Origin: Candidatus Palauibacter sp.
GTDB taxonomy: Bacteria > Gemmatimonadota > Gemmatimonadetes > Palauibacterales > Palauibacteraceae
Direction of reading: 5' to 3'
Assembly (NCBI RefSeq): GCF_965222475.1
Contig: NZ_CBDCUB010000006.1
Coordinates: forward strand, 129,893 to 193,892
DNA length: 64,000 nt
The notes under the pieces were generated by a model. That model was not told where the DNA came from. It worked only from the letters and a program-made list of their open reading frames with translations, and did not search any database. Below are positions 1-64,000 of the stretch, piece after piece; position 1 is the stretch's first letter, and every line of letters starts with the position of its first letter. Both the position numbers and the translations under genes were made by a program.

Positions 1-871
1 CGCGCACCGCCTTGTGGAGGGCGGAAATGAGGTTGAAGTGCTCTTCGCCCGATTTGTCGTAGCGCGCGAACCGCTTCTGCAGCGCGGCCGCCACATGCTC
101 GACGGTAATCGCGGGCGCACCGTTGGCGCGGGCCAGGTCCGCCGCCGTTTCAAGCGCGTTCAGCGCCCTCCGGGCGTCCCCGTCGGCCTCGATCCCGAGG
201 CGGGAGAGGGCGTCCGCATCGACCGTGAGACCCTGGGCCCCGAGCCCGCGCTTCGGGTCGCGGAGGGCGCGGGCGCAGATCTCGCCGACTTCCTCGGGCG
301 CCAGCGGGTCGAGCACGAACACGCGGGTGCGTGAGAGGAGCGGCCCCACGACCTCGAAACTGGGGTTCTCGGTCGTCGCTCCGATCAGCGTGACCGCGCC
401 GCGCTCGACGTGCGGGAGGAGGGCATCCTGCTGCGCCCGGTTGAAGCGGTGGATCTCATCCACGAAGAGGACGGTGCCGCGGCCGGTGGCGGCCCGGCGC
501 GCCTTCGCCTCCTCGAGGATCTTTCGCACGCGCGGGATGCCGTCCGTGACCGCCGAGAAGGGGATGAACGCGGCCTCCATGCGGCTCGCGAGCAGCCCGG
601 CGAGGGTCGTCTTCCCGGTCCCGGGCGGACCCCAGAAGATGAGGCTCGGCACGCGGCCGCTCTCGATGAGCTGGCGCAGGGGCCGGCCCTCCCCCACGAG
701 CTTCGACTGGCCGACGAATTCGTCCAGCGAGCGCGGCCGTATACGGGCGGCGAGAGGCGCGGCGGCGGCGCGGGCGTCGTCACCCGTGCGTCGGCCGGCC
801 ACGTCCGCGTCGTCGTCGGAGCGCTGCGCGCGCGGCTCCAGATCCGGGAACAGGCTCGGTTCGTCAGGCAT
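1..871 (-). CDS. rarA: Replication-associated recombination protein A (MgsA/RarA AAA+ ATPase), runs off the left edge
   Basis: Manual translation from ATG 871: APLAARIRPRSLDEFVGQ, Walker A WGPPGTGKTT, LFVDEIHRFNRAQQDALLPHVE, IGATTENPSFEV. Confidence 0.95.
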   Translation of the reverse strand, partial: MPDEPSLFPDLEPRAQRSDDDADVAGRRTGDDARAAAAPLAARIRPRSLDEFVGQSKLVGEGRPLRQLIESGRVPSLIFWGPPGTGKTTLAGLLASRMEAAFIPFSAVTDGIPRVRKILEEAKARRAATGRGTVLFVDEIHRFNRAQQDALLPHVERGAVTLIGATTENPSFEVVGPLLSRTRVFVLDPLAPEEVGEICARALRDPKRGLGAQGLTVDADALSRLGIEADGDARRALNALETAADLARANGAPAITVEHVAAALQKRFARYDKSGEEHFNLISALHKAVR

Positions 872-2252
872 CGGCCCCTGGTCGCTCATCGCCGGCGGAG
901 GGCGCGCCGGATCCGCCGCCCGGCCGGGATGCCTCGGTGAGCGCGCCCATCTCGATCAGCCGCCGGGCCTCCCCGAGCAGGCTCGCGCGTTCGTTGCGGC
1001 CCGGGTCCTCGAGCACCTGCTCCAGCAGTTCCTCGAGCAGGAGCCGCACGAGAGGACCCGGAGACATCCCGAGCTCGAGGAGATCATCGCCCTTGACCGC
1101 GAGGTCGGCGAGGCTGAGCGGCGGCGCTTCGAGCCACTCCCGGCGCACGCGCTCCCGGGTCGCCTCCAGGTAGCGCTCCGCCTGCTCCGCCCGCTCCGCC
1201 TCTTCGGCGCGCGCCCCGGCGAAGTGCAGCGCGAAGACGTCATCCCACGCCTTCCCGGCGGAGGCGAGCCAGCGCCGGTGCTCCGCGGCGGAATCCGTGG
1301 GCCCCACGAACGGGAGGAAGAGCCGCGCCAGCCGCGTGACGTAGCCCCGGTCGGCGTTGGAGAATCTGAGCCGCGACAGCAGCGCCTCGGCGACCTCCGC
1401 CCGCCCCTCCGGCGTGTCGGCCGCGGAAACAACCAACCGAGCCAGCCGTACGTTCAGTTCCCGCGCCGGGACGGCATCCACGGCGCCGAGCGCGGCCAGC
1501 CATGCGCCCCGGTCGGCGGCGAGCCCGAGCAGCTCCGGGTACCAGTGGGCGAGCGCCCCGCGCGTCGCGTACAGGTCGAGCCCCGCGGACGGATTCGGGT
1601 CGCCCAGCACCTTCATCAACTCCTTCCGGACGCGCTCGGCCGACAGCACGGCCAGGCCGTCGACCGCCTCCCGCAGGGCCTCGTCCGTGCGCGGCTCCAC
1701 CGCCCAGCCGAAGCGTCCGGCGAACCGGAACCCGCGCAGCACCCGGAGATAGTCTTCGCGGAAGCGGGCCCCGGGATCGCCCACGGCGCGCAGGATCCCG
1801 GACTCGATGTCCGCCAGGCCGCCGTACGGGTCCCGGACCTGGCCCGACGCCGGTCGCCACGCGATCGCGTTCACCGTGAAGTCGCGGCGGCCCAGGTCTT
1901 CCTCGATCGACGACGCGAAGACCACGCGGGCGTGCCGGCCGTCGGTCTCGACGTCGCGCCGAAAGGTCGTGACCTCGTACAGAACCCCGCCGTCGAGCAC
2001 GCCCACCGTCCCGTGCGACACGCCGACGGGCACCGTGCGCGGGAAGAGATCCATGACCTCGTCCGGACGCGCGTCCGTCGCCAGGTCCCAGTCCGCCTGC
2101 TTCGGATCGGCATCGCCCCCGATCTGCTGGACGAAGGCGTCGCGGAGGGAGCCGCCGACGGCCCAGGCCTCGAAACCTCCGCGCTCGAGCCGCCGGGCGA
2201 TCCGCCGAAAGCCTTCGGGCGGCGCGAGGCGGCCCGGATCGAGTCCGGTCAC
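864..2252 (-). CDS. cca: CCA tRNA nucleotidyltransferase / poly(A) polymerase family
   Basis: VGGSLRD, DWDLAT, EVTTFRRD, DLGRRDFTVNA, EDYLRVLRGFRF motifs. Confidence 0.93.
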   Translation of the reverse strand: MTGLDPGRLAPPEGFRRIARRLERGGFEAWAVGGSLRDAFVQQIGGDADPKQADWDLATDARPDEVMDLFPRTVPVGVSHGTVGVLDGGVLYEVTTFRRDVETDGRHARVVFASSIEEDLGRRDFTVNAIAWRPASGQVRDPYGGLADIESGILRAVGDPGARFREDYLRVLRGFRFAGRFGWAVEPRTDEALREAVDGLAVLSAERVRKELMKVLGDPNPSAGLDLYATRGALAHWYPELLGLAADRGAWLAALGAVDAVPARELNVRLARLVVSAADTPEGRAEVAEALLSRLRFSNADRGYVTRLARLFLPFVGPTDSAAEHRRWLASAGKAWDDVFALHFAGARAEEAERAEQAERYLEATRERVRREWLEAPPLSLADLAVKGDDLLELGMSPGPLVRLLLEELLEQVLEDPGRNERASLLGEARRLIEMGALTEASRPGGGSGAPSAGDERPGADA

Positions 2253-2307
2253 GGGAGGGCCGTTGAAACCCGGAGCCTCGCAGCGTTCCCGCGCGGGCGG
2301 TCGGGAC

Positions 2308-3081
2308 TCAGCCGCACAGCACGCTGCCGCCGTTCACGTTGAGGATCTCGCCGGTGATGTGACGGGCGGCGTCGGAGAGGAGGAAGCAGATCGGCCCGGC
2401 GATATCCTCGGGCGTCGCGACGCGCCCGAGCGGGATCAGGGCCAGGGCGGCACGGCCCGCCTCGCCCCGGAGCGCGGGCGCGGACATGTCCGTGGCGACC
2501 CACCCCGGGGCGACGGCGTTCACGTTGATCGAGCGCGGTCCGAGTTCGGTCGCGATCGACTTGCAGAACGCATTGATGGCGCCCTTCGATGCCGCGTAGT
2601 GGCTGTGCTCCGCCTCCCCTCGCTGGGCCGCGGTCGAGGAGACGAGGACGATGCGGGAATCCGGCCTCATGCGGCACGCGGCCTCCCGCGTGCCGGCGTA
2701 GATCGACGTGAGGTTGATGTCGAGCATTCGGCGCCATTCATCCGAACCGAGCGCCTCGATCGGCCTCGGGTCCACGTTCCAGATGCCGGCGTTGCCGACG
2801 AAGCCGTCCAGGCCGCCGAACTCGGCGTCCGCACGCTCGAACAGCGCTCGACACTCCGCGGGTTCGGCGAGGTCGCCCCCCGCGCACCAGTGGGTCCCTT
2901 CCGGGGCCAGTTCTCGCGCCTCCTCGATCGCTCGCCGCGCTTCATCCGCGGCCCGGTGATAGGCGATCCCGACCGACGCGCCGGAGGCCGCGAGACCGCG
3001 CACCGTGGCACGGCCGATCCCGCGCGAGCCACCCGTCACGAGTACGCGCTTGCCCGCCAGCCCGGGCAGACCCCCGCTCAT
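2308..3081 (-). CDS. SDR family oxidoreductase (FabG-like)
   Basis: VTGGSRGIG, NAG, YAASK, NAVAPG; start set at MSGGLPG overlapping the upstream stop. Confidence 0.9.
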   Translation of the reverse strand: MSGGLPGLAGKRVLVTGGSRGIGRATVRGLAASGASVGIAYHRAADEARRAIEEARELAPEGTHWCAGGDLAEPAECRALFERADAEFGGLDGFVGNAGIWNVDPRPIEALGSDEWRRMLDINLTSIYAGTREAACRMRPDSRIVLVSSTAAQRGEAEHSHYAASKGAINAFCKSIATELGPRSINVNAVAPGWVATDMSAPALRGEAGRAALALIPLGRVATPEDIAGPICFLLSDAARHITGEILNVNGGSVLCG

Positions 3082-3455
3082 CCAGCGTCTTCCCGCGCCT
3101 CGGCGCGCGTGTGGAAGCGCTCGCCGATCACGCCGCGCGGACCGATCCGACGCGCGAGGCGGAGCGCCCGGGCCGCGCTCCCGCCGAGGCCCGGTTCGGC
3201 GGCGGCTTCGAGCGCGTACGTAAGGATCGCGTCGGCCGCCAGCAGGTTGATCGCACTCCCGCGATTCCCCTCCCCGTTGGCGACGGTCTCCAACGCGTCG
3301 AGGGCCACGGACACGAGGCCCTCCTCGTCGTCGCTCGGGACGCCAACCACCAGCGAGCGGATCGCGTCCGCCAGCTCCGGCGGCGCCTCCCGGAGCCGGG
3401 CCTGCAACCACGTCTCGAGTGTGATCGACGGGCCGGTCACGTGGGTCTCGTTCAT
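3078..3455 (-). CDS. Hypothetical protein
   Basis: Fills the gap between alaS and the SDR gene with tight coupling; LLAADAILTYALEAAAE helix. Confidence 0.7.
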   Translation of the reverse strand: MNETHVTGPSITLETWLQARLREAPPELADAIRSLVVGVPSDDEEGLVSVALDALETVANGEGNRGSAINLLAADAILTYALEAAAEPGLGGSAARALRLARRIGPRGVIGERFHTRAEAREDAG

Positions 3456-3459
3456 GCCA

Positions 3460-6111
<2,652 letters not shown>

Positions 6112-6191
6112 CGTCTGATCTTCCGACCCGCTGTGTTCGGTTTTCCCGTTACCGCCCGCCGGCCCGGCGGCAGCCGGCGGCCCCACCCGCG

Positions 6192-6845
6192 CTACGCACC
6201 CGAGCCGTCGTCCTCAGGCCAATATGCCTCGATCCAGGCCCGAACGCTCCCCGCGGAGAACCCCCGTCTCGCCAGATAGGCGAACAGGCGGCGGCGCGCC
6301 GTTGCCGGTTCCGTCTCCTTCAGCCTCGACGCCCGCCTCGCGGCGACGCGATCGAGCAGCGCGCCCTCCGTGACCCCTTCTTCGGCCATCGCGGCACGAA
6401 TCCCGTGCTCGGCAGCCTCGGGCGACACACCTCGCGCCAGGAGATCGGACCGCATCCTCCGAACCCCGCACGGCCGCAGCCGAATACGGTCGCGGGCGAA
6501 GGCCGCCGCGAAGTCTCCGTCGTCCAGATACCCCAGCGCTTCCAGCCGTTCCAGGGCGCGCTCGATCCCCGCCGGATCGATACGATCCCGGCGCAGCCGT
6601 CGCTCTACTTCCCGGCGGCTCCGCGGACGGACGGAAAGGTATCGCAGGCCCACTCGCATCGCCTCGGCCCGGGCCGCGGACGCGAGTACGGCGGCGAGTT
6701 CGGTCTCGCCGAGGTCGGCCCCGACCTCGAGCCGCAGGCGGTACACGTCCTCATCGGGAAGCAGGCAGGGGGTGGCCCTGTCGAGTTGGATCTCCGTCCA
6801 GCCGGACCGGCGCTTCGCCGGAGAGAGACCCGTTACTTCAGGCAT
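6192..6845 (-). CDS. recX: Regulatory protein RecX
   Basis: LRYLSVRPRSRREV, GYLDD..FA, LARRGF; directly downstream of recA. Confidence 0.9.
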   Translation of the reverse strand: MPEVTGLSPAKRRSGWTEIQLDRATPCLLPDEDVYRLRLEVGADLGETELAAVLASAARAEAMRVGLRYLSVRPRSRREVERRLRRDRIDPAGIERALERLEALGYLDDGDFAAAFARDRIRLRPCGVRRMRSDLLARGVSPEAAEHGIRAAMAEEGVTEGALLDRVAARRASRLKETEPATARRRLFAYLARRGFSAGSVRAWIEAYWPEDDGSGA

Positions 6846-6927
6846 GGGCGGTGCGACGGGCCGAAAGGACGGCGTCCTCTTCCCGCACCGGCCGCGGCCG
6901 GCGATGGGCCGCGGCCGGCACCGCGAT

Positions 6928-8013
6928 TCAGCGGCGCGCCGCCTGATTCGTCGACGCGCCGGCCTTGCCGGCGGCCTTGTCCGAGGGCGCACCCTTCGCG
7001 GCATCGTCCGGCTCAGGCACCGTCATCCCGAGTTCCTCGCGGATCCGGGCCTCGATTTCCTCCGCGATGTCGGGATTCTCCCGCAGGAAGGCCTTCGAAT
7101 TCTCGCGGCCCTGGCCGAGCCGGACGTCGTCTCCGTAGGAGTACCAGGCTCCGGCGCGATTCACGATGCCGAGTTGCTCGCCCATGTCTACCAGGAGGCC
7201 TTCCCGGCTCACCCCCTGGTTGAACATGATGTCGAACTCGGCCTGCTTGAACGGCGGGGCGCACTTGTTCTTGACGATCTTCACGCGCGTCCGGCTGCCG
7301 ATCAGGTTCGTGCCTTCCTTGATCGACGCGATCCTGCGGATGTCGAGCCGGAGCGACGCGTAGAACTTCAGCGCCCGGCCGCCGGTCGTCGTCTCGGGAC
7401 TCCCGTACATCACGCCGATCTTCTCGCGGATCTGGTTCGTGAAGATGACGGCGGTGTTCGAGCGGCCGATCGCTCCCGTCAGCTTGCGGAGCGCCTGCGA
7501 CATGAGCCGCGCCTGCAGGCCGACGTGCGAATCCCCCATCTCCCCTTCGATCTCCGCGCGGGGGACGAGCGCCGCGACGGAGTCGATCACGACGACGTCC
7601 AGGGCGCCGGACCGGACGAGCACTTCGGCGATCTCGAGCGCCTGTTCGCCGGTGTCCGGCTGCGAGACGAGCAGGTTCTCGATGTCGACGCCCAGCTTCT
7701 GAGCATACCCCACGTCGAGCGCGTGCTCGGCGTCGATGAAGGCCGCCACGCCCCCGTCCTTCTGCGCGTTGGCGATCACGTGCAGCGTGAGGGTCGTCTT
7801 TCCGGAAGATTCCGGGCCGAAGATCTCGCTCACGCGCGACCTCGGAATCCCTCCGATCCCGGTGCCGTGATCCAGGTTCAGCGCCCCGGTGGAGATGGCC
7901 GGGATCCGGATCCGGGCCCCCTCGTTCCCCAGTCTCATGATGGCCCCCTTGCCGTGGGCCCGCTCGATCTGGTTGAGGGCGACGGCAAGCGCTTTCTTCT
8001 GCTCCTGGTTCAT
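6928..8013 (-). CDS. recA: Recombinase RecA
   Basis: [46 protein letters not shown]; start 8013 or 8025. Confidence 0.99.
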
Positions 8014-8125
8014 CTCCACACCCATTTCACTCTCCCGGATTCCGAGGGTCCGCGTGTTTGACGACCCGACCGCCCATGGCCGGGGGTTTCGTCGGTTCGG
8101 TTGCGGCCCGTCGCGACGGAGCTTG

Positions 8126-8162
8126 AGAATACCACGATTCTCGACCTTTCGCAATTTCTTCG
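8126..8162 (-). promoter_or_regulatory. Putative sigma70 recA promoter with overlapping operator-like repeats
   Basis: Minus strand TTGCGA (8154-8149), 17 bp, TATTCT (8131-8126) preceded by TG; overlapping direct and inverted repeats. Confidence 0.6.
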
Positions 8163-8226
8163 GTTTCCTTCCGACCGGGCCGGCCGCTGGCTTCCAACCA
8201 GGGTGCGGGCGGGTCTCAACCGGACG

Positions 8227-8613
8227 TCAACCGCGGGTCGCAAGGGCGGTCCCGCACGCGGGGCAGAAGGCCTCATCCCCGCCCAGCGGCGATGCGCAAC
8301 CCGGACAGCTTCCCGGGGACTCGGGGCCATCCCCGGGGCTGCGGGCACGGCCGCCCTCCGCCCCCGAGGCCGCGGCGTTACGCGCTTCCAGGGCCTCCCG
8401 CTCCAGGCGCTCGCGGACGGCCGCGTACTCCTCGCGGGAGAGCTTGCCGGTGCGGTACTCCAGTTCGAGATCCCGGAGCGCCTCGATCGCGGCGTCGCGG
8501 CGCTCGGCGGCCCCGAGCGCCGCCCCCGTGTCCTCTCCGGCCCGTATCGCGGCCCAGACGATCGTGGCGAGGAGCACGAGCAGGATGCCGCCGAAGAGCA
8601 CGAACCCGGTCAC
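8227..8613 (-). CDS. Membrane protein with CcmI/CycH-like N-terminus and C-terminal zinc ribbon
   Basis: N-terminal TM helix, LRDLELEYRTGKLSREEY, CPGC...CPAC; GTG start overlaps upstream stop. Confidence 0.75.
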   Translation of the reverse strand: MTGFVLFGGILLVLLATIVWAAIRAGEDTGAALGAAERRDAAIEALRDLELEYRTGKLSREEYAAVRERLEREALEARNAAASGAEGGRARSPGDGPESPGSCPGCASPLGGDEAFCPACGTALATRG

Positions 8614-9089
8614 GCGGGCCTCGCCCTCCGGCCCGCGGCGAGTTCGAGGGCGCGCTCCGCGGCCTCCACCGCGCCGTCCGCGGTCTCGTCGGTGACGCCC
8701 TCGGGGAGCCTCGAGGCGAGTCCGATCACGGGAATACCGAACTTCCGGCAGAACGCCGCTTCGCTCAGCGTCCCCCACTCCCCGGCGATCGCGACGACCG
8801 CCTCCGAGGCCCGCGCCACCAGGACGTTGCGCGCCTCGCCGAGTCCCGTGGGGATCGGGATCGTGACCCCGCTCGCGGCGCCGTCCGCATCGGAACCGGG
8901 CAGGATCCCGACCACCGTACCTCCCTCGGCCGCGGCGCCCTCCGAGGCGGCTTGCATGACGCCGCCCATGCCGCCGCAGACGACGATCGCGCCGGCGCGG
9001 GCGAGGGTCGCCCCGGCGGCCCGCGCCAGGTCGGCCTCGCGCGCGGTCGCGACGCCCGAGCCGATGATCCCGATCCTCAGCGGACGCAA
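8610..9089 (-). CDS. TIGR00725 / LOG-family Rossmann-fold protein
   Basis: VCGGMGGVM, VGILPG, TGLGEARN, GEWGTLSE. Confidence 0.88.
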   Translation of the reverse strand: MRPLRIGIIGSGVATAREADLARAAGATLARAGAIVVCGGMGGVMQAASEGAAAEGGTVVGILPGSDADGAASGVTIPIPTGLGEARNVLVARASEAVVAIAGEWGTLSEAAFCRKFGIPVIGLASRLPEGVTDETADGAVEAAERALELAAGRRARPA

Positions 9090-9526
9090 GCTCGGCGCTC
9101 CAGCTGCAGGGTCACCGGCCCGTCGTTCGTCAACTCCACCTCCATCATCGCGCCGAACTCGCCTTCCGCCACCTCACCACCCTCCCGGCACAGCGCCACG
9201 AACCGCTCGTACAGCGCTCGGGCCGCGGCGGGTCGCGCGGCGCCGACGAAGGAGGGGCGCCTGCCGCGGGATGCATCGCCGTAGAGGGTGAACTGTGAGA
9301 CGACGAGCAGCGCCGCACCCACGTCGCGCGCCGACCGGTTCATGCGGCCCTCGTCGTCCGCGAACACGCGCAGGCCCCACAGTTTGTCCGCCATCCATCG
9401 CATCTCGGCCTCGGAATCTTCCGGCGCGAACCCCACGAGGACCACCAGGCCGAGGCCGATCCGGCCCACGACCTCGCCTCCGACCCTCACCCGGGCCCCG
9501 CTGACCCGCTGGATCACGACTCGCAA
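9077..9526 (-). CDS. dtd: D-aminoacyl-tRNA deacylase
   Basis: MRVVIQRV, VSQFTLYGD, GRRPSF, NDGPVT. Confidence 0.96.
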   Translation of the reverse strand: MRVVIQRVSGARVRVGGEVVGRIGLGLVVLVGFAPEDSEAEMRWMADKLWGLRVFADDEGRMNRSARDVGAALLVVSQFTLYGDASRGRRPSFVGAARPAAARALYERFVALCREGGEVAEGEFGAMMEVELTNDGPVTLQLERRACVR

Positions 9527-9554
9527 TTATGCGGCCTCCCCCGGTTCTCAGTGC

Positions 9555-10300
9555 GCCGACTTCTCCACTGGAAGTGGAAAACCCGGGTCCGCCAAAAGAT
9601 GCGTCGAGTTTGGGCGTCGAGCGACGGTGCCGCTCCGCTCATGACAAATCAACTTTTTATGGACATGATATCCACAATTTATGGACACATTTTTTGGAAA
9701 AAATATCGCCAGTGCGGTCGACCCCGCTCCCACGCGGAACAACCGGCGATGGGGGGGATATCGGTTGTGGGGGAGTGGGCGCCTCCCGAGGGAAATCCTC
9801 CCCGGTGTTCCCGCCCGCTTCCCGGCGCGCGGGACATCGGCGCCACAGGAGTAGATGCACTCAGCCCCTGGCCGCCCAGAGGGCGTCAGGGGCTGAGCGA
9901 GGAGGCTTGTTTACGGCTATCAACCGCCCGATCCTGTTAGCTTGCGCGGTCCTTCAGGATCTCTGCGAGCCGCGGTACCAGTTGCCCGATCCAGCTGTGC
10001 GTGATCCCTCGTTCCTTGGCCACTTCGTCCCGTCGCCGGAACTCCGCCGCCTCCGAACCCCGGGGCGCGCGCCCCGGTTCGCGGTCCCGCATCGGGCGAC
10101 TCGCGGTGCGGTCGTCGGCCTCGACCTCCGGTAGGTCGGTACCGCCTCCCTTGGCACGTCCGAATACTAAAAAGATTTTTTTCCATCGTCAATCCCCGAT
10201 GGGATCGAGTCGCAGTTTTTCAAGAAATTCGTCAACGAGATGCGCGATTCCCCTAACGATCCGGGAACAGAATTCTCTGTTTTGCGTTTCGTCGCAGCCG
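9555..10300. promoter_or_regulatory. AT-rich intergenic region with clustered DnaA-box-like 9-mers (oriC- or datA-like candidate)
   Basis: TTCTCCACT 9561, AGTGGAAAA 9573, TATGGACAT 9658, ATATCCACA 9668, TATGGACAC 9680, TTTGGAAAA 9693; AT-rich tracts 9645-9705 and 10160-10290; no credible ORF. Confidence 0.5.
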
Positions 10301-10323
10301 TCGGCACGGGTGTCGATGGGGAC

Positions 10324-12312
10324 TCATCGTCCGGACCAGAGGTCCGCGGGGCGCGCCGATACGCGCGAACCCGACCGCGCCAGGTGTTCGAGCAGGCGGT
10401 TCAGCAGGGCGTCCGCGGGAAGCGTCCGCCTGAGTCCGGACACCGTGGCCACGATGACGAGACGTTCCCGGGCGCGGGAGAGCGCGACGTTGAGGAGCCG
10501 GGGGAAGTCGCGGTTTCGCCGCTCGTCCAGGAACCAGCTGCGTCCCGGCGGCGCGTCCACCGTGTCGATGACGACGAGCCTCTTCTCCTGGCCCTGGAAG
10601 CGGTGGATGGTACTGATCTGGAGATCGGCCGGGGCCGCGCGCCCGAGCCGGCGCCGGACGAGGTCCCGCAGCTGCCGCGTCTGCGCCCGGTAAGGGCACA
10701 CCACGGCGATTTCGGCGAAGCCGTCTCTCGCGGCCTGCGCGAGGAAGTCCGCCACGACCTCCGCGTGGGTCCGGTTGCGGCGCGATCCGTCCGCCCGTTC
10801 GACCCGGGGGTCGAGCCCGCTCGTGTCGAGCACCGTCACCGGGCGGCCCTTCGTCGGCCGGTCCCGCACTTCCGGAGCGTCCCGCAGACGGCCGCCGTAG
10901 AAGAACTCGCTCACCAGCTCGCGAATGCCGGGGGCCATCCGGTACTGGAGGTCCAGCATCGCGCAGAGTCCGTCGCTCGCGGACGGCAGACCCGAGTCGC
11001 GCGCGTCATCCACCACGCCGACTTCCCGGAACAGGTCCGTCCGGAGCCACCGCTCCGCCGTCGCGGCCGTACTCGTGACGACCGGCGGCAGTTGCTGGAA
11101 ATCCCCCACGGCGATCGCGGGCCCGGCCACTCGCGACGCCGCGAGCGCCACGTAGGGGAGCGGCGCCGTGCTGGCCTCGTCGATGAGGAGCGATTCGAAC
11201 CGCAGGCGGCGGAGTTCCTCCCGGATCGAGAGGCGCGCGAAGGTAGTGAGGACGATGTCGGCCTCCTCGAGCACGCGTTCCGCCTGCCGGGTGATCTCGA
11301 GCAGCGCGCGGCCCAGGGTCCGCGCGGCCTCCGCGTCTCCGCGCGACCTGGCGAGCGAGAGCAGGCGGCCCGCGCGGGCGTAAGGGTTGAGGGCGGAGGC
11401 GTCCCCGCGCTTCCCGGCCCCCGCAATCGCCCCCGGGCGGGCGGGCGCCCCGAACCTCCCCTCCAGATCCGCGAGCGTGCGATCCACACCGCCGGCCCCG
11501 CCTTCGATCCGCCGCGCCACGGCGGCCCCGAAGTCGATCCGCGCCTTCGGGGCGCCCCCGAGGTCGAACCCCACCCGGATGATCCGATCCCCGTCGAGGA
11601 GGGCCGGGTCGGCGATCGACGCGAGACGGCGCGCGATCTCGTCCACCGCGCCGTTCGTCGTCGCCGCGACGAGCACCCGTCCGCGGCGGGCAAGTTCCAG
11701 CGCGGCCCGCGCCACGAGTCGCGACTTGCCCGTTCCCGGCGGACCCCACACGAGCTGGGCGCTGCTTCCCAGCACGCGCTCGAGCGCATCTCGCTGGGGT
11801 CCGTTGAGGTCTTCGGACGAAGCGAGTTGCGGGGCATCCCGGCCCAGCCGGGGCGGGAGCCTGCCGAACGCCTCGAGCACCGTCTCCGGGAAGAACTCGT
11901 CCGGGTCCTCGGCCACCTCGGCCAGCCGGAGCGAGAGTTCGCGCAGAAGCCAGGTGGGATCGAACTCCAGTTCCGCCCCGTCGAGGCGCTCGCCCAGCCA
12001 TTCGGGGCTCACGGCCTGCAGGAGGCCGAGCGTGCGGTCGAAGCAGTGTACGACGCCCAGCGCGTCCCTTCCGCCGGCGTGAATCCGGACGCGGTCGTCC
12101 GCCCGGATGTCGTACATTCCGCCCGCGATCTGGAAGGCGTACCGGTAACCCGTCCCCGCCTCGCCGCGCGAACGCCCGGAGAGCGCCGGTACGGGCCGGT
12201 CGAGACCCCGGCGGACGAGGTCCGCCGTCACGGCCTCGATCTCTTCCTCTACCGCGAGGCGGAGGTCGGCCACGAGAAGCCACAGCGACTCGAGCGAGTC
12301 AGGAGTTTGCAT
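10324..12312 (-). CDS. Superfamily 1 DNA2/NAM7 (Upf1-like) helicase
   Basis: WGPPGTGKS, LIDEAS, GDFQQLPP, QYRM, TIHRFQGQEK, LNVALSRAR. Confidence 0.9.
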   Translation of the reverse strand: MQTPDSLESLWLLVADLRLAVEEEIEAVTADLVRRGLDRPVPALSGRSRGEAGTGYRYAFQIAGGMYDIRADDRVRIHAGGRDALGVVHCFDRTLGLLQAVSPEWLGERLDGAELEFDPTWLLRELSLRLAEVAEDPDEFFPETVLEAFGRLPPRLGRDAPQLASSEDLNGPQRDALERVLGSSAQLVWGPPGTGKSRLVARAALELARRGRVLVAATTNGAVDEIARRLASIADPALLDGDRIIRVGFDLGGAPKARIDFGAAVARRIEGGAGGVDRTLADLEGRFGAPARPGAIAGAGKRGDASALNPYARAGRLLSLARSRGDAEAARTLGRALLEITRQAERVLEEADIVLTTFARLSIREELRRLRFESLLIDEASTAPLPYVALAASRVAGPAIAVGDFQQLPPVVTSTAATAERWLRTDLFREVGVVDDARDSGLPSASDGLCAMLDLQYRMAPGIRELVSEFFYGGRLRDAPEVRDRPTKGRPVTVLDTSGLDPRVERADGSRRNRTHAEVVADFLAQAARDGFAEIAVVCPYRAQTRQLRDLVRRRLGRAAPADLQISTIHRFQGQEKRLVVIDTVDAPPGRSWFLDERRNRDFPRLLNVALSRARERLVIVATVSGLRRTLPADALLNRLLEHLARSGSRVSARPADLWSGR

Positions 12313-13798
12313 GCCGGACCATACGAAGAGGGCGGATCCTGCGCGCGAGAACGCCCGCGCGGACCCTGCGCCCGCGGACTGGAGCCCCGAAACGATGCGC
12401 GCGGCGCTCGGGCGCGCCTCCGAGTGGACGATCGATTACCGGCGCCGTGTGGGAGAGTTCCCCGTCTTCCCCGCCGTCGAACCCGGCCAGGTGCGGCGCG
12501 CGCTCGGGGACCGGCCGCCCCGGGCGCCGGACCCCTTCGAGCGGGTGCTGGCGGACTTCGATGAGCATATCGTCTCCGGTCTCACGCACTGGAATCATCC
12601 GGGCTTCCTCGCGTACTTCTCGAGTTCCACGCGGGCGCCGAGCATCGTGGCGGAACTCCTGATCGCCGCGGTCGGGGTCAACGCAATGTTGTGGCGGACC
12701 TCCCCCGCCGCGACCGAGGTCGAGCGCACCGCGGTGGACTGGTTGCGACAGGCCGTCGGCCTGCCGGCGTCCTTCTCGGGGCTGATCCTCGACACGGCGT
12801 CGACGGCCACCTTCACGGCTCTCCTGGCGGCGCGCGAACTGGCCGGGACGCGAGTCCGGGCGGATGGGCTCCCCGGAGGCCCCGCCCTCGCGGTCTATAC
12901 CTCCGAGCAGTCGCATTCGTCGGTGGAGAAATCGGCGCTTGCCGCCGGGCTGGGGCACCGTTCCGTCCGGCGCATCGCCGTTGATGAGGCCTTCCGCATG
13001 CGGCCGGAGGCCCTCGAGGCGGCGATCACGGAAGACCTCGCGAGGGGTGTGCGGCCAGCCATGGCGTGCGCGACCATCGGCACGACGTCCACCGCAAGCG
13101 TCGATCCGGTGGAACCGCTGGCGGCGGTGGCCCGGCGATACGGCGTGTGGCTGCACGTCGATGCGGCCTACGCGGGCCCGGCGGCGATGGTCCCCGAGCA
13201 GCGCGGGCGTTTCCGCGGCTGGGAGGCGGCGGACTCGATCGTTCTCAACCCCCACAAGTGGCTCGGGACCTCGCTCGACTGTTCGGTCCTCCTGTACCGG
13301 GACGTGACCCCCTTCCGGGCATCGCTCGCGCTGACCCCCACCTACCTCGAATCGGAGGACGACGAGACCGACCTCATGGACATCGGTCTCGCCCTCGGTC
13401 GCCGCTTCCGGGGGCTCAAGCTGTGGATGCTCTTCCGGTGCGTGGGTACCGACGGTCTCGCCGGGACGATGCGGCGGCATATCGCGATGGCCGAGGCGGC
13501 GGCGGACCGGCTCGCGGGGGGCGGCGTGTTCGAGTTGGCGGCCCCGGTGTCGTTCAGCACCTTCTGCTTCCGGGCAGCGTCGGGGGGCGATCCGGCGACG
13601 GAGGACCACTGGAACCGCGAGATCCTGGCGCGGGTCAACGCGGGGGGGCGCTCCTTCATCTCGCACACGGAACTCGGCGGACGTTATGTTCTCCGTTTAT
13701 CCGTCGGGAGCATTCACACGGAGGAGCGCCACCTCGACGAGGTGTTGGAGGCGCTGCACCGGGCCGCCGACGAACTCTCACCGGGAGGACCGGGTTGA
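12311..13798 (+). CDS. PLP-dependent group II (aromatic-L-amino-acid-like) decarboxylase
   Basis: THWNHPGFLAYF, SPAATEVE, HSSVEK, LHVDAAYAG, NPHKW (PLP lysine), LGRRFRGLKLW. Confidence 0.93.
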   Translation: MPDHTKRADPARENARADPAPADWSPETMRAALGRASEWTIDYRRRVGEFPVFPAVEPGQVRRALGDRPPRAPDPFERVLADFDEHIVSGLTHWNHPGFLAYFSSSTRAPSIVAELLIAAVGVNAMLWRTSPAATEVERTAVDWLRQAVGLPASFSGLILDTASTATFTALLAARELAGTRVRADGLPGGPALAVYTSEQSHSSVEKSALAAGLGHRSVRRIAVDEAFRMRPEALEAAITEDLARGVRPAMACATIGTTSTASVDPVEPLAAVARRYGVWLHVDAAYAGPAAMVPEQRGRFRGWEAADSIVLNPHKWLGTSLDCSVLLYRDVTPFRASLALTPTYLESEDDETDLMDIGLALGRRFRGLKLWMLFRCVGTDGLAGTMRRHIAMAEAAADRLAGGGVFELAAPVSFSTFCFRAASGGDPATEDHWNREILARVNAGGRSFISHTELGGRYVLRLSVGSIHTEERHLDEVLEALHRAADELSPGGPG

Positions 13799-14481
13799 AC
13801 GCCACATCAGGCATCAGAGTCGTCGCGGCCCTCCTGCCGGGTCTCGCCCTCGCGTGGGCGGGCTGCGCGGCCGAGGCCGGGAGCACGCAGGAAAGCTCGG
13901 TCGTACCGGCCAACGCCGAGGTCGCCCGCGAACGCGCGGACCGCAGCCGGATCAAGGGCGAGGAGGGCGCCCCCGTGCGGGTGGTGGAGATCTCCGACTT
14001 CCAGTGCCCCTTCTGCCGGCAGTTCCACGAGCAGACGCTCACGCGGATCGACAGCGCGTACATCGAGGCGGGCAAGGTCAGCTACCTGTGGATCGCGTAC
14101 GCCAACCCCGGACATCCGCAGGCCTTCGTCTCGACCGAGGCCGCCTACTGTGCCGGGGCCGTGGGCAAGTTCTGGCCCATGCACGACATCCTGTTCGAGC
14201 GTCAGGACGAGTGGAGCGGCGTGCCGGACCCTTACGCGCTGTTCATGGAATACGCGGACGAGATCGACATCGACACCGAGTCGTTCGGCTCCTGCGTCCG
14301 CAACAGCGTGCTGGCCCCGCTCGTGCTGCGTGACTACACCAGCGTGACCCAGGCCGGGATCTCGAGCACGCCCTACTTCATCCTCGGCGACAGCGTGGCG
14401 ATCCGGGGCGCCGCCGACTTCGGCACCTTCTCTTCGGCCATCGACACCCTGCTCGTCCTGAAGGGAGGCGGCACGCCGTAG
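13795..14481 (+). CDS. DsbA-family thioredoxin-fold lipoprotein
   Basis: TTG start overlapping upstream TGA with GGAGGA RBS; lipobox-like WAGC; SDFQCPFC; GISSTP cis-Pro motif. Confidence 0.88.
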   Translation: MNATSGIRVVAALLPGLALAWAGCAAEAGSTQESSVVPANAEVARERADRSRIKGEEGAPVRVVEISDFQCPFCRQFHEQTLTRIDSAYIEAGKVSYLWIAYANPGHPQAFVSTEAAYCAGAVGKFWPMHDILFERQDEWSGVPDPYALFMEYADEIDIDTESFGSCVRNSVLAPLVLRDYTSVTQAGISSTPYFILGDSVAIRGAADFGTFSSAIDTLLVLKGGGTP

Positions 14482-14493
14482 CCGTCAGAACCG

Positions 14494-14533
14494 GAGACGG
14501 CCCGCCGGCGCCGCTGCCGACGCCGGCCGTCTC
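14494..14533. terminator. GC hairpin between convergent genes
   Basis: GAGACGGCC ... GGCCGTCTC inverted repeat; no U-tract. Confidence 0.4.
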
Positions 14534-15710
14534 AGTCGTGCGAGTCGGGAATATCCTCCAGCGTCATTACCCGAAGCACGAGATCCCCCTGCCGCGAAAT
14601 GCCTTGCTTACGGAAGATCCGCTTCACGTGCGCGCGCACGGCCCCCTCTGAACGGCCCTTCGACAGGGCAATGTCCCTGATGGTATGGCCAGCGGCCAAT
14701 TCCACGGCCACCTCGCTCTCCATGGGCGTGAGGCCGAGAGCCGCCGCGACGAGCTTCGGATCGATCCGGCCGCGGCGGGCCGGATCCACGACCAGCACCA
14801 GTGCGGCGACCCGCCGTCCATGGATTTCGGGATGCGGCTCGCCCACCGGATTGATGTGAATGACCAGAGGCGTTGGAGTGAGGGGGCGCGTGATCAACAT
14901 CGAACCGGCGTAGCCCTGGACACCGAACGATGGCAACGCGTTCGCCAGCAAGCGCGACAGCTCGGAGTTCTCCATCGGCAACCAGGCGCGCAGAAATCCT
15001 CCCTCATCGCTCAGCCCGGCGCCCTGCTGGAAGAAGTCCAGCGCTCGGTCGTTCGCCGTCACGATCCGTCCGCGCTGGTCCAGTTGGATGACCCCCAGAC
15101 GGGTGCTGTAGAATAGCCCGCTCAGGGATGTCCCGAGCGCCTTGGCCTCAACCAGCTGTTGGCGCATACTCACGTACCGGCATACATGCGGCTGGAGATG
15201 GTGGATCAGGCGGACTTGAGCGGACGTCCAGCCCTCTTCCAACGAGTCGGCAAGGATCCACGCGACGTGGGAGCCCGAGGGCCCGGCCTGGCGCACATGG
15301 AGACCGTTCTGCGCCTCCGTATCGAGGAGCGCCTCGTATGCCGGCGAGTTCCTTTTCTCCCGCTCCGTGTACAGATCGGGCGTGTGCAACAGTTCGCCGT
15401 AAGGCTGTCGAAGGATGCGCGGGACGCGTGGATCCCACGGAAAATAGTCCTCCAAATACTTGCGCTCCCAATCCTCGCGGCGTTGTCCATTCAACCAGAA
15501 CCGGGCGAATGAGACGTCCATGTCGGCCGGAGAACACCCGTCAAGGAGAACCAGGGCACTTCCCCGCGTCCCGCAAGTCCTGTTCAACTGGCAAGCTGCA
15601 TCGAACCAGCGCGTATCGTCGAGCGTGGCCTCGTGCAGCAATGCCAGAGTACGATTTAACGGATCCTGTGCCCTCACGAGTCTCCCGTTCCGGTCGATGA
15701 TCCAACCCAT
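14532..15710 (-). CDS. LuxR-type HTH transcriptional regulator with PAS-like region (paralogue 1)
   Basis: C-terminal LTPMESEVAVELAAGHTIRDIA...VRAHVKRIFRKQGISRQ. Confidence 0.88.
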   Translation of the reverse strand: MGWIIDRNGRLVRAQDPLNRTLALLHEATLDDTRWFDAACQLNRTCGTRGSALVLLDGCSPADMDVSFARFWLNGQRREDWERKYLEDYFPWDPRVPRILRQPYGELLHTPDLYTEREKRNSPAYEALLDTEAQNGLHVRQAGPSGSHVAWILADSLEEGWTSAQVRLIHHLQPHVCRYVSMRQQLVEAKALGTSLSGLFYSTRLGVIQLDQRGRIVTANDRALDFFQQGAGLSDEGGFLRAWLPMENSELSRLLANALPSFGVQGYAGSMLITRPLTPTPLVIHINPVGEPHPEIHGRRVAALVLVVDPARRGRIDPKLVAAALGLTPMESEVAVELAAGHTIRDIALSKGRSEGAVRAHVKRIFRKQGISRQGDLVLRVMTLEDIPDSHD

Positions 15711-15762
15711 CGCAAGAGCCCCGGGTGCCCCACGTACATGGCCCGGATCGGGTAGCCGGGAT

Positions 15763-16915
15763 TCACCCGCGAGACTCCGGAATGCCCCCCAGCTCCAGCA
15801 CCCGTCGCACCAGATCGACCTGCCGTGAAATGCCCTGCTTTCGGAAAATATGCTTCATGTGCCAGCGTATGGTCTGCTCCGTGCGGCCCGTCGAGAGGGC
15901 AATGTCGCGCACGGTATGGCCGGCGGCCAGCGCAACGGCCACCCGGCTCTCCGTCGGCGTGAGGCCCAGGACCGCGGCAACGAGCGCAGGATCGATCGGG
16001 GCAGGGGTGGCGGGATCCAGGACCAGCACGAGCGCGGCGACCCGCCGAGGCTGTGACTGCGGTCGTTGCTCGCTCACGGGATTGACGTGAAGGGCCAGCG
16101 GCCCGCGGGAGGAGGAGCGCCCGACCAACGTCGAACCGGCAGCTCCTCGGGTGCCGAACGGAGGCAACGCGGACTTCAGCAACCGCGACAACTCGGCGTT
16201 CTCCGACGGCTCCCGAATCCGGAGGAGCCCGCGTTCGTCCCTTAGGCGATCGCCCTCCCGAAGCAGCCTCCGGGCCCGATCGTTCGCCGCCACGATCCCG
16301 CCGTCCCGGCTCAGCTGAATGAGGTCGAAGCGGGTGCTCTCAAGCAACTCGCCGAGTGACGCACCCAGCGCTCCGGCTTCGGCAAGCGCCTGGCGCACGA
16401 TCACGAACTGACGCACATGCGGCTGAAGACGTTCGATCATCTCGACTTGATCGGCCCCCCAGCCCCCCCCGCTCGGTGGAGTCGGCTGCAATCCACGCGA
16501 TGTGCGATCCCTCCGGACCATCGAGGCGCATGTGGAGACCGTTCTGTGCCTCGAAGTCGCGCAACGCCTCATTGTAGGCGGGGGAGGTCTTCTTCTCGCG
16601 ATCCGTGTACATTTCGCCGGTGTGCACCAGCTGGCCGTGAGGGAGTCGGGAGAGGCCCGGGATGCGTTCATCCCGGGCCCAGTAGTCCTCGAAGTACTTG
16701 CACAGCAAGTCCTGGCGGGGTTCCCGACCGAGACAGAGCTCCGCGTGGAAGATCTCCGCATCGGACTGTGAATACCCGTTCCCGAACGACAAGGCACTGC
16801 CTCGCGTCCGGGTGGCCTGACCGACCAGGCAAGCCGCCTCGGGCCAGGCGGCATGGCCCAGGGCCACCTTCTGCAGCAACCTCACGGTACGCTCGAACAC
16901 ATCCACGGAACTCAT
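15763..16915 (-). pseudogene. LuxR-type regulator paralogue 2, frameshifted in a C8 run
   Basis: N-half in ORF 16340-16993 and C-half in ORF 15763-16854; C8 at 16463-16470 versus C7 at 17896-17902 in intact paralogue 3. Confidence 0.85.
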
Positions 16916-16970
16916 CAAGCCTCGTCTGACCGAGGAGGGCGGCGCGCTGGAATGCGCATCTTCCGGTTTC

Positions 16971-17072
16971 GCGCCTCGATTTGGGACAAGCATCTTTCAA
17001 TCACCCCAATCTACGGGGTCGAGAGTCGCTGTAGCGCCCCCCCATTTGAGGTGTTTTTCCAATTTGGGGGAA
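16971..17072. promoter_or_regulatory. Cluster of CCC-AAT(C/T)-GGGG semi-palindromic boxes upstream of paralogue 2
   Basis: ACCCCAATCTACGGGGT 17003-17019, CCCCCATTTGAGG ~17039, TTCCAATTTGGGGGAA 17057-17072. Confidence 0.5.
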
Positions 17073-17195
17073 GTCCACCGCCCCACAGTTGTTCGCCAGG
17101 GAAACCGCGCGCGGAGGGACCTGTCGTACCCCGGCAGACCTGCCCGGGTTCGCAGCGGGCACCCGTCGGTCGGCGTGCCGCAACCGGCGACGGAT

Positions 17196-18347
17196 TCAGC
17201 CGATAGAGGCGGGGGCGCCTCCCAACATCAGCACTCGCCGCACCAGATCCACCTGCCGTGAAATGCCCTGCTTTCGGAAAATCTGCTTCATGTGCCAGCG
17301 TACGGTCTGCTCCGTACGGCCCGTCGAGAGGGCAATGTCGCGCACGGTCTGGCCGGCGGCCAGTGCAACGGCCAACTGGCTCTCCGCCGTGGTGAGGCCC
17401 AGGGCCGTCGCCACGAGCACCGGATCGATCGGTGCAGGAGTGGCTGGATCCAGGACCAGAACGAACGCCGCGACCCGCCGAGGCTGTGACTGCGGTTGTT
17501 GCTCGCCCACGGGACTGATGTGAAGGATCAGCGGCCCGCGGGAGGAGGAGCGCCCGACCATCATCGAACCGGCGGCGCTCCGGGTGCCGAACGGCGGAAG
17601 CGCACAGTCCAGCAACCGCGACAACTCGGCGTTCTCCGCCGGCACCCGGACCCGAAGGAATCCGCGTTGGTCCGCGAGGCGATTACCCTCCCCCAGTAGC
17701 CTCCGGGCCAGGTCGTTCGCCTCCACGATCCGCCCGTCCCGGTTCAGCTGAATGAGGCCGAAGCGGGTGCTCTCGAGCAGTGCGCCGAGCGACGCACCCA
17801 GCGCTCCGGCTTCGGCAAGCGCCTGGCGCACGACCACGAACTGGCGCACATGCGGCTGAAGACGTTCGATCATCCGGACCTGATCGGACCCCCAGCCCCC
17901 CCGCTCGGTGGAGTCGCACAGCGCCCACACGACGTGCGATTCCTCCGGACCGTCGAGACGCATGTGGAGACCGTTCTGTCCTTCGACGTGGCGTAGCGCC
18001 TCGTTGTAGGCGCGGGAGGTCTTCTTCTCGCGATCCGTGTACAGGTCGCCGGTGTCTACCAGTTGGCCGTGGGGCAGGTGAAGGATGCGAGGAACGCGTT
18101 CGTCCTGCGGAAAGTAGTCCTCAAGATACTTGCGCTTCAAATCCTCACGGACTTCACCGCGAAGACAAAACTGGGTGTAGAAGAAGTCCCCGTCGATCTG
18201 AGTGTGCCCGCCAAAGAGCACCAGGGCACTGCCTTGCGTCCGGCTGACCTCACTGATCAGGCAGGCCGCCTCGGGCCAATCGGCATGGCCAAGGGCCGCC
18301 TCTTGCAGCGACGCCACGACACGGTCGAACGCATCCAGCGAACCCAT
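17196..18347 (-). CDS. LuxR-type HTH transcriptional regulator (paralogue 3)
   Basis: Strong visible similarity to paralogue 2; LTTAESQLAVALAAGQTVRDIA...HMKQIFRKQG. Confidence 0.9.
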   Translation of the reverse strand: MGSLDAFDRVVASLQEAALGHADWPEAACLISEVSRTQGSALVLFGGHTQIDGDFFYTQFCLRGEVREDLKRKYLEDYFPQDERVPRILHLPHGQLVDTGDLYTDREKKTSRAYNEALRHVEGQNGLHMRLDGPEESHVVWALCDSTERGGWGSDQVRMIERLQPHVRQFVVVRQALAEAGALGASLGALLESTRFGLIQLNRDGRIVEANDLARRLLGEGNRLADQRGFLRVRVPAENAELSRLLDCALPPFGTRSAAGSMMVGRSSSRGPLILHISPVGEQQPQSQPRRVAAFVLVLDPATPAPIDPVLVATALGLTTAESQLAVALAAGQTVRDIALSTGRTEQTVRWHMKQIFRKQGISRQVDLVRRVLMLGGAPASIG

Positions 18348-18407
18348 CAAACCTCGGCTCCCGGGAGGACTTTGCGGCACGATGAAGTACGCGCCGCTCC
18401 AGGTAAC

Positions 18408-18456
18408 TACCCAATCTGGGGGATCTAGTGCCGAATCGCGCCCCCAAAATCAGGGG
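18408..18456. promoter_or_regulatory. Same box family upstream of paralogue 3
   Basis: TACCCAATCTGGGGGAT 18408-18424, CCCCCAAAATCAGGGG 18441-18456. Confidence 0.5.
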
Positions 18457-18484
18457 AGGATGGTCACGCGTTCTTCCAGGGCGT

Positions 18485-20761
18485 TCAGATACCGCCGAGG
18501 CGGATGGTGGGTCGGTCAAGCGGCTCGGCGGTGCCGGTGGCCTCGCGGATGCGGTAGGCGCGGTCGAGGGCGAGATCGGTCAGCCGGTCGATGGTGCCCG
18601 AACCCGGCCAGCGGATCTCGACCGACTCGATTCGCGTCGCCCGGCCCAGCCCGATCTCCTGGCGGAGCGGGTTCGACCCGAAACTTCCGCCCGTGCCCGC
18701 CGAGCGGTGTATCTGCCGCTGGCCGCCCGGGCCATCGACGGTCACGGTGATGCGGGCCCCGATCCCCGGCCGGTTCGCCCGGTCGCCCTCGAGCGTGAGC
18801 GCGATCCAGCGGTTGCCGAACCCCGGGTTCTCGTACAGGGCGTTCGGGGACAAGTCCCCCTCGTTCGCGCCGCCCAGTTCCATGTGGACGTCGGTATCCC
18901 CGTCGTTGTCGATGTCCACGAAGGAGACGCCGTGCCCCTTGTCGAGGCGCCCGAACCCGCCGGCCCCCGTCACTTCCACGAACTCGTCGCCGAGGTTGCG
19001 GAACATCCGGTTCGGCATCAGCTGCCGGAGGTCGGGGTCCCCGGTGCCGACGAGGAAGTCCAGCCGGCCGTCGCCGTCGAGGTCGCCGTAGTTCGAGCCC
19101 ATCGCGTACATGATGCGGTCGAGCCCCTGCGCGGCCGTGACGTCGGCGAAGGTGCCGTCCCCCAGGTTCCGGTACAGGCGGGGGAGTTCGGCGGAGTGCG
19201 ACTGCCCCGTCATCTCCCGCACGAGGTCGGCGGTCTGCGCGGCGTAGCCCGCCACGTAGATGTCCAGCCGCCCGTCGTTGTCGAAGTCCCAGAACCAGGT
19301 GGGGAAACTCGCCAGCGGTTCCCCGACGCCGGCCCGCTCGGTCACGTCCTCGAACCCCCACCCTCCGGCGGCGTCCGGACCCAGGTTCCGGTACAGACGG
19401 TTGGGGGCGTGGAGAATCGAGACATGGAGATCCGGGCGCCCGTCGTCATCGTAGTCTCCCCAGGTCACGCCCTTCACGAACGCGGCCACGTCGAGCCCGA
19501 CCTCTGCCGCCACCTCCTCGAACGTGCCGTCGCCCCGGTTCCGGTAGAGTTCGCTGCGGTGCGTGAGGCTGTCCCTCGACTCGTTTCCGATGAAGAGATC
19601 GAGCCAGCCATCGCCGTCGAAGTCGGCCCAGGCGCCGGTCTGGGTCGGGTGCTCGGAGTAGAGTCCCGCCGCGCCGGTCACGTCCGTGAAGAACCCCCCG
19701 TCGTTGCGGAGGAGTGAGTTGGGATACGCCTGCACGAGCCAACCGCCGCGCAGGACGAGGACGTCTGCGTCGCCGTCGTTGTCGTAGTCGGTGTGAACGA
19801 GGTTGAGCCCGCCGAGGAGCCCTTCCAGCCCCGCCGCCCCGGTGCGGTCGACGAACCGTCCGGCGCCGTTGCTCTCGAAGTAGCGGAGCTGGTGCAGGAG
19901 ACCGCGAGAGGAGGTCATGACGTCGGGAAGGCCGTCGCCGTTCAGGTCGTCCACGATCGCACCGCCGGAGAGGGAGACCGCGTCCAGGCCGACGCGGCGG
20001 GCGACCTCCTCGAAGCGGGGGAGGTCGCCCGGACCGCCCAGCGCGGCTCCGTCGAGCCGGTATTCGGGCGGGACGCTGTCGGGCCACACACCCTCGGTGA
20101 GCGCGGCCAGGTTCACGATCCAGCGGGCCCGGAGGTCGTCGGGGCGCAGCGCCAGGAGGGAGAGGTGCCACCCCCTGGCCGCGGCGAGGGCGGCGCGCGC
20201 CGAGTCGGAGACAAGGGTGGGGGCGGCCGTCGGCACGGCGGGCCAGCAGGGGAACCGCTGACCGGTCTCGGCGACCGTTCCGGCGCGCGGGCGGCTGGAT
20301 GGGCAGACGAGTTCAGCCCCCAGCCGCAGGAACGCGACCCCGATCAGCTCCTCGATCTCGCGGCGGAACCCCGGGACCGGCTCGACCGCCACCCCCTCCA
20401 GCGTCTGGTCGAGGAAGATGAGTTGTTCGAGCGCCGGCTGCGTGAGCCCCGCATTGAGGAGTTCCCGCGCGGCGCTGGCCACGCGGACCAGCATCTCCGC
20501 GGGGTCCGCCGACGGCGGCAGGCTCGTGAAGTAACGCAGGCGCGCGGTGTTGAGTTGCTCGTCAAGGAGCGGGTCTGCGGAGTCGGCCAGCGCCCGCAGG
20601 CGAACGGCCATCTCGGCGGTCTCCCGCGCGACCCCGGCCGGCGCCTCGGCCGACTCGCCACAGCCCGCCAGGAGCGCGACCGCCAACACCCCGGCCGCCG
20701 GGAGCGGCGACCCGCGCAACTTCAGGGGACGCGCTCTCGCGGACCCGTGGACGCGGCTCAC
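18485..20761 (-). CDS. CRTAC1-like FG-GAP/VCBS repeat lipoprotein with ASPIC/UnbV C-terminus
   Basis: LLAGC lipobox; DxDxDGxxD repeats; C-terminal GIGARITV...IGLG...VEIRWPGSG. Confidence 0.88.
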   Translation of the reverse strand: MSRVHGSARARPLKLRGSPLPAAGVLAVALLAGCGESAEAPAGVARETAEMAVRLRALADSADPLLDEQLNTARLRYFTSLPPSADPAEMLVRVASAARELLNAGLTQPALEQLIFLDQTLEGVAVEPVPGFRREIEELIGVAFLRLGAELVCPSSRPRAGTVAETGQRFPCWPAVPTAAPTLVSDSARAALAAARGWHLSLLALRPDDLRARWIVNLAALTEGVWPDSVPPEYRLDGAALGGPGDLPRFEEVARRVGLDAVSLSGGAIVDDLNGDGLPDVMTSSRGLLHQLRYFESNGAGRFVDRTGAAGLEGLLGGLNLVHTDYDNDGDADVLVLRGGWLVQAYPNSLLRNDGGFFTDVTGAAGLYSEHPTQTGAWADFDGDGWLDLFIGNESRDSLTHRSELYRNRGDGTFEEVAAEVGLDVAAFVKGVTWGDYDDDGRPDLHVSILHAPNRLYRNLGPDAAGGWGFEDVTERAGVGEPLASFPTWFWDFDNDGRLDIYVAGYAAQTADLVREMTGQSHSAELPRLYRNLGDGTFADVTAAQGLDRIMYAMGSNYGDLDGDGRLDFLVGTGDPDLRQLMPNRMFRNLGDEFVEVTGAGGFGRLDKGHGVSFVDIDNDGDTDVHMELGGANEGDLSPNALYENPGFGNRWIALTLEGDRANRPGIGARITVTVDGPGGQRQIHRSAGTGGSFGSNPLRQEIGLGRATRIESVEIRWPGSGTIDRLTDLALDRAYRIREATGTAEPLDRPTIRLGGI

Positions 20762-23700
20762 GACCCTTCCCCTCTCCTCAACTTCACCTCCAGTGCGCCG
20801 GTCTCCACCTCGAACACCTCCTCGGTACCGTCCGCCCACCGGACCGTCACTGCACGGATATCCGCCGCGCGCCCGAACACCTGTACCGGGCCGTTGAGCG
20901 ACCAGTAGCCGCTCCCGGCCTGGATCTCACGCGCAGGCCCCTCGGCGCCGTCGCGGTACCTCGGGCGCAGTCGCGCCCCGATCGCGCCGGGGGAGCCGCC
21001 GCCCGCGGACAGCCGGACGCGCAGCCCCGGCGGCCCGCCACGCCCCCGGAAGATGAGGGTCTCTGCCCCGTTCTGCCCGACCGCCAGGTCCCAGCGCCCA
21101 TCGGCGTCGAAGTCGGCCAGCGCGGCGGCGCGCGCGTCCCCATACACGGTCACCCCGCTCTCGTCCACCTCCAGCGCCCGGAAGCCGCCGCGTCCATCGC
21201 CGAGCAGCACTACGCCCCGGCCCGCGTCGTGACGGGGGAGCCCCCGGGGCGTCGCGAGGTAGTTCTGCGCCAGGAAGAGATCCTCGTGGCCGTCCCGGTC
21301 GAAGTCCGCCACCGCCACGCCGAACGCCGGGGCCACCTGGGCGCGGGCGGGGAGTGGCCGCGCCTCGAACCCGCCTCCGTTTCCGGGCTCTCCCGGACGG
21401 TTGAGGAACACCGTGTGGCGAAGGGTGGCGGCGCTCGGCCGGTACAGCCCCGTGCGCCCGCTGCCCAGCAGGTCGTCGACCGAGGCTCGGGCGAAGGCCT
21501 CGAACGTCGGCGCCGCGCGCCGCAGGAAGGGGAGCGCACGGCCGAGCGTGAGATAGTCGCGCACGGGGCGCGCCACCCCATCCTGCCCCGTCTCGACCTC
21601 GATGAGATCCACGAGTCCGTTCCCGTCGAGGTCGGAGGCGACCACGCCGACCGGGCGGTCGGCGGTCGCACCGAGCCCCGTGTTGTCGCCCCAGGCCGTC
21701 ACCACAAGGTCGGAGCGGCCATCCCCATCGAAATCGCCCGTCGCGATGCCGTTCCAGCGGCCGGTGTGCGCTCCCGGGCCCCAGGCATCCGTCACGTCCG
21801 TGAAGCGGCCGCCGTCGTTCTCGAGCAGCCGCACGGGACCCCACTCCAGGGCGAGGGCGAGGTCGGGGTCACCGTCGCCATCGACGTCGGAGAACACCGC
21901 CCCCGAGACGAGCCCGATCCCCCGCAGCGTCGCGGCGGCTGTTGCGTCGACCGTCCAGGCGTCGCCGTCGGCCAGCAGGAGCCTCGAGTCGGCCGGCAGG
22001 GGGTAGGCGCCGGGGGTCGCGCGGGCGCCGACGAAGAGGTCGAGATCGCCGTCTCCGTCGACATCGGCGGCCGCCAGGGGCCCCGTCGCGTGGGTGCTCG
22101 GCGGCACGGCCGGCGGGGGGCCCGCATCGAGGCGGGCGAGGGGCGGGATCGCGTCGAGGTCGGCCGGCGAGCGAGCCTCCCAGCTGCTCACGCCCGCGAG
22201 GATGACCGGGCGGGCGGCCGTGGGCAGCGCCAGGATCGACGTGTGATCGCCGACGGCGGGGGCGCCGAACGGCACCGGGTCCACGAGCCGACCCGCTTCG
22301 TTGATCGCGAGTTGCGCGCGGCCTCCCGCCCCCGCGCCCACGAGCAGGTCGGGATCGCCATCCGCATCGATGTCCGCCCACGCCACGCCCGGTCCGCTCC
22401 GCGACAGCTCGAGCGGCACGAGCGGCTGCCGGGCCAGCTCATCGAACGCCGATTCGCCGTGCCGGCCGACCGCCTCCGGGCCCGCGAACAGCGCCGGGCC
22501 GCCCCCCGCGCCGGCCGGCCGGCGCATCCCGGGCTCCCCGCCCGCGGCGTCCCCAGGCGGCGCGACCTCGTACGCGCGATTCGCGGACACCCGGAGCGTC
22601 CGGCGCCGCCCCGAGGGCCACACGATCGTCGCCTCCGCGGCGGCCCGCTCCCCCATCGCGAAGGTGAGCCCCGGATCCGAACCCGACAGGTAAAGCCCGC
22701 CCGACGTCACCTGGCGGGTCTGGGCCGGGAGCGCCCCCCCGGCGGCGAGCACGACCCGCGCCCCGATCGCCTGCGTGTTCCCCCCTTCCCCGCGCACGCG
22801 CAGGGCGACCCGCACCCCCCCCGCGTCGTTCCGCAGCACGAGGGGCGGCTCGTCCAGCCGCGTGATCACGACGTCCCGGTCCCCGTCCCGGTCGAAGTCG
22901 GCCGCGGCGATCCCGTGGCTCACGTCGGGCTCCACCCCGTATCCCCATGTGCGGCCCATCTCGCCGAACGTCCCGTCGCCCCGGTTCCGGAAGGCGAGGT
23001 TGCGCAGCCGCAGCGGCGGGAACACGCCGAGTTCCTCGCGCCAGTCCACCTGGATGCGGCCGGTGCGCAGCGCTTCCTGCGTGTCCCCGTCGAGCGGGTC
23101 CCACCCGTGCCCGTTCGTGATCAGGAGGTCCTCGTAGCCGTCGAGATCGACGTCGAGAAACATCGCCCCCCACGTCCACTCCGAAGCGTCGAGCCCGGCG
23201 GCGCGGGCCGTCTCCGCCCACGTCCCGTCCCCGCGGTTGAGGTGCAGCGTGTTCCGGTCCGCGGACATTCGCGCGGCATGTTCCCCGGGGGGCGTCCACC
23301 CCGCCACCCCGAGCGATACCTGCTCGCGGCGCCGCACCGGATCACGGGCCAGCATCTCCGTCGTCACGAAGTCCGTATCGCCGTCGCCGTCGATGTCCGA
23401 GAAGTCGACCCCCATCGACGAAGTGCTCTCGGTGCGGAAGGCGAGACCTGACGCGGCCACGAAAATCCCGCCCTCGTTGAGCCAGAACCCGTCGCGGCTC
23501 CCGAGGTCGTTGGCGACGAAGAGGTCCGCGTCTCCGTCGTCGTCCGCATCGAAGAAGCGCGCCGCCAGTCCCCACTCCCGGGGCACCTCCGTGACCGCCT
23601 CACCGTCCGCGCTCCGGAAGGCGCCGCCCCCGAGGTCCACGGGCTCGAAGCGACCCGACCCGTCGTTCAGATAGAACTCGTCGGGGTCTGCGAGTTCGAA

Positions 23701-24483
23701 CCGCAGCGCCCGCTCCCCTTCGAGGCGCATCCGGTAGTGCGCGTCGTACGGAGGCGCCACCACGAGTTCGTCCCCCACCCGCTCCGCGAGCCCCCGCAGA
23801 CTCCGCTCCTCGGGGCTGAACAGGTCGTCCCCCTGGATCGTCTTGTAGTTGGCGAAGTAGGCGTCGAGGTCCTCGTCTCCGTCGACATCGGCCAGCGCCA
23901 CCGTGCTGCTCCCCCAGGCGCCCCCGAACCCCGCGTCACCTTCCTCGAAGACCCCGCTCCCGTCGTTCAGAAGGAGCGCGTTCGTCCCCCCGTGGACGGC
24001 CACCATCAGGTCCAGGTCTCCGTCTCCGTCCGCATCGGCCAGGACGGCGCCGCGCGACAGCCGATCCGCGAGCGCCGTCCCGGAGCGTCCGGTCACGTCC
24101 TCGAATCGCCACCCGCCGAGGTTGCGGTAGAGGACGTTCGGGCGGTCGAGCATGCAGAGGTATAGATCGACCCACCCGTCCCCGTCGACGTCGCCGAGCG
24201 CGACCCCGACCCCGTGGATGAGCGTCCGGTTCGCGAGCCTCGCCTCCCGGGAGACGGAGGGCGTCGCCGTGATCCCGGTCCGGTCCGCCGAGAGCCGCGT
24301 GAAGCCGCCGCCGGGCTCACCCTCGAACCGGAGCGCACGCTCGCGGGCGCCGTCCCCCTCGATCCAGTCGATCGAGACGGGCGGAGGAGAGTTCTCGCAG
24401 GCGCCGAAGAAGACGACCCCGATGGTCGGGGAGAGAAGGGCACGGAGGCCGGAGGGTCTCGCGGCCACGTCAGCAGTATCCAT
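20758..24483 (-). CDS. Large FG-GAP/VCBS repeat lipoprotein with two ASPIC/UnbV-like segments; 5' end abuts or is interrupted by IS110
   Basis: FFGAC lipobox-like signal; many DxDGDGxxD repeats; AIGARV...WPSG twice; start either GTG 24468 or IS-derived ATG 24483. Confidence 0.88.
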   Translation of the reverse strand: MDTADVAARPSGLRALLSPTIGVVFFGACENSPPPVSIDWIEGDGARERALRFEGEPGGGFTRLSADRTGITATPSVSREARLANRTLIHGVGVALGDVDGDGWVDLYLCMLDRPNVLYRNLGGWRFEDVTGRSGTALADRLSRGAVLADADGDGDLDLMVAVHGGTNALLLNDGSGVFEEGDAGFGGAWGSSTVALADVDGDEDLDAYFANYKTIQGDDLFSPEERSLRGLAERVGDELVVAPPYDAHYRMRLEGERALRFELADPDEFYLNDGSGRFEPVDLGGGAFRSADGEAVTEVPREWGLAARFFDADDDGDADLFVANDLGSRDGFWLNEGGIFVAASGLAFRTESTSSMGVDFSDIDGDGDTDFVTTEMLARDPVRRREQVSLGVAGWTPPGEHAARMSADRNTLHLNRGDGTWAETARAAGLDASEWTWGAMFLDVDLDGYEDLLITNGHGWDPLDGDTQEALRTGRIQVDWREELGVFPPLRLRNLAFRNRGDGTFGEMGRTWGYGVEPDVSHGIAAADFDRDGDRDVVITRLDEPPLVLRNDAGGVRVALRVRGEGGNTQAIGARVVLAAGGALPAQTRQVTSGGLYLSGSDPGLTFAMGERAAAEATIVWPSGRRRTLRVSANRAYEVAPPGDAAGGEPGMRRPAGAGGGPALFAGPEAVGRHGESAFDELARQPLVPLELSRSGPGVAWADIDADGDPDLLVGAGAGGRAQLAINEAGRLVDPVPFGAPAVGDHTSILALPTAARPVILAGVSSWEARSPADLDAIPPLARLDAGPPPAVPPSTHATGPLAAADVDGDGDLDLFVGARATPGAYPLPADSRLLLADGDAWTVDATAAATLRGIGLVSGAVFSDVDGDGDPDLALALEWGPVRLLENDGGRFTDVTDAWGPGAHTGRWNGIATGDFDGDGRSDLVVTAWGDNTGLGATADRPVGVVASDLDGNGLVDLIEVETGQDGVARPVRDYLTLGRALPFLRRAAPTFEAFARASVDDLLGSGRTGLYRPSAATLRHTVFLNRPGEPGNGGGFEARPLPARAQVAPAFGVAVADFDRDGHEDLFLAQNYLATPRGLPRHDAGRGVVLLGDGRGGFRALEVDESGVTVYGDARAAALADFDADGRWDLAVGQNGAETLIFRGRGGPPGLRVRLSAGGGSPGAIGARLRPRYRDGAEGPAREIQAGSGYWSLNGPVQVFGRAADIRAVTVRWADGTEEVFEVETGALEVKLRRGEGS

Positions 24484-24591
24484 GTTGCAAGGTTGCCGCG
24501 CGAGACGCGTCCACGGGCGAGTGTTGGCGCGGGGCTCGCCGGTCTCGGGCACGGAGGGCGTGCGGGCCGGCGCGCGGGGTTCGGGAGGGCA

Positions 24592-25545
24592 TCAGTTGGC
24601 GGCTCGGGGTTCCGGGGTCCGGAGACGGTCCTGCTGGAGGAGCGCGTTGGCGAGGACGACGAGCTTCCGCATAACGGCCGTGAGGGCGACCTTGGGCGGC
24701 TTGCCGGCGTCGAGCAGCGCCGCGTACTTCCGCTTGAGATCGGGATTCCAGCGGATCGCCGACAGGGCGGGCATGTAGAGGGTCCGGCGAACCGTGTGCC
24801 CGCCTCCCTGGATGAAGCTGCGTCCCCTCCAGGCGCCGGACTCCCGCGTCACCGGCGCCAGGCCGGCCAGGCTGGCGGCCCGGGGGCCGGTGAGCGTGCC
24901 CAGTTCGGGCATGTGGACGATCAGCCCCGCGGCGGTGACGCTCGAGATGCCGGGGATGGAGGTGAGTATCCGGGATCGCCGCCTCAGGGTCTCCTCGCTT
25001 TGAAGCAGCCGCTGGATCTCGTCGTCGACGCTCTTCAGCTGGCGCTCGATCTGCGCCAGCCGCTCCTTGTTGATCCGCTTCGCCAAGGCGTGGCGCAAGT
25101 GCTTGCCGCGGTTGAGGGGGGCGGTTCGATCCGCGACCAGCGCGTCGCGTACCGACTGCAGCTCGGCGAGGTCGCGCTGGCTCCGGGATTTCGCCGGGGT
25201 CGGGCGCAGGTCGTCGATCGCGGCCGCCATGACGGCCAGCGTCCGAGCGTCCACGGCGTCGATCTTCGCGCGCCGTCCCTGCGACCTGGCGAAGCACCTG
25301 ACCTGGTACGGATTGATCGCGTAGAGCGGAAGTCCGGCCTTCAGCAGCACCTCCTCGAAGTCGCGGTGCCAAGGCCCGGTGGGCTCGTAGGCGACGCGCC
25401 CGACCCCGGGGCCGACCCAGGCGATCAGTTTCCGGAACCCGGCCGCGTCGTTCGAGAAGCTGGCCGTCCTGCTCCCGGTGGGGGCGTGTTCGTGGGCGTC
25501 GAGCCGGGCTTTCGAGATGTCGACCCCGACGGTATGGTTGGTCAT
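24592..25545 (-). CDS. IS110 DEDD recombinase/transposase
   Basis: VGVDISK, YEPTG, KIDAVDA (D-E-D-D), SIPGIS, GLAPVTRESG (catalytic Ser), ALTAVMRKL. Confidence 0.96.
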   Translation of the reverse strand: MTNHTVGVDISKARLDAHEHAPTGSRTASFSNDAAGFRKLIAWVGPGVGRVAYEPTGPWHRDFEEVLLKAGLPLYAINPYQVRCFARSQGRRAKIDAVDARTLAVMAAAIDDLRPTPAKSRSQRDLAELQSVRDALVADRTAPLNRGKHLRHALAKRINKERLAQIERQLKSVDDEIQRLLQSEETLRRRSRILTSIPGISSVTAAGLIVHMPELGTLTGPRAASLAGLAPVTRESGAWRGRSFIQGGGHTVRRTLYMPALSAIRWNPDLKRKYAALLDAGKPPKVALTAVMRKLVVLANALLQQDRLRTPEPRAAN

Positions 25546-25554
25546 CTTCCCTTC

Positions 25555-25732
25555 TCCCGTGCTTGTCATGCGAGCCTCGATGCTCGTGTATCCATTCGGG
25601 ACGTGGGGAAGGACGGTGGCGGCCAAACTGCTAGACGGCCCCTGACGGCCAAGCCCGCAACGGTCCGACCACCGCCCCCCTTCGTCGCCCCCTCGGGGGG
25701 CGCGAAGGGCCGGGTCTTCCCTGTGCCCCGGA
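25555..25732 (-). ncRNA. Predicted IS110 bridge RNA (5' hairpin, target-binding loop, donor-binding loop)
   Basis: Donor guides ATGGATAC (25595-25588) and GACAAG (25567-25562) match the element ends; target guides GTTGCGGGCT (25661-25652) and TAGCAG (25633-25628) match the flanks. Confidence 0.85.
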
Positions 25733-25789
25733 CCTTCAAACTAACAGACAAGCCCGTGGCGGAGAGTCCGCCACCGGCCGCGGGGCTCG

Positions 25790-26473
25790 CTATTCGCTGT
25801 CTCCGCGGAAGACGGACCGCAACGCCTCGACCGCGTCGGCGGCCGCCTCCGCCGCCCGCGTGAACACCTCGGCAAGTTCCCGCTTGCCGGTGCCGGCGAG
25901 CGGAATGTCGAAGGTGAAGTGGACCGCGACCCCGGCGGGGCGGACGCTTTCCCGTGGATCGCTCCACCCGCCCCCGGGATCGAGGGCACCTTCGATGTGG
26001 ACCTCGACCGTGTCGCAGACCGCGCCCACGTCCTGCGCGACCCGGGTGAGCCGTGAGGCGAGCGCGTCATTCCTGGAGGCGTTCGACTCCCGCTCGTCGA
26101 GCCACAGGGACGGCGGCGCGACGTCGATGTGGACGCACCCGAGCATCACCTCGGCGGCGAGTTCCAGCGGGTCGCCGCCGGGCACGTCCGAGGACGGCTG
26201 CGCCAGGTAGGTGGCCAGGCCCTTGGTCCCGATGTTGACGAGCCCGAGGGCCATCTCGTCGACCGTCAGCTCCACCATGGCCGAGGGCGCGTGCAGCGTG
26301 TCGAGCGCGCCGGACTCGAGGATGTCGAGTTCCGACTGGTCGTACGCGAGCACCCGGAAGAACCACGAGAGCGGTTCCTGCCGGCCCTCGAAGAGGTCGC
26401 GCACGCCGAGCCCCCGGTCGCGCAGCGCGCTCAGGAGGAGCCCGCCCAGTTGGTGTCGCGTGAGTTCGGCCAC
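25790..26473 (-). CDS. Hypothetical protein
   Basis: 227 aa with coding-like composition and operonic position; no family recognised. Confidence 0.75.
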   Translation of the reverse strand: MAELTRHQLGGLLLSALRDRGLGVRDLFEGRQEPLSWFFRVLAYDQSELDILESGALDTLHAPSAMVELTVDEMALGLVNIGTKGLATYLAQPSSDVPGGDPLELAAEVMLGCVHIDVAPPSLWLDERESNASRNDALASRLTRVAQDVGAVCDTVEVHIEGALDPGGGWSDPRESVRPAGVAVHFTFDIPLAGTGKRELAEVFTRAAEAAADAVEALRSVFRGDSE

Positions 26474-26501
26474 GGCCCGTCGAACCTTCCCGGGGATCCG
26501 C

Positions 26502-27065
26502 CTAGGGCGTGATCATGACGTGCGCGTTCGCCGTGCCGGCCCCCATCAGCCACGCGCCGCGGGTCGCCACGGTGGGGAGACCCAGTTCCTCGGCGGTCGC
26601 GAACGGGGTGTAGATCACGGATTGACGCCTCTGAACGGCGTCCATGTCGCCGGACCATCCCTCGGCCGCGTAGATCGCGTGCAGGAAGGCGTAGCTCGGC
26701 ATCTCCAGGGTGCCGGCCTCGATTTCGCCCATCCGCATCTCGACGTTGTCCCGGCCCGTCACCCCCTGTGCGGTGAGCTCGCGGCCCCGCGCCATGTAGG
26801 GCTCCAGCGACTGATGGTAGCACGCGGTGTGGAAACGGTCGTCGCCTGCTTCGTCCGCGATGCAGATGAACGATCCCGTACCCTCGCGGAGCGTCACCCA
26901 TTCCGACCCCTGCTTCTGGATCACCCTGGCGCCGGCCTGCTCGGACTCCGAGGGGATGGGCGCGATGGCGAGCGCGACCGCGTCCTGGGCGGTCACTTCC
27001 GCGGGGGCGAAGATCGTCAGAGCGGGGATCAGCGCGGCCGGCGCGGTGAACGAACGGCGGAGCAT
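26502..27065 (-). CDS. Secreted hypothetical protein
   Basis: Signal peptide ending in VTA-Q; GGAGGA RBS; CIAD...ACY motif. Confidence 0.8.
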   Translation of the reverse strand: MLRRSFTAPAALIPALTIFAPAEVTAQDAVALAIAPIPSESEQAGARVIQKQGSEWVTLREGTGSFICIADEAGDDRFHTACYHQSLEPYMARGRELTAQGVTGRDNVEMRMGEIEAGTLEMPSYAFLHAIYAAEGWSGDMDAVQRRQSVIYTPFATAEELGLPTVATRGAWLMGAGTANAHVMITP

Positions 27066-27322
27066 GCGGTCCTCCTTGGGCGGGAACGGTCAGCGCCCTG
27101 CCGCAGCGCGGCGCGCGCGGGGGCGAGCGGGATGAATAGGCACCCGCCGGGGCCGGGGCGCAATCGAGACGGCGCCGGCAGCCCGAAGTTCCGCGGTGGA
27201 GTGCGCGGGGGGCGCGTTGCGCGCGGCCGTCGGGCTCTCAAGATTCGCGCCCGGCACGGACGCGGAGTCGAACGTCACCTCGGTCGTACGTCGGCGGCGC
27301 GTCGACGCCACAAGCACGTCTC

Positions 27323-28474
27323 ATGGACCCATCACATGGATCGGAGCGGCCGTTGAGCGTTCGAGTCTGTGTTCCGCGCGAGACGGCCGCCGGGGAGACG
27401 CGGGTCGCCCTTACGCCGGATGGCGCCAGGCGTCTCATCTCCGACCAGATCTCGGTGGCGGTCGAGGCCGGGGCGGGCGCGGCGGCCGGGTTCCCGGACG
27501 CATCGTACGAGGAGGTCGGCGCGGAAATCGTCGCCGACGCCGGGCGGCTCCTGGACGAGGCGGATGTCGTCTTCAAGGTCGCCCCGCCGATGGAGGCCGA
27601 AGTGGATCGGCTCCCGGAGGGGACGGTGCTCGCCTGCCTGCTCCGGCCGCACGAGAACGAGGCGCTCATCGAGCGTCTGGCGGGGCGGGGAGTCACGGTC
27701 CTCGCCCTGGAACTCGTCCCCCGGATCACGCGCGCGCAGTCGATGGACGCGCTCTCCTCGCAGAGCAACCTCGCGGGCTACAAGGCGGTCCTCATCGCCG
27801 CCAACTCGCTGGGCCGGATCTTCCCCCTTCTCATGACGGCGGCGGGGACCCTCTCTCCGGCGCGGGTGCTCGTCCTCGGGGCGGGCGTCGCGGGGCTGCA
27901 GGCGATCGCGACGGCCCGTCGCCTCGGCGCGGACACGTGGGGCTACGACATCCGCGCCGCGGTGAAGGAGGAGGTCAAGAGTCTCGGGGCGAAGTTCGTG
28001 GACCTCGACGAGGGGGCCGCTCGGGACGCGGAGGCCGAGGGCGGCTACGCAGAGGAACTGGAGGAGGCAGAGCAGTCGCGGCAGCGGGAACTGCTGGCCC
28101 GGCACATCGCCCGGGCGGATGTCGTCATCACCACCGCGCTCGTCCCGGGACGTCCGGCGCCGGTCCTGCTCTCGGACGAAGTCGTCGACCGGATGAAGCC
28201 GGGCTCTGTGATCGTCGACCTGGCCGGCGAGGCCGGGGGCAACTGCGCACTCTCGAAGCCCGGCGAGACGGTCGTCGAGCGTGGGGTGACGATCCACGCC
28301 CCGCTGAACGTCCCGGGCTCGCTCCCCTACCACGCGAGCCAGCTGCTCGGCCGCAATCTCTCCGCGCTCGTGAAGCCGATGATCGGCGAGGACGGCGTGG
28401 CCGTGGATCTGGAAGACGATGTGATCGGGCCCTGCTGTGTCGCGCACGCGGGAGAGGTCCGGTTCCGCGCATGA
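27323..28474 (+). CDS. pntA: NAD(P) transhydrogenase subunit alpha, part 1
   Basis: ETRVALTP, RITRAQSMDALSSQ, GAGVAGLQA, TTALVPGRPAP, GGNC. Confidence 0.96.
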   Translation: MDPSHGSERPLSVRVCVPRETAAGETRVALTPDGARRLISDQISVAVEAGAGAAAGFPDASYEEVGAEIVADAGRLLDEADVVFKVAPPMEAEVDRLPEGTVLACLLRPHENEALIERLAGRGVTVLALELVPRITRAQSMDALSSQSNLAGYKAVLIAANSLGRIFPLLMTAAGTLSPARVLVLGAGVAGLQAIATARRLGADTWGYDIRAAVKEEVKSLGAKFVDLDEGAARDAEAEGGYAEELEEAEQSRQRELLARHIARADVVITTALVPGRPAPVLLSDEVVDRMKPGSVIVDLAGEAGGNCALSKPGETVVERGVTIHAPLNVPGSLPYHASQLLGRNLSALVKPMIGEDGVAVDLEDDVIGPCCVAHAGEVRFRA

Positions 28475-28539
28475 GACCCGAGACGGGGGGTGGCCGACCC
28501 TGCCGACCCCCGGCGCAACCCGTACACGAGGCCTGACGA

Positions 28540-28833
28540 ATGGACGGAACGCTCCTGATCGGACTGTATGTGTTCGTGCTCGCGATGTTCGTCGGGTTCG
28601 AACTCATCACGAAGGTTCCCCCGACGCTGCACACGCCGCTCATGTCGGGTTCGAACGCGATCTCCGGGATCTCGATCGTGGGCGCCCTGCTCGTCATCGG
28701 CCGGGCCGGAGACGCGCCGCTCATGCGGTGGATCGGGCTGGCGGCGCTGATCCTCGCCACGATCAACGTGGTCGGCGGCTTTCTCGTCACCGACCGCATG
28801 CTCCAGATGTTCAAGAGCAAGGACGCGAACTGA
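28540..28833 (+). CDS. pntA: NAD(P) transhydrogenase subunit alpha, part 2 (membrane)
   Basis: KVPPTLHTPLMSGSNAISG, INVVGGFLVTDRML. Confidence 0.96.
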   Translation: MDGTLLIGLYVFVLAMFVGFELITKVPPTLHTPLMSGSNAISGISIVGALLVIGRAGDAPLMRWIGLAALILATINVVGGFLVTDRMLQMFKSKDAN

Positions 28834-28836
28834 GCC

Positions 28837-30234
28837 ATGGGCGCGACAGGACTGACAACGATGATTCCGCTCGCCTATCTGGCGTCCGCCGTTCTGTTCA
28901 TCCTGGGGATCAAGCGGCTCAGCCACCCGGAGACGGCGGCGGGCGGCAACCGGCTCGCCGCGATCGGGATGCTGCTCGCGGTCATCGCGACGCTGCTCGA
29001 ACGCGATCTCGGCTACACCTGGATCATCGTCGGCCTCGCGATCGGGGGCCTCATCGGCGCGGTCATGGCCCGGACCGTGAAGATGACCTCCATGCCGGAG
29101 ATGGTGGCGGTGTTCAACGGGTTCGGCGGGGCCGCTTCCGGCCTGGTCGCGGTCGGGGAATACCTGCGCGTCGCGGGCGGCGGGGAGACGCTCGCCATCG
29201 ACTCGGGCGTGTCGATCATGGCGGGAACGCTGATCGGCGCCGTCACCTTCTCGGGCAGCATGATCGCGTTCGGGAAGCTGCAGGGGTTCGTGACCGGCAA
29301 CGCGATCGCGAACCCGCTCGTGCGCTTCTCTGCCGGCTTCTTCCTCGCGGTCGCCCTGGTCGTGGCCGTCTATCTCGCCGGGTTCGAGTCGAACCTCCTC
29401 TTCTACGGGGGTCTCATCGCGGTCGCCCTCATCCTCGGCGTCCTGTTCGTGATCCCGATCGGGGGCGCCGACATGCCGGTGGTGGTGGCGCTGCTCAACT
29501 CCTATTCGGGGCTGGCGGCGGCGGCGGCCGGGTTCGTGCTCGAGAACAACGCGCTCATCATCTCCGGCGCGCTCGTCGGGGCCTCGGGACTCATCCTCAC
29601 CGGCATCATGTGCCGCGCCATGAACCGCTCGCTGACCAACGTGCTGTTCAGCGCCTTCGGTACCGGCACGGCGGCCCCAGGCCGCGCGGCGGACGGCGAC
29701 CGGGTCGCGACGCCGATCGATGCCGAGGACTCGGCCATGGTCCTGGGCTACGCCTCGCAGGTCATCTTCGTCCCGGGCTACGGTCTCGCCGTGGCGCAGG
29801 CGCAGCACCGGATCCGTGAGCTGGCGGACATGCTGACCGCGCGCGGGGTCTCGGTCCGCTACTGCGTCCACCCCGTCGCGGGGCGCATGCCGGGGCACAT
29901 GAACGTGCTGCTGGCCGAGGCCAACGTGCCCTACGAGCAGCTGTGCGAGCCCGAGGACGTGAACTCCGACATGGAGAACATCGACGTCGCCGTGGTCGTG
30001 GGCGCAAACGACGTGGTGAACCCGCTCGCGCGCGACGACCCCTCGAGCCCGATCGGCGGCATGCCGATCATCGAGACGGACCGGGCGAAGACGTGCATCG
30101 TCATCAAGCGCTCCCTGTCCGTGGGGTACGCCGGCATCGACAACCCGCTGTTCTACCTGCGGAACAACCGCATGTTCTTCGGGGACGCCTCGGACGCCCT
30201 CGCCCGCATCGCGGAGGAGGTGAAGAAGCTGTGA
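28837..30234 (+). CDS. pntB: NAD(P) transhydrogenase subunit beta
   Basis: MPEMVAVFNGFGG, GGADMPVV, PGYGLAVAQAQ, HPVAGRMPGHMNVLLAEA. Confidence 0.97.
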   Translation: MGATGLTTMIPLAYLASAVLFILGIKRLSHPETAAGGNRLAAIGMLLAVIATLLERDLGYTWIIVGLAIGGLIGAVMARTVKMTSMPEMVAVFNGFGGAASGLVAVGEYLRVAGGGETLAIDSGVSIMAGTLIGAVTFSGSMIAFGKLQGFVTGNAIANPLVRFSAGFFLAVALVVAVYLAGFESNLLFYGGLIAVALILGVLFVIPIGGADMPVVVALLNSYSGLAAAAAGFVLENNALIISGALVGASGLILTGIMCRAMNRSLTNVLFSAFGTGTAAPGRAADGDRVATPIDAEDSAMVLGYASQVIFVPGYGLAVAQAQHRIRELADMLTARGVSVRYCVHPVAGRMPGHMNVLLAEANVPYEQLCEPEDVNSDMENIDVAVVVGANDVVNPLARDDPSSPIGGMPIIETDRAKTCIVIKRSLSVGYAGIDNPLFYLRNNRMFFGDASDALARIAEEVKKL

Positions 30235-30268
30235 GCCGCCGACCGCCGCGCACCGCCGCCATCCGGTC

Positions 30269-31426
30269 GTGACCGTCGGCCGCCGCGGCTTCGTGATCCG
30301 GACCGGGGCCGGGGCCGCCGGCCTCACCATGGGGCTCTCGGGGTGCGAACCCGGCGCAGGCGGAAGCGCACGGAGCCCGGCGCAGGACGATCGGCCTGCC
30401 GACCCGGACGCGCTCGCGGCCGTCTACCGCGACAACATCTACACCCGGCTCCTCGGCGTCCGCCCCCACCTGCCGGCCCACGAGCACGTATCCCGTCTGG
30501 GCGGCGGGCGCATGGACCCCGAAGTCATCGCGGCGATGGCCGAGGCCAACGCCTTCTTCGTCGACATGCATGAGCTGATGGCCGCTGCCGGGGCCCGGAT
30601 CGCCGAACTCGTGGGGGCCGAGGCGGCGCTCGTCACCGGCGGCGGGTTCTCGGCCATGGTACTGGGGGCGGCCGGCTGTCTGACGCGCACCGACCCCGAG
30701 CGGGTCCACGCCCTTCCCCTCCCCACCTGGCCGCGGCGCGAGTGTCTCATCCAGACGCCTCACCGGTTCGGATACGACCGGGCTTATCGCGACGCGGGGA
30801 TGACGATCGTCGAGGCCGGGACCCGCGAGGAGTTCCGGGCGCAGGTCTCGGAGCGCACCGCGATGATCGCCGCCCTCGCGACGGCCGAGCGGCAGACCAT
30901 GTTCGCGCCGCCGGCTCCCGTCGACTGGGCCCCGGCCCCGGGGCCCGAAGTGATGACCGTGCGCGAACAGATCGAGATCGGACGCTCCTCGGGCGTACCG
31001 GTGCTCGTCGACATGGCGTCGGATCTTCCCACCGGCGTCGACCTGCGCGAGTTCGTCGATGCCGGTGCGGACCTCATCGTGATCAGCGGCGGCAAGGGGA
31101 TCGGCGGGCCGCAGTCGTCCGGCATCCTCGCCGGCCGCGCCGATCTCATCGAGATGGCCCGCCACATCGCCTCCCGGCTGGCCGATGTCCCCGGGCTCAC
31201 GGCCGAGGTCGTGACGAACACGGCGGGCTACGAGGACGTCGAGTTGACCTGGGACCCCGAGATCATCCCCCTCACGATCGACGAGGCCAAGGCCGGACTC
31301 ATGGCCGGAGAACCCCGCCTCGCCTACCTTATGACGGTGCGCACCCGCCTCCTCCGCGAGGGCGAGGACGCACTCGTCGTCCGCAGTCTGCGAGACCTCT
31401 TCGCGCGCGCAGGGACGGCCCGCTAG
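30269..31426 (+). CDS. SelA/DgaE-like PLP-dependent enzyme with Tat-lipoprotein signal; apparent in-frame internal deletion
   Basis: GRRGF twin-Arg, LSGC; GAEAALVT, SGGKGIGGPQSSG (PLP Lys); GRGMKV-type segment absent. Confidence 0.75.
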   Translation: MTVGRRGFVIRTGAGAAGLTMGLSGCEPGAGGSARSPAQDDRPADPDALAAVYRDNIYTRLLGVRPHLPAHEHVSRLGGGRMDPEVIAAMAEANAFFVDMHELMAAAGARIAELVGAEAALVTGGGFSAMVLGAAGCLTRTDPERVHALPLPTWPRRECLIQTPHRFGYDRAYRDAGMTIVEAGTREEFRAQVSERTAMIAALATAERQTMFAPPAPVDWAPAPGPEVMTVREQIEIGRSSGVPVLVDMASDLPTGVDLREFVDAGADLIVISGGKGIGGPQSSGILAGRADLIEMARHIASRLADVPGLTAEVVTNTAGYEDVELTWDPEIIPLTIDEAKAGLMAGEPRLAYLMTVRTRLLREGEDALVVRSLRDLFARAGTAR

Positions 31427-31623
31427 CAGTCCCTGCGCTCGGTCACCGCAGCGTACCGTCGCCATTTACGATCCATCCCGGTGTTCGCCCCCGTCACGGA
31501 ACCAATTCCGCGAGCGTCCAGTATCTCCGCTGAGACGTCTCAGCAGCGACACAACGACAGCGGGAAAGACCCCAAGTCATGATCCACAACAAAATCATGA
31601 TTCCAGGACACCGGAGAATTTCA

Positions 31624-34600
31624 ATGAAAGCCGGGGTCGAGAATGCAATTCGCCTCCAGAAGGTTCATAGATCACGAGCAGGCAACACACCTTTCTTCTT
31701 CAACGACTTGCGCTGCAGCCGCTCCTGATCGCATTGCCGATCATCGTCGGCCCGCCCCTACAGGCCCAGACGCCACCCGCAACCACTGAGGAAACCGCAC
31801 TACAGGGGAGTGCCGGGCGGGTGGCTGCGGATCGGGTCACGCCGCGGGCACTCCACCCGACCGAACGAGCCCATCGAAGGGCAGACCCGCGGATCACCCT
31901 CCAGGTCGTCCGCGATACGATCTTTGCGGGTCTGGAACCGCTCACCGTGCTGCTGAAACGCCCGATACCGGGGACCCGGCTCGCGGTGACGGTGAGGCTG
32001 GAGCAGGAGGAGGGATGGCTCGCCGACAGGTCGCGCGAAGTCACCTTCAGCCATGGCGACAGCATCGCGGTCCTCGAGATCCCCGCCAGTGACTTCAACG
32101 AGCGCGTCACCCGGAGCGGTGATCTCAGGGTGTGGTTGGATGCCGTGAGCTGCTACGACACGTCGCGCGCCAGGGCGACGGTATTCGTCGTCTCGTCGGA
32201 AGGCCCGGTGGTGACCTACTCCCTCTCCCGGCCTTCCTACACGTTCATGGAAGACGTGGGGCGCGGGCGCGCGCAACTGGTCGCGCGGATGGCGTCCGGC
32301 ATGCCCTGCGGGGTGACGGTCGGCGCCTCTATCGGCACCAGGGGAACGATGTCTCCAGCGGCGGCTTCACCGCGACCCCGGGCGAGGACTATGAGCGGGT
32401 CGGGGGGACGGTACTCATGGTGGCGGGGAAGTACGAACTCGAAGACGGTCGGTGGGTGGGCCGCACCAGCGTGATCGTCCCGCTCCTGGACGACGATGTC
32501 CGGGAAGGCACCGAGAGCTTCGAGCTGAACCTGCGACGGCCTGCCCACCGATCCGGCAAGGCCCGGCTCCAGAACCCCGGCGGAAGCGGGTGCGGGGACC
32601 GCTGCCGACACCTCATTCACATCGGCGACGCCGAGGACAGCCCCGCGCTGGATCTGTCGGTGAGTCCGAATGAGATCATGGAACAGGGCGAGACGTCTGC
32701 TACCGCGACGGTGTCGATCACCGACAGCAAGTCCTTCGCGGCCGATCAGTTACACGGTCACGAACGGCGATCTGGCCTCGGTGCGATTGGCTGGCTGCCA
32801 GCCCTCGCGCACCGTGGCTCTGCTCCTGCAGGCCCTCGCGGATGCCGAGTTGGAAGACGCCGAAGAGGTGATGTTCAGCCCGAGTCCGGTGGATACGCGC
32901 AGCGTGGAGCCGGATCCGGGGCTGCACCAGGCGGGGTCGCTCCGCAGGATGCGGCCGTGGTCATGGTCGCGCGGACCGAATCCGGCGCTCCCGGCGGGAC
33001 GCCGCTCACCTTCTCGGTGAGTTCCCGGAGCGGAACCGCGGCATCGAGCCGGGACTTCAGGCCGGTAAGCGAGGTGCTGACCCTGCGGGAGCAGGGCTAC
33101 GCACTGGAGGAACGGCGCCTGGGTGGCGCGACATCGTCTGCCGCTGACGCTGCTCGACGACGAGGTATGTGAAGGCACCGAGAGCCTCGACCTGATCCTC
33201 GAACACGCCCCCGGCCGGTCGACGGAATTCCGGCTTTCGAGCTTCGATGGATCCGAGTGCCCGGATCCGTGCGCACACCCCGTCTAATGCAGACGGCATC
33301 GGGGAGAACGGGGAGACGTCAACGACCGTGACGGTGTCGATCACCAACGGCAAGACCTTCGCGGCCGACCAGGTCCTCACCATCCACTTCGGAGGCACGG
33401 CGACCGAGGAATCGACTACGTGGTGACGCCGGCCGACGGCGACAGCGCGACCCCGGGTCATCAGGTGATCCTGCCGGCAGGCTCCACCTCGGTCGTAGTG
33501 ACGATCACGGCGGTCGACGACGGGATCGAGGATCCCGGCGAGGAACTCAGCATCTCGGTGGATGTCGGCGGCAAGGCGATCGACGGCGGCAGTATCCGGA
33601 TCAACAACCGACCCCTGGGTCCGACGGTGGAGATCACCTTCGAAGGAGTGCAGCCACCTCTCGATCAACAGGTCGCAGGGACCGCGAATGGTCCGTTCAC
33701 GACGCGCTTCACCTTCAGCGAGCCGGTCCGGGGCTTTGCCGAAGAGGACATCGTGTGGCAGACCCATGCGGGCACGACCGTGGATTCCACGAATGTCGGG
33801 GTATTTCCGTGGGACTACACGGAGGTTCGGGCCGGTGTGGAGTACACGGTCGAGATGATGCCGACCCAGGCCGGACGCTTGTACATCGTCGTCCAGCCGG
33901 GAGCGGCGACATCGGTGGCCAATGGGTACGACAACCAATGGGGCGCGAGCAGTCTGCGGGTCGAACTGCCGGAAGACCGGATGCTGGTGGCGCCCGCGGC
34001 GCTGACGGTGAGTGAAGGAGACGGGGACGGTGCCGCCTTCGTGGTCGTGCTGACCAGCGAGCCGTCGGGCACGGTGACGGTGACGGTCACCGGCATGGAC
34101 GGTACGAGCGTCCAGGCCAGCCGGCCTACCGTCTCGTTCAGCCCCGCGTCCTGGACGTCGGGGAGGGGAGTGACGGTGGAGGCGCGGAACGACGCGAACG
34201 CGTCGGACGAGCGCGTGCCGCTCCGGGTAGAGGCGTCGGGGGGCGGCTATGACGGGCAGAGCGTGGATGTTGTGGTCAACGTCAGTGACGACGACCCGGC
34301 CGCTTCACCGGACGCTCCGGAGAACGAGTCACCCGGCCTGTTGAGTGACGTGACCCCGGAGTCAGCGGCCGCGGCGTTGCTTGGCGAACTGGACCTGAGC
34401 AGAGGGCAGTTGGACGCGTTGGACCGGCTTGGCAACGACAACGGCCGCTACGACCTCGGCGACATGCTCTCCTGGGCCGTCCGCTGCCGGCGAGCCGAGC
34501 GGTCCAACCGTCCGAGGAGACGGCGGTCTCGCTGCTATCCCCGTGGCCATCGACCGGACGGGCGTGGCCGAAGGTGCAGAAGCCCGACTCGGACCGCACT

Positions 34601-34985
34601 CGCGTTCCTCGCGGTGGTCACCCTTTCGTGGGGCTGCGATCAGGGGCGCGGCCTCGTCGAGCCCTCCGCCGGGGAGCCGGAGCCCGGTTTCCTCGGGGTC
34701 GAGTTGGCGGCACCGGCCGGCGCCCTCCTCAGCGGCGCATGGCTGGCCGTCGAAGGCCCGGACATCGGGGAACTCCGCACACCCGGGCTCGAGTTGTTCG
34801 AAGCCGGGGATGGGAGCCGGAAGGAGGTCATCGTGGCGGGAGCGCTATCACCGGGGCGCATCCTGGAGTTCCGCGTCCCCGATCGGCGACCCGGTTCACG
34901 GTACCGGGTCCGCTCGATCGAGGTCACGGGAGAGGACTTCACGCCGAGAGACCTGTCGGTCTACTCGGCCCGGATCTCACGGTAG
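31624..34985 (+). pseudogene. Fragmented large secreted protein with Calx-beta-like/Ig-like domains
   Basis: Consecutive fragments in different frames (31734, 32132, 32670, 33420) with duplicated LLDDDVREGTESFEL and TATVSIT..K.FAADQ units; C-terminal ~520 aa open. Confidence 0.7.
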
Positions 34986-35038
34986 GCCCGCAGTATCCAG
35001 TTGTCCCCGGCGCGCACGAGGCCTGCGCGCCGGGGCAC

Positions 35039-35485
35039 CTACTCCTTCGTTGATTGCGGGATAAGTTCGGCCGTTCCCTCCAGGCCATCCGGAATCAGTT
35101 CCGAAACGCCGCGGTCGAACGTGGCGAGGCGCCCTTGCCTGCGGATCGCGAGCGCCAGCAGGTGGGCATCCGTCACCTGGCGATATCCGACGACGCGCCC
35201 GAACGGCGTTGCGTCGCCCGTACCCGGCGACACGTCGTCCGTCCAGAACACGTGTCCCGGCAGCGCTCGCATGCGCCGCAACAAGGCGATGGCTTCGGAG
35301 GGAGTGCGCGCGTCGGGGATGGCCCGCGGGTTGCTCGAGACGCGGACGAAACCGGTTTCCGTGACCGGGCACGTCGCCCACCCGTGGCGCTGAATCGCCC
35401 GGAACCACGCGTGCGCGCGACGGTGATGGATGTGGTTCGGCCACGCGAGGGCGACGAGGACGTTGACGTCCAGGAGCCGGATCAG
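35039..35485 (-). CDS. vapC: VapC PIN-domain toxin (TIGR00028-like), apparent CTG start
   Basis: IRLLDVNVLVAL..PNHIHH, CPVTETGFVR, QVTDAHLLALA, LATFD; CTGA overlap with antitoxin stop. Confidence 0.85.
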   Translation of the reverse strand: MIRLLDVNVLVALAWPNHIHHRRAHAWFRAIQRHGWATCPVTETGFVRVSSNPRAIPDARTPSEAIALLRRMRALPGHVFWTDDVSPGTGDATPFGRVVGYRQVTDAHLLALAIRRQGRLATFDRGVSELIPDGLEGTAELIPQSTKE

Positions 35486-35709
35486 GTCTCCTCCAGGGCG
35501 TCGGCGACCATCTCGGGCGTGATCGGGGGCGCATCTTCGCGAACCTCGAAGAGGGGGAAGCCGTCGACCTGAGCGGAGCCGTGCTTCTCGGGGCGCAGAG
35601 CGGACCGCACCAGCGTGGAGACGACCGAACCCATGCTCGCGCGGCGCTCGCGCGCGATGCTCTTCACGGCCCGATGAACATCGGAGTCAAGATTGAGTGT
35701 GGTTCTCAT
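35482..35709 (-). CDS. vapB: VapB-type RHH antitoxin
   Basis: MRTTLNLDSDV...SMGSVVSTLVR; tandem CGCACCAT repeats 35723-35738 upstream. Confidence 0.88.
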   Translation of the reverse strand: MRTTLNLDSDVHRAVKSIARERRASMGSVVSTLVRSALRPEKHGSAQVDGFPLFEVREDAPPITPEMVADALEET

Positions 35710-35795
35710 GTCCAGATATGGTCGCACCATCGCACCATGCCGTCAACGCGTCACGCCGGGCGTGGAGACGGCCTCCGCGCGACTGCCTCCGTTCG

Positions 35796-35818
35796 TTGAC
35801 ATGATTGCATTGCAATCA
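35796..35818 (+). promoter_or_regulatory. FitAB-like promoter/operator
   Basis: TTGACA 35796-35801 followed by perfect palindrome TGATTGCA-T-TGCAATCA. Confidence 0.7.
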
Positions 35819-35871
35819 CAGGTTGCGTGTCCGTCCCGGCAGATCAGCCGGGGACCGGCGGGGGGAGAGCC

Positions 35872-36126
35872 ATGGCCAGCATCACGATTCGTAACCTGGA
35901 CGACGAAGTAAAAACCCGGCTTCGCATTCGTGCGGCGAGCAACGGTCGCTCGATGGAGGAGGAGGCACGCACCATACTGCGCGCGGCGGTCGAAGAGCGG
36001 GCCGAACCTCGAAACCTGGCGCGGGCCATCCGCGCTCGCTTCGAGCCCCTCGGCGGTGTCGAACTCGAACTTCCGGTGCGGGAACCCGTGCGCGAGCCAC
36101 CCATCTTCGACGGGGCGTCATCCTGA
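35872..36126 (+). CDS. FitA/StbC-like RHH antitoxin
   Basis: MASITIRNLDDEVKTRLRIRAASNGRSMEEEAR. Confidence 0.92.
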   Translation: MASITIRNLDDEVKTRLRIRAASNGRSMEEEARTILRAAVEERAEPRNLARAIRARFEPLGGVELELPVREPVREPPIFDGASS

Positions 36127-36545
36127 TGTTCGTTCTCGATACGAACGTCGTGTCCGAACTGATGCGGCCGGTGCCTCGTCCGGCCGTGGAGGCCTGGGTA
36201 GGAGGATGTCCGGCCACCAGCCTATTCTTCACGGCGGTTGGTGAGTCGGAACTCTGGTTCGGGGTCGAGATCATGCCGCGGGGAGTGCGCAGGGATGCGC
36301 TCGCCACCGCTATCGAACATGTGCTGAGGGAAGATTTCGCCAGCCGCATCCTGCCTTTCGACAGCAGGGCGGCGCGTCACTACGCAACGATCGCCGCCAC
36401 GCGGCGCGCGGCCGGCCGGCCCATTTCGCAGGCCGATTGTCAGATGGCGGCAATTGCCGGTTCTCGTGGCTCCACGATCGTCACGAGGAACGTCCGCGAC
36501 TTCGAGGGTCTCGGCATTGCACTCGTCAACCCCTGGGAGCGTTGA
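36126..36545 (+). CDS. vapC: FitB/VapC PIN-domain toxin
   Basis: VLDTNVVSELMR, ILPFD, ADCQMAAIA, TRNVRDF, NPW. Confidence 0.93.
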   Translation: MFVLDTNVVSELMRPVPRPAVEAWVGGCPATSLFFTAVGESELWFGVEIMPRGVRRDALATAIEHVLREDFASRILPFDSRAARHYATIAATRRAAGRPISQADCQMAAIAGSRGSTIVTRNVRDFEGLGIALVNPWER

Positions 36546-36703
36546 TCCCGGACCCGTCACGCGGCACCCCCGACCTGTGATTGTCGGGACGCCCATCATC
36601 GATCTACGTTGGCGCTCCCGCGGGTCCTGACCGGCGCCCCGTCCGGTCGACCCCGTATAGCCACAGCCGATTCAGGTGTCGCCGGAACAGGAGCCAAAGC
36701 CCC

Positions 36704-39700
36704 ATGCGCAAGCAGGATGTCCTCACGCTCGCCACGCTGACCCCGCTCGTTGCCGTCTCACTGGTTCTTGCCGCGTCGACTCCGGCGCTCGCCGCGCAGG
36801 AGGCCGTGGTCTTCGACTCCGCCGACGTGGCGGGCCTCAGTTTCCGTTCCATCGGCCCGCCGCGGGGCGGGCGCAGCACCGCCGTGGCCGGGATCACGGA
36901 GCAGCCGCTCACCTACTTCATGGGCGGGACCGGCAGCGGGGTGTGGCGCACGGATGACGCCGGCCTCAACTGGCGCAACATCTCCGACGGCTACATGGAG
37001 ACCGGCTCCATCGGTGCGATCGACGTGGCGGACGGCGATCCCAACGTGATCTACGTGGGCACGGGCTCGGCGTGCATCCGCGGTAACGTGTCGAAGGGGA
37101 TCGGCGTCTACCGCAGCACCGACGGCGGCGACTCCTGGACGCACGTCGGACTGCCCAACGCGGGCCAGATCGGCCGCATCGAGGTCCACCCTCGGGACCC
37201 GGACATCGCCTTCGTGGCGGCGATGGGCGATCCATTCGGATTCAACCCCGAGCGCGGCGTCTTCCGCACGACGGACGGCGGAGAGACGTGGGACCACGTC
37301 CTCGCGATCTCCGACTCCACGGGCGTCGTCGACCTGGCGATGAACCCGGGGAATCCGCGCATCATCTTCGCCGCCGCATGGCGGGGCGAGCGCAAGCCGT
37401 GGACCGCGATCTCGGGCTCCGAGGAGTCCGGCATCTTCCGTTCGACCGATGGCGGAGACACGTGGGACCGGCTCGAGGGCGGTCTCCCCACGGGCCTCGT
37501 CGGAAAGGCCGCGATCACCGTTTCGCGCGCCAACCCCGACCGCGTGTGGGTCCTCATCGAGGCGCCCAACGACCGCGGCGGCGTGTACCGTTCCGATGAC
37601 GGCGGCGACAGCTGGCGGCGGGTGAACGACGACCGCGGGCTCCAGCAGCGGGCGTGGTACTACACGCACATCTACGCGGACCCGGTGGACGAAAACACCG
37701 TCTACGCTCTCAACGTCGGCTACAACAAGTCCATCGACGGGGGCGTGACGTGGCAGAGCTACGGCGTCCCGCACGGGGACGTGCACGACCTGTGGATCAA
37801 CTACGAGAACCCCGACTTCCAGGTGGTGGCGAACGACGGCGGCGGGCAGGTGACGACGACCGGCGCCGAGAGCTGGTCCACGTACTACAACCAGAACACG
37901 GCCGAGATGTACCGGGTGTTCGTCGACGACCAGTTCCCCTACCGGGTGTACGGCTCGCAGCAGGACAACTCCACGATCATGGTGCCGAGCCGGGGGATGC
38001 CGGCGGTGCAGCCGGCGCAGCACTGGTCCGCGGTCGGGGGCTGTGAGAGCGGCCACATCGCGATCGACCCGCGCAACCCGAACGTCACCTACGCGGGCTG
38101 CTACGGCGGCAGCATCAACCGGGTCGACCGCGAGACGGGCGACGTGCGGCAGATGCTCCTCTATCCGCAGCTGCAGCTGGGGCACGCGGCGAAGATGATG
38201 CGGCACCGCTTCCAGTGGAACGCCCCGATTCGTCTGTCCCCCCACGATCCCGATGTCGTCTATCACGCCTCGCAGTTCGTGAACCGGACGCGTGACGCGG
38301 GATATTCCTGGGAGACGATCAGTCCCGACCTCACTCGCAACGACACGACGAAGCAGGATTTCGCCGGCGGCCGCATCACGTGGGACAACACCGGGGTCGA
38401 GGTGTACGGGACGATCTTCGCCTTCGAGGAGTCGCCGCACGAGGCGGGCGTCCTGTGGGCGGGTTCGGACGACGGCCTCATCCATGTCTCGCGAGACGAC
38501 GGCGCGAACTGGGCCGACGTCACGCCCGGCGACCTGCCGGAGTTCTCGACCGTCAACATGATCGACCTCTCGGCGCACGGCCCGGGACGGGCGCACGTCG
38601 CCGTGTACCGCTACCGGATGGCGGACGACACTCCGTACATGTGGCGCACCGACGACTACGGCGAGAGCTGGACCCGTCTGTCGACGAACGGCATCGAGCC
38701 GGGCCACTTCGTGCGCGTCGTGCGCGAGGATCCGGAGCGGGAGGGCCTCCTCTACGCGGGGACCGAGTACGGGCTCTACCTGAGCTTCGACGCCGGCGAC
38801 AGCTGGCAGCGCTTCCAGCAGAACCTGCCCATCACGCCGATCACCGACATGCGCGTGCACGAAGGGGATCTGGTCGTGGCGACGCAGGGCCGCTCCTTCT
38901 GGATCCTGGACGACGTGTCGCCGCTCCGGACCATGTCCGCGGCCTCGCTCGCCGCCGACGTGCATCTCTATGCGCCGGGCGACGCGGTGCGCGCGCAGGG
39001 CGTATTCCCCAACGGCGCGGTGATCCACTTCGCACTGGGAGATGGATTCGGGGACGGGATGGAGGAGACCGTCAACGTCGAGATCGCGGGCGGCGGTGGC
39101 GATGTCGTCCGCGTCTACTCCTCGAACCCCGGCTCGTGGGACGACGAGGCGAAGGCGGCGGTCGGCCGCTCCTCCAGCTGGTCGCCCGACCGTCTGCAGA
39201 CGAGCGCGGGGCTGAACCGCGCGGTGTGGAACCTGCAGGGAGAAGGGCCCGACCTCGTGCAGGGCGCCCGGATCTGGGGCTTCACGGGCCGGGTCCCCGC
39301 TGTGCCGGGAAGCTACGAAGTGCGGCTGTCGGCGGGTGACGCGACGCAAACCCAGCCGCTCGCGGTCCACATCGACCCGCGGGTGGTGGACCAGGTCACG
39401 GTCGCCGACCTGCAGGCGCAGCACGACCTCATGGTTCGCGTGCGTGGCCTCCTCCAGCAGTCCCACGACGCGGTGCGCGACGCGCGCTCCATCCGGTCGC
39501 AGATGAGCGACATCGCCCAGTCGGTGGAGGAAGCCGGCTACGGCGACGATTTCACCGAGATGGCCGACGAGACGGGCGAGAAACTCACGGACGTCGAAGA
39601 GGAACTCTTCCAGACGCAGAACCGGGCGGGGCAGGATCCGCTCAACTTCCCGCCCATGCTCGACAACGAGATCGCGAACCTGTACGGCTACATCTCGTCG

Positions 39701-39883
39701 ACCTACGACCGTCCCAATCAGGTGGCGGGCACCCGCGCCGACGAACTCGAGGCCGAACTCGGGGAGTGGCTGGGGACGCTCCAGCAGATCATCGACACGG
39801 ACGTGGCCGCGTTCAACAACCGGCTGCGCGAGGCCGGCGTCCCCGGCGTCATCGTGCGCACCCCGCCGCGCGCCACCAGTTGA
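36704..39883 (+). CDS. Secreted VPS10/sortilin-like BNR-repeat glycosyl hydrolase
   Basis: Signal peptide; FRSIGPPRGGR; many SxDGGxTW Asp-box repeats. Confidence 0.9.
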   Translation: MRKQDVLTLATLTPLVAVSLVLAASTPALAAQEAVVFDSADVAGLSFRSIGPPRGGRSTAVAGITEQPLTYFMGGTGSGVWRTDDAGLNWRNISDGYMETGSIGAIDVADGDPNVIYVGTGSACIRGNVSKGIGVYRSTDGGDSWTHVGLPNAGQIGRIEVHPRDPDIAFVAAMGDPFGFNPERGVFRTTDGGETWDHVLAISDSTGVVDLAMNPGNPRIIFAAAWRGERKPWTAISGSEESGIFRSTDGGDTWDRLEGGLPTGLVGKAAITVSRANPDRVWVLIEAPNDRGGVYRSDDGGDSWRRVNDDRGLQQRAWYYTHIYADPVDENTVYALNVGYNKSIDGGVTWQSYGVPHGDVHDLWINYENPDFQVVANDGGGQVTTTGAESWSTYYNQNTAEMYRVFVDDQFPYRVYGSQQDNSTIMVPSRGMPAVQPAQHWSAVGGCESGHIAIDPRNPNVTYAGCYGGSINRVDRETGDVRQMLLYPQLQLGHAAKMMRHRFQWNAPIRLSPHDPDVVYHASQFVNRTRDAGYSWETISPDLTRNDTTKQDFAGGRITWDNTGVEVYGTIFAFEESPHEAGVLWAGSDDGLIHVSRDDGANWADVTPGDLPEFSTVNMIDLSAHGPGRAHVAVYRYRMADDTPYMWRTDDYGESWTRLSTNGIEPGHFVRVVREDPEREGLLYAGTEYGLYLSFDAGDSWQRFQQNLPITPITDMRVHEGDLVVATQGRSFWILDDVSPLRTMSAASLAADVHLYAPGDAVRAQGVFPNGAVIHFALGDGFGDGMEETVNVEIAGGGGDVVRVYSSNPGSWDDEAKAAVGRSSSWSPDRLQTSAGLNRAVWNLQGEGPDLVQGARIWGFTGRVPAVPGSYEVRLSAGDATQTQPLAVHIDPRVVDQVTVADLQAQHDLMVRVRGLLQQSHDAVRDARSIRSQMSDIAQSVEEAGYGDDFTEMADETGEKLTDVEEELFQTQNRAGQDPLNFPPMLDNEIANLYGYISSTYDRPNQVAGTRADELEAELGEWLGTLQQIIDTDVAAFNNRLREAGVPGVIVRTPPRATS

Positions 39884-39898
39884 CGGGCGCAGCGTGCG

Positions 39899-40858
39899 GT
39901 GAGCGACCCCGAGGTCTCGATCGACGCGCTCGCCCGACGTTGCTTCGAGCGCAGCGCGGAGGCCGCGGAGGAGCGGCTCGACAAAGAAGCCGCCAGTTCC
40001 GGGACGTCCGCCGGGGATTTCAAGGCGGTCGGATGCATGGTTGCACTCGTGATCGTCGGCGCCTGCGTCGCCGGCGTCTCTGCGGGGCCCGGCGGGTTTC
40101 TCGCGGTCATCGTGCCGGCCGCGGTGATCTGGCTGCTGGCCGATATTTCCAAGCACGCCCCCACCAGGCGGAGACGCTCGGAGATCCGGAAGACGGTGGC
40201 GCATGGCATCGCCGCCTACCGGAACGGCGAACCCTGGGCCGTGGTGCGCGTGCACGAGTTCGCGGTGGCGGAGTTCCGAGAGCGGATCGCGGAGCACCGC
40301 GCGCGCACGCTCGGGGCCGACTCGGAATGGGGGCGGGCGCGCGCGTCGCTCGCCGAGGCCGCAGACGAGGCGCAGCGTTCTTCCGCGTACTGGCACGAGC
40401 GTCTGCGCGCGGAACCCGGGGGCGAACTCGCGCGTGCGCAGGGCCGCATCGCGAACCGGCTCGAGGCGAAGCTCGGCGAAGCGCTCGGGAAGCTGGACGC
40501 GCGGGCGGCCGCGCTCCGCAAGTTCTACAACGGTTGCGACGCGCGGCTGTCGGTCATGGACCGCTGCAATCGGGACCTCGAGGAGTCGCGGCGCCTCGAG
40601 GAGTTGTCGGGGCGGGCCGACATCGTCATCGCCGAGGCGCAGGGCGTGATGGAGTCGATCGCGCGCGCGTTCGTCGCCGAGGCCCACACGATGGGCGAGG
40701 CGCTCGGGGTTGTCGCGACAGTCGGCATCAAGTCGCTGGCAGGTGAGGCTTCGGTCGACAACATCGAGTACTTTGCCGACCGCATCATCGAGGATTCCGA
40801 CCGGGAGCGCTCCGCGCTCGAGGATCTCGACCGCCGGTCGATCCCGCTGTCGAGCTGA
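39899..40858 (+). CDS. Hypothetical membrane protein (two TM helices plus long helical region)
   Basis: Hydrophobic hairpin at aa ~43-80, then Ala/Glu/Arg-rich helices; operonic spacing. Confidence 0.7.
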   Translation: MSDPEVSIDALARRCFERSAEAAEERLDKEAASSGTSAGDFKAVGCMVALVIVGACVAGVSAGPGGFLAVIVPAAVIWLLADISKHAPTRRRRSEIRKTVAHGIAAYRNGEPWAVVRVHEFAVAEFRERIAEHRARTLGADSEWGRARASLAEAADEAQRSSAYWHERLRAEPGGELARAQGRIANRLEAKLGEALGKLDARAAALRKFYNGCDARLSVMDRCNRDLEESRRLEELSGRADIVIAEAQGVMESIARAFVAEAHTMGEALGVVATVGIKSLAGEASVDNIEYFADRIIEDSDRERSALEDLDRRSIPLSS

Positions 40859-40873
40859 CTGAACGGCCGTTCC

Positions 40874-43492
40874 ATGCTCCGAAGACACTCTCCCGCCGTC
40901 GCCGCAGCCCTGCTCGTTCTCGCGGTCTCCCTGGCGACGGCCTGCGGCGACGAGGCGACCGCGCCGCCTCCCGAAGCGCCGAACCAGAGACCGGTGCCCA
41001 CGAATGAGATTCCGGCCCAGGAACTCGCTGTAGGCGAGACGCTGACCGTGGACGCGGCCGCCTACTTCTCGGATCCGGACGGGGATGCCCTCGCTTTCGA
41101 TGCGGAGAGTTCGAACGCCGGCGTTGTCTCGGTCTCGCTCAGCGGGAGCGCCGTCACCGCTGTCGGGGTGGCGCCGGGCGAAGCGCAGGTCACGATCCGA
41201 GCCCGCGATCCCCTGGGTCAGCAGGCGCGGCACACCTTCAACGTCCTGGTGCCGGTGCCGCGCACGGCGGATCACGCCGCACTCGAAGCGATCTACGCGG
41301 CGCTGGGCGGCCCGGACTGGCTCCAGAGCGAGAACTGGCTCAGCGGTCATCCGCTCGACAACTGGCACGGAGTGGAGGTGGACGGCGACGGGCGCGTCGT
41401 GGGACTTGACCTCGAGTTCAACGGGCTCGAAGGGACGCTCCCGCCGCAGTTGGGCGATCTTCCGCGCCTACGTTCGCTCCGCCTGTCGCGAAACGCAGTC
41501 TCCGGCGGCATCCCGCCCGAGTTGGGCCACCTCCCCGATTTCGAGCGGCTGGAGCTTCGGGAGAACGAACTCGGCGGAACGATCCCGCCCCATGTGGGCG
41601 ACTTCACCAACCTGTACCGGCTCGAACTCGGCGGTAACGCGTTTGCGGGAGCGATCCCCCCGGAGATCGGTCGCCTGACCCGCCTGGAGTTGCTGGATCT
41701 GGGCGACAACCAACTCACCGGAGCGATTCCTCCCGAACTGGGGAATTTCGCCGGCCTTCAAACCCTGCTGGTTCACTCGAACGACCTTACCGGCCCCGTA
41801 CCGGTGGAGTTCGGCCGCCTGGCGCGGCTTCGGACACTGAACCTTTCCGGCAACGCGGAGCTGTCCGGTCCCCTGCCCCTCGAAATGACAGCGATCACCG
41901 GGCTCGCCGGGCTCCATCTGGGCGGTTCGGCGCTCTGTGCGCCAGCCGATCCGATCTTCGCAGCGTGGCTGAATCGGATTCGAAGGCACCACGTCGCCAC
42001 ATGCGCGGACGAGGGATCCTCGATCCTCCTCACCCAGGCGGTTCAGTCGATGGCTTTCCCGGTCCCGCTCGTCGCGGGTGATTCGGCCTTGCTCCGGGTC
42101 TTCCTGACCGCCCCGGAAGGCACCTCCGTCGACTTCCCGCCCGTCCGGGCACGGTTCTTCGTGGAGGACGCGGAATCATATGTCGTCGAGATTCCCGCAC
42201 AGTCGAACCCCGTGCCCACCGAGATCGACGAGGGATCGCTCGCGTCGTCGGTGAACGCGCTCATCCCCGGGTGGGTCGTGCAGCCGGGCCTGGAGGTGGT
42301 CGTGGAGACGGACCCGGAGGGGACCCTGGACCCGGCCCTCGGTCTCACGCGGCGGATTCCCGACGCGGGGCGGCGCGCGGTGGACGTGCGGGCCATGCCC
42401 ACGTTCGATCTCACGGTGATCCCGTTCCTTGTGAGTTCGGATACGGACCGCTCGATCGTGTCGCTGGTGGAGAGCCTGACCCCGGACCACGAGCTCCTCT
42501 GGTATACGCGAACGCTTCTGCCGGTGGGCGACTTCACGGTCACGGCGCACGAACCCGTGATGACGTCGACGAACAACCAGAGCGCCCTGCTCGGCGAGAC
42601 GAACGCGATTCGGGTCGCCGAGGGGGGGACCGGGCATTACATGGGCACGGCGGCCGCGAGCGACGGGGGCGGGCTCGCATACCTGGGCGGGTTCTCGAGC
42701 TTCGCCGACATGCGGATCGACATCATCGCGCACGAACTCGGGCACAACATGAGCCTGAGCCACGCTCCCTGCAGCGCGTACGGGGTCGACCCCTGGTATC
42801 CCGAGCCGGACGGCCGCATCAGGGCATGGGGGTACGACTTCCGCGACGGCGGGGCGCTCGTCGCGCCGGACACCCCGGACATCATGGGGTACTGCGATCC
42901 GCACTGGATCGGGGACTACCACTTCTCCAACGCGATGCGCCACCGCCTCGCCACGGAGCGCACCGCGGCAGCGGACGGGACGGGGACACAGGCCTCGGAC
43001 TGGACGGCGGCGATCCCTAATCGGACGCTCCTCCTGTGGGGCGGTGTCGATGAGACGGGCGCCCCCTATCTGGAGCCGACGTTCGTCCTCGACGCCCCGC
43101 CGACTCTGCCGCTTGCCGTCGGCGAATACGTCATCCGCGGCCGAAGCGCGGGCGGCGAGGAGCTGTTCTCACTCCCCTTCGACATGCCGAGGATCGTCCA
43201 CGGCGACGGAGGATCGAGTTTCGCCTTCGCCCTGCCTGTGCGCGCGGAGTGGGCGGGCACTCTGTCGAGCCTGACGCTCTCCGGGCCCGGAGGGTCCGCC
43301 ACGCTGGACGCCGCGACCGACCGGCCGGCCGCGATCGTACGCGACCCGCGGACCGGAGTCATTCGCGCGATCCTGCGAGACCTTTCGCCCGCTACGCTGG
43401 CGCGGGGGATTGCCGAGGAACTGTCTCTCGACCCCGGCCTGGAAGTGCAGGTCAGCCGCGGGATTCCCGGTCCTGCGGCGTGGAACCGCTGA
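40874..43492 (+). CDS. Lipoprotein with Ig-like domain, leucine-rich repeats and zinc metallopeptidase (M66-like) domain
   Basis: LATAC lipobox; FSDPDGDAL; LxLxxNxLxGxIPPELG repeats; HELGHNMSLSH at 42731-42763 plus DIMGY Met-turn. Confidence 0.88.
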   Translation: MLRRHSPAVAAALLVLAVSLATACGDEATAPPPEAPNQRPVPTNEIPAQELAVGETLTVDAAAYFSDPDGDALAFDAESSNAGVVSVSLSGSAVTAVGVAPGEAQVTIRARDPLGQQARHTFNVLVPVPRTADHAALEAIYAALGGPDWLQSENWLSGHPLDNWHGVEVDGDGRVVGLDLEFNGLEGTLPPQLGDLPRLRSLRLSRNAVSGGIPPELGHLPDFERLELRENELGGTIPPHVGDFTNLYRLELGGNAFAGAIPPEIGRLTRLELLDLGDNQLTGAIPPELGNFAGLQTLLVHSNDLTGPVPVEFGRLARLRTLNLSGNAELSGPLPLEMTAITGLAGLHLGGSALCAPADPIFAAWLNRIRRHHVATCADEGSSILLTQAVQSMAFPVPLVAGDSALLRVFLTAPEGTSVDFPPVRARFFVEDAESYVVEIPAQSNPVPTEIDEGSLASSVNALIPGWVVQPGLEVVVETDPEGTLDPALGLTRRIPDAGRRAVDVRAMPTFDLTVIPFLVSSDTDRSIVSLVESLTPDHELLWYTRTLLPVGDFTVTAHEPVMTSTNNQSALLGETNAIRVAEGGTGHYMGTAAASDGGGLAYLGGFSSFADMRIDIIAHELGHNMSLSHAPCSAYGVDPWYPEPDGRIRAWGYDFRDGGALVAPDTPDIMGYCDPHWIGDYHFSNAMRHRLATERTAAADGTGTQASDWTAAIPNRTLLLWGGVDETGAPYLEPTFVLDAPPTLPLAVGEYVIRGRSAGGEELFSLPFDMPRIVHGDGGSSFAFALPVRAEWAGTLSSLTLSGPGGSATLDAATDRPAAIVRDPRTGVIRAILRDLSPATLARGIAEELSLDPGLEVQVSRGIPGPAAWNR

Positions 43493-43514
43493 CCCGCCGG
43501 CTCGGGCTCCGTAA

Positions 43515-43571
43515 CGGCCCGTGGCAAGAGCCCCGCTGCATTCGAGCGACGCAGGGTTTTGCCACGGGCCG
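43515..43571. repeat. Palindromic intergenic element (REP/MITE-like or terminator)
   Basis: CGGCCCGTGGCAA ... TTGCCACGGGCCG perfect 13-bp inverted repeat between convergent genes. Confidence 0.75.
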
Positions 43572-43578
43572 CTGAGGG

Positions 43579-44289
43579 CTAGTTCCCCTCGCGGTCCGGG
43601 AGTTCGGCGAGGGCGTCGACGTCGATCGCGTCACGAAGTTCGTAGAGTTCGTCGACCGTGACGTCGCGCCCATCCAGCGCGACCACGAAGCGACCCTCCA
43701 CGAACCAGGCCAACGTTCCGCGACCTCGATTGTCACGCCTGCGTTCGAACTCCTCGAAGGCAGGATGGCCTCCGTATTCGAGCGTCCGCGCCCAGCCTCC
43801 GTCACTCTCCGCCTCGACCTCGGCGTCGAGCCACGCCGCCATGGCCTTCGACCCGATGGAGCCCAGGGCGCCGGCATCCACTACCGTGATGTCGACCTCG
43901 GCGCCGTTCCCCGCTTCGTACTCGGCCTCGACTGCGGACACTTTGAATCCGAACGCGCCGGCCGTGTTGCCCTCGCGGGACGTCCGACGGAAGTCACCGA
44001 CCCTGTCGGGGAGGACATCGTAGAACTCGCGGAAGTCGACCGGATTCTCGACGCTGCGGCCGTCGGCCAGGTCCTCGACCATATCGGTGGCGGCTTCCGC
44101 GACCTCCTCGGCCGCCTCGGTAAACTCTTCCATCGCCTCTTCGAAGCTCTCGCGCGCATCCTCCGCCTCGTCGCGGGCGTCGCTGTCGCCGATGAAGAAG
44201 CAACCCGCCGACGCCAGACCGGTGAACAGGGCGCCCGTGAGGGCGATGCGCCGCGAGCGGCGGCCGGGGGATTGACGATTCCGGGACAT
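43579..44289 (-). CDS. Hypothetical lipoprotein
   Basis: ASAGC lipobox after hydrophobic segment; acidic mature part. Confidence 0.8.
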   Translation of the reverse strand: MSRNRQSPGRRSRRIALTGALFTGLASAGCFFIGDSDARDEAEDARESFEEAMEEFTEAAEEVAEAATDMVEDLADGRSVENPVDFREFYDVLPDRVGDFRRTSREGNTAGAFGFKVSAVEAEYEAGNGAEVDITVVDAGALGSIGSKAMAAWLDAEVEAESDGGWARTLEYGGHPAFEEFERRRDNRGRGTLAWFVEGRFVVALDGRDVTVDELYELRDAIDVDALAELPDREGN

Positions 44290-44456
44290 CTCTTTCTCCA
44301 GATGCTGAGCACAGGGTTGTACGGGTCGCGCGGCCGCGAACGCCGCCTCGCCCGGGCACCCCGTACCTGCAGGGGGCCTGAGTTCCGTCTACGCGCCACG
44401 GCGGGAGTAAGTGTCAGGCCGTTGACCGGCGACGTATGTGGTTCGATGGTGTTCCG

Positions 44457-46781
44457 ATGAACGCCCCCACTTCCCGTCCCGCCGTGCCCCCCAGGGCGCG
44501 CATCGCGGCCCTGGCTCGCGATGACAAGTGGTTTCTGGGGGGGCTGGACGGCGTGGTGTGGGCGCCGCCGTTCCCGCAGTGGCTTCACCGGCCGGGGTTC
44601 TGGGATCCCGTTCACCTGCTGCAGCATGAGGTCGGCCCGGGGTTCTCGGTCGCTCTCGTGCGCCCCGACGGGACGGAAAGCCCGGTCCGCAGTGCGACCT
44701 GCGGCCCGGACGGTCGCGACCTGACGCCACGCAGGTGGCAGCCCGGGCGGCTGGTCGTAACGTGGTCGGATGAGCGAGGCGCCACCGTTGAGGAGCACCG
44801 CCAGGTGCTGCCGGGCGGAATCCTGGAATCAGCCTGGCACGTCCCCCGCGAGCTCGAGGGCCACCTCGTCGGCTTCACCGCGCAGCCAGCCGACGCGACC
44901 GAGGGCGTCGAACCCACGGCGGCCGGCATGGGCTGGACGCGCACCGTCTCGGACCGGCGCGGGCAGGAACTGGTCCTGCGCGCGGAACTCGCGGGCTCGG
45001 GTTCGCCCGCGTGGCGGCGCATCGTGCCCTCCGAGGGGCGCGGCGCGCCCGAATGGCGGCATTCGCCCTTCGCGGAAGACAGCGGCGGCGGCGGCGCCCG
45101 GGGGAGCGCCGCGACCGATTGCGAGGGCACCGACCCCGCACCCGGCGCGGCCCCCGACCCGAACTCCGACCTGAACTCCGAAACAGGCGCACGCCGCTTC
45201 GGGTGGATCTGGATTGCCGTCGCCCTTCCGCTGGCGGGGATCGGCGACGGCGGCCCGCCGACCCTCCGGCTGACCCTCCGCCTCCGGCGCGCCGAAGCTC
45301 GGGGCCCGGCTCCAGCGTCCTCGACGCCCCCGGCCGGCGAGACCCCGGCAGCCTCCGCCTGGGAGTCCTTCTTCGGCGGTTTTCCCCACTTCCAGTGCGG
45401 CGATCCGTATCTCGACCGCACCTTCGACTACCGCATCTACGGGCTGGGCCTGAACCGCATCGAGGGTCCATGGGGCCCGGTGCGGCACCCCGCCATCGCC
45501 GAGGGCCCGGAGTACTTCCACGTGCCGATCGCCTACAGCGCGCAGTGCCACGTGATGGAGATGCGGTGGCGGAGGGGCGGGCGCGAGGCGTGGGGCTCAC
45601 TCCTGAACTTCGTCGACAACCAGAAGCCCGACGGCTCCTTCCACGGGCGCCTCTATCCCGAGCGCCTCGAGGGCACGGACTTCTACCACGCCAACTGGGG
45701 CGACGCGCTGCTCGCGGTCGACGACATGCACCCCGATGCGGCGGCGCTGGCCCGCTGCTACGAGGGACTGTCGCGCTACGCCCGCTGGCTGACGGCGGCG
45801 CGCGACCCCGAGGCGTCGGGGATGTTCACCGTTACGAACCACTTCGAGACGGGACAGGAGTACATGTCGCGCTACATGGCCGTGGACGAGAAAGCCGACG
45901 TCGCGGGGTGGCGTCCCCGCCTCCGCCTCAAGGGGATCGACGTCACGGTGTACGCGCACCAGTTGTTCCGCGCCCTCGGCTCGGTGGCGCGCCGCCTGGA
46001 GCGGGCGGGCGACGAGGCCGAGTGGCGCGGGCTCGCGGCCCGCTGCTGGAGGGCGATCGACGAGCGCATGTGGTCGGCGGAGGCCCGGCTGTTCACCGAC
46101 GTGGACGGGCGCACCGGCGAGCGCACCGGCGTGAAGGCGGCGGTGGGGTTCTACCCGCTGCTCACCGAACGAGTGGGCGGGGCCCGCCTCGGCGCCCTGT
46201 TCGACCACCTCGAGGATCCCGCGACCTTCGGCACGCGCTTCCCCCTGCCTTCGTCGAGCGTGGACGATCCGCGATTCTCGGCGGAGGGCATGTGGCGGGG
46301 GAAGCGCCGCAACTGCCCATGGAACGGGCGGGTATGGCCGATGACGACGAGCCATGTGATCGAAGGGTTGCTGCGCTGCTGGCGTGGCGGGAGCGCGCGG
46401 GCCGGCATGCTGGCGGCCGACATGCTCGACCGCTTCGCGCGCATGATGTTCACCGACGGCGACCCCTCGCGCCCCAACTGCTTCGAGCACTACAACCCGC
46501 ACACGGGCCGCGCGTGCCACTTCCGGGGCATCGACGACTACCAGCACTCCTGGATCCTCGATCTGCTGGCGCGCGGATTCGCCGGGCTCCATGTGGACGC
46601 GTCGGGAATCGAGGTGCGGCCGCTGCCGAACGGTCCCGCCCGAGTGTCGCTGGGACCGGTCACCGCGCGGGGTCACACGGTGTCCGTCGAGGTGGAGCCC
46701 GAGCGGGTGAGCGTTGCCCTGGACGGCGAGCGGTTCGACGGGCCGTGCGGCGAGGCCCTCCGAGTGGCGTGGGTTCCGTGA
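44457..46781 (+). CDS. GH63/MGH1-like (alpha/alpha)6 glycoside hydrolase
   Basis: ETGQE, GFYPLL, WNGRVWP, FEHYNPHTG; first gene of sugar ABC operon. Confidence 0.82.
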   Translation: MNAPTSRPAVPPRARIAALARDDKWFLGGLDGVVWAPPFPQWLHRPGFWDPVHLLQHEVGPGFSVALVRPDGTESPVRSATCGPDGRDLTPRRWQPGRLVVTWSDERGATVEEHRQVLPGGILESAWHVPRELEGHLVGFTAQPADATEGVEPTAAGMGWTRTVSDRRGQELVLRAELAGSGSPAWRRIVPSEGRGAPEWRHSPFAEDSGGGGARGSAATDCEGTDPAPGAAPDPNSDLNSETGARRFGWIWIAVALPLAGIGDGGPPTLRLTLRLRRAEARGPAPASSTPPAGETPAASAWESFFGGFPHFQCGDPYLDRTFDYRIYGLGLNRIEGPWGPVRHPAIAEGPEYFHVPIAYSAQCHVMEMRWRRGGREAWGSLLNFVDNQKPDGSFHGRLYPERLEGTDFYHANWGDALLAVDDMHPDAAALARCYEGLSRYARWLTAARDPEASGMFTVTNHFETGQEYMSRYMAVDEKADVAGWRPRLRLKGIDVTVYAHQLFRALGSVARRLERAGDEAEWRGLAARCWRAIDERMWSAEARLFTDVDGRTGERTGVKAAVGFYPLLTERVGGARLGALFDHLEDPATFGTRFPLPSSSVDDPRFSAEGMWRGKRRNCPWNGRVWPMTTSHVIEGLLRCWRGGSARAGMLAADMLDRFARMMFTDGDPSRPNCFEHYNPHTGRACHFRGIDDYQHSWILDLLARGFAGLHVDASGIEVRPLPNGPARVSLGPVTARGHTVSVEVEPERVSVALDGERFDGPCGEALRVAWVP

Positions 46782-47869
46782 GTCGCGCGCCGCAGGGCGT
46801 CGAGCTGCGCGGTATGGAGAAGCGCTACGGCGAGGTCGTGGCCGTGCGGGCGCTGGACCTCGAGGTCCGCCCCGGGGAGTTGATGGTGCTGGTGGGCCCG
46901 TCGGGGTGCGGCAAGAGCACTCTGTTGCGCCTCATCGCCGGCCTCGTCGAACCCACTTCGGGGGAGGTGTGGATCGACGGACGGCGCGTGGACGACGTCG
47001 AGCCGGGCGCCCGGGACGTGGCCATGGTGTTCCAGAGCTACGCGCTCTACCCGCACATGACCGTGGCCCGGAATCTGGGCTTCGGCCTGCGAGTGCGCGG
47101 CACGCCGCCCGCCGAGATCGAGCGGCGCGTTGCTGAGGCCGCCGCCACTCTCGGGCTCGCCGATCTGCTGTCGCGGAGGCCCGGCCAGCTGTCCGGGGGC
47201 CAGCGCCAACGGGTGGCTCTGGGACGCGCCATGGTCCGCGATCCGGGCGTGTTCCTGTTCGACGAACCGCTCTCGAACCTGGACGCGGAGTTGCGATTGC
47301 GGACACGCGACGAGATCGCCGCCCTGCACCGGCGCCTCGGCACGACGATGATCTTCGTGACGCACGACCAGGTGGAAGCGCTGTCGCTGGGCCAGCGGGT
47401 CGCGGTCATGGATCGCGGTCGGCTCCAGCAGGTGGGCACGCCGGATGAGGTCTACCGCCGGCCGGGCAACCTGTTCGTGGCGGGTTTCGTGGGGTCGCCG
47501 CCCATCAACCGCATCCCCCTGTCCCGCGACGAAGGGGGACACCTCGCGGGCGGTCCGTTCGCGCTCGCGGAGCCGTCGCGCCTCGACCGCGCCACGCTGG
47601 CGGTGCGGCCGGAGGATCTCGCGGTGAGCGAGGCCGGCGACTTCCGGGCCACCGTGCTCCGCGTGGAGGCGCTGGGCAGCGAGCAGCGCGTGCACCTGGA
47701 CGGCCCCGGCGACGCGGCGTGGGTGGCGCGCGCATCCCCCGCCCTGCGGGTCGCCCCGGGCGACCGCGTGAGCGTCTCCGTCGCATGGGACCGCAGCCAC
47801 CTGTTCGGTCCACACGGCCGCCGCCAGGAGGCCACGCCGCGACCGATGGGCCGGCCGGCCTCGCAGTGA
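46778..47869 (+). CDS. Sugar ABC transporter ATP-binding protein (MalK/UgpC family)
   Basis: GPSGCGKST, FQSYALYPHM, LSGGQRQR, FDEPLSNLD, VTHDQ; GTGA overlap. Confidence 0.95.
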   Translation: MSRAPQGVELRGMEKRYGEVVAVRALDLEVRPGELMVLVGPSGCGKSTLLRLIAGLVEPTSGEVWIDGRRVDDVEPGARDVAMVFQSYALYPHMTVARNLGFGLRVRGTPPAEIERRVAEAAATLGLADLLSRRPGQLSGGQRQRVALGRAMVRDPGVFLFDEPLSNLDAELRLRTRDEIAALHRRLGTTMIFVTHDQVEALSLGQRVAVMDRGRLQQVGTPDEVYRRPGNLFVAGFVGSPPINRIPLSRDEGGHLAGGPFALAEPSRLDRATLAVRPEDLAVSEAGDFRATVLRVEALGSEQRVHLDGPGDAAWVARASPALRVAPGDRVSVSVAWDRSHLFGPHGRRQEATPRPMGRPASQ

Positions 47870-49197
47870 CGAGCCGTCGGCCGCGCGCGCGCCGGCCCCT
47901 CCGGGCCGCCACCGGTTACGCCACCGTCGTCCTCGCGACGGTCGCCTGCGGCCCCGGCGAATCGGGCGCCGCGTTGCGCGTGGCCCTCTGGGCCGGAGGC
48001 CACGAACTCGAGATCGAGCGGCAGGTGGCCGACCGCTACGAGGCCTTGCACCCCGGCGTGCGGGTCGTGCTCGAATCGGCCCCCAACGGATACGAAGAGC
48101 GGCTGCTGACCTCGATCGCGGCGGGGCGTCCGCCCGACGTCTACCTCATGGACTCGCCCGACATCCCCACCTTCGTGGAGCGCGGGCTGGCGCTGGACCT
48201 CGCGCCCTGGCAGGAGGCGCTCGGCTTTCGACCGGACAGCGTGTTCGGGCCGGTGGCGGACGCGTTTCGCCGGGGCGAATCCATGTTCGCGCTGCCGAAG
48301 GACTTCACTCCCATGGTCCTGTACGCGAATCGGGGCGCGCTCGCCGCCGCGGGCGTCGAAGACCTCCTGCCGGCCGCGCCATCGCCCGCCGGGCCGCCGG
48401 TCGGCTGGACCTGGAGTGACTTCCGGCGGGCCGCCGAGGCCGTCGTCGCGGACACCGACGGCGACGGTCGGAAGGACGTGTTCGGGTTCGACTTCCCGCG
48501 CAACCTGTACCAGTGGGTTCCGTTCGTGTGGTCGGCGGGAGGCGACATCCTGGCGCCCGGCGGCAACGGGGCGGCGGGTTACCTGGACGGGCCGGAAGCG
48601 CTGGAGGCCTACCGCTTCCTCACGGCCCTGGCGGAGGACGGCCTCACCCCGGGAGCGCAGTTCGTCCAGCAGGGAGACCCCGCGCGGGAGGCGCGCTTCG
48701 CATCGGGCGGACAGGCGTTCCTGCTGTCGGGCCACTGGACGCTCCCCGTGTTCCGCGACTTGGTGGAGGCCGGCGCCCTGGACTTGGCCATCGTCCCCAT
48801 TCCGCACCATCCGTCGCGGACGGCGGCGGCCAGCGTGCTGTACGCCTCGGGGTGGGCCGTGCCGCCCAACGCGCCGCACCTGCGGCGGGCCATCGACCTG
48901 GCCGGCTTCCTCGCCTCGCCCGAAGCGCAGCGCATCCGGGCGCGCTCGGGACTCGCCATTCCCGCGCGTATGGATGTGGCGGCGGAGATCGCCGCGGCGG
49001 ACGGCACGGGGGTCGAGGGCGCGTTCATCGCGCTGGTGGAGGGCGCGCGGATGACGTGGGGCGCACGGGTGCGCGACTTTTCCCGCATCGAGGCGCTGGC
49101 GGTGGAGATCATGGACCGCCGCCTGGTGCGGGGAGAGCCCCTCGCATCGAGCGCCTCGGACGTGGCCCGCCGCATCGACGCGGAGTTCGGGTGGTGA
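47866..49197 (+). CDS. Sugar ABC transporter substrate-binding lipoprotein
   Basis: TVAC lipobox; AAGRPPDV, ALPKDFTPMVLY, WTWSDF. Confidence 0.9.
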   Translation: MTSRRPRARRPLRAATGYATVVLATVACGPGESGAALRVALWAGGHELEIERQVADRYEALHPGVRVVLESAPNGYEERLLTSIAAGRPPDVYLMDSPDIPTFVERGLALDLAPWQEALGFRPDSVFGPVADAFRRGESMFALPKDFTPMVLYANRGALAAAGVEDLLPAAPSPAGPPVGWTWSDFRRAAEAVVADTDGDGRKDVFGFDFPRNLYQWVPFVWSAGGDILAPGGNGAAGYLDGPEALEAYRFLTALAEDGLTPGAQFVQQGDPAREARFASGGQAFLLSGHWTLPVFRDLVEAGALDLAIVPIPHHPSRTAAASVLYASGWAVPPNAPHLRRAIDLAGFLASPEAQRIRARSGLAIPARMDVAAEIAAADGTGVEGAFIALVEGARMTWGARVRDFSRIEALAVEIMDRRLVRGEPLASSASDVARRIDAEFGW

Positions 49198-50981
49198 GCG
49201 GCGTGCGGCAGCCGGTCCTCGCCGCCCTCGCCGCCGTCGCCCTCGCGGCCGGCCTGGGGTTGGTGGTGGCCGTCGGCGCGGGGCGGGTGGAGGGCGCACG
49301 GGTGGCCGCGGCGGAAGCCGAGGCGCGCATGGCGGCCGCGCTGTGGGAGGAGGAGGGGGGCGGCGCCGAGGCCGTGGCCAGTCTGCTCGGCGAACGGGCG
49401 ACGATCTTCGGCGCGGGCGCCGGAGGCGCCGGGGCGGGGGCGCACGCCTACGAGGCCGGCGCGCTCGACCCCGCCGCCTGGATCGCGGTCGCGCCGCGCC
49501 GCGCGGGCGGCCCCTGGACCGCCGTCCCCGCCATCGCCGTCGCCATCGCGCTGGCGGGCGTGGCGCTCACCTCGGGCTGGGCCGCGGCCCGGCGCCGCGG
49601 GCCGACGCGCACGCGCTACCCGGCGGGCATCGCGCTCCTCTCCCTCGGCTGCATCGCGCTTACGGCGGTCGCCGCCGAGCGGTGGGCGGACCGCGAACTC
49701 CGATCGCTGAGCGCCGCCACGGCGGCCCAGGGCGCGCGAGCCGTCGAGCTCGCCATGGCGACCGGCGCGGATCCAGCCCGCGCCGCCCGGGTCGCCCAAC
49801 TTCCGTGGGCCGAGGACCGCTCGCTGGAGTCCGCGAACCAGCAGTGGACCATGCCGGCCGCAATCGCGGCGGCCATCGCCGCCTCGCCCCAACGAGGCAT
49901 GACGAGGCCCCTGGCGGCACCTGCCGGTACGCCGTACACGGTGGAAGCGGCCGGCGCCACCTACCACGCGGCCCGCGCCGCCGACGTCCACCTTGCCTTC
50001 CTCGGATACGAGCGCACCGCCTCACCGGCCCTCGCGCTGGCCGCCGCGGGCGCGCTCGCCGCCCTGCTGTTGGCGCTGGTCCTCCACCTCGCGCAGCTCG
50101 CGGCCCGCCCCCGGACCCTGCGCCGAACCCTGGCGGCGTGGGGCCTCCTCGGGCCGGCGGCGGCCCTCATCCTCGCGTTCACGCTTGGGCCGCTCCTCTT
50201 CTCCCTGTGGATCTCGCTGCACGAATGGCGCCTCATCGACCCCGCGCCCCTCTTCCTCGGACTCGACAACTATGCGGCGCTGCTCTCGGACCCGGATTGG
50301 TGGTCGGCGATCGGGAATACGGCGCTGTTCACGCTGCACGTGCCCGCCGCGATGGCCGTCGCCCTCGCCCTGGCGCTCCTCACCCAGGGGTCGCCCCGCA
50401 CAATGCGCTGGGCCCGGCTCGCCCTCTTCCTGCCCGGCATCACCAGCGTGGCGGCGATCGCGGTGGTGTGGAAGTGGCTGTTGAGCGACCAGTACGGACT
50501 GCTGAACCAGGTTCTGGTGCGCGCGGGGCTCGAGTCCGTCCCGTGGCTCACCTCGCCCGACACCGCGCTCATCAGCCTGATGCTGATCGGCATCTGGATG
50601 GTCGTGGGCTATCAGATGGTGGTCTTCCAGGCGGGCCTCGCCGCCATCCCGCGCGACTGGTACGACGCGGCCCGGGTCGACGGCGCGGGGCCGTGGCAGC
50701 GTTTCCGCCACGTCACCCTGCCCGGCCTGCGCCACACCCTGTTCTTCGTGCTCGTCACGTCGGTCATCGGATCCTTCCAGGTCTTCGGACTCGTCTATGT
50801 GATGACCGAGGGCGGCCCGCTGGGCGCCACCGATGTCGCCGTGTATCACATTTACCGGGAGGCGTGGGAGTTCCTGCGCTTCGGCAACGCGGCCGCCATG
50901 AGCTGGCTCCTGTTCGCCCTCGTGTTCGCCGCCACCTGGCTGCATTTCCGCTTCCTCGATGCGCGGCGCGCCCATGGCTGA
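49194..50981 (+). CDS. Sugar ABC permease with long N-terminal extension
   Basis: GLDNY, DAARVDGAGPWQRFRHVTLP (EAA loop), MTEGGP. Confidence 0.9.
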   Translation: MSGVRQPVLAALAAVALAAGLGLVVAVGAGRVEGARVAAAEAEARMAAALWEEEGGGAEAVASLLGERATIFGAGAGGAGAGAHAYEAGALDPAAWIAVAPRRAGGPWTAVPAIAVAIALAGVALTSGWAAARRRGPTRTRYPAGIALLSLGCIALTAVAAERWADRELRSLSAATAAQGARAVELAMATGADPARAARVAQLPWAEDRSLESANQQWTMPAAIAAAIAASPQRGMTRPLAAPAGTPYTVEAAGATYHAARAADVHLAFLGYERTASPALALAAAGALAALLLALVLHLAQLAARPRTLRRTLAAWGLLGPAAALILAFTLGPLLFSLWISLHEWRLIDPAPLFLGLDNYAALLSDPDWWSAIGNTALFTLHVPAAMAVALALALLTQGSPRTMRWARLALFLPGITSVAAIAVVWKWLLSDQYGLLNQVLVRAGLESVPWLTSPDTALISLMLIGIWMVVGYQMVVFQAGLAAIPRDWYDAARVDGAGPWQRFRHVTLPGLRHTLFFVLVTSVIGSFQVFGLVYVMTEGGPLGATDVAVYHIYREAWEFLRFGNAAAMSWLLFALVFAATWLHFRFLDARRAHG

Positions 50982-51795
50982 CCGCTCCATCGCGCCGCGT
51001 ACGGCGCGCGGGGTGCTGCTCGCCGCGGCTTGCCTGGTCATGGCGGCGCCCTTCGCGTGGATGGCCCTGACGAGCCTCATGGGACAGCTCGAGGTGTTCT
51101 CTGCCGGGGGCATCCTGCCGCGGTCGCCGCGCTGGTCGAACTACCCGGAGGCGCTGACGGTCCAACCGTTCGGGCGGTATTTCCTGAACTCGCTGGTGTT
51201 CGCGACCGTGGTGGCGGCAGGCCAGGTCGCGACCTCGGCCACGGCCGGGTACGCCTTCGCCCGCCTCGACTTTCCGGGACGGGATGGGCTCTTCATGCTC
51301 TTCCTGTCGACGATGATGGTTCCGGCGGTCGTCGTACTCATCCCCCGCTTCCTCATGATCGAGGCCGTCGGCTGGATCGACACCTACCAGGGGCTCATCT
51401 CCACGGAGCTTGTCTCGGTGTGGGGCATCTTCCTCATGCGACAGTATTTTCGGACGATGCCCCGGGAGCTGGAGGACGCGGCGCGCGTGGACGGCGCCGG
51501 GCACCTCCGCATCTTCTGGAGCGTCGCCCTGCCGCTCGCGAAGCCCGCCGTGGCCACGCTCGCGCTGTTCGCGTTCGTCGATGCGTGGAAGAACCTGCTG
51601 TGGCCGCTCCTCGTCACCCGGTCCATGGAGATGCGGGTGGTCGAGGTGGGGATCGCCGCCTTCCATTCGACCTACGAAATCAACTGGCCCTACCAGATGG
51701 CGGCCGGCGTTACCGCGGTGCTGCCCATCGCACTCCTGTTCCTGTTCACGCAGCAGTATTTCGTGCGCGGGATCCAACTGGAGGGGATCCGGTAG
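50974..51795 (+). CDS. Sugar ABC permease (MalG-like)
   Basis: AGYAFARLDFPGRD, ELEDAARVDGAG, QQYFVRGI. Confidence 0.93.
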   Translation: MADRSIAPRTARGVLLAAACLVMAAPFAWMALTSLMGQLEVFSAGGILPRSPRWSNYPEALTVQPFGRYFLNSLVFATVVAAGQVATSATAGYAFARLDFPGRDGLFMLFLSTMMVPAVVVLIPRFLMIEAVGWIDTYQGLISTELVSVWGIFLMRQYFRTMPRELEDAARVDGAGHLRIFWSVALPLAKPAVATLALFAFVDAWKNLLWPLLVTRSMEMRVVEVGIAAFHSTYEINWPYQMAAGVTAVLPIALLFLFTQQYFVRGIQLEGIR

Positions 51796-51926
51796 CGTGT
51801 CCCACGCCGACAGCCCGCGCGGTTGGAACGACGGCGCATGCAGGGGCGTAGGCTCGCTTCGTATGGTATTGTTCGTGGGACGTGAAGTCGGGTGTCGACA
51901 CAAGCTGCACGGCACGGGAGCGTGCG

Positions 51927-52145
51927 ATGTCCGCAAGCGAGATCATCTTCGAAGTTACGGAGGACGAAGCGGACGGCGGCTACTCCGCCAGCGCGCTGGG
52001 GTACGGCATCCACACCCAGGGCGACTCGGCGGAAGAAATCCGGCGGAACGTCAGAGAGGGCGTTGACTGCTATTTCGATGAGACGATGGCAAAGCCCGGG
52101 ATCATCCGCCTTCACTTCGTGCGCGACGAGATCCTGGTTGCGTGA
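51927..52145 (+). CDS. hicB: HicB-like antitoxin (short form)
   Basis: EIIFEVTEDEADGGYSASA..IHTQGDS.EE.RRNVREGV. Confidence 0.85.
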   Translation: MSASEIIFEVTEDEADGGYSASALGYGIHTQGDSAEEIRRNVREGVDCYFDETMAKPGIIRLHFVRDEILVA

Positions 52146-52255
52146 GACTGCCGCGCGACGTAAGTGCTGCGGCTCTGCAGACAGCGCTACGACGCCTTGG
52201 GTACGAAGTCGTCCGTCAGCGCGGCTCCCACATTCGGATTACCACTCAGGTAGCG
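52142..52255 (+). pseudogene. hicA: HicA toxin, C-terminally truncated
   Basis: MRLPRDVS..L..LRRLGYEVVRQRGSHIRIT, then similarity lost (no IP.H..GTL segment). Confidence 0.75.
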
Positions 52256-52336
52256 CTATTCCGGTCTCGGCATGCGCAGCAGGGCCTCACATGTGGCCCT
52301 TACGTCCCGGGTCCTCGGCGACGTTTTGGTCCGGGA

Positions 52337-52383
52337 TTGACGGGGTACGGGCGTTTGCCGATATTATGTGTGCAATATTGCAC
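52337..52383 (+). promoter_or_regulatory. Xre-RES promoter/operator
   Basis: TTGACG, 17 bp, GATATT and perfect palindrome GTGCAATATTGCAC 52370-52383. Confidence 0.65.
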
Positions 52384-52409
52384 TGGAGAAGGCGTGCACA
52401 GGAGGGTGA

Positions 52410-52841
52410 ATGACCACACAGGCTTTGGCTGAATGCCTTGGCGGACGGCAGGCTCTCGGGCGCGACATCCGGTCCGACCTCGACCTGGACGATGCGATTC
52501 GGTCCGGGCTGCCCGTCAAAGCCGTTGAGAGCGTAGTGAAGACCGGTGCTCTGCGCGCACCCGAACTTCATGCACTGGTCATCCCGCGGCGTACGCTTGC
52601 CCACCGGAAGCGCCGGGGGGGGCGGCTGAGCAGCGAGCAGTCGGACCGCCTCGCCCGGGTGGTCCGCGTCGTGACCTCGGCCGAAGAAGCTATCGGCGAC
52701 GGCACCAGGGCAGCGCGCTGGCTCCGCAAGCCCAACCGTGCCCTCCGGGGACGACGGCCGCTGGATCTTCTGGCCAGCGATGTCGGCGCCCGCCTTGTGG
52801 AGCAGGAGCTGGGGCGCATCGAGCATGGGCTGGGCGCGTAG
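52410..52841 (+). CDS. Xre/MbcA/ParS antitoxin
   Basis: IRSGLP, IPRRTLAHRK, SDRLARV, WLRKPNRALRGRRPLDLL. Confidence 0.92.
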   Translation: MTTQALAECLGGRQALGRDIRSDLDLDDAIRSGLPVKAVESVVKTGALRAPELHALVIPRRTLAHRKRRGGRLSSEQSDRLARVVRVVTSAEEAIGDGTRAARWLRKPNRALRGRRPLDLLASDVGARLVEQELGRIEHGLGA

Positions 52842-52877
52842 CGCAAAGGCCACACCCCCTGAAACGCTGAATCGCGC

Positions 52878-53333
52878 TTGGAACTCTGGCGGATCGCCCG
52901 CGAAGCTCACGCGGCACTCGATGGCGAGGGAGCCCGCCTCTACGGGACACGGTGGACTCCTCGCGGAACGCCCGCGGTCTACGCGGCCTCCCACCTCTCG
53001 CTGGCAGCCCTGGAATACCTGGTCCACATCGACGCGGAGGACGCACCGGACGATCTGGTCGCTCTGAAAATAAGCGTTCCGGACGATGCGACCGAACTGG
53101 CCTACGCGCCTTCGTCTCTGCCCGCCGATTGGCGGCAGACTCCGCCACCGCCCCAATGCCAGGCGATCGGCAGCGAATGGGCCAAGAGGGGGGAAGCGCT
53201 GCTGCTAAGGGTGCCATCCGTGCTCGTTCCCGAAGAGAGCAACGTGCTCGTGAATCCGATGCATCGGGACGCGGTCGGGGTCAGGCTTATCGGGTCGCGT
53301 CACTTCTCCTACGATCTCCGTCTGTTCACGTAG
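52878..53333 (+). CDS. RES-domain toxin (NAD+ phosphorylase family)
   Basis: DGEGARLYGTRW, SLAALEYLVH, VPSVLVPEESNVLVNP. Confidence 0.92.
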   Translation: MELWRIAREAHAALDGEGARLYGTRWTPRGTPAVYAASHLSLAALEYLVHIDAEDAPDDLVALKISVPDDATELAYAPSSLPADWRQTPPPPQCQAIGSEWAKRGEALLLRVPSVLVPEESNVLVNPMHRDAVGVRLIGSRHFSYDLRLFT

Positions 53334-53489
53334 ACCGATCCCTTCGGTACGACCCAACTCCAGCGCCCGTCCTGTGACCGCCGACCGGGGCGTTCAACCA
53401 GAGTGCTCTTGTCCATGGCCCGGTGGGTACACGGGGAGCGACTCGTGGAGCTCGTGGCTGTAACTACAATATATATGTATAATCGATCG

Positions 53490-53566
53490 ATGGAATTCGT
53501 CTGATCTCTTCCCGCCCGGCATCGCGCACGGAAAGGAGAGTCTACCATGAGCGGACGCTACGATAA
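53490..53566 (+). pseudogene. brnT: BrnT toxin remnant (internal deletion)
   Basis: ATG GAA TTC GTC TG (MEFV/W) fused out of frame to IRLISSRPASRTERRVY; TATAAT 53478-53483 and TGTA-AC-TACA palindrome upstream. Confidence 0.8.
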
Positions 53567-53837
53567 GCCCCTCACGCCCGAGCAGATCGCGGCGGTGAAG
53601 GACGAGAGCATCGACTTCAGCGACATACCGGAACTGGACGAAGGATTCTGGGAGCGGGCGGAGCTCGTCGAGCCCGATCGCACCGACCAGATCACCATGC
53701 GCGTCAAACGCTCCGTGCTGGCCTATTTCAAGGCTCCGGGAAAGGGCTACCAGACGCGAATGAACCGCGTACTCGAGAGCTACGTGCGGCACAGGACGGG
53801 GAACCCCGACGACACCGGGGAGGGCGCGAACCGCTGA
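53547..53837 (+). CDS. brnA: BrnA antitoxin
   Basis: IDFSDIPELDEGFW, ITMRV...LAYFKAPGKGYQTRMNRVL. Confidence 0.92.
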   Translation: MSGRYDKPLTPEQIAAVKDESIDFSDIPELDEGFWERAELVEPDRTDQITMRVKRSVLAYFKAPGKGYQTRMNRVLESYVRHRTGNPDDTGEGANR

Positions 53838-54006
53838 CCAGGGCTCCACGTCTCGGCCCTTCACCTCGATGAACCCGACGCGGCCGGTCTCGGGCGCCGG
53901 TGCTGGCCGCCGGCCGGGCCAACGCGACCGAAGGTTTCCGGCTCTACCCCTCCGATCCGCCTGAGCACTGTTCTTCGAATCTCTCGTCCGGTGTAGACTG
54001 GCTGGC

Positions 54007-56638
54007 ATGGAATCGTCCGAATCCGGGATTGACCGTTCGAAGACCGAGGCGCGCCTGCGCCGCGTAGCGTCGGCCAGCGCGGGGGCCGGGTGCACGCGGC
54101 GGATCGCGGCGGGGCTGACCGGCGTGGCCCTGACCCTGTCCTGCGGGGGCGAGACGGCCGCGCCGACTCCGGGGCCGCCTCCTCCACCGCCCCCTCCGCC
54201 TCCACAGCCCACGACGCTGTCGATCGCGCCCGACAGCGTGCGGCTCACGGCCCTGGACGCTACGGCCCAGCTCTCGGCGGACCTCCGCGACCAGAACGGG
54301 CGCCCGATGACCGGGGTCTCCATCGACTGGGCGGCCAGCGATACGCTCGTCGCGACCGTGACCGGCTCCGGGCTCGTCCGCTCAACCGGGCCGGGCGCGG
54401 CCACGATCACCGCGACCGCGGGAGGGCTCTCGGCAACCGCCTCCGTCACCGTCGAGCAGGTCGTCGCCGAGGTGGTCGTCACGCCTCCGGCGCCCACGGT
54501 CTTCGAGGGCGACACCCTCCGGCTCGCCGCGGAAGCGCGGGATGCCAACGATTACCACGTGCCCGACGTCGTCTTCGTCTGGACCTCGGACTACGAAGCC
54601 GTGGCCACAGTGGACTCGGCAGGTCTCGCGCAAGCCGTGGCCCAAGGCACCGCGACGATCACGGCGCGGACGGGCGAAGTCTCCGGGACGGCGGCAGTCA
54701 CCGTCACGCGCCGCTCCATACCGCCCAACCCCGACGTGGATGTCGGCACGTCTCACTCCCTGCAGAGCCCCGGGATGCGGCTCTCGCACCCGGAGATCCG
54801 ATTCGGCCGGGGGGGGGGTTCTACTTTGCCAGGGCGTACGGTGATTTCGATGATGATGGAGATACCGACATCTTCTATTCGCCGGGCGACGGATCTCGAA
54901 ACCCCCTACCCCCGGAACTTTTCACGAACGATGGATCACATCATTGGCTTCCATCACGGCGGGGCGTCGGCGGACATCGACGCCGATGGCGACCTGGATG
55001 TATTCGTAACGGAGAATTTCCGGGGCCCGTTCTTCCTTATGAACGACGGCACGGGCTTCTTCCGGCAGGACAGAACGCGCATCGAAGGGATCGGAGCAGT
55101 GGGGATCTATACGGCCGAACTGGTTGATGTGGATGGCGATCAATACGTGGATCTGCTCGTGGGCGGGATGAGTACCAGGACATGCGGACGCAGATGCTGT
55201 GGGGTGACGCCAGCGGGGTGTTCAGCACGTCCGGGGCGACGCTTATCCCGGAAGTGCCCGGTTACGGCATCATCACCGACCTGGACGCCAGCGACCTGGA
55301 CGGAGACGGTGCGCGAGACCTGGTCATCAACCGAACGGGCGATCCATCCGGGCCGGGCTGGTATCGTGGATACCACCTGCAACTCATGCGTCAGGCCGGG
55401 AGGCGCGCGTTCGTTGACATCACGTCCGAACGTCTTCGCCAGCATGAGGATCCGCAGGCCGGGTCGGCGAACTGGATACGGATATGGGATGTCGATGACG
55501 ATGGCGATCCGGATATCGTGGCGGACGACGAGACCCACACACACCTGTTCTGGACCAACGACGGGACCGGCGGCTTCGGACGGGGAGGCCTCATTCCCAG
55601 AACTTTGCCGCGGACGAAGGGAGTTCGCACTCAGTGCAGAACCCACCGTTTCCGATCGACCATCCTCGCGTGAGATCCGGCCGGCCGGGCTATGTGACGG
55701 CGATGGCCTACGGCGACTTCAGCGGGGACGGGCACGCGGACGTGTTCTACGCGCCCCAGGACGAGTCGTCCGGCTCGCTCGCAGCGGAACTGTACACCGG
55801 GAACGGAAGCGGGGAGTTCGTCAGGGACGCGGGATTCGCGGGCGGGAGTCCCCCGGGGCGAAGGAACGCCCGAAAGGCTCTTCCCGGAGACTACAACGGC
55901 GACGGCCGGATCGACGTGCTGGTACTGGGTCCCGGGGACGCGCCGTACACGCTGCTGTCAACGGGCAGCGGACACGTCCGCGGCGGCGGCCTGGACCGCT
56001 ATGTGGGCGAAGGCCAGTACACCGGGGCGGCGGCGGACCTGGACGCGGACGGGGACCTGGACGTGTTCCTCTCCGATCCGCCGGTGCTCCTGCTTAACGA
56101 TGGCGAGGGCCGCTTCAGTCAGTCTCTCCGTCCCGTCAGGCTGGGCGGGTTCGTACTCGCTTCCGAGCTGGTGGATGTCGACGTTGACGGATATTTGGAT
56201 CTCCTGGTCGGAGGTCACGAGCAGGACGGTGATCGAACGCAGATTCTCTGGGGAGACAGCACCGGGGTGTTCGATGCGGCAAACGGGACGCTGCTCCCGG
56301 CCGTGGAGAGCTACGGAGTGGTCCTCGACATCGACGTCGCCGACACTGACGGCGACGGCGACAAGGACCTGGTCATTACCCGCACGGGTGACGGGACGAG
56401 TCGCGGTTTCCATGAAGGGTACTACGTCCAACTGGTCGAGCAGGCGGGCGATCGTCACTTCACGGATGCGACGACGGAGTCCCTCGCGGGAAACGAGGAC
56501 GCCGGTGCTGAGGGAATCAGCTGGATTCGTATCTACGACGCCGATGATGATGGCGACCTGGATATCGTGGCGGACGACTACTGGGCGTGGAACCTGATCT
56601 GGAGGAACGACGGCGCCGGCAGGTTCCAGCGCAACTGA
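54007..56638 (+). pseudogene. BIG2 Ig-like plus FG-GAP repeat lipoprotein with several frameshifts
   Basis: LSC lipobox, poly-Pro, two BIG2 units; frame changes near 54815 (G10 run), 54935, 55170 and 55630; duplicated DxDxDGD propeller module. Confidence 0.8.
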
Positions 56639-56725
56639 GCGGCTGGCGGCTCGACCCGCGCTCGTCCCGCCAATCACCAGTTGGCGGGTTCGGAGCCCGG
56701 CGTAAGCCTCGGAGGAGGGTATCTC

Positions 56726-56885
56726 ATGACACCTGCGGAGATCATCTTCCGGGTGACGGAGCCGCCGGTTGAAGCCCTCGCCCGATCGCTCCATCGTTCA
56801 CTTCGGTTACCGCCTCACCCGGCAAAGCGGCAGCCACATGCCGCTCACCGCCACGAATCGGCCGCGGTGACCGGGACGTTACGCC
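56726..56885 (+). pseudogene. Highly degenerate second hicBA remnant
   Basis: GGAGGAG RBS, MTPAEIIFRVTE (cf. HicB MSASEIIFEVTE), GSHMPLT 56829-56849, TGTL 56870-56881. Confidence 0.55.
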
Positions 56886-56938
56886 GTCCGCGACAGCACG
56901 CCGATCAAGGATCTTCGGCGTCGCAAAACCAAACAGTC

Positions 56939-58810
56939 TCAGCTTCGGGACGCGACCCCCATTTCGGCCGGGAACTGCGAGGGATCCTTCGGGTATCCGT
57001 AGTAGCTTCGGGAGCGGGTCAACGTCAGCGTGTCGCGGGTCCGCGTAACGGCTACGAAACAACTCCTCCGTTCCTCTTCGACCTGCCTGCTGTCCGCCCC
57101 CTTGCGGAGGGCGTAGATCGATGGAAACACCTCCTGCGCCATGCCGATCAGGTAGACGTGCTTGAATTCAAGGCCCTTCGCCTGGTGGACGGTCATGCAG
57201 CGCAGCGCGTCGGGCGCCGGTGGAGGCGTCTTGGACGCGAGATCGAGCTGCTGCAGATAGCTGTTCAACGTGACCCCATCGCCGTATTCGGCAACGATTT
57301 CCCCGTGCAGGCCCTTCCAGGTCGCGATTTCCTCGCTGGTCGATTCCTCGCGATCGTCGCGGTCCCACGATTCCCATCCGCCCTCGAGGAACCAATCGAC
57401 CACTGCGGGGAAACGGAGCGCGTCGACGAGGTCGGTCCGGATCCGCTGCAGTGCGCGCTCCCACCCTCCGGCCACCGCCTCGGCGGACTGAACCCACGCG
57501 CGCAGGAAGTTGCCGCCAAACAGTGCCGCCGCGGCTTCGACCGACTGCGGATCGACGACCACGCCCGTCAGCCCCTCCCACGCGAGGCAAAGCCTCCGCA
57601 ACACGACGCGATCATGCGGAGAATTCGCCGACCGCAGAGCCTCCACCAGAACGTTCGCGGCGGGCGAGTCGAACTCGCTCTTTCTGACCGGCACGTACGC
57701 GTCATATCCGGCGGACAGCAGCCCATCGGCCGCATTTCGGACGAGGCGCGTCGTGCGTCCGAGGACAACGCAATCGGACGACGGCAGCCCGCGTTCACGA
57801 ATGTTCCGTCCCACGAATTCCGCCTCTTTCCGTGGAGACGGGAACACGTCGTACCTGACCTCTCCGGCGTAGGCCTGCTGCGGATCGTGGACCGCGAGGA
57901 TGCTCTTCTCCGCAATTCTCCGGGTATTGTGGCCGATCAGGCGGTTCGCCAGCGCGACGATCGCGGGCGGACAGCGGTAACTCTCCGGGAGTTGAATCGT
58001 CCGCAGATCATAGTCCCGGCGCAGGTCCAGTAAGCGCTCGGGGCTCGCCCCGTTCCACTGGTAGATGATCTGGTCGTCGTCGGCGACGACGAAGAGGCTG
58101 TGGCTCCGGGTCGGAGCGATAAGCCGGAGGAGTTCATATTGGGCTCTGTTTGTGTCCTGGAACTCGTCCACGCAGACGTGAGTCCAGCCCAGCCGCACGA
58201 CTCGGGCCACGGCGGGCTTCTCTCTCAGCAGCCGTCCCGCAAAACACAGGAGGCTTCCGAAGTCGAGCCGGTTGGCGTCGATGAGAGCATCACAGTAGCG
58301 CCGGTAGAGCGTCGGCAACCAGGCGGGAGTGGCAGCAAGGGAAGAGGATTCACCTTCGCCGGCGTAAGACTCCGAGAACAGTCGGTCGATAACGTGAAGC
58401 AGGCCCTTTCGGTCTGCCGGCAGATCTTCGTCCAGCCCGTCGATGACATCTTCGAGGATTGCCATCCGGTCCTCGTCCCTCACCAGATGGCGGAAGTCCG
58501 ATCGGATTCCGAGGTGACTCCCGTGCTGCGCAAGGACATCGGTGGCGAAGGAGTGGAACGTGCACAGCTGGGCGCGGTCCGCGCGTTCCTCCAACAGGTC
58601 GTGCACGCGCTCACGCATCTCCGTGGCGGCCTTGTTGGTGAAGGTCAGCGCGAGAACCGACGCGCTCTCGTTCTCCTCCAGCAGTCGCGCCACCCGCAGC
58701 GTCAGGACTCCTGTCTTGCCGGAACCGGGGCCCGCAAGCACCAGCAGAGGCCCCTGGTCCCAGCCGACGGCCCGGCGCTGGTTCTCGTTGAGGTTGTCAA
58801 AGGTGATCAC
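56939..58810 (-). CDS. UvrD/PcrA-like helicase (GajB-like)
   Basis: LAGPGSGKT, LTFTNKAA, VDEFQDTN, DDDQIIY, TVHQAKGLEF, FVAVTR; GTGA overlap with OLD gene. Confidence 0.92.
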   Translation of the reverse strand: MITFDNLNENQRRAVGWDQGPLLVLAGPGSGKTGVLTLRVARLLEENESASVLALTFTNKAATEMRERVHDLLEERADRAQLCTFHSFATDVLAQHGSHLGIRSDFRHLVRDEDRMAILEDVIDGLDEDLPADRKGLLHVIDRLFSESYAGEGESSSLAATPAWLPTLYRRYCDALIDANRLDFGSLLCFAGRLLREKPAVARVVRLGWTHVCVDEFQDTNRAQYELLRLIAPTRSHSLFVVADDDQIIYQWNGASPERLLDLRRDYDLRTIQLPESYRCPPAIVALANRLIGHNTRRIAEKSILAVHDPQQAYAGEVRYDVFPSPRKEAEFVGRNIRERGLPSSDCVVLGRTTRLVRNAADGLLSAGYDAYVPVRKSEFDSPAANVLVEALRSANSPHDRVVLRRLCLAWEGLTGVVVDPQSVEAAAALFGGNFLRAWVQSAEAVAGGWERALQRIRTDLVDALRFPAVVDWFLEGGWESWDRDDREESTSEEIATWKGLHGEIVAEYGDGVTLNSYLQQLDLASKTPPPAPDALRCMTVHQAKGLEFKHVYLIGMAQEVFPSIYALRKGADSRQVEEERRSCFVAVTRTRDTLTLTRSRSYYGYPKDPSQFPAEMGVASRS

Positions 58811-60376
58811 GGTCCACCGCCCGGCGCGAGCGAAACGACCTTCTCCAACACCTCGCGAATCTCCAGGCTGACCCCGGCCCCGCCGCGACCTTCCATCTCG
58901 ATGGCGACTGCAGCTGCCGCTCTTGTCTTGGCGCGCCCTGGAAGACGGTCGGCGTATTCTCGCCAATACCCACGCTCGCCGCGCGTCGTCGAGATCTTCT
59001 TCAGATTCTGCTCAGGCATGTGTCTGCCGTACACCTCTTCATAGCCGTTGCGCAGCAGGTTTACCTCGATGTCCGGGTACGGAAACGCGAACCGGTCCGC
59101 CTCGCTCGCTCCCGCGAGATGCTGCCTCAGCTTCGGTTCCTCCGTGCTTCGATTCGCGTCGTCATCTCCGACACAGTACCACAAGATACCGAGCGCGTTG
59201 GCGACCTTGGCGAGCATGCCGACATCGGACTGCCTGAATTCAACCAGCCGAATGCCCTCGGCGTGGAGGTTCAGATCGAGAGCGCGGGCCGCGGCGGGGT
59301 AGATCCAGGTCTCCGTCTCTCCCTCCACCAGCAACCAACATCGTGCGAACAGCAGGGCACCGCGGGCGCGACGTATCTGATAGTTGAACTTCCGCGTCTC
59401 TTCCGGTGAGAGCAGACTTGAAGCGACCCGAAACGCCTTGATCCCCTCCGGGGTTCGAGCGAGCCGGCGGATATCGTGGACATCGACGTCGGCGAGGAGA
59501 TCGCCGCTGTGCGTGGAGATGAGCTTCTGTCCGCTGAAGCCGCCGACCAAGGCCCACAGCGCTCGTATCGCTGACGGGTGCAAATGCGCTTCCGGCTCCT
59601 CCAGGGCGAGGACGGCGGCACCCTCCGTCTGTACTTCGAGGAAGGCCGAGAACAGCATCAGGACGGCCAGGCTCTGGGTCCCCTCCCCGTGCCGGACCAG
59701 CGGGATCTTGGCGCCGGTCGTCGTCCCGAGCTGGATCTGCGCTCGCGCGAGCATGTCGAACATTCGGCCTGGAACCGCCTCGATCGAGACCGCCTCGCCC
59801 GAAGCCAGCGGGACAACAGACTGCACACGCCGGAGTCCGGTTCGCACTTGCTCGAAGCTTGCGTGCGACGAAACGACGAGGTCGTTCACTTCCTGCAACC
59901 TGTCCTCGATCTCGGCCTTTCTGTCCGGGGAAAGTTGAGAGTCGTTCAGGAAGGGTCTCCAGAACCGCCCCCTCGCGCTGAAGTGGCTGGCGGCGTCCCG
60001 GAGTGCGGTCAAGTAGTAGAAGCGAATTACGTCCTGCAGCGTGGGGAGCGCACGAGGCGGTACGCGGCTTAGCCTCTCTCGGTCGAGATCCAGGAATGAC
60101 CAGTCCTGGATGAATTCTCTCGTTGTCGTATCGAACCTGCACTCCACGCGCAGGCGAACGTGGTTTCGGCCCTCGTCATCTACCTGAAGAACTCTCGCGC
60201 GGTTAAGCCGAGCGACCAACTCGTCGTCCCATTCTTCATCGGGTCCGTCCGAGAAGGTGACCTCTATCTTGATCGGGTCGGCTGTCGAGGGCAATGAGAA
60301 CGGTGACCCTGCCCAAGTCGAGGTCGAGGCTCCTGATGCCCCGGAAATTCTCGATTCGAAGCACGGTGATTCTCAT
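58807..60376 (-). pseudogene. OLD-family ABC ATPase-TOPRIM nuclease (GajA-like) with Walker A deleted
   Basis: MRITVLRIENFRGIRSL...VTVLI, then frameshift near 60292; downstream GEGTQS, LEEPEAHLHP, STHS, LLVEGETE, DDD. Confidence 0.87.
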
Positions 60377-60903
60377 GCGACTCCTATGCCAGCGGCGGAC
60401 GATGTGGGGAAGTTCAAGCGTCAGAACCTAATATAAGCGCCTCGATCAACGGGTAGGGCCCGAAGTTCTCAACACCGGCTTGCCACGGGCGGCATCACCC
60501 GCCCTTCGCCGGAACCTCCAGTGGCCGTAGACTGGCGGCCACGAAGGCTGTCGAGCTTTCGAATCGTGGACGGCCGGCTTCCGCACGGGCGACCAGTACG
60601 TGCGGGACGCGAAGGGCTGGGTCCAGGCGGAGCGGTGCGGCCTCGAGATCGACATCGGTGACTTGTGCAATTGAATGGCACGGCTGGAGGGGTTCGAAGG
60701 CGTCGTGCGGCGGGAGGGGGCAGCGTGAGCGGGATGAAGCGGGACCACTTGCATGCACGCGACGACGAAAGGCTCGGGAGCGTGGTATTGCTGCCCCGTT
60801 CTGCCGGCCGCAAGGTAGTGTGATCCATTCTGCACCTCCGAGAACCTCTCCCAGAACCTAGTGCTTTCCCGGTCGTGAAGAGGGACGTAATGAGGGGATC
60901 AGC

Positions 60904-62862
60904 ATGATGCGCGTCGGGGCCTTGGAGGCGCGCCGCTGGGCCGGCCTCGTGTTCGCAGCCGGACCCGAGGACGGCATCGGCCTCCGTCTCGTCTTCACCA
61001 CTCCCGGCGGCCGGCGCCGCGAGCTGGAGGACTGGTACTGGATGGTCTCCCGCGTCGGTCCCCACGCGCCGGACGGATGCTACGCGCGAATGGAGTTCGA
61101 CCTCGCCGCCGAGCCGTCGCCGGCGTCCCGCCCCGGAGAGGGTACGCTCACTCTGGAGTGGTCGCGCCGCGAAGACGCCGTGGCGCTGCGGGCGGTGGCG
61201 CGCGCGCCGGGCCGGGTGGAGCTGGTGGGCGACGATCCGTGGGGGTGGAAGGCACGGTGGGAGGAAGCTTCCGACGGCTGGCGCGCGACGCTTGGAAGCG
61301 TGGAGATCGCCGCCGTGTTCGGGCCTCGGACGGGGGAACGCGCGGCCACCGTGGTCGCTTGGGAGCCGAGGGGGGCGCCGTCTCGATCCGCAGCCGCCCT
61401 GGCTCGCGCCCAACGCCTTCTCCCTGGGCTGGACCGCTGGATCGACGACGCGCGCGCCGACTGGGACCGCCGCGGTCCGCGTTCGTCGGGTGCCGGGGAA
61501 GGACTGGTCGAAGCCGTCGCGGACAACCTGATGTGGACCGTCCTCCTCCAACCGGAAACCGGACGCCTGTACGCGCCGGCCGGCCGCCGCTGGATTTTTC
61601 CGAAGCCGGCGGACGGCGCACGGCAGGGCGCGTCGGCGCCCGACGATTGGACGGTCTTTGGGTGGGATTCCTTCTTCAATGCGCTCGCGCTCGCCACCGC
61701 GTCGGGGCGCCTGGCCTGGGACGTTCTCCTCGCCGGGCTCGAGTCGCGCTACCCGAACGGGAACGTGCCCAACTGGAGGAGCCGGCTCGGCGGCTCGCCC
61801 GATCGCTCCCAGCCCCCGGTCGGGTCCTTCGCGGCGCTGAAGCTGCATCTTACGTGCCCTGATGTGGACGCGCTGGCCGCCGCCTGGCCCGGGCTCCGAG
61901 CGTGGAGCGACTGGTGGGTGGCCGACAAGCGTGGACGCCCGCGGCGGGAGGGTCTCTCGCCGGGCCTGTTGGCGTGGGGCTCGGATGCGGCGCTGGTTCC
62001 GGGGCGCGAGCAGCTCCCGGAGTGGGAAGTGGGCGCGAACGGCCATCAGCGCGCGGCGTGGGAATCGGGCCAGGACGACCTGCCGCTGTGGGAAGAGGCG
62101 GAATGGGATCCTCGGCGGGAAGTCCTTGCCATGTCCGCCGTCGATCTGTGCAGCTACCGCGCCCTGGACCTGGAGTGCCTGTCGCGAATTGCCCGCATCC
62201 TGGGCGACCCGGCGGCCGCGCTACGGTTGGAGGCCGAGCGCGGCCGCCTCGTCGCGGCGATGAACGGGGTGCTGTGGTCCGACGCCGCCCGGCTCTACCT
62301 GGACGAGCTGCCTGCGGGTCAGTCTCCGCGCGTGGCGGCGTCGAATTTCCTTCCCTTGATTGCCGGCGTGCCGTCGGCGCGGCGGGCGCGGCGCATGGTC
62401 GGCGTGCTGTGCGATCCCGCGCGCTTCTGGGGACAATGGGTGCTGCCCACGATCTCGCGCGACGACCCCGCGTTCGACGACCAGCAGTACTGGCGCGGTT
62501 CCATCTGGCCGCCCATGAACTACCTCGTGCTGCAGGGACTGCGGCGCTACGGGTTCGACGAACTCGCCAGCGAACTCGCGTGGAAGGGGGCGCTCATGTT
62601 CCTGGCCGACCGCCGGCGCACGGGGTTCTGCCGCGAGAACTTCGACGCGCGCAGCGGCCGGGGGCGGGGCCGCCGCTTCCAGAGTTGGGGGCCGCTGTTC
62701 GCGCTGGGCGCCATCGAAGAGTTCGTCGACGCCTGTCCATGGCGCGGATTGCGCATCGGCTCCCGGCTGCCCGCGTTCGTCGCCCGCGAGGCCGCCGTCT
62801 GGGCCCGCATCGAAGGGCTCCGCGTGGCGGGTCGGGCGCGGACGGTCGAGCTGTCGCGATGA
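60904..62862 (+). CDS. GH63/MGH1-like glycoside hydrolase
   Basis: FGWDSFF, DRSQPPV, WESGQDD, YWRGSIWPPMNY, RENFD. Confidence 0.88.
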   Translation: MMRVGALEARRWAGLVFAAGPEDGIGLRLVFTTPGGRRRELEDWYWMVSRVGPHAPDGCYARMEFDLAAEPSPASRPGEGTLTLEWSRREDAVALRAVARAPGRVELVGDDPWGWKARWEEASDGWRATLGSVEIAAVFGPRTGERAATVVAWEPRGAPSRSAAALARAQRLLPGLDRWIDDARADWDRRGPRSSGAGEGLVEAVADNLMWTVLLQPETGRLYAPAGRRWIFPKPADGARQGASAPDDWTVFGWDSFFNALALATASGRLAWDVLLAGLESRYPNGNVPNWRSRLGGSPDRSQPPVGSFAALKLHLTCPDVDALAAAWPGLRAWSDWWVADKRGRPRREGLSPGLLAWGSDAALVPGREQLPEWEVGANGHQRAAWESGQDDLPLWEEAEWDPRREVLAMSAVDLCSYRALDLECLSRIARILGDPAAALRLEAERGRLVAAMNGVLWSDAARLYLDELPAGQSPRVAASNFLPLIAGVPSARRARRMVGVLCDPARFWGQWVLPTISRDDPAFDDQQYWRGSIWPPMNYLVLQGLRRYGFDELASELAWKGALMFLADRRRTGFCRENFDARSGRGRGRRFQSWGPLFALGAIEEFVDACPWRGLRIGSRLPAFVAREAAVWARIEGLRVAGRARTVELSR

Positions 62863-64000
62863 AGAGTGCGGGGCCGGGCCGCCGGCCGGAGCGGGCCACG
62901 CTGGTGATCCTCGCCGCCGGGCGCTCCACCCGGTTCGGTCGCGCCAAGCAGCTCGAGCCCTTGGGGCCGGGCGGCGCAGCGCTGCCCGAATACGCGATTC
63001 ACGACGCCTTGCGCGCGGGCTTCGGGCGCTTCGTGCTCGTGGTGAGGGAGAGCCAGCGCGACGAGTTCGAGGCGCGCCTGGGTCCGCTGCGAACGGCGGG
63101 GGTCGCGCTCTCCTTCGCCTGCCAGCGCCTTGCGCACGCCGACCTCGTGCCGCTCCCCCCGGCCGGGCGCGTCCGGCCCTGGGGCACGGGATTCGCCGTG
63201 CTGGCCGCGGCGGCCGCCCTGCCCCGCCGGGGGCCGTTCGCCGTCTGCAACGCGGACGACTTCTACGGGCGGGCCGCATACGAGAGCCTCGCGCGTGCCC
63301 TCGCGGCCCCTCCCCCGGGCGTCCGCGCCTTCACCGTCACCTACCCTCTGGCCGACACCCTGTCCACCTTCGGCGGCGTGTCGCGCGGCCTCTGCGAAAT
63401 GAAGCCGGACGGCACGCTGCTCCGCATGACTGAGGGCCTGGACCTGCGGCTCGAACCCGATGCGCAGCGGACGGGTTCTGGCGCCGAATCCGCCGCCGCC
63501 GCTGGTCGCAGCGCCGTCGTCGGGCGCACCGCAGCCGGGACGCCGATCCGCGTCGACGCGGACAGCCAGGCGTGCATGGGGCTGTGGGGGTTCTTCCCCG
63601 AGATCCTGCCGCTGCTGGCGGAACGCTTCCGCGCCTTCCTCGCCGCCTGCCCCGGGGCCGATGACGAGTTCTACCTCTCCGACGCCGTGAGCCACCTGGC
63701 CGCCGCCGGACGAGCGCGCTGCGGCCTTCCGCGCGCGGGCGAGGGTTGGATGGGGCTCACCTTCCCCGGCGATCGCGCGGGCGCCGCGGCCTCGCTCCGC
63801 CAACTGACCACGGCCGGGGCCTATCCCGCCGATCTCCGGACGTTGCCCGTACACCCGGAGTCGGCCCCGCGCGCGCAGGCCCCACCCGTCCGCCCGCTTC
63901 AGGCGCCGCGCCGAGGGGTCGCAATTGCTCCCGGGCGCATCAACCTGATCGGGGAGCACCTCGACTATAACGGCCTCTCCGTGCTCCCGATGGCGCTCGA
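62859..64000 (+). CDS. Sugar-1-phosphate nucleotidyltransferase fused in frame to a galactokinase-type GHMP kinase (runs off the right edge)
   Basis: ATG 62859; LVILAAGRSTRFG..KQL, PWGTG, NADDFYG, EFYL, WMGLTF; same frame APGRINLIGEHLDYNG from 63927. Confidence 0.88.
   Translation, partial: MKSAGPGRRPERATLVILAAGRSTRFGRAKQLEPLGPGGAALPEYAIHDALRAGFGRFVLVVRESQRDEFEARLGPLRTAGVALSFACQRLAHADLVPLPPAGRVRPWGTGFAVLAAAAALPRRGPFAVCNADDFYGRAAYESLARALAAPPPGVRAFTVTYPLADTLSTFGGVSRGLCEMKPDGTLLRMTEGLDLRLEPDAQRTGSGAESAAAAGRSAVVGRTAAGTPIRVDADSQACMGLWGFFPEILPLLAERFRAFLAACPGADDEFYLSDAVSHLAAAGRARCGLPRAGEGWMGLTFPGDRAGAAASLRQLTTAGAYPADLRTLPVHPESAPRAQAPPVRPLQAPRRGVAIAPGRINLIGEHLDYNGLSVLPMAL

Follow-up and report, generated by a model that had tools for sequence, protein, structure and literature searches.

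The element described here lies on the minus strand of the window, a 64,000-nucleotide stretch of a Candidatus Palauibacter contig, at positions 24475-25752. It is a 1,276-bp element of the IS110 group with CT duplicated at both flanks, and the genome carries a single copy of this exact element. Read on the minus strand, the left junction is GCCACGGG-CT-TGTCTG and the right junction is CATGGATA-CT-GCTGAC, both as the initial annotation had read them. A sister genome of the same genus (G010) confirms these boundaries independently, since there the unoccupied site reads GCCACGGG-CT-GCTGAC and CT occurs once. Its flanks are 96% and 97% identical to those of the window, abut with an overlap of exactly 2 nt and read ...ctctccgccacgggCTgctgac... 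at the site. An empty site with one CT fixes both element boundaries exactly. The contigs of runs X1 and X2 cover both junctions. No contig of runs X1, X2, X5 or X6 spans an element-free site, and the circle junction was not found in them either; contigs drop rare forms, which limits both results. Three short "skips" in the run contigs were discarded, as their sides are 25-30 nt long and they derive from relatives. The features are listed below in minus-strand order.

25753..25775, minus: left target GCCACGGG, on the 3' arm of the hairpin GGTGGCGGA ctc TCCGCCAC (25775-25756)
25751..25752, minus: left copy of the CT core (target-site duplication), from the junction sequence and the single CT of the G010 empty site
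25546..25750, minus: left end (LE), 205 nt, encoding the putative bridge RNA, from the junctions, the fold and the homologue alignment
25738..25743, minus: TAGTTT, a weak -10-like hexamer, a consensus match only
25678..25731, minus: two 5' stem-loops (25731-25710 and 25709-25678), from the minimum free energy (MFE) fold; helix 1 is 98.7% paired over 15 homologues
25611..25677, minus: target-binding stem-loop (TBL), from sequence and homologue pairing
25661-25652, minus: left target guide (LTG) GTTGCGGGCT
25651-25636, minus: TBL hairpin GGCC/GGCC
25634-25628, minus: right target guide (RTG) CTAGCAG, with the handshake position U at 25627
25555..25601, minus: donor-binding stem-loop (DBL), from sequence, MFE fold and homologue pairing
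25595-25588, minus: left donor guide ATGGATAC
25586-25571, minus: DBL hairpin CGAGC/GCTCG
25567-25562, minus: right donor guide (RDG) GACAAG, with the handshake position C at 25561
24592..25545, minus: recombinase gene, 317 aa (D9, E54, D96, D99, S236)
24477..24591, minus: right end (RE), 115 nt, terminating in the left donor CATGGATA, with a -35-like TTGCAA at 24490-24485
24475..24476, minus: right copy of the CT core, from the junction sequence and the G010 empty site
24469..24474, minus: right target GCTGAC

The recombinase has the two domains expected of the group. Pfam PF01548, the N-terminal RuvC-like DEDD domain, matches at E 1.9e-22, and PF02371, the C-terminal Tnp domain, matches at E 4.7e-18. 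The protein reaches 197.3 bits with the NCBIfam model NF033542 ("IS110 family RNA-guided transposase"), whose cut-off is 140. Among solved structures IS621 (8wt6) is the best match with phmmer (E 8.6e-33, 117 bits, residues 4-304), followed by ISCro4 (9t56, E 7.9e-32) over the same span. D9, E54, D96 and D99 align opposite the acidic catalytic residues of IS621, which are D11, E60, D102 and D105 (PMC11208158). S236-G237 aligns with S241-G242 of IS621, so the catalytic serine is present. The gene has a dN/dS of 0.22-0.43 against 11 homologues, and an in-frame ATG lies 8 codons upstream of its start (25569), inside the donor loop. The initial annotation called this an intact 317-aa recombinase with DEDD plus Ser, and the sequence comparisons support that description.

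The left end is longer than the right end (205 against 115 nt), a relation that section 12 of PMC11208160 uses as a criterion. It folds into 5' hairpins followed by two stem-loops with internal loops, with an MFE of -100.8 kcal/mol (z -2.7); none of 200 shuffles folds as well. An explicit bridge-RNA structure was scored on 15 distinct left ends. It pairs 86.9% of the cells, against 33-55% when the partners are slid. Over the same left ends the TBL base is paired at 98.7%, the TBL hairpin at 96%, the DBL base at 97.3% and the DBL hairpin at 100%, and 8 pairs are altered on both sides in a compensatory manner. Helices 2 and 3 of the 5' hairpins are only 41-74% paired and align poorly. We dropped an RNAalifold consensus in which the RDG was paired with the LE tip TGTC and the base of the donor loop was broken. 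A search of 24000-26200 against Rfam at E up to 1 gave no family, which is uninformative as Rfam apparently has no matching model; at the same threshold five REP or scar loci gave none.

The second, or donor, loop matches the element's own RE-CT-LE junction (ATGGATA-CT-TGTC). ATGGATAC is the RE end plus C, and reverse-complementing CT plus TGTC gives GACAAG. All 15 aligned left ends carry this loop almost unchanged, the one difference being a G-to-C change in the OZ244625 copies. The first, or target, loop is directed at the flanking DNA. Its LTG is identical to the target at 7 of 10 positions, and the three differences set guide U, U and G opposite top-strand C, C and A, so all three are wobble-compatible. 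The initial annotation had claimed both loops from the letters alone: the donor loop with its hairpin and GACAAG (found at 25595-25562), and the target loop with its GGCC/GGCC hairpin, TAGCAG and three wobble-compatible differences. Both are there as claimed, and the fold it proposed as a check returned the two internal-loop stem-loops. Section 11 of PMC11208158 describes a handshake rule by which pairing takes place between the handshake guides and position 7 of the non-cognate DNA. Here a C follows the RDG on its 3' side and would face target position 7, a G in 37 of 37 sites; a U follows the RTG in the same way and would face donor position 7, an A.

Further evidence comes from the homologues. 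The target loop varies among them and follows the flanking target on both strands. Over 37 distinct sites, which are not independent because many of them lie in the same repeat families, and 11 guide classes, cognate pairs match at 9.30 of 11 non-core positions and non-cognate pairs at 4.39. When the classes are permuted, none of 20,000 permutations reaches the observed match sum. This is the guide-target covariation among homologous left ends that the initial annotation had named among the checks of its reading. Six further elements with four more guide families have guides that match their own flanks at the right target in 5 of 6 cases. There are exceptions: both guides of L056 and L057 mismatch their flanks, and L013 mismatches at the right target. 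L005, L006, L008, L013, L015 and L086 were parsed by eye only and stand outside the 37-site count. The guide counts leave out L064-L069 (6 of 49 loci), which match only in truncated form or distantly and lack anything resembling a bridge RNA upstream, and the fragments L007, L009-L012, L014 and L016-L020. Nine OX639991 copies with the same flank lie inside a larger rve-type repeat and were for that reason counted as two sites. A protein-based metagenome scan gave 6 loci; among L085-L088, which were parsed, L088 lacks a donor-loop match, and L089 and L090 are outside the parsed set. The window's exact pair of loops occurs in no other element examined, and an exact search for its target loop in metagenome contigs gave 0 matches.

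Could such matches arise by chance in GC-rich sequence? When the left end was shuffled 200,000 times by mononucleotide, the perfectly matched part of the target-guide pattern by itself turned up 978 times, the donor-guide pattern 2 times and the two together never. The same loop register also holds in 45 parsed homologues, and the junctions are confirmed by the empty site. The matches exceed chance. We put the probability of a chance origin close to nil, and together with the covariation these results refute it.

It could also be argued that the left end is a mere 5' untranslated region or a set of subterminal protein-binding repeats, that the recombinase reads DNA directly and that the loop matches are by-products. 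Taken alone, the donor-loop matches could be read as subterminal repeats of the ends. The first loop does not fit this argument. In at least seven specificity families, whose protein and scaffold are 65-82% identical, it changes along with the host flanks, and repeats of the element ends at the DNA level cannot explain a loop that covaries with host flanks. The helices flanking the loops are kept by compensatory changes, and section 7 of PMC11208160 reports that the IS621 RNA is necessary and sufficient in vitro. We consider this explanation very improbable.

We are therefore confident that the window holds at 24475-25752 a complete IS621-type insertion sequence of the IS110 group, with a left end that encodes a bridge RNA of roughly 180-200 nt, at a guide-matched site flanked by duplicated CT. 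Apart from the weak junction promoter described below, each sequence feature of such an element that was examined is present, and this supports the assignment. The initial annotation had recognized the IS621-type architecture, and the domains, catalytic residues, CT duplication, left-end RNA and loop behavior all support it.

The target lies in a REP-like hairpin just 3' of the stop codon of an upstream 227-aa ORF, with the insertion target (CACGGG-CT-GCT) on its 3' arm. Rebuilt in silico, the empty site has a fold of -23.7 kcal/mol whose stem contains the left target. On the other side of the element an FG-GAP/ASPIC lipoprotein gene has its GTG start at 24468, directly after the right target.

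If the element works as IS621 does, it would excise as a circle, and a promoter formed at the circle junction would then drive the RNA and the recombinase. Two recombinase dimers would bind the pair of RNA loops, and each loop would pair with both strands of its DNA around the CT core. S236 together with D9, E54, D96 and D99 would cut and exchange the top strands and then the bottom strands, and this exchange would insert the element and duplicate CT. The circular RE-CT-LE junction reads TTGCAA-17 nt-TAGTTT, which matches the sigma-70 consensus at 7 of 12 positions and falls below the scan criteria, although that consensus may not be the one used by the host phylum. In copies from the Bryobacterales and group C and in L060 the junction -35 reads TTGACA; the -10 is weak throughout. 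A scan of the integrated copy gave no sigma-70-like promoter.

The remaining question is what the three LTG differences mean. We believe the simplest reading is that wobble or distal mismatch is tolerated here, and it is plausible that, as the initial annotation inferred, the target loop tolerates wobble pairs. Wobble tolerance between the LTG and the left target (LT) is already reported for ISPpu10 and IS621 in a preprint (10.64898/2026.03.19.712850). However, the Bryobacterales-type guide (GTCACGGGCT/TTTAGCAG) matches the site at 10 of 11 non-core positions and the element's own guide matches it at only 7 of 11, so drift after insertion and insertion guided in trans are live alternatives. 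Either the guide of this same element has drifted by transitions, leaving a stranded single copy with a decaying target loop, or its insertion was directed by the bridge RNA of a sibling whose donor loop is identical and whose target loop matches better. The window guide is two transitions away from the Bryobacterales guide, and the element is single-copy in its genome. The donor loop and element ends are common to all subfamilies, which makes action in trans mechanistically possible, and a bridge RNA supplied in trans works for IS621 (PMC11208160). A REP copy in the same genome carries a 10-nt left-end scar of Bryobacterales type (CACGGGCT followed by TGTCTATTAC).

Against both alternatives, L060 is an independent insertion in another phylum that also has U at guide position -8 and also sits in GCCACGGG-CT-GCTG. 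Natural deviations occur at -8 in 11 of 37 sites and at -7 in 5 of 37, and wobble-type deviations stand to others as 7:4 and 3:2 at these positions. The distal LTG positions of ISPpu10 tolerate mismatch according to the same preprint, the ORF and all RNA helices of the window element are intact, and no full sibling with a Bryobacterales-type guide is present in this genome. We regard drift or trans guidance as a serious possibility that we nonetheless doubt, and we prefer tolerated wobble or mismatch.

A more speculative idea is that the window target loop is a natural intermediate in the retargeting of the guide, which walks between repeat families, with cross-mobilization possible. The left guides, carried on a near-constant scaffold, can be ordered in single steps: TTTCAGG, TTTCGGG (L060), TTGCGGG (window) and TCACGGG (Bryobacterales). 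The TTTCAGG guide targets TTCAGG, and the other three all sit in CCACGGG-CT-GCT REP sites. We think this idea is unlikely. If it were true, G:T and U:G wobble, the target hairpin and the fixed handshake G7 would keep the element mobile while its guide walked by single transitions, and several subfamilies with identical donor loops in one cell could cross-mobilize through their bridge RNAs.

The window element leaves the picture of how such elements work unchanged. What it would add, judging from its sequence, is a bridge recombinase that is cleanly delimited, looks intact and comes from a little-sampled, GC-rich lineage of soil or marine habitats. The known empty site and the readable guides come with at least seven natural target-loop variants, all on one scaffold whose donor loop stays the same. 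This is a natural reprogramming series for position-specific tolerance of mismatch and wobble outside the IS621 of E. coli. The same series suits the study of the target hairpin's role and of trans-mobilization between sibling elements.

How does the element compare with those already described? Its closest relatives are sister elements in Longimicrobiales, Bryobacterales, Thermoanaerobaculia and other MAGs (L002, L005-L008, L013, L015, L021-L063 and L086), whose recombinases are 65-82% identical. They share its ends (TGTC... and ...ATGGATA), donor loop and scaffold; their target loops differ and fall into at least seven specificities. Predicted bridge RNAs are reportedly tabulated in the supplement of Durrant et al., and this clade could already be among them. 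The architecture matches the layout that Durrant et al. 2024 give in PMC11208160 (sections 6, 7 and 12): a 5' stem-loop, a variable first loop, a conserved second loop and an LE longer than the RE. With IS621 of E. coli (PMC11208160, PMC11208158, PDB 8WT6-8WT9) it shares the two-domain recombinase with DEDD plus Ser, the CT core, an RNA encoded in the left end with the target loop first and the donor loop second, the position 7 handshake rule, a REP-type target and the longer LE. It differs from IS621 in several ways. The recombinase is only distantly related, as the phmmer match above indicates; the RNA has two 5' hairpins where IS621 has one; of the core, only the C is covered by the left donor guide (ATGGATAC and then A); pairing of the right target guide extends over about 5-7 nt; and the host belongs to a GC-rich Gemmatimonadota lineage. 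ISCro4 (PDB 9t56) is a distant relative known by the sequence match of its transposase alone. ISPpu10 of Pseudomonas putida (10.64898/2026.03.19.712850) also targets a REP in which the 3' arm of a 5' stem-loop is formed by the left target. Its LTG-LT interface contains a natural wobble pair and tolerates distal LTG mismatch, as that of the window element may do. The host and sequence family of ISPpu10 are different, and the likeness is one of description, with the role of the hairpin here inferred from geometry only. The window element is a genuine, fairly ordinary additional member of the system described in 2024.

Judged by its sequence, the element is a genuine and intact IS110-group bridge-RNA element, and the initial annotation was correct to decode it as one; protein domains, junctions, loops and covariation all agree. 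The junctions, the open reading frame and the loop features were all found on the minus strand where they had been placed:

Features of the element (window coordinates)
CT at 25752-25751, minus strand: left junction GCCACGGG-CT-TGTCTG, read from the sequence
25750-25546, minus strand: non-coding left end, 205 nt
25661-25652, minus strand: left target guide GTTGCGGGCT, compared with the site GCCACGGGCT
25634-25628, minus strand: right target guide CTAGCAG, reverse complement of CTGCTAG; the site is CTGCTGA
25595-25588, minus strand: left donor guide ATGGATAC, equal to the right end's last seven bases plus the core C
25567-25562, minus strand: right donor guide GACAAG, reverse complement of CT plus TGTC
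25545-24592, minus strand: recombinase ORF, 317 aa
24591-24477, minus strand: right end, 115 nt
CT at 24476-24475, minus strand: right junction CATGGATA-CT-GCTGAC, read from the sequence

The boundaries are settled by an empty site. A 3.6-kb stretch around the element was searched against 40 relatives, and in the same-genus sister genome G010 query positions 1-1150 and 2425-3600 match adjoining pieces at 97% and 96% identity with a 2-nt overlap. That site reads ...gaatagcgagccccgcggccggcggcggactctccgccacgggCTgctgacttggcc... with a single CT, therefore the element is 25750-24477 plus one duplicated CT, which bears out the boundaries first proposed. Presence in one genome and absence in another so close means insertion, or precise excision, since the two diverged. 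Among the source-community contigs searched, none bridges the flanks across the element in the empty form, and none shows a circle junction. The element adjoins an FG-GAP/ASPIC lipoprotein gene in the same orientation (1,200 aa; signal peptide ...VVFFGAC), whose GTG start lies 6 nt downstream (window 24454-24476), and cuts it off from its former upstream sequence; in G010 this gene starts with TTG.

The recombinase carries the Pfam domains DEDD_Tnp_IS110 (residues 6-146) and Transposase_20 (residues 192-274) and scores 197.3 bits against NCBIfam NF033542, 'IS110 family RNA-guided transposase', where the cut-off is 140. Its only two solved-structure matches are the transposases of IS621 (8wt6, E 8.6e-33) and ISCro4 (9t56, E 7.9e-32). 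Residues D9, E54, D96, D99 and S236-G237 align with D11, E60, D102, D105 and S241, the composite active site of IS621 as given by Hiraizumi et al. (PMC11208158). Values of dN/dS against 11 homologues, 0.22-0.43, show purifying selection on the gene family. An alternative in-frame ATG lies eight codons upstream at 25569, within the donor loop; the IS621 alignment and purine-rich sequence just ahead of the second ATG both favour the start of the 317-aa form.

The predicted fold of the left end has a free energy of -100.8 kcal/mol (z -2.7), equalled by none of 200 shuffles, and shows the donor-binding stem-loop as a clean internal loop. No Rfam model matched the left end in a scan of window 24000-26200. 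We aligned 15 distinct left ends and, because RNAalifold's own consensus was partly odd, wrote an explicit bridge-RNA structure for counting pairs. Standard pairs fill 86.9% of its 718 cells; with partners displaced by 1-3 columns the figure drops to 33-55%. Folding and alignment with homologous left ends had been proposed as a check, and the helices flanking the loops are indeed kept, at 96.0-100% paired: 98.7% for the target-loop base, 96.0% for its hairpin, 97.3% for the donor-loop base and 100% for its hairpin. Eight pairs show two-sided changes, as in the donor-loop base where 13 sequences have U-A and the window and its own-genome sibling L002 have C-G. The inner 5' hairpin aligns poorly, with pairing of 41-74%. 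A weak candidate promoter would span the RE-LE junction (TTGCAA, 17 nt, TAGTTT), matching 7 of 12 positions of a sigma-70-type consensus that may not be the host's; in several sister subfamilies its -35 is TTGACA, and a weak -10 is seen everywhere.

Shuffling the left end 200,000 times produced the donor pattern in 2 cases and the perfectly matched stretch of the target pattern in 978; no shuffle contained both. Hiraizumi et al. (PMC11208158, section 11) describe a handshake rule, by which, once the strands have been exchanged, the two nucleotides that follow each loop's core-pairing AG on its 3' side base-pair with positions 7-6 of the other DNA. By inspection the rule appears to hold here: the right donor guide is followed by C, which stands opposite a G at target position 7 in 37 of 37 sites, and the right target guide by U, which stands opposite an A at donor position 7.

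Within its own genome the element has two siblings, 81-83% identical to it in DNA: the complete L002 with a different target loop and the 5'-truncated L003. L003 (C1:798231-799244) is without a target loop, has a one-base frame change at its start codon, and is followed by a tandem pair of TTCAGG-CT-CAC target motifs, the second unoccupied; L002 directly adjoins another IS110-family transposase gene, which differs from its own (C8:284425-285423). A scan of species-representative genomes gave 49 loci, most of them from MAGs of Longimicrobiales, Bryobacterales, Thermoanaerobaculia and other Acidobacteriota or Gemmatimonadota, with 65-82% protein identity; the clade thus extends over more than one phylum. 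Parsing 45 elements (the window, L002 and L021-L063) yielded 37 distinct sites and 11 guide classes, with nine same-flank copies in OX639991 entered as two sites. Ends and donor loop are identical throughout, save that the OZ244625 copies have C in place of G in their left donor guide, while the target loop is variable and tracks the flanks. Cognate guide-site pairs match at 9.30 of 11 non-core positions versus 4.39 of 11 for non-cognate pairs, over 37 sites of which many lie within repeat families and are not independent. With guide classes permuted over these same non-independent site sets, none of 20,000 permutations reached the observed cognate sum. The guide-target covariation sought among homologues is thus present. 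Six further elements in four more guide families (L005, L006, L008, L013, L015, L086) also match their own flanks, except L013 (G006), which fits on the left side only and fails at the right target.

Some of these loci have histories of their own. The OZ244625 copies (L048-L053, L059) carry ATGCATAC in the left donor guide and right ends of ATGGATA, a C-C mismatch that was compatible with at least seven insertions at different sites. The TTCAGG-CT-CACTT-type elements of OX639991 (L024-L034, L063) lie inside a larger rve-type repeat, some 55 nt from one of its ends, with the integrase encoded on the opposite strand; nine to ten copies share flanks because of this nesting. L056 and L057 (OZ242253) represent one event within a larger repeat, and their guides misfit their own flanks, GGGGTCG-CT-CTCGT, for which the L054/55/58 subfamily has the fitting guide. 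These misfits and that of L013 might stem from guidance in trans, from a loop replaced after insertion or from a rearrangement. On contigs from the metagenome runs X1 and X2, relatives match the scaffold and diverge exactly at the target loop (window 25629), where they carry other guides; more than one target-loop variant is thus present within these communities.

The left target lies on the 3' arm of a hairpin, GGTGGCGGA-ctc-TCCGCCAC, which the upstream ORF's stop codon immediately precedes; an empty site rebuilt in silico has a predicted folding energy of -23.7 kcal/mol. The genome has 21 CACGGGCTGCT sites, many of them located at the right arm of a palindromic, REP-like repeat some 110 nt long (GCAGCCCGTGGCAAAA ... 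CTTTTGCCACGGGCTGC) with 26 BLAST matches in the genome and no match in Rfam. Copies lie at window 43515-43575 (minus) and in about 25 other places, for example C1:751164-751300 and C8:674281-674353, frequently just 3' of stop codons. The window copy has CC at the core, not CT, and so should not be a target. In the copy at C8:581465-581520 (L073:266-330) the right arm breaks off after GCCACGGG-CT. Next comes TGTCTATTAC, which equals the opening 10 nt of the Bryobacterales-type left end, and then unrelated sequence and a prepilin-like gene; this copy looks like the scar of a lost sibling element.

The left target guide differs from its site at three distal positions (-9, -8 and -7, counted from the core), where the guide has U/U/G and the top strand C/C/A; each of the three could thus pair with the bottom strand as U:G or G:T, as the initial annotation claimed. 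Since the target reads identically in the empty site of G010, the difference arose in the guide and not by mutation of the flank. Among the 37 natural sites, position -9 matches in 3 and is uninformative in this clade. Position -8 matches in 26, with 7 wobble-type deviations and 4 other mismatches, and position -7 in 32, with 3 and 2. On these sequences the window guide looks like a wobble-linked intermediate in a series of target-loop variants. The differences may, however, reflect guide drift after insertion, or an insertion guided in trans by a sibling's RNA: the site matches the Bryobacterales guide at 10 of 11 positions versus 7 of 11 for its own, and the 10-nt scar is of that same type. 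We keep both as alternatives because of this better fit and the scar. Against them stands L060, an independent insertion in another phylum, which carries U at -8, is truly mismatched at -7 and yet sits in the same GCCACGGG-CT-GCTG motif. Tolerance at distal left-guide positions has already been reported, with a natural U:G wobble at the left target guide-target interface of ISPpu10 and a G:T wobble at that of IS621 (preprint 10.64898/2026.03.19.712850).

What this element adds is modest: its empty site is known exactly, its target lies on a REP hairpin, and a single scaffold comes with a natural series of different target loops. Both the targeting of REPs and a stem-loop in the target 5' of the core are known from IS621 and ISPpu10 (PMC11208160; preprint 10.64898/2026.03.19.712850, section 7). 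Durrant et al. [quoted passage not shown] That layout is seen in our aligned left ends, with the difference that there are two 5' hairpins here.

Follow-up and report, generated by a model that had tools for sequence, protein, structure and literature searches.

The window, by which we mean the whole 64,000-nt stretch of Candidatus Palauibacter sp. DNA that was analysed, carries an intact insertion sequence (IS) on its minus strand at positions 24475-25750 (1276 bp, including the CT of the right end). Its transposase/recombinase gene (24592-25545, minus strand; 317 aa plus a stop codon), recognised through Pfam and full-length relatives, encodes a protein with DEDD_Tnp_IS110 (PF01548; 1.9e-22) and Transposase_20 (PF02371; 4.7e-18) domains, which matches those relatives over its full length at 75-82%. 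The ends of the element were fixed by alignment with two diverged copies from the same genome (G000) and then with relatives from 50 related loci in public genomes; recognisable ends were present at 45 of 53 loci, and the other eight (L032, L048-L053 and, on contig C1, the truncated copy of G000 itself), in which no left end could be recognised, were left out. Alignment of 44 related copies places the left end at TGTCTG, starting from 25750, and lets the right end close with ..ATGGATACT at 24475, while in all 45 parsed copies the left end reads CT followed by TGTC[TC].. and the right end finishes in ..ATGGATACT, with CT standing at both junctions. The two ends (TGTCTG.. and ..GGATACT) share no inverted repeats, as the layout of the IS110 group demands, and the non-coding regions measure 205 nt at the left end (5' of the transposase gene) and 117 nt at the right end; a long non-coding region upstream rather than downstream of the gene is a criterion for this group in passages of PMC11187229. 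Domains, layout and CT core all fit, and 24475-25750 belongs to the IS110 group of the IS110 family. By tblastn, three IS110 transposase genes are present in G000, and the subtype described here occurs in one copy. Additionally, a -35-like hexamer (TTGCAA, 24485-24490, minus strand) was predicted at the right end and a -10-like hexamer (TAGTTT, 25743-25738, minus strand) in the left end; joining of the ends, as in a circularised element, would place them 17 nt apart and thereby create a candidate promoter across the junction. Relatives in Bryobacterales carry TTGACA and TAATCT at equal spacing.

The element is bordered on its left by a hairpin (25751-25781, minus strand), whose 3' arm constitutes the left target with the CT core at 25752-25751, and on its right by the right target GCTGAC, directly followed by the GTG start of an FG-GAP/ASPIC lipoprotein gene (24466-24474, minus strand). 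Read on the minus strand, 25781-25751 forms a stem-loop with 12-nt arms (92% complementarity) and a 3-nt loop, with a predicted single-stranded DNA fold of -16.6 kcal/mol (z = -2.97) that was equalled in stability by one of 200 shuffled sequences. The hairpin begins 8 nt past the stop codon of one gene, and the insertion point precedes by 6 nt the putative start of the next, which is GTG here and TTG in G013, a genome of the same genus. G013, in which the downstream gene is 95% identical over 575 nt, possesses both flanking genes without the IS, and its empty site consists of the hairpin, a single CT and then GCTGAC, with two base differences in this stretch, one of which is in the 5' arm. The proposal in the first-pass annotation that removal of the IS rebuilds a hairpin with the CT core in its 3' arm was thus borne out, both by the fold and by a natural empty site with one CT. 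The hairpin segment is a lineage-specific addition between the two genes, present in G000 and G013 only; in six more distant genomes of the same genus (approximately 81% identity) it is absent and the two genes abut. A search with the IS left end across 114 genomes of the family gave no match in G013 at E <= 1e-10, and since the empty site is intact there, the insertion appears to be recent.

As a consequence of the insertion, the lipoprotein gene (1240 aa) is severed from its upstream region by the IS. The right end of the IS offers an in-frame ATG located 15 nt upstream of the putative GTG start (window 24466-24490). On the other side of the hairpin, a 227-aa open reading frame (ORF; 25790-26473, minus strand) was found without a Pfam match, and at each of the eight same-genus loci that were inspected it is conserved beside the FG-GAP gene. 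At the orthologous locus of more distant relatives, a sequence resembling the repeat arm described below (..CCCGCGGCAAA.CCCGC..) was dismissed as evidence, as it falls within the part of the downstream gene that encodes the signal peptide.

An alignment of 21 distinct left ends was assembled, and a consensus structure computed by RNAalifold on 11 of them contains two stem-enclosed internal loops and 52 pairs, seven of which show compensatory changes; an Rfam scan of the IS returned no relevant family. In the first, target-binding loop, the 5' side carries the left target guide UUGCGGGCU (25652-25660, minus strand) and the 3' side the right target guide CUAGCAG (25628-25634, minus strand), which is complementary to CT plus GCTAG. 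The other loop carries the left donor guide AAUGGAUAC (25588-25596, minus strand), of the same sense as the IS right end ..ATGGATAC(T), and a right donor guide region with GACAAG (25560-25570, minus strand), complementary to CT plus TGTC of the IS left end. The left donor guide is conserved in 21 of 21 distinct left ends (one of these, n = 5, has C in place of one G), and the donor loop as a whole (AAUGGAUAC and GACAAG, matching the element's own ends) is invariant across relatives. The sides of the target loop, on the other hand, covary with the flanks: the 45 insertions comprise 23 distinct guide/target pairs with 11 distinct guides, and agreement at non-core positions averages 8.96 of 12 for cognate pairs versus 4.73 of 12 when guides are set against the targets of other guides (n = 230). 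Examples of such agreement are the predicted TCACGGG-CT-GCTAA for flanks reading [CA]CACGGG-CT-GCTA[GA] (class A), TTTCAGG-CT-CAT.. for.TTCAGG-CT-CAT..,.GGGTCG-CT-CCCGT for GGGGTCG-CT-CCCGT, and ATCGTCG-CT-CTCAG for identical flanks in L078. Agreement is perfect (14/14) in L015 and L078 and only 6/14 in L013/L014. These counts are to be read in the light of their sampling, as many of the related IS copies were drawn from the same few genomes, nine class-C insertions share identical flanks, probably through duplication of one larger unit that contains them, and are hence non-independent, and three of eight extra same-genus loci could be parsed, of which L078 alone was used, L077 being left out because it was mis-registered by one base and L082 because its right flank had been taken from inside the element. 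Taken together, the fold and the covariation of guides with flanks indicate that the left-end non-coding region encodes a predicted two-loop bridge RNA.

The class-A relatives are inserted at the arm of a repeat (11 + 8 + 1 insertions in three genomes), and their guides spell that arm; in these genomes, two MAGs labelled Bryobacterales and one labelled Thermoanaerobaculia, the arm used reads CACGGGCT^GCTAR. The guides of the Palauibacter copy predict TTGCGGG-CT-GCTAG, while the site used is CCACGGG-CT-GCTGA, which amounts to 9/14 matches (7/12 non-core) with 9 nt contiguous across the core and places this copy among the weaker pairs. Its right guide fits the family consensus ..CT-GCTAG perfectly. 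The three distal mismatches in the left target may be read as U:G, U:G and G:T wobbles; for IS621, part of PMC11208160 mentions that an rG:dT pair can be tolerated, and the left guide of ISPpu10 is described as permissive away from the core in part of bioRxiv 10.64898/2026.03.19.712850. The 9-nt core match CGGGCTGCT occurs at 164 further sites in the genome, mostly in genes and only 14 of them preceded by CCA, and something beyond the core match must therefore have chosen this site. Base pairing alone would thus not account for site choice, and the hairpin with its 5' arm is, by analogy with related systems, an obvious candidate factor.

The extent to which the hairpin arm recurs was assessed by motif counts against Markov expectations of orders 1, 3 and 5 for the 4.6-Mb genome (69% G+C). 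The genome-wide enrichment that had been anticipated for the arm motif depends on motif length: the 9-mer GCCACGGGC is at expectation (179 observed, 156-212 expected), whereas the 11-mer TTGCCACGGGC (14 observed, 2-3 expected) and the 12-mer GCCACGGGCTGC (16 observed, about 3 expected) are enriched. Iterated nhmmer searches (E < 0.01) defined two module types, X and Y, each starting GCAG[CT]CCGTGGC.., and 16 + 14 significant modules yielded 30 arms in G000, with E-values down to 2.7e-14 for 45-nt modules. Twelve of the 14 copies of the 11-mer are situated in family arms, the two outside (one being at 60480) equalling the chance expectation, and approximately six of the 16 12-mer sites are outside recognised family copies. 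Full elements of the family are approximately 170 bp in length, with shorter forms of 59 and 98 bp in G000. None of 23 elements lies deep inside a gene-like ORF (a stop-to-stop ORF with GC3 >= 0.85, which is a rough heuristic rather than a gene call), and the four elements that overlap gene-like ORFs are all within 41-176 nt of an upstream stop. An Rfam scan of 11 repeat loci gave nothing relevant, its lone match (sX15, E = 0.88) being taken as chance.

Two further sites in the window had been regarded as copies of the arm, and their fates differ. The site at 43559-43575, described as a second copy within a 13-bp inverted repeat, is indeed the right arm of a 59-bp MITE-like family member (43514-43572) with significant matches to the genome's repeat family (nhmmer, E = 8.7e-9 and 1.3e-4), arms that pair perfectly over 13 bp or over 18 nt at 89%, a predicted single-stranded DNA fold of -22.9 kcal/mol (z = -3.74), and CC at the core position in both arms. 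The 11-14 nt arm match at 60480-60493 (plus strand), by contrast, is at chance level, matches neither family profile and contains no family module by nhmmer, and its motif pairs with a downstream partner while family arms pair upstream; it was consequently discarded as a copy. The contention that both sites differ from the target exactly at the core T holds for the core itself (CC and CG, respectively), but they also differ upstream (TTG versus CCG), and 60480 downstream too.

Beyond this genome, the 13-mer CACGGGCTGCTAR is present in 32, 35 and 32 copies in G001, G002 and G003 (0, 2 and 0 copies in the reversed control), the former two being MAGs labelled Bryobacterales and the latter a MAG labelled Thermoanaerobaculia. 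In these three genomes the copies often form convergent pairs separated by approximately 240-285 bp, which represent small elements whose ends are inverted, and the approximately 170-bp elements of G000 align with the approximately 245-bp elements of G003 over the first ~55 and last ~95 columns. Across genomes, family elements measure 59-270 bp, possess terminal inverted repeats and frequently have TA/CTAG beside them; five of the 21 CT arms in G000 are followed by TA, and in G001-G003 TA(G/A) is built into the 13-mer pattern. At locus L065 of G002, a pair of arms 2.8 kb apart encloses a 1.47-kb element that has the same arms over approximately 22 nt and encodes a 485-aa transposase with DUF772 and DDE_Tnp_1 domains. 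G002 holds at least nine near-full-length copies of this transposase (>=477/485 aa, 99-100% identical), seven of which have a perfect 13-mer at one end. Homologues were found in G003 (three, at 59%) and in G000 (one, truncated, 58%, residues 26-424), the end of the latter, ..CCACGGCCTGCTAG, being related but not identical to the arms. Because the arms equal the terminal inverted repeats of an intact DDE transposon in G002, the family is read as MITE-like, its members being putative miniature derivatives of an IS5-like transposon, where the name 'IS5-like' is based on Pfam domains only. An otherwise unannotated repeat family would thereby be explained.

Several minor observations concern these loci. 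The truncated homologue in G000 is cut at its 5' side by the apparent 3' end of an IS3-type gene (rve integrase; C1:771800-772100), and L065 (G002:C1:3762600-3765700) additionally contains an IS630-type element (DDE_3, 369 aa) at CTAG beside the IS5-like end, followed by a partial MITE. The 10-mer TGTCTATTAC, which constitutes the first 10 nt of the left end in Bryobacterales relatives such as L010, is found exactly twice in the 4.6-Mb G000, at C7:325144 and C8:581510, both outside the window; both copies are fused to a repeat arm directly after ..GGGCT, replacing its last two bases, and one more shared base follows, beyond which the sequences are unrelated. These 11-nt pieces look like relics of earlier IS110 insertions. 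The junction at C8:581498 (..GGGCT followed by TGTCTATTACC) was considered as a fourth IS110 copy and rejected, as tblastn finds only three transposase genes and the downstream ORF is prepilin-like, which leaves an 11-nt relic.

The first-pass annotation had further suggested that core variants of the repeat are immune or escaped sites. Among the 30 arms of G000 the core is CT in 21, CC in five, CG in two and something else in two; 16 of the 30, each of them with CT, fit the guide of the IS no worse than the occupied site does, and yet every one of these is empty. Non-CT variants of the 13-mer number 0, 2, 3 and 1 in G001, G002, G003 and G000, versus 32, 35, 32 and 3 CT versions, and in the genomes rich in class-A insertions (11 in G001 and eight in G002) they are rarer, not commoner. 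Immunity or escape as an evolutionary reading is not supported by these observations. Poor use of non-CT cores is expected from the IS621 experiments as related in part of PMC11208160, and non-CT cores are simply minority variants, predicted to be poor substrates by mechanism and without an escape signature.

The explanation that we consider highly probable is that an intact IS110-group IS employs its bridge RNA to aim at the tip of the terminal inverted repeat of an IS5-like transposon/MITE family. The donor-binding loop would read the element's own joined ends (..ATGGATA-CT-TGTC..), while in the target-binding loop the left guide UUGCGGGCU would pair with the bottom strand and the right guide CUAGCAG with the top strand, so that jointly they would specify approximately ..CGGG-CT-GCTAG. 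In the IS5-like transposon and its miniature derivatives, the target thus specified would comprise the tip of each terminal inverted repeat together with the adjacent TA(G). For the present copy, recombination would have taken place at the CT in a short hairpin between two genes; the 3' arm of this hairpin and the repeat arm are identical over 12-13 nt. By analogy with work on IS621 and ISPpu10, recombination would proceed through a circular intermediate and require the CT core, and the hairpin located 5' of the left target would assist insertion. The claim that the IS parasitises a REP/MITE-like family is accordingly retained in its MITE/transposon-end part, given 30 arms in this genome and 20 insertions of relatives, and abandoned in its classical REP part, as no RAYT was found in this genome (92% complete).

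The occupied hairpin allows of a different reading, namely that it is an ordinary terminator-like intergenic hairpin with a 9-nt guide core, that its likeness to the repeat arm is coincidental or convergent, and that the IS is a general seeker of hairpins or short motifs. The position of the hairpin only 8 nt past a stop codon would suit a terminator, and its likeness to the family is one of arm identity only: no internal family modules were found in it, neither profile (nhmmer, X and Y) matches it, and it lacks the usual TTTTG/TTTCG lead-in. Furthermore, about six copies of the 12-mer exist outside the family, the 16 family arms with a CT core that suit the guide as well or better are all unoccupied, and the segment is confined to G000 and G013, being absent from the six more distant same-genus genomes. 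A search for short arm-arm hairpins, permitting two substitutions per arm, was uninformative (46 matches versus 94 in the reversed control). Coincidence must, however, accommodate an occupied arm that is identical in 13 of 13 positions (CGCCACGGGCTGC) to the family arms at C1:814378 and C8:694156 and that has a mirrored 5' arm, when CCA precedes so few (14/164) of the other CGGGCTGCT sites. It must also be set against sister elements that sit in bona fide family arms (20 insertions in three genomes), and against two family arms of G000 in which the same CT is followed by what appears to be an 11-nt relic of an IS110 left end. We regard this reading as a serious one, though on balance improbable, and lean only slightly towards viewing the occupied hairpin as a decayed family member rather than a mimic.

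It could alternatively be argued that the repeats are classical REP/BIME sequences maintained by a RAYT (Y1 transposase), and that the IS is a strictly REP-targeting IS110. The repeats are palindromic, their absence from deep positions within gene-like ORFs (0/23 by the rough GC3 test) is in keeping with extragenic elements, and REP-targeting precedents are known in IS621, ISPpu9, ISPpu10 and ISPa11. Yet Y1_Tnp/RAYT (PF01797) was found neither in G000 (92% complete) nor in G003, both of which hold the repeats, while G001 and G002 have one each and the controls were positive in six of 14 genomes; moreover, the elements span 59-270 bp with terminal inverted repeats and often TA/CTAG flanks, and their arms are the ends of a DDE-transposase IS. 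This renders the REP/BIME interpretation very unlikely. That all motif matches are due to chance in a genome of 69% G+C, with no repeat family at all, would agree with the 9-mer count and with the chance-level site at 60480, but is scarcely credible in view of nhmmer E-values as low as that of the best 45-nt modules, inter-genome homology over approximately 170 bp, and 32-35 copies of the 13-mer versus 0-2 in controls.

A bolder proposition is that this IS110 clade is a dedicated parasite of one IS5-like transposon/MITE lineage across distant phyla, with its guide tuned to the repeat end plus TA(G); we consider this doubtful. An autonomous IS5-like partner is documented in G002, and in G000 only the truncated 58% homologue exists. 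Were the proposition true, each insertion would interrupt the repeat 2 bp short of the tip, which should render that end non-functional, and the two 11-nt relics would be scars of earlier attacks, preserving a left-target/right-donor junction without the element, produced by recombination or deletion.

Comparison with characterised systems points to an ordinary IS110 mechanism acting on a new target family in new hosts. With IS621 of E. coli and ISPpu10/ISPpu9 of Pseudomonas putida, as described in parts of PMC11208160, bioRxiv 10.64898/2026.03.19.712850 and PMC12288879, the element has in common the DEDD and Transposase_20 domains, an upstream non-coding RNA with two loops, a CT core, the guide polarity, and as target a dispersed extragenic palindrome, where the 3' arm of a stem-loop contains the left target. 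For IS621, passages of PMC11208160 report that the left guides pair with the bottom strand and the right guides with the top strand, the core being included in both, and that CT is preferred; for ISPpu10, which targets a REP, a stem-loop 5' of the left target gates insertion according to part of bioRxiv 10.64898/2026.03.19.712850. Unlike in these systems, the target here is the tip of an IS5-like/MITE terminal inverted repeat and not a RAYT-type REP, the guide and donor sequences are different, and the hosts are MAGs labelled Longimicrobiales, Gemmatimonadota, Bryobacterales and Thermoanaerobaculia. IS4321/IS5075, reported to target the inverted repeats of the Tn21 family (cited in PMC11187229), are likewise elements with a DEDD transposase that insert at one set place within a terminal inverted repeat belonging to a different transposon; the present element differs from them in having an IS110-type upstream non-coding region, no inverted repeats and a different host transposon family. 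ISPa11, which targets REP, and ISKpn4/ISPst6, which target attC, are IS1111-group elements (PMC11187229, in part) that also take a set position in potentially folded repeated DNA, and they differ from the present IS in sub-family layout and target classes. The premise that some IS110 members target REPs or transposon ends is thus sound, with printed precedents, and it is the transposon-end option that applies here.

An IS110-group element aimed at IS5-like/MITE ends in these phyla was not found in the literature by a search that was not designed for this question, and the published natural-target sets (Supplementary Data 2 of PMC11208160; target logos of PMC11187229) may already include this clade. 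While the current picture of IS110 biology is unchanged, the data provide an example from nature, spread over several genomes, of how bridge RNAs direct insertion in phyla that have received little study, in which at least five guide classes are mounted on one conserved RNA scaffold, with two 14/14 pairs and dozens of insertions. Furthermore, an imperfect site was accepted while better-matching sites are empty, and its left target occupies the 3' arm of a hairpin, a placement also described for ISPpu10; this makes the locus a case for weighing DNA structure against base pairing in the site choice of IS110 elements.

The second IS110 subtype of G000 (77-78% aa identity; C8:282547-283787 and C1:798231-799346, one left end being truncated) is located outside the window. 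Unoccupied copies of its right flank CACTTCCCGTTGGACAAGACT are present at C1:799382 and C1:804502, where ..GTTCAGGCT precedes them, and the same flank is also used by 9-10 copies in one Longimicrobiales MAG. This subtype, too, thus targets a repeated sequence, which is possibly the end of another mobile element.
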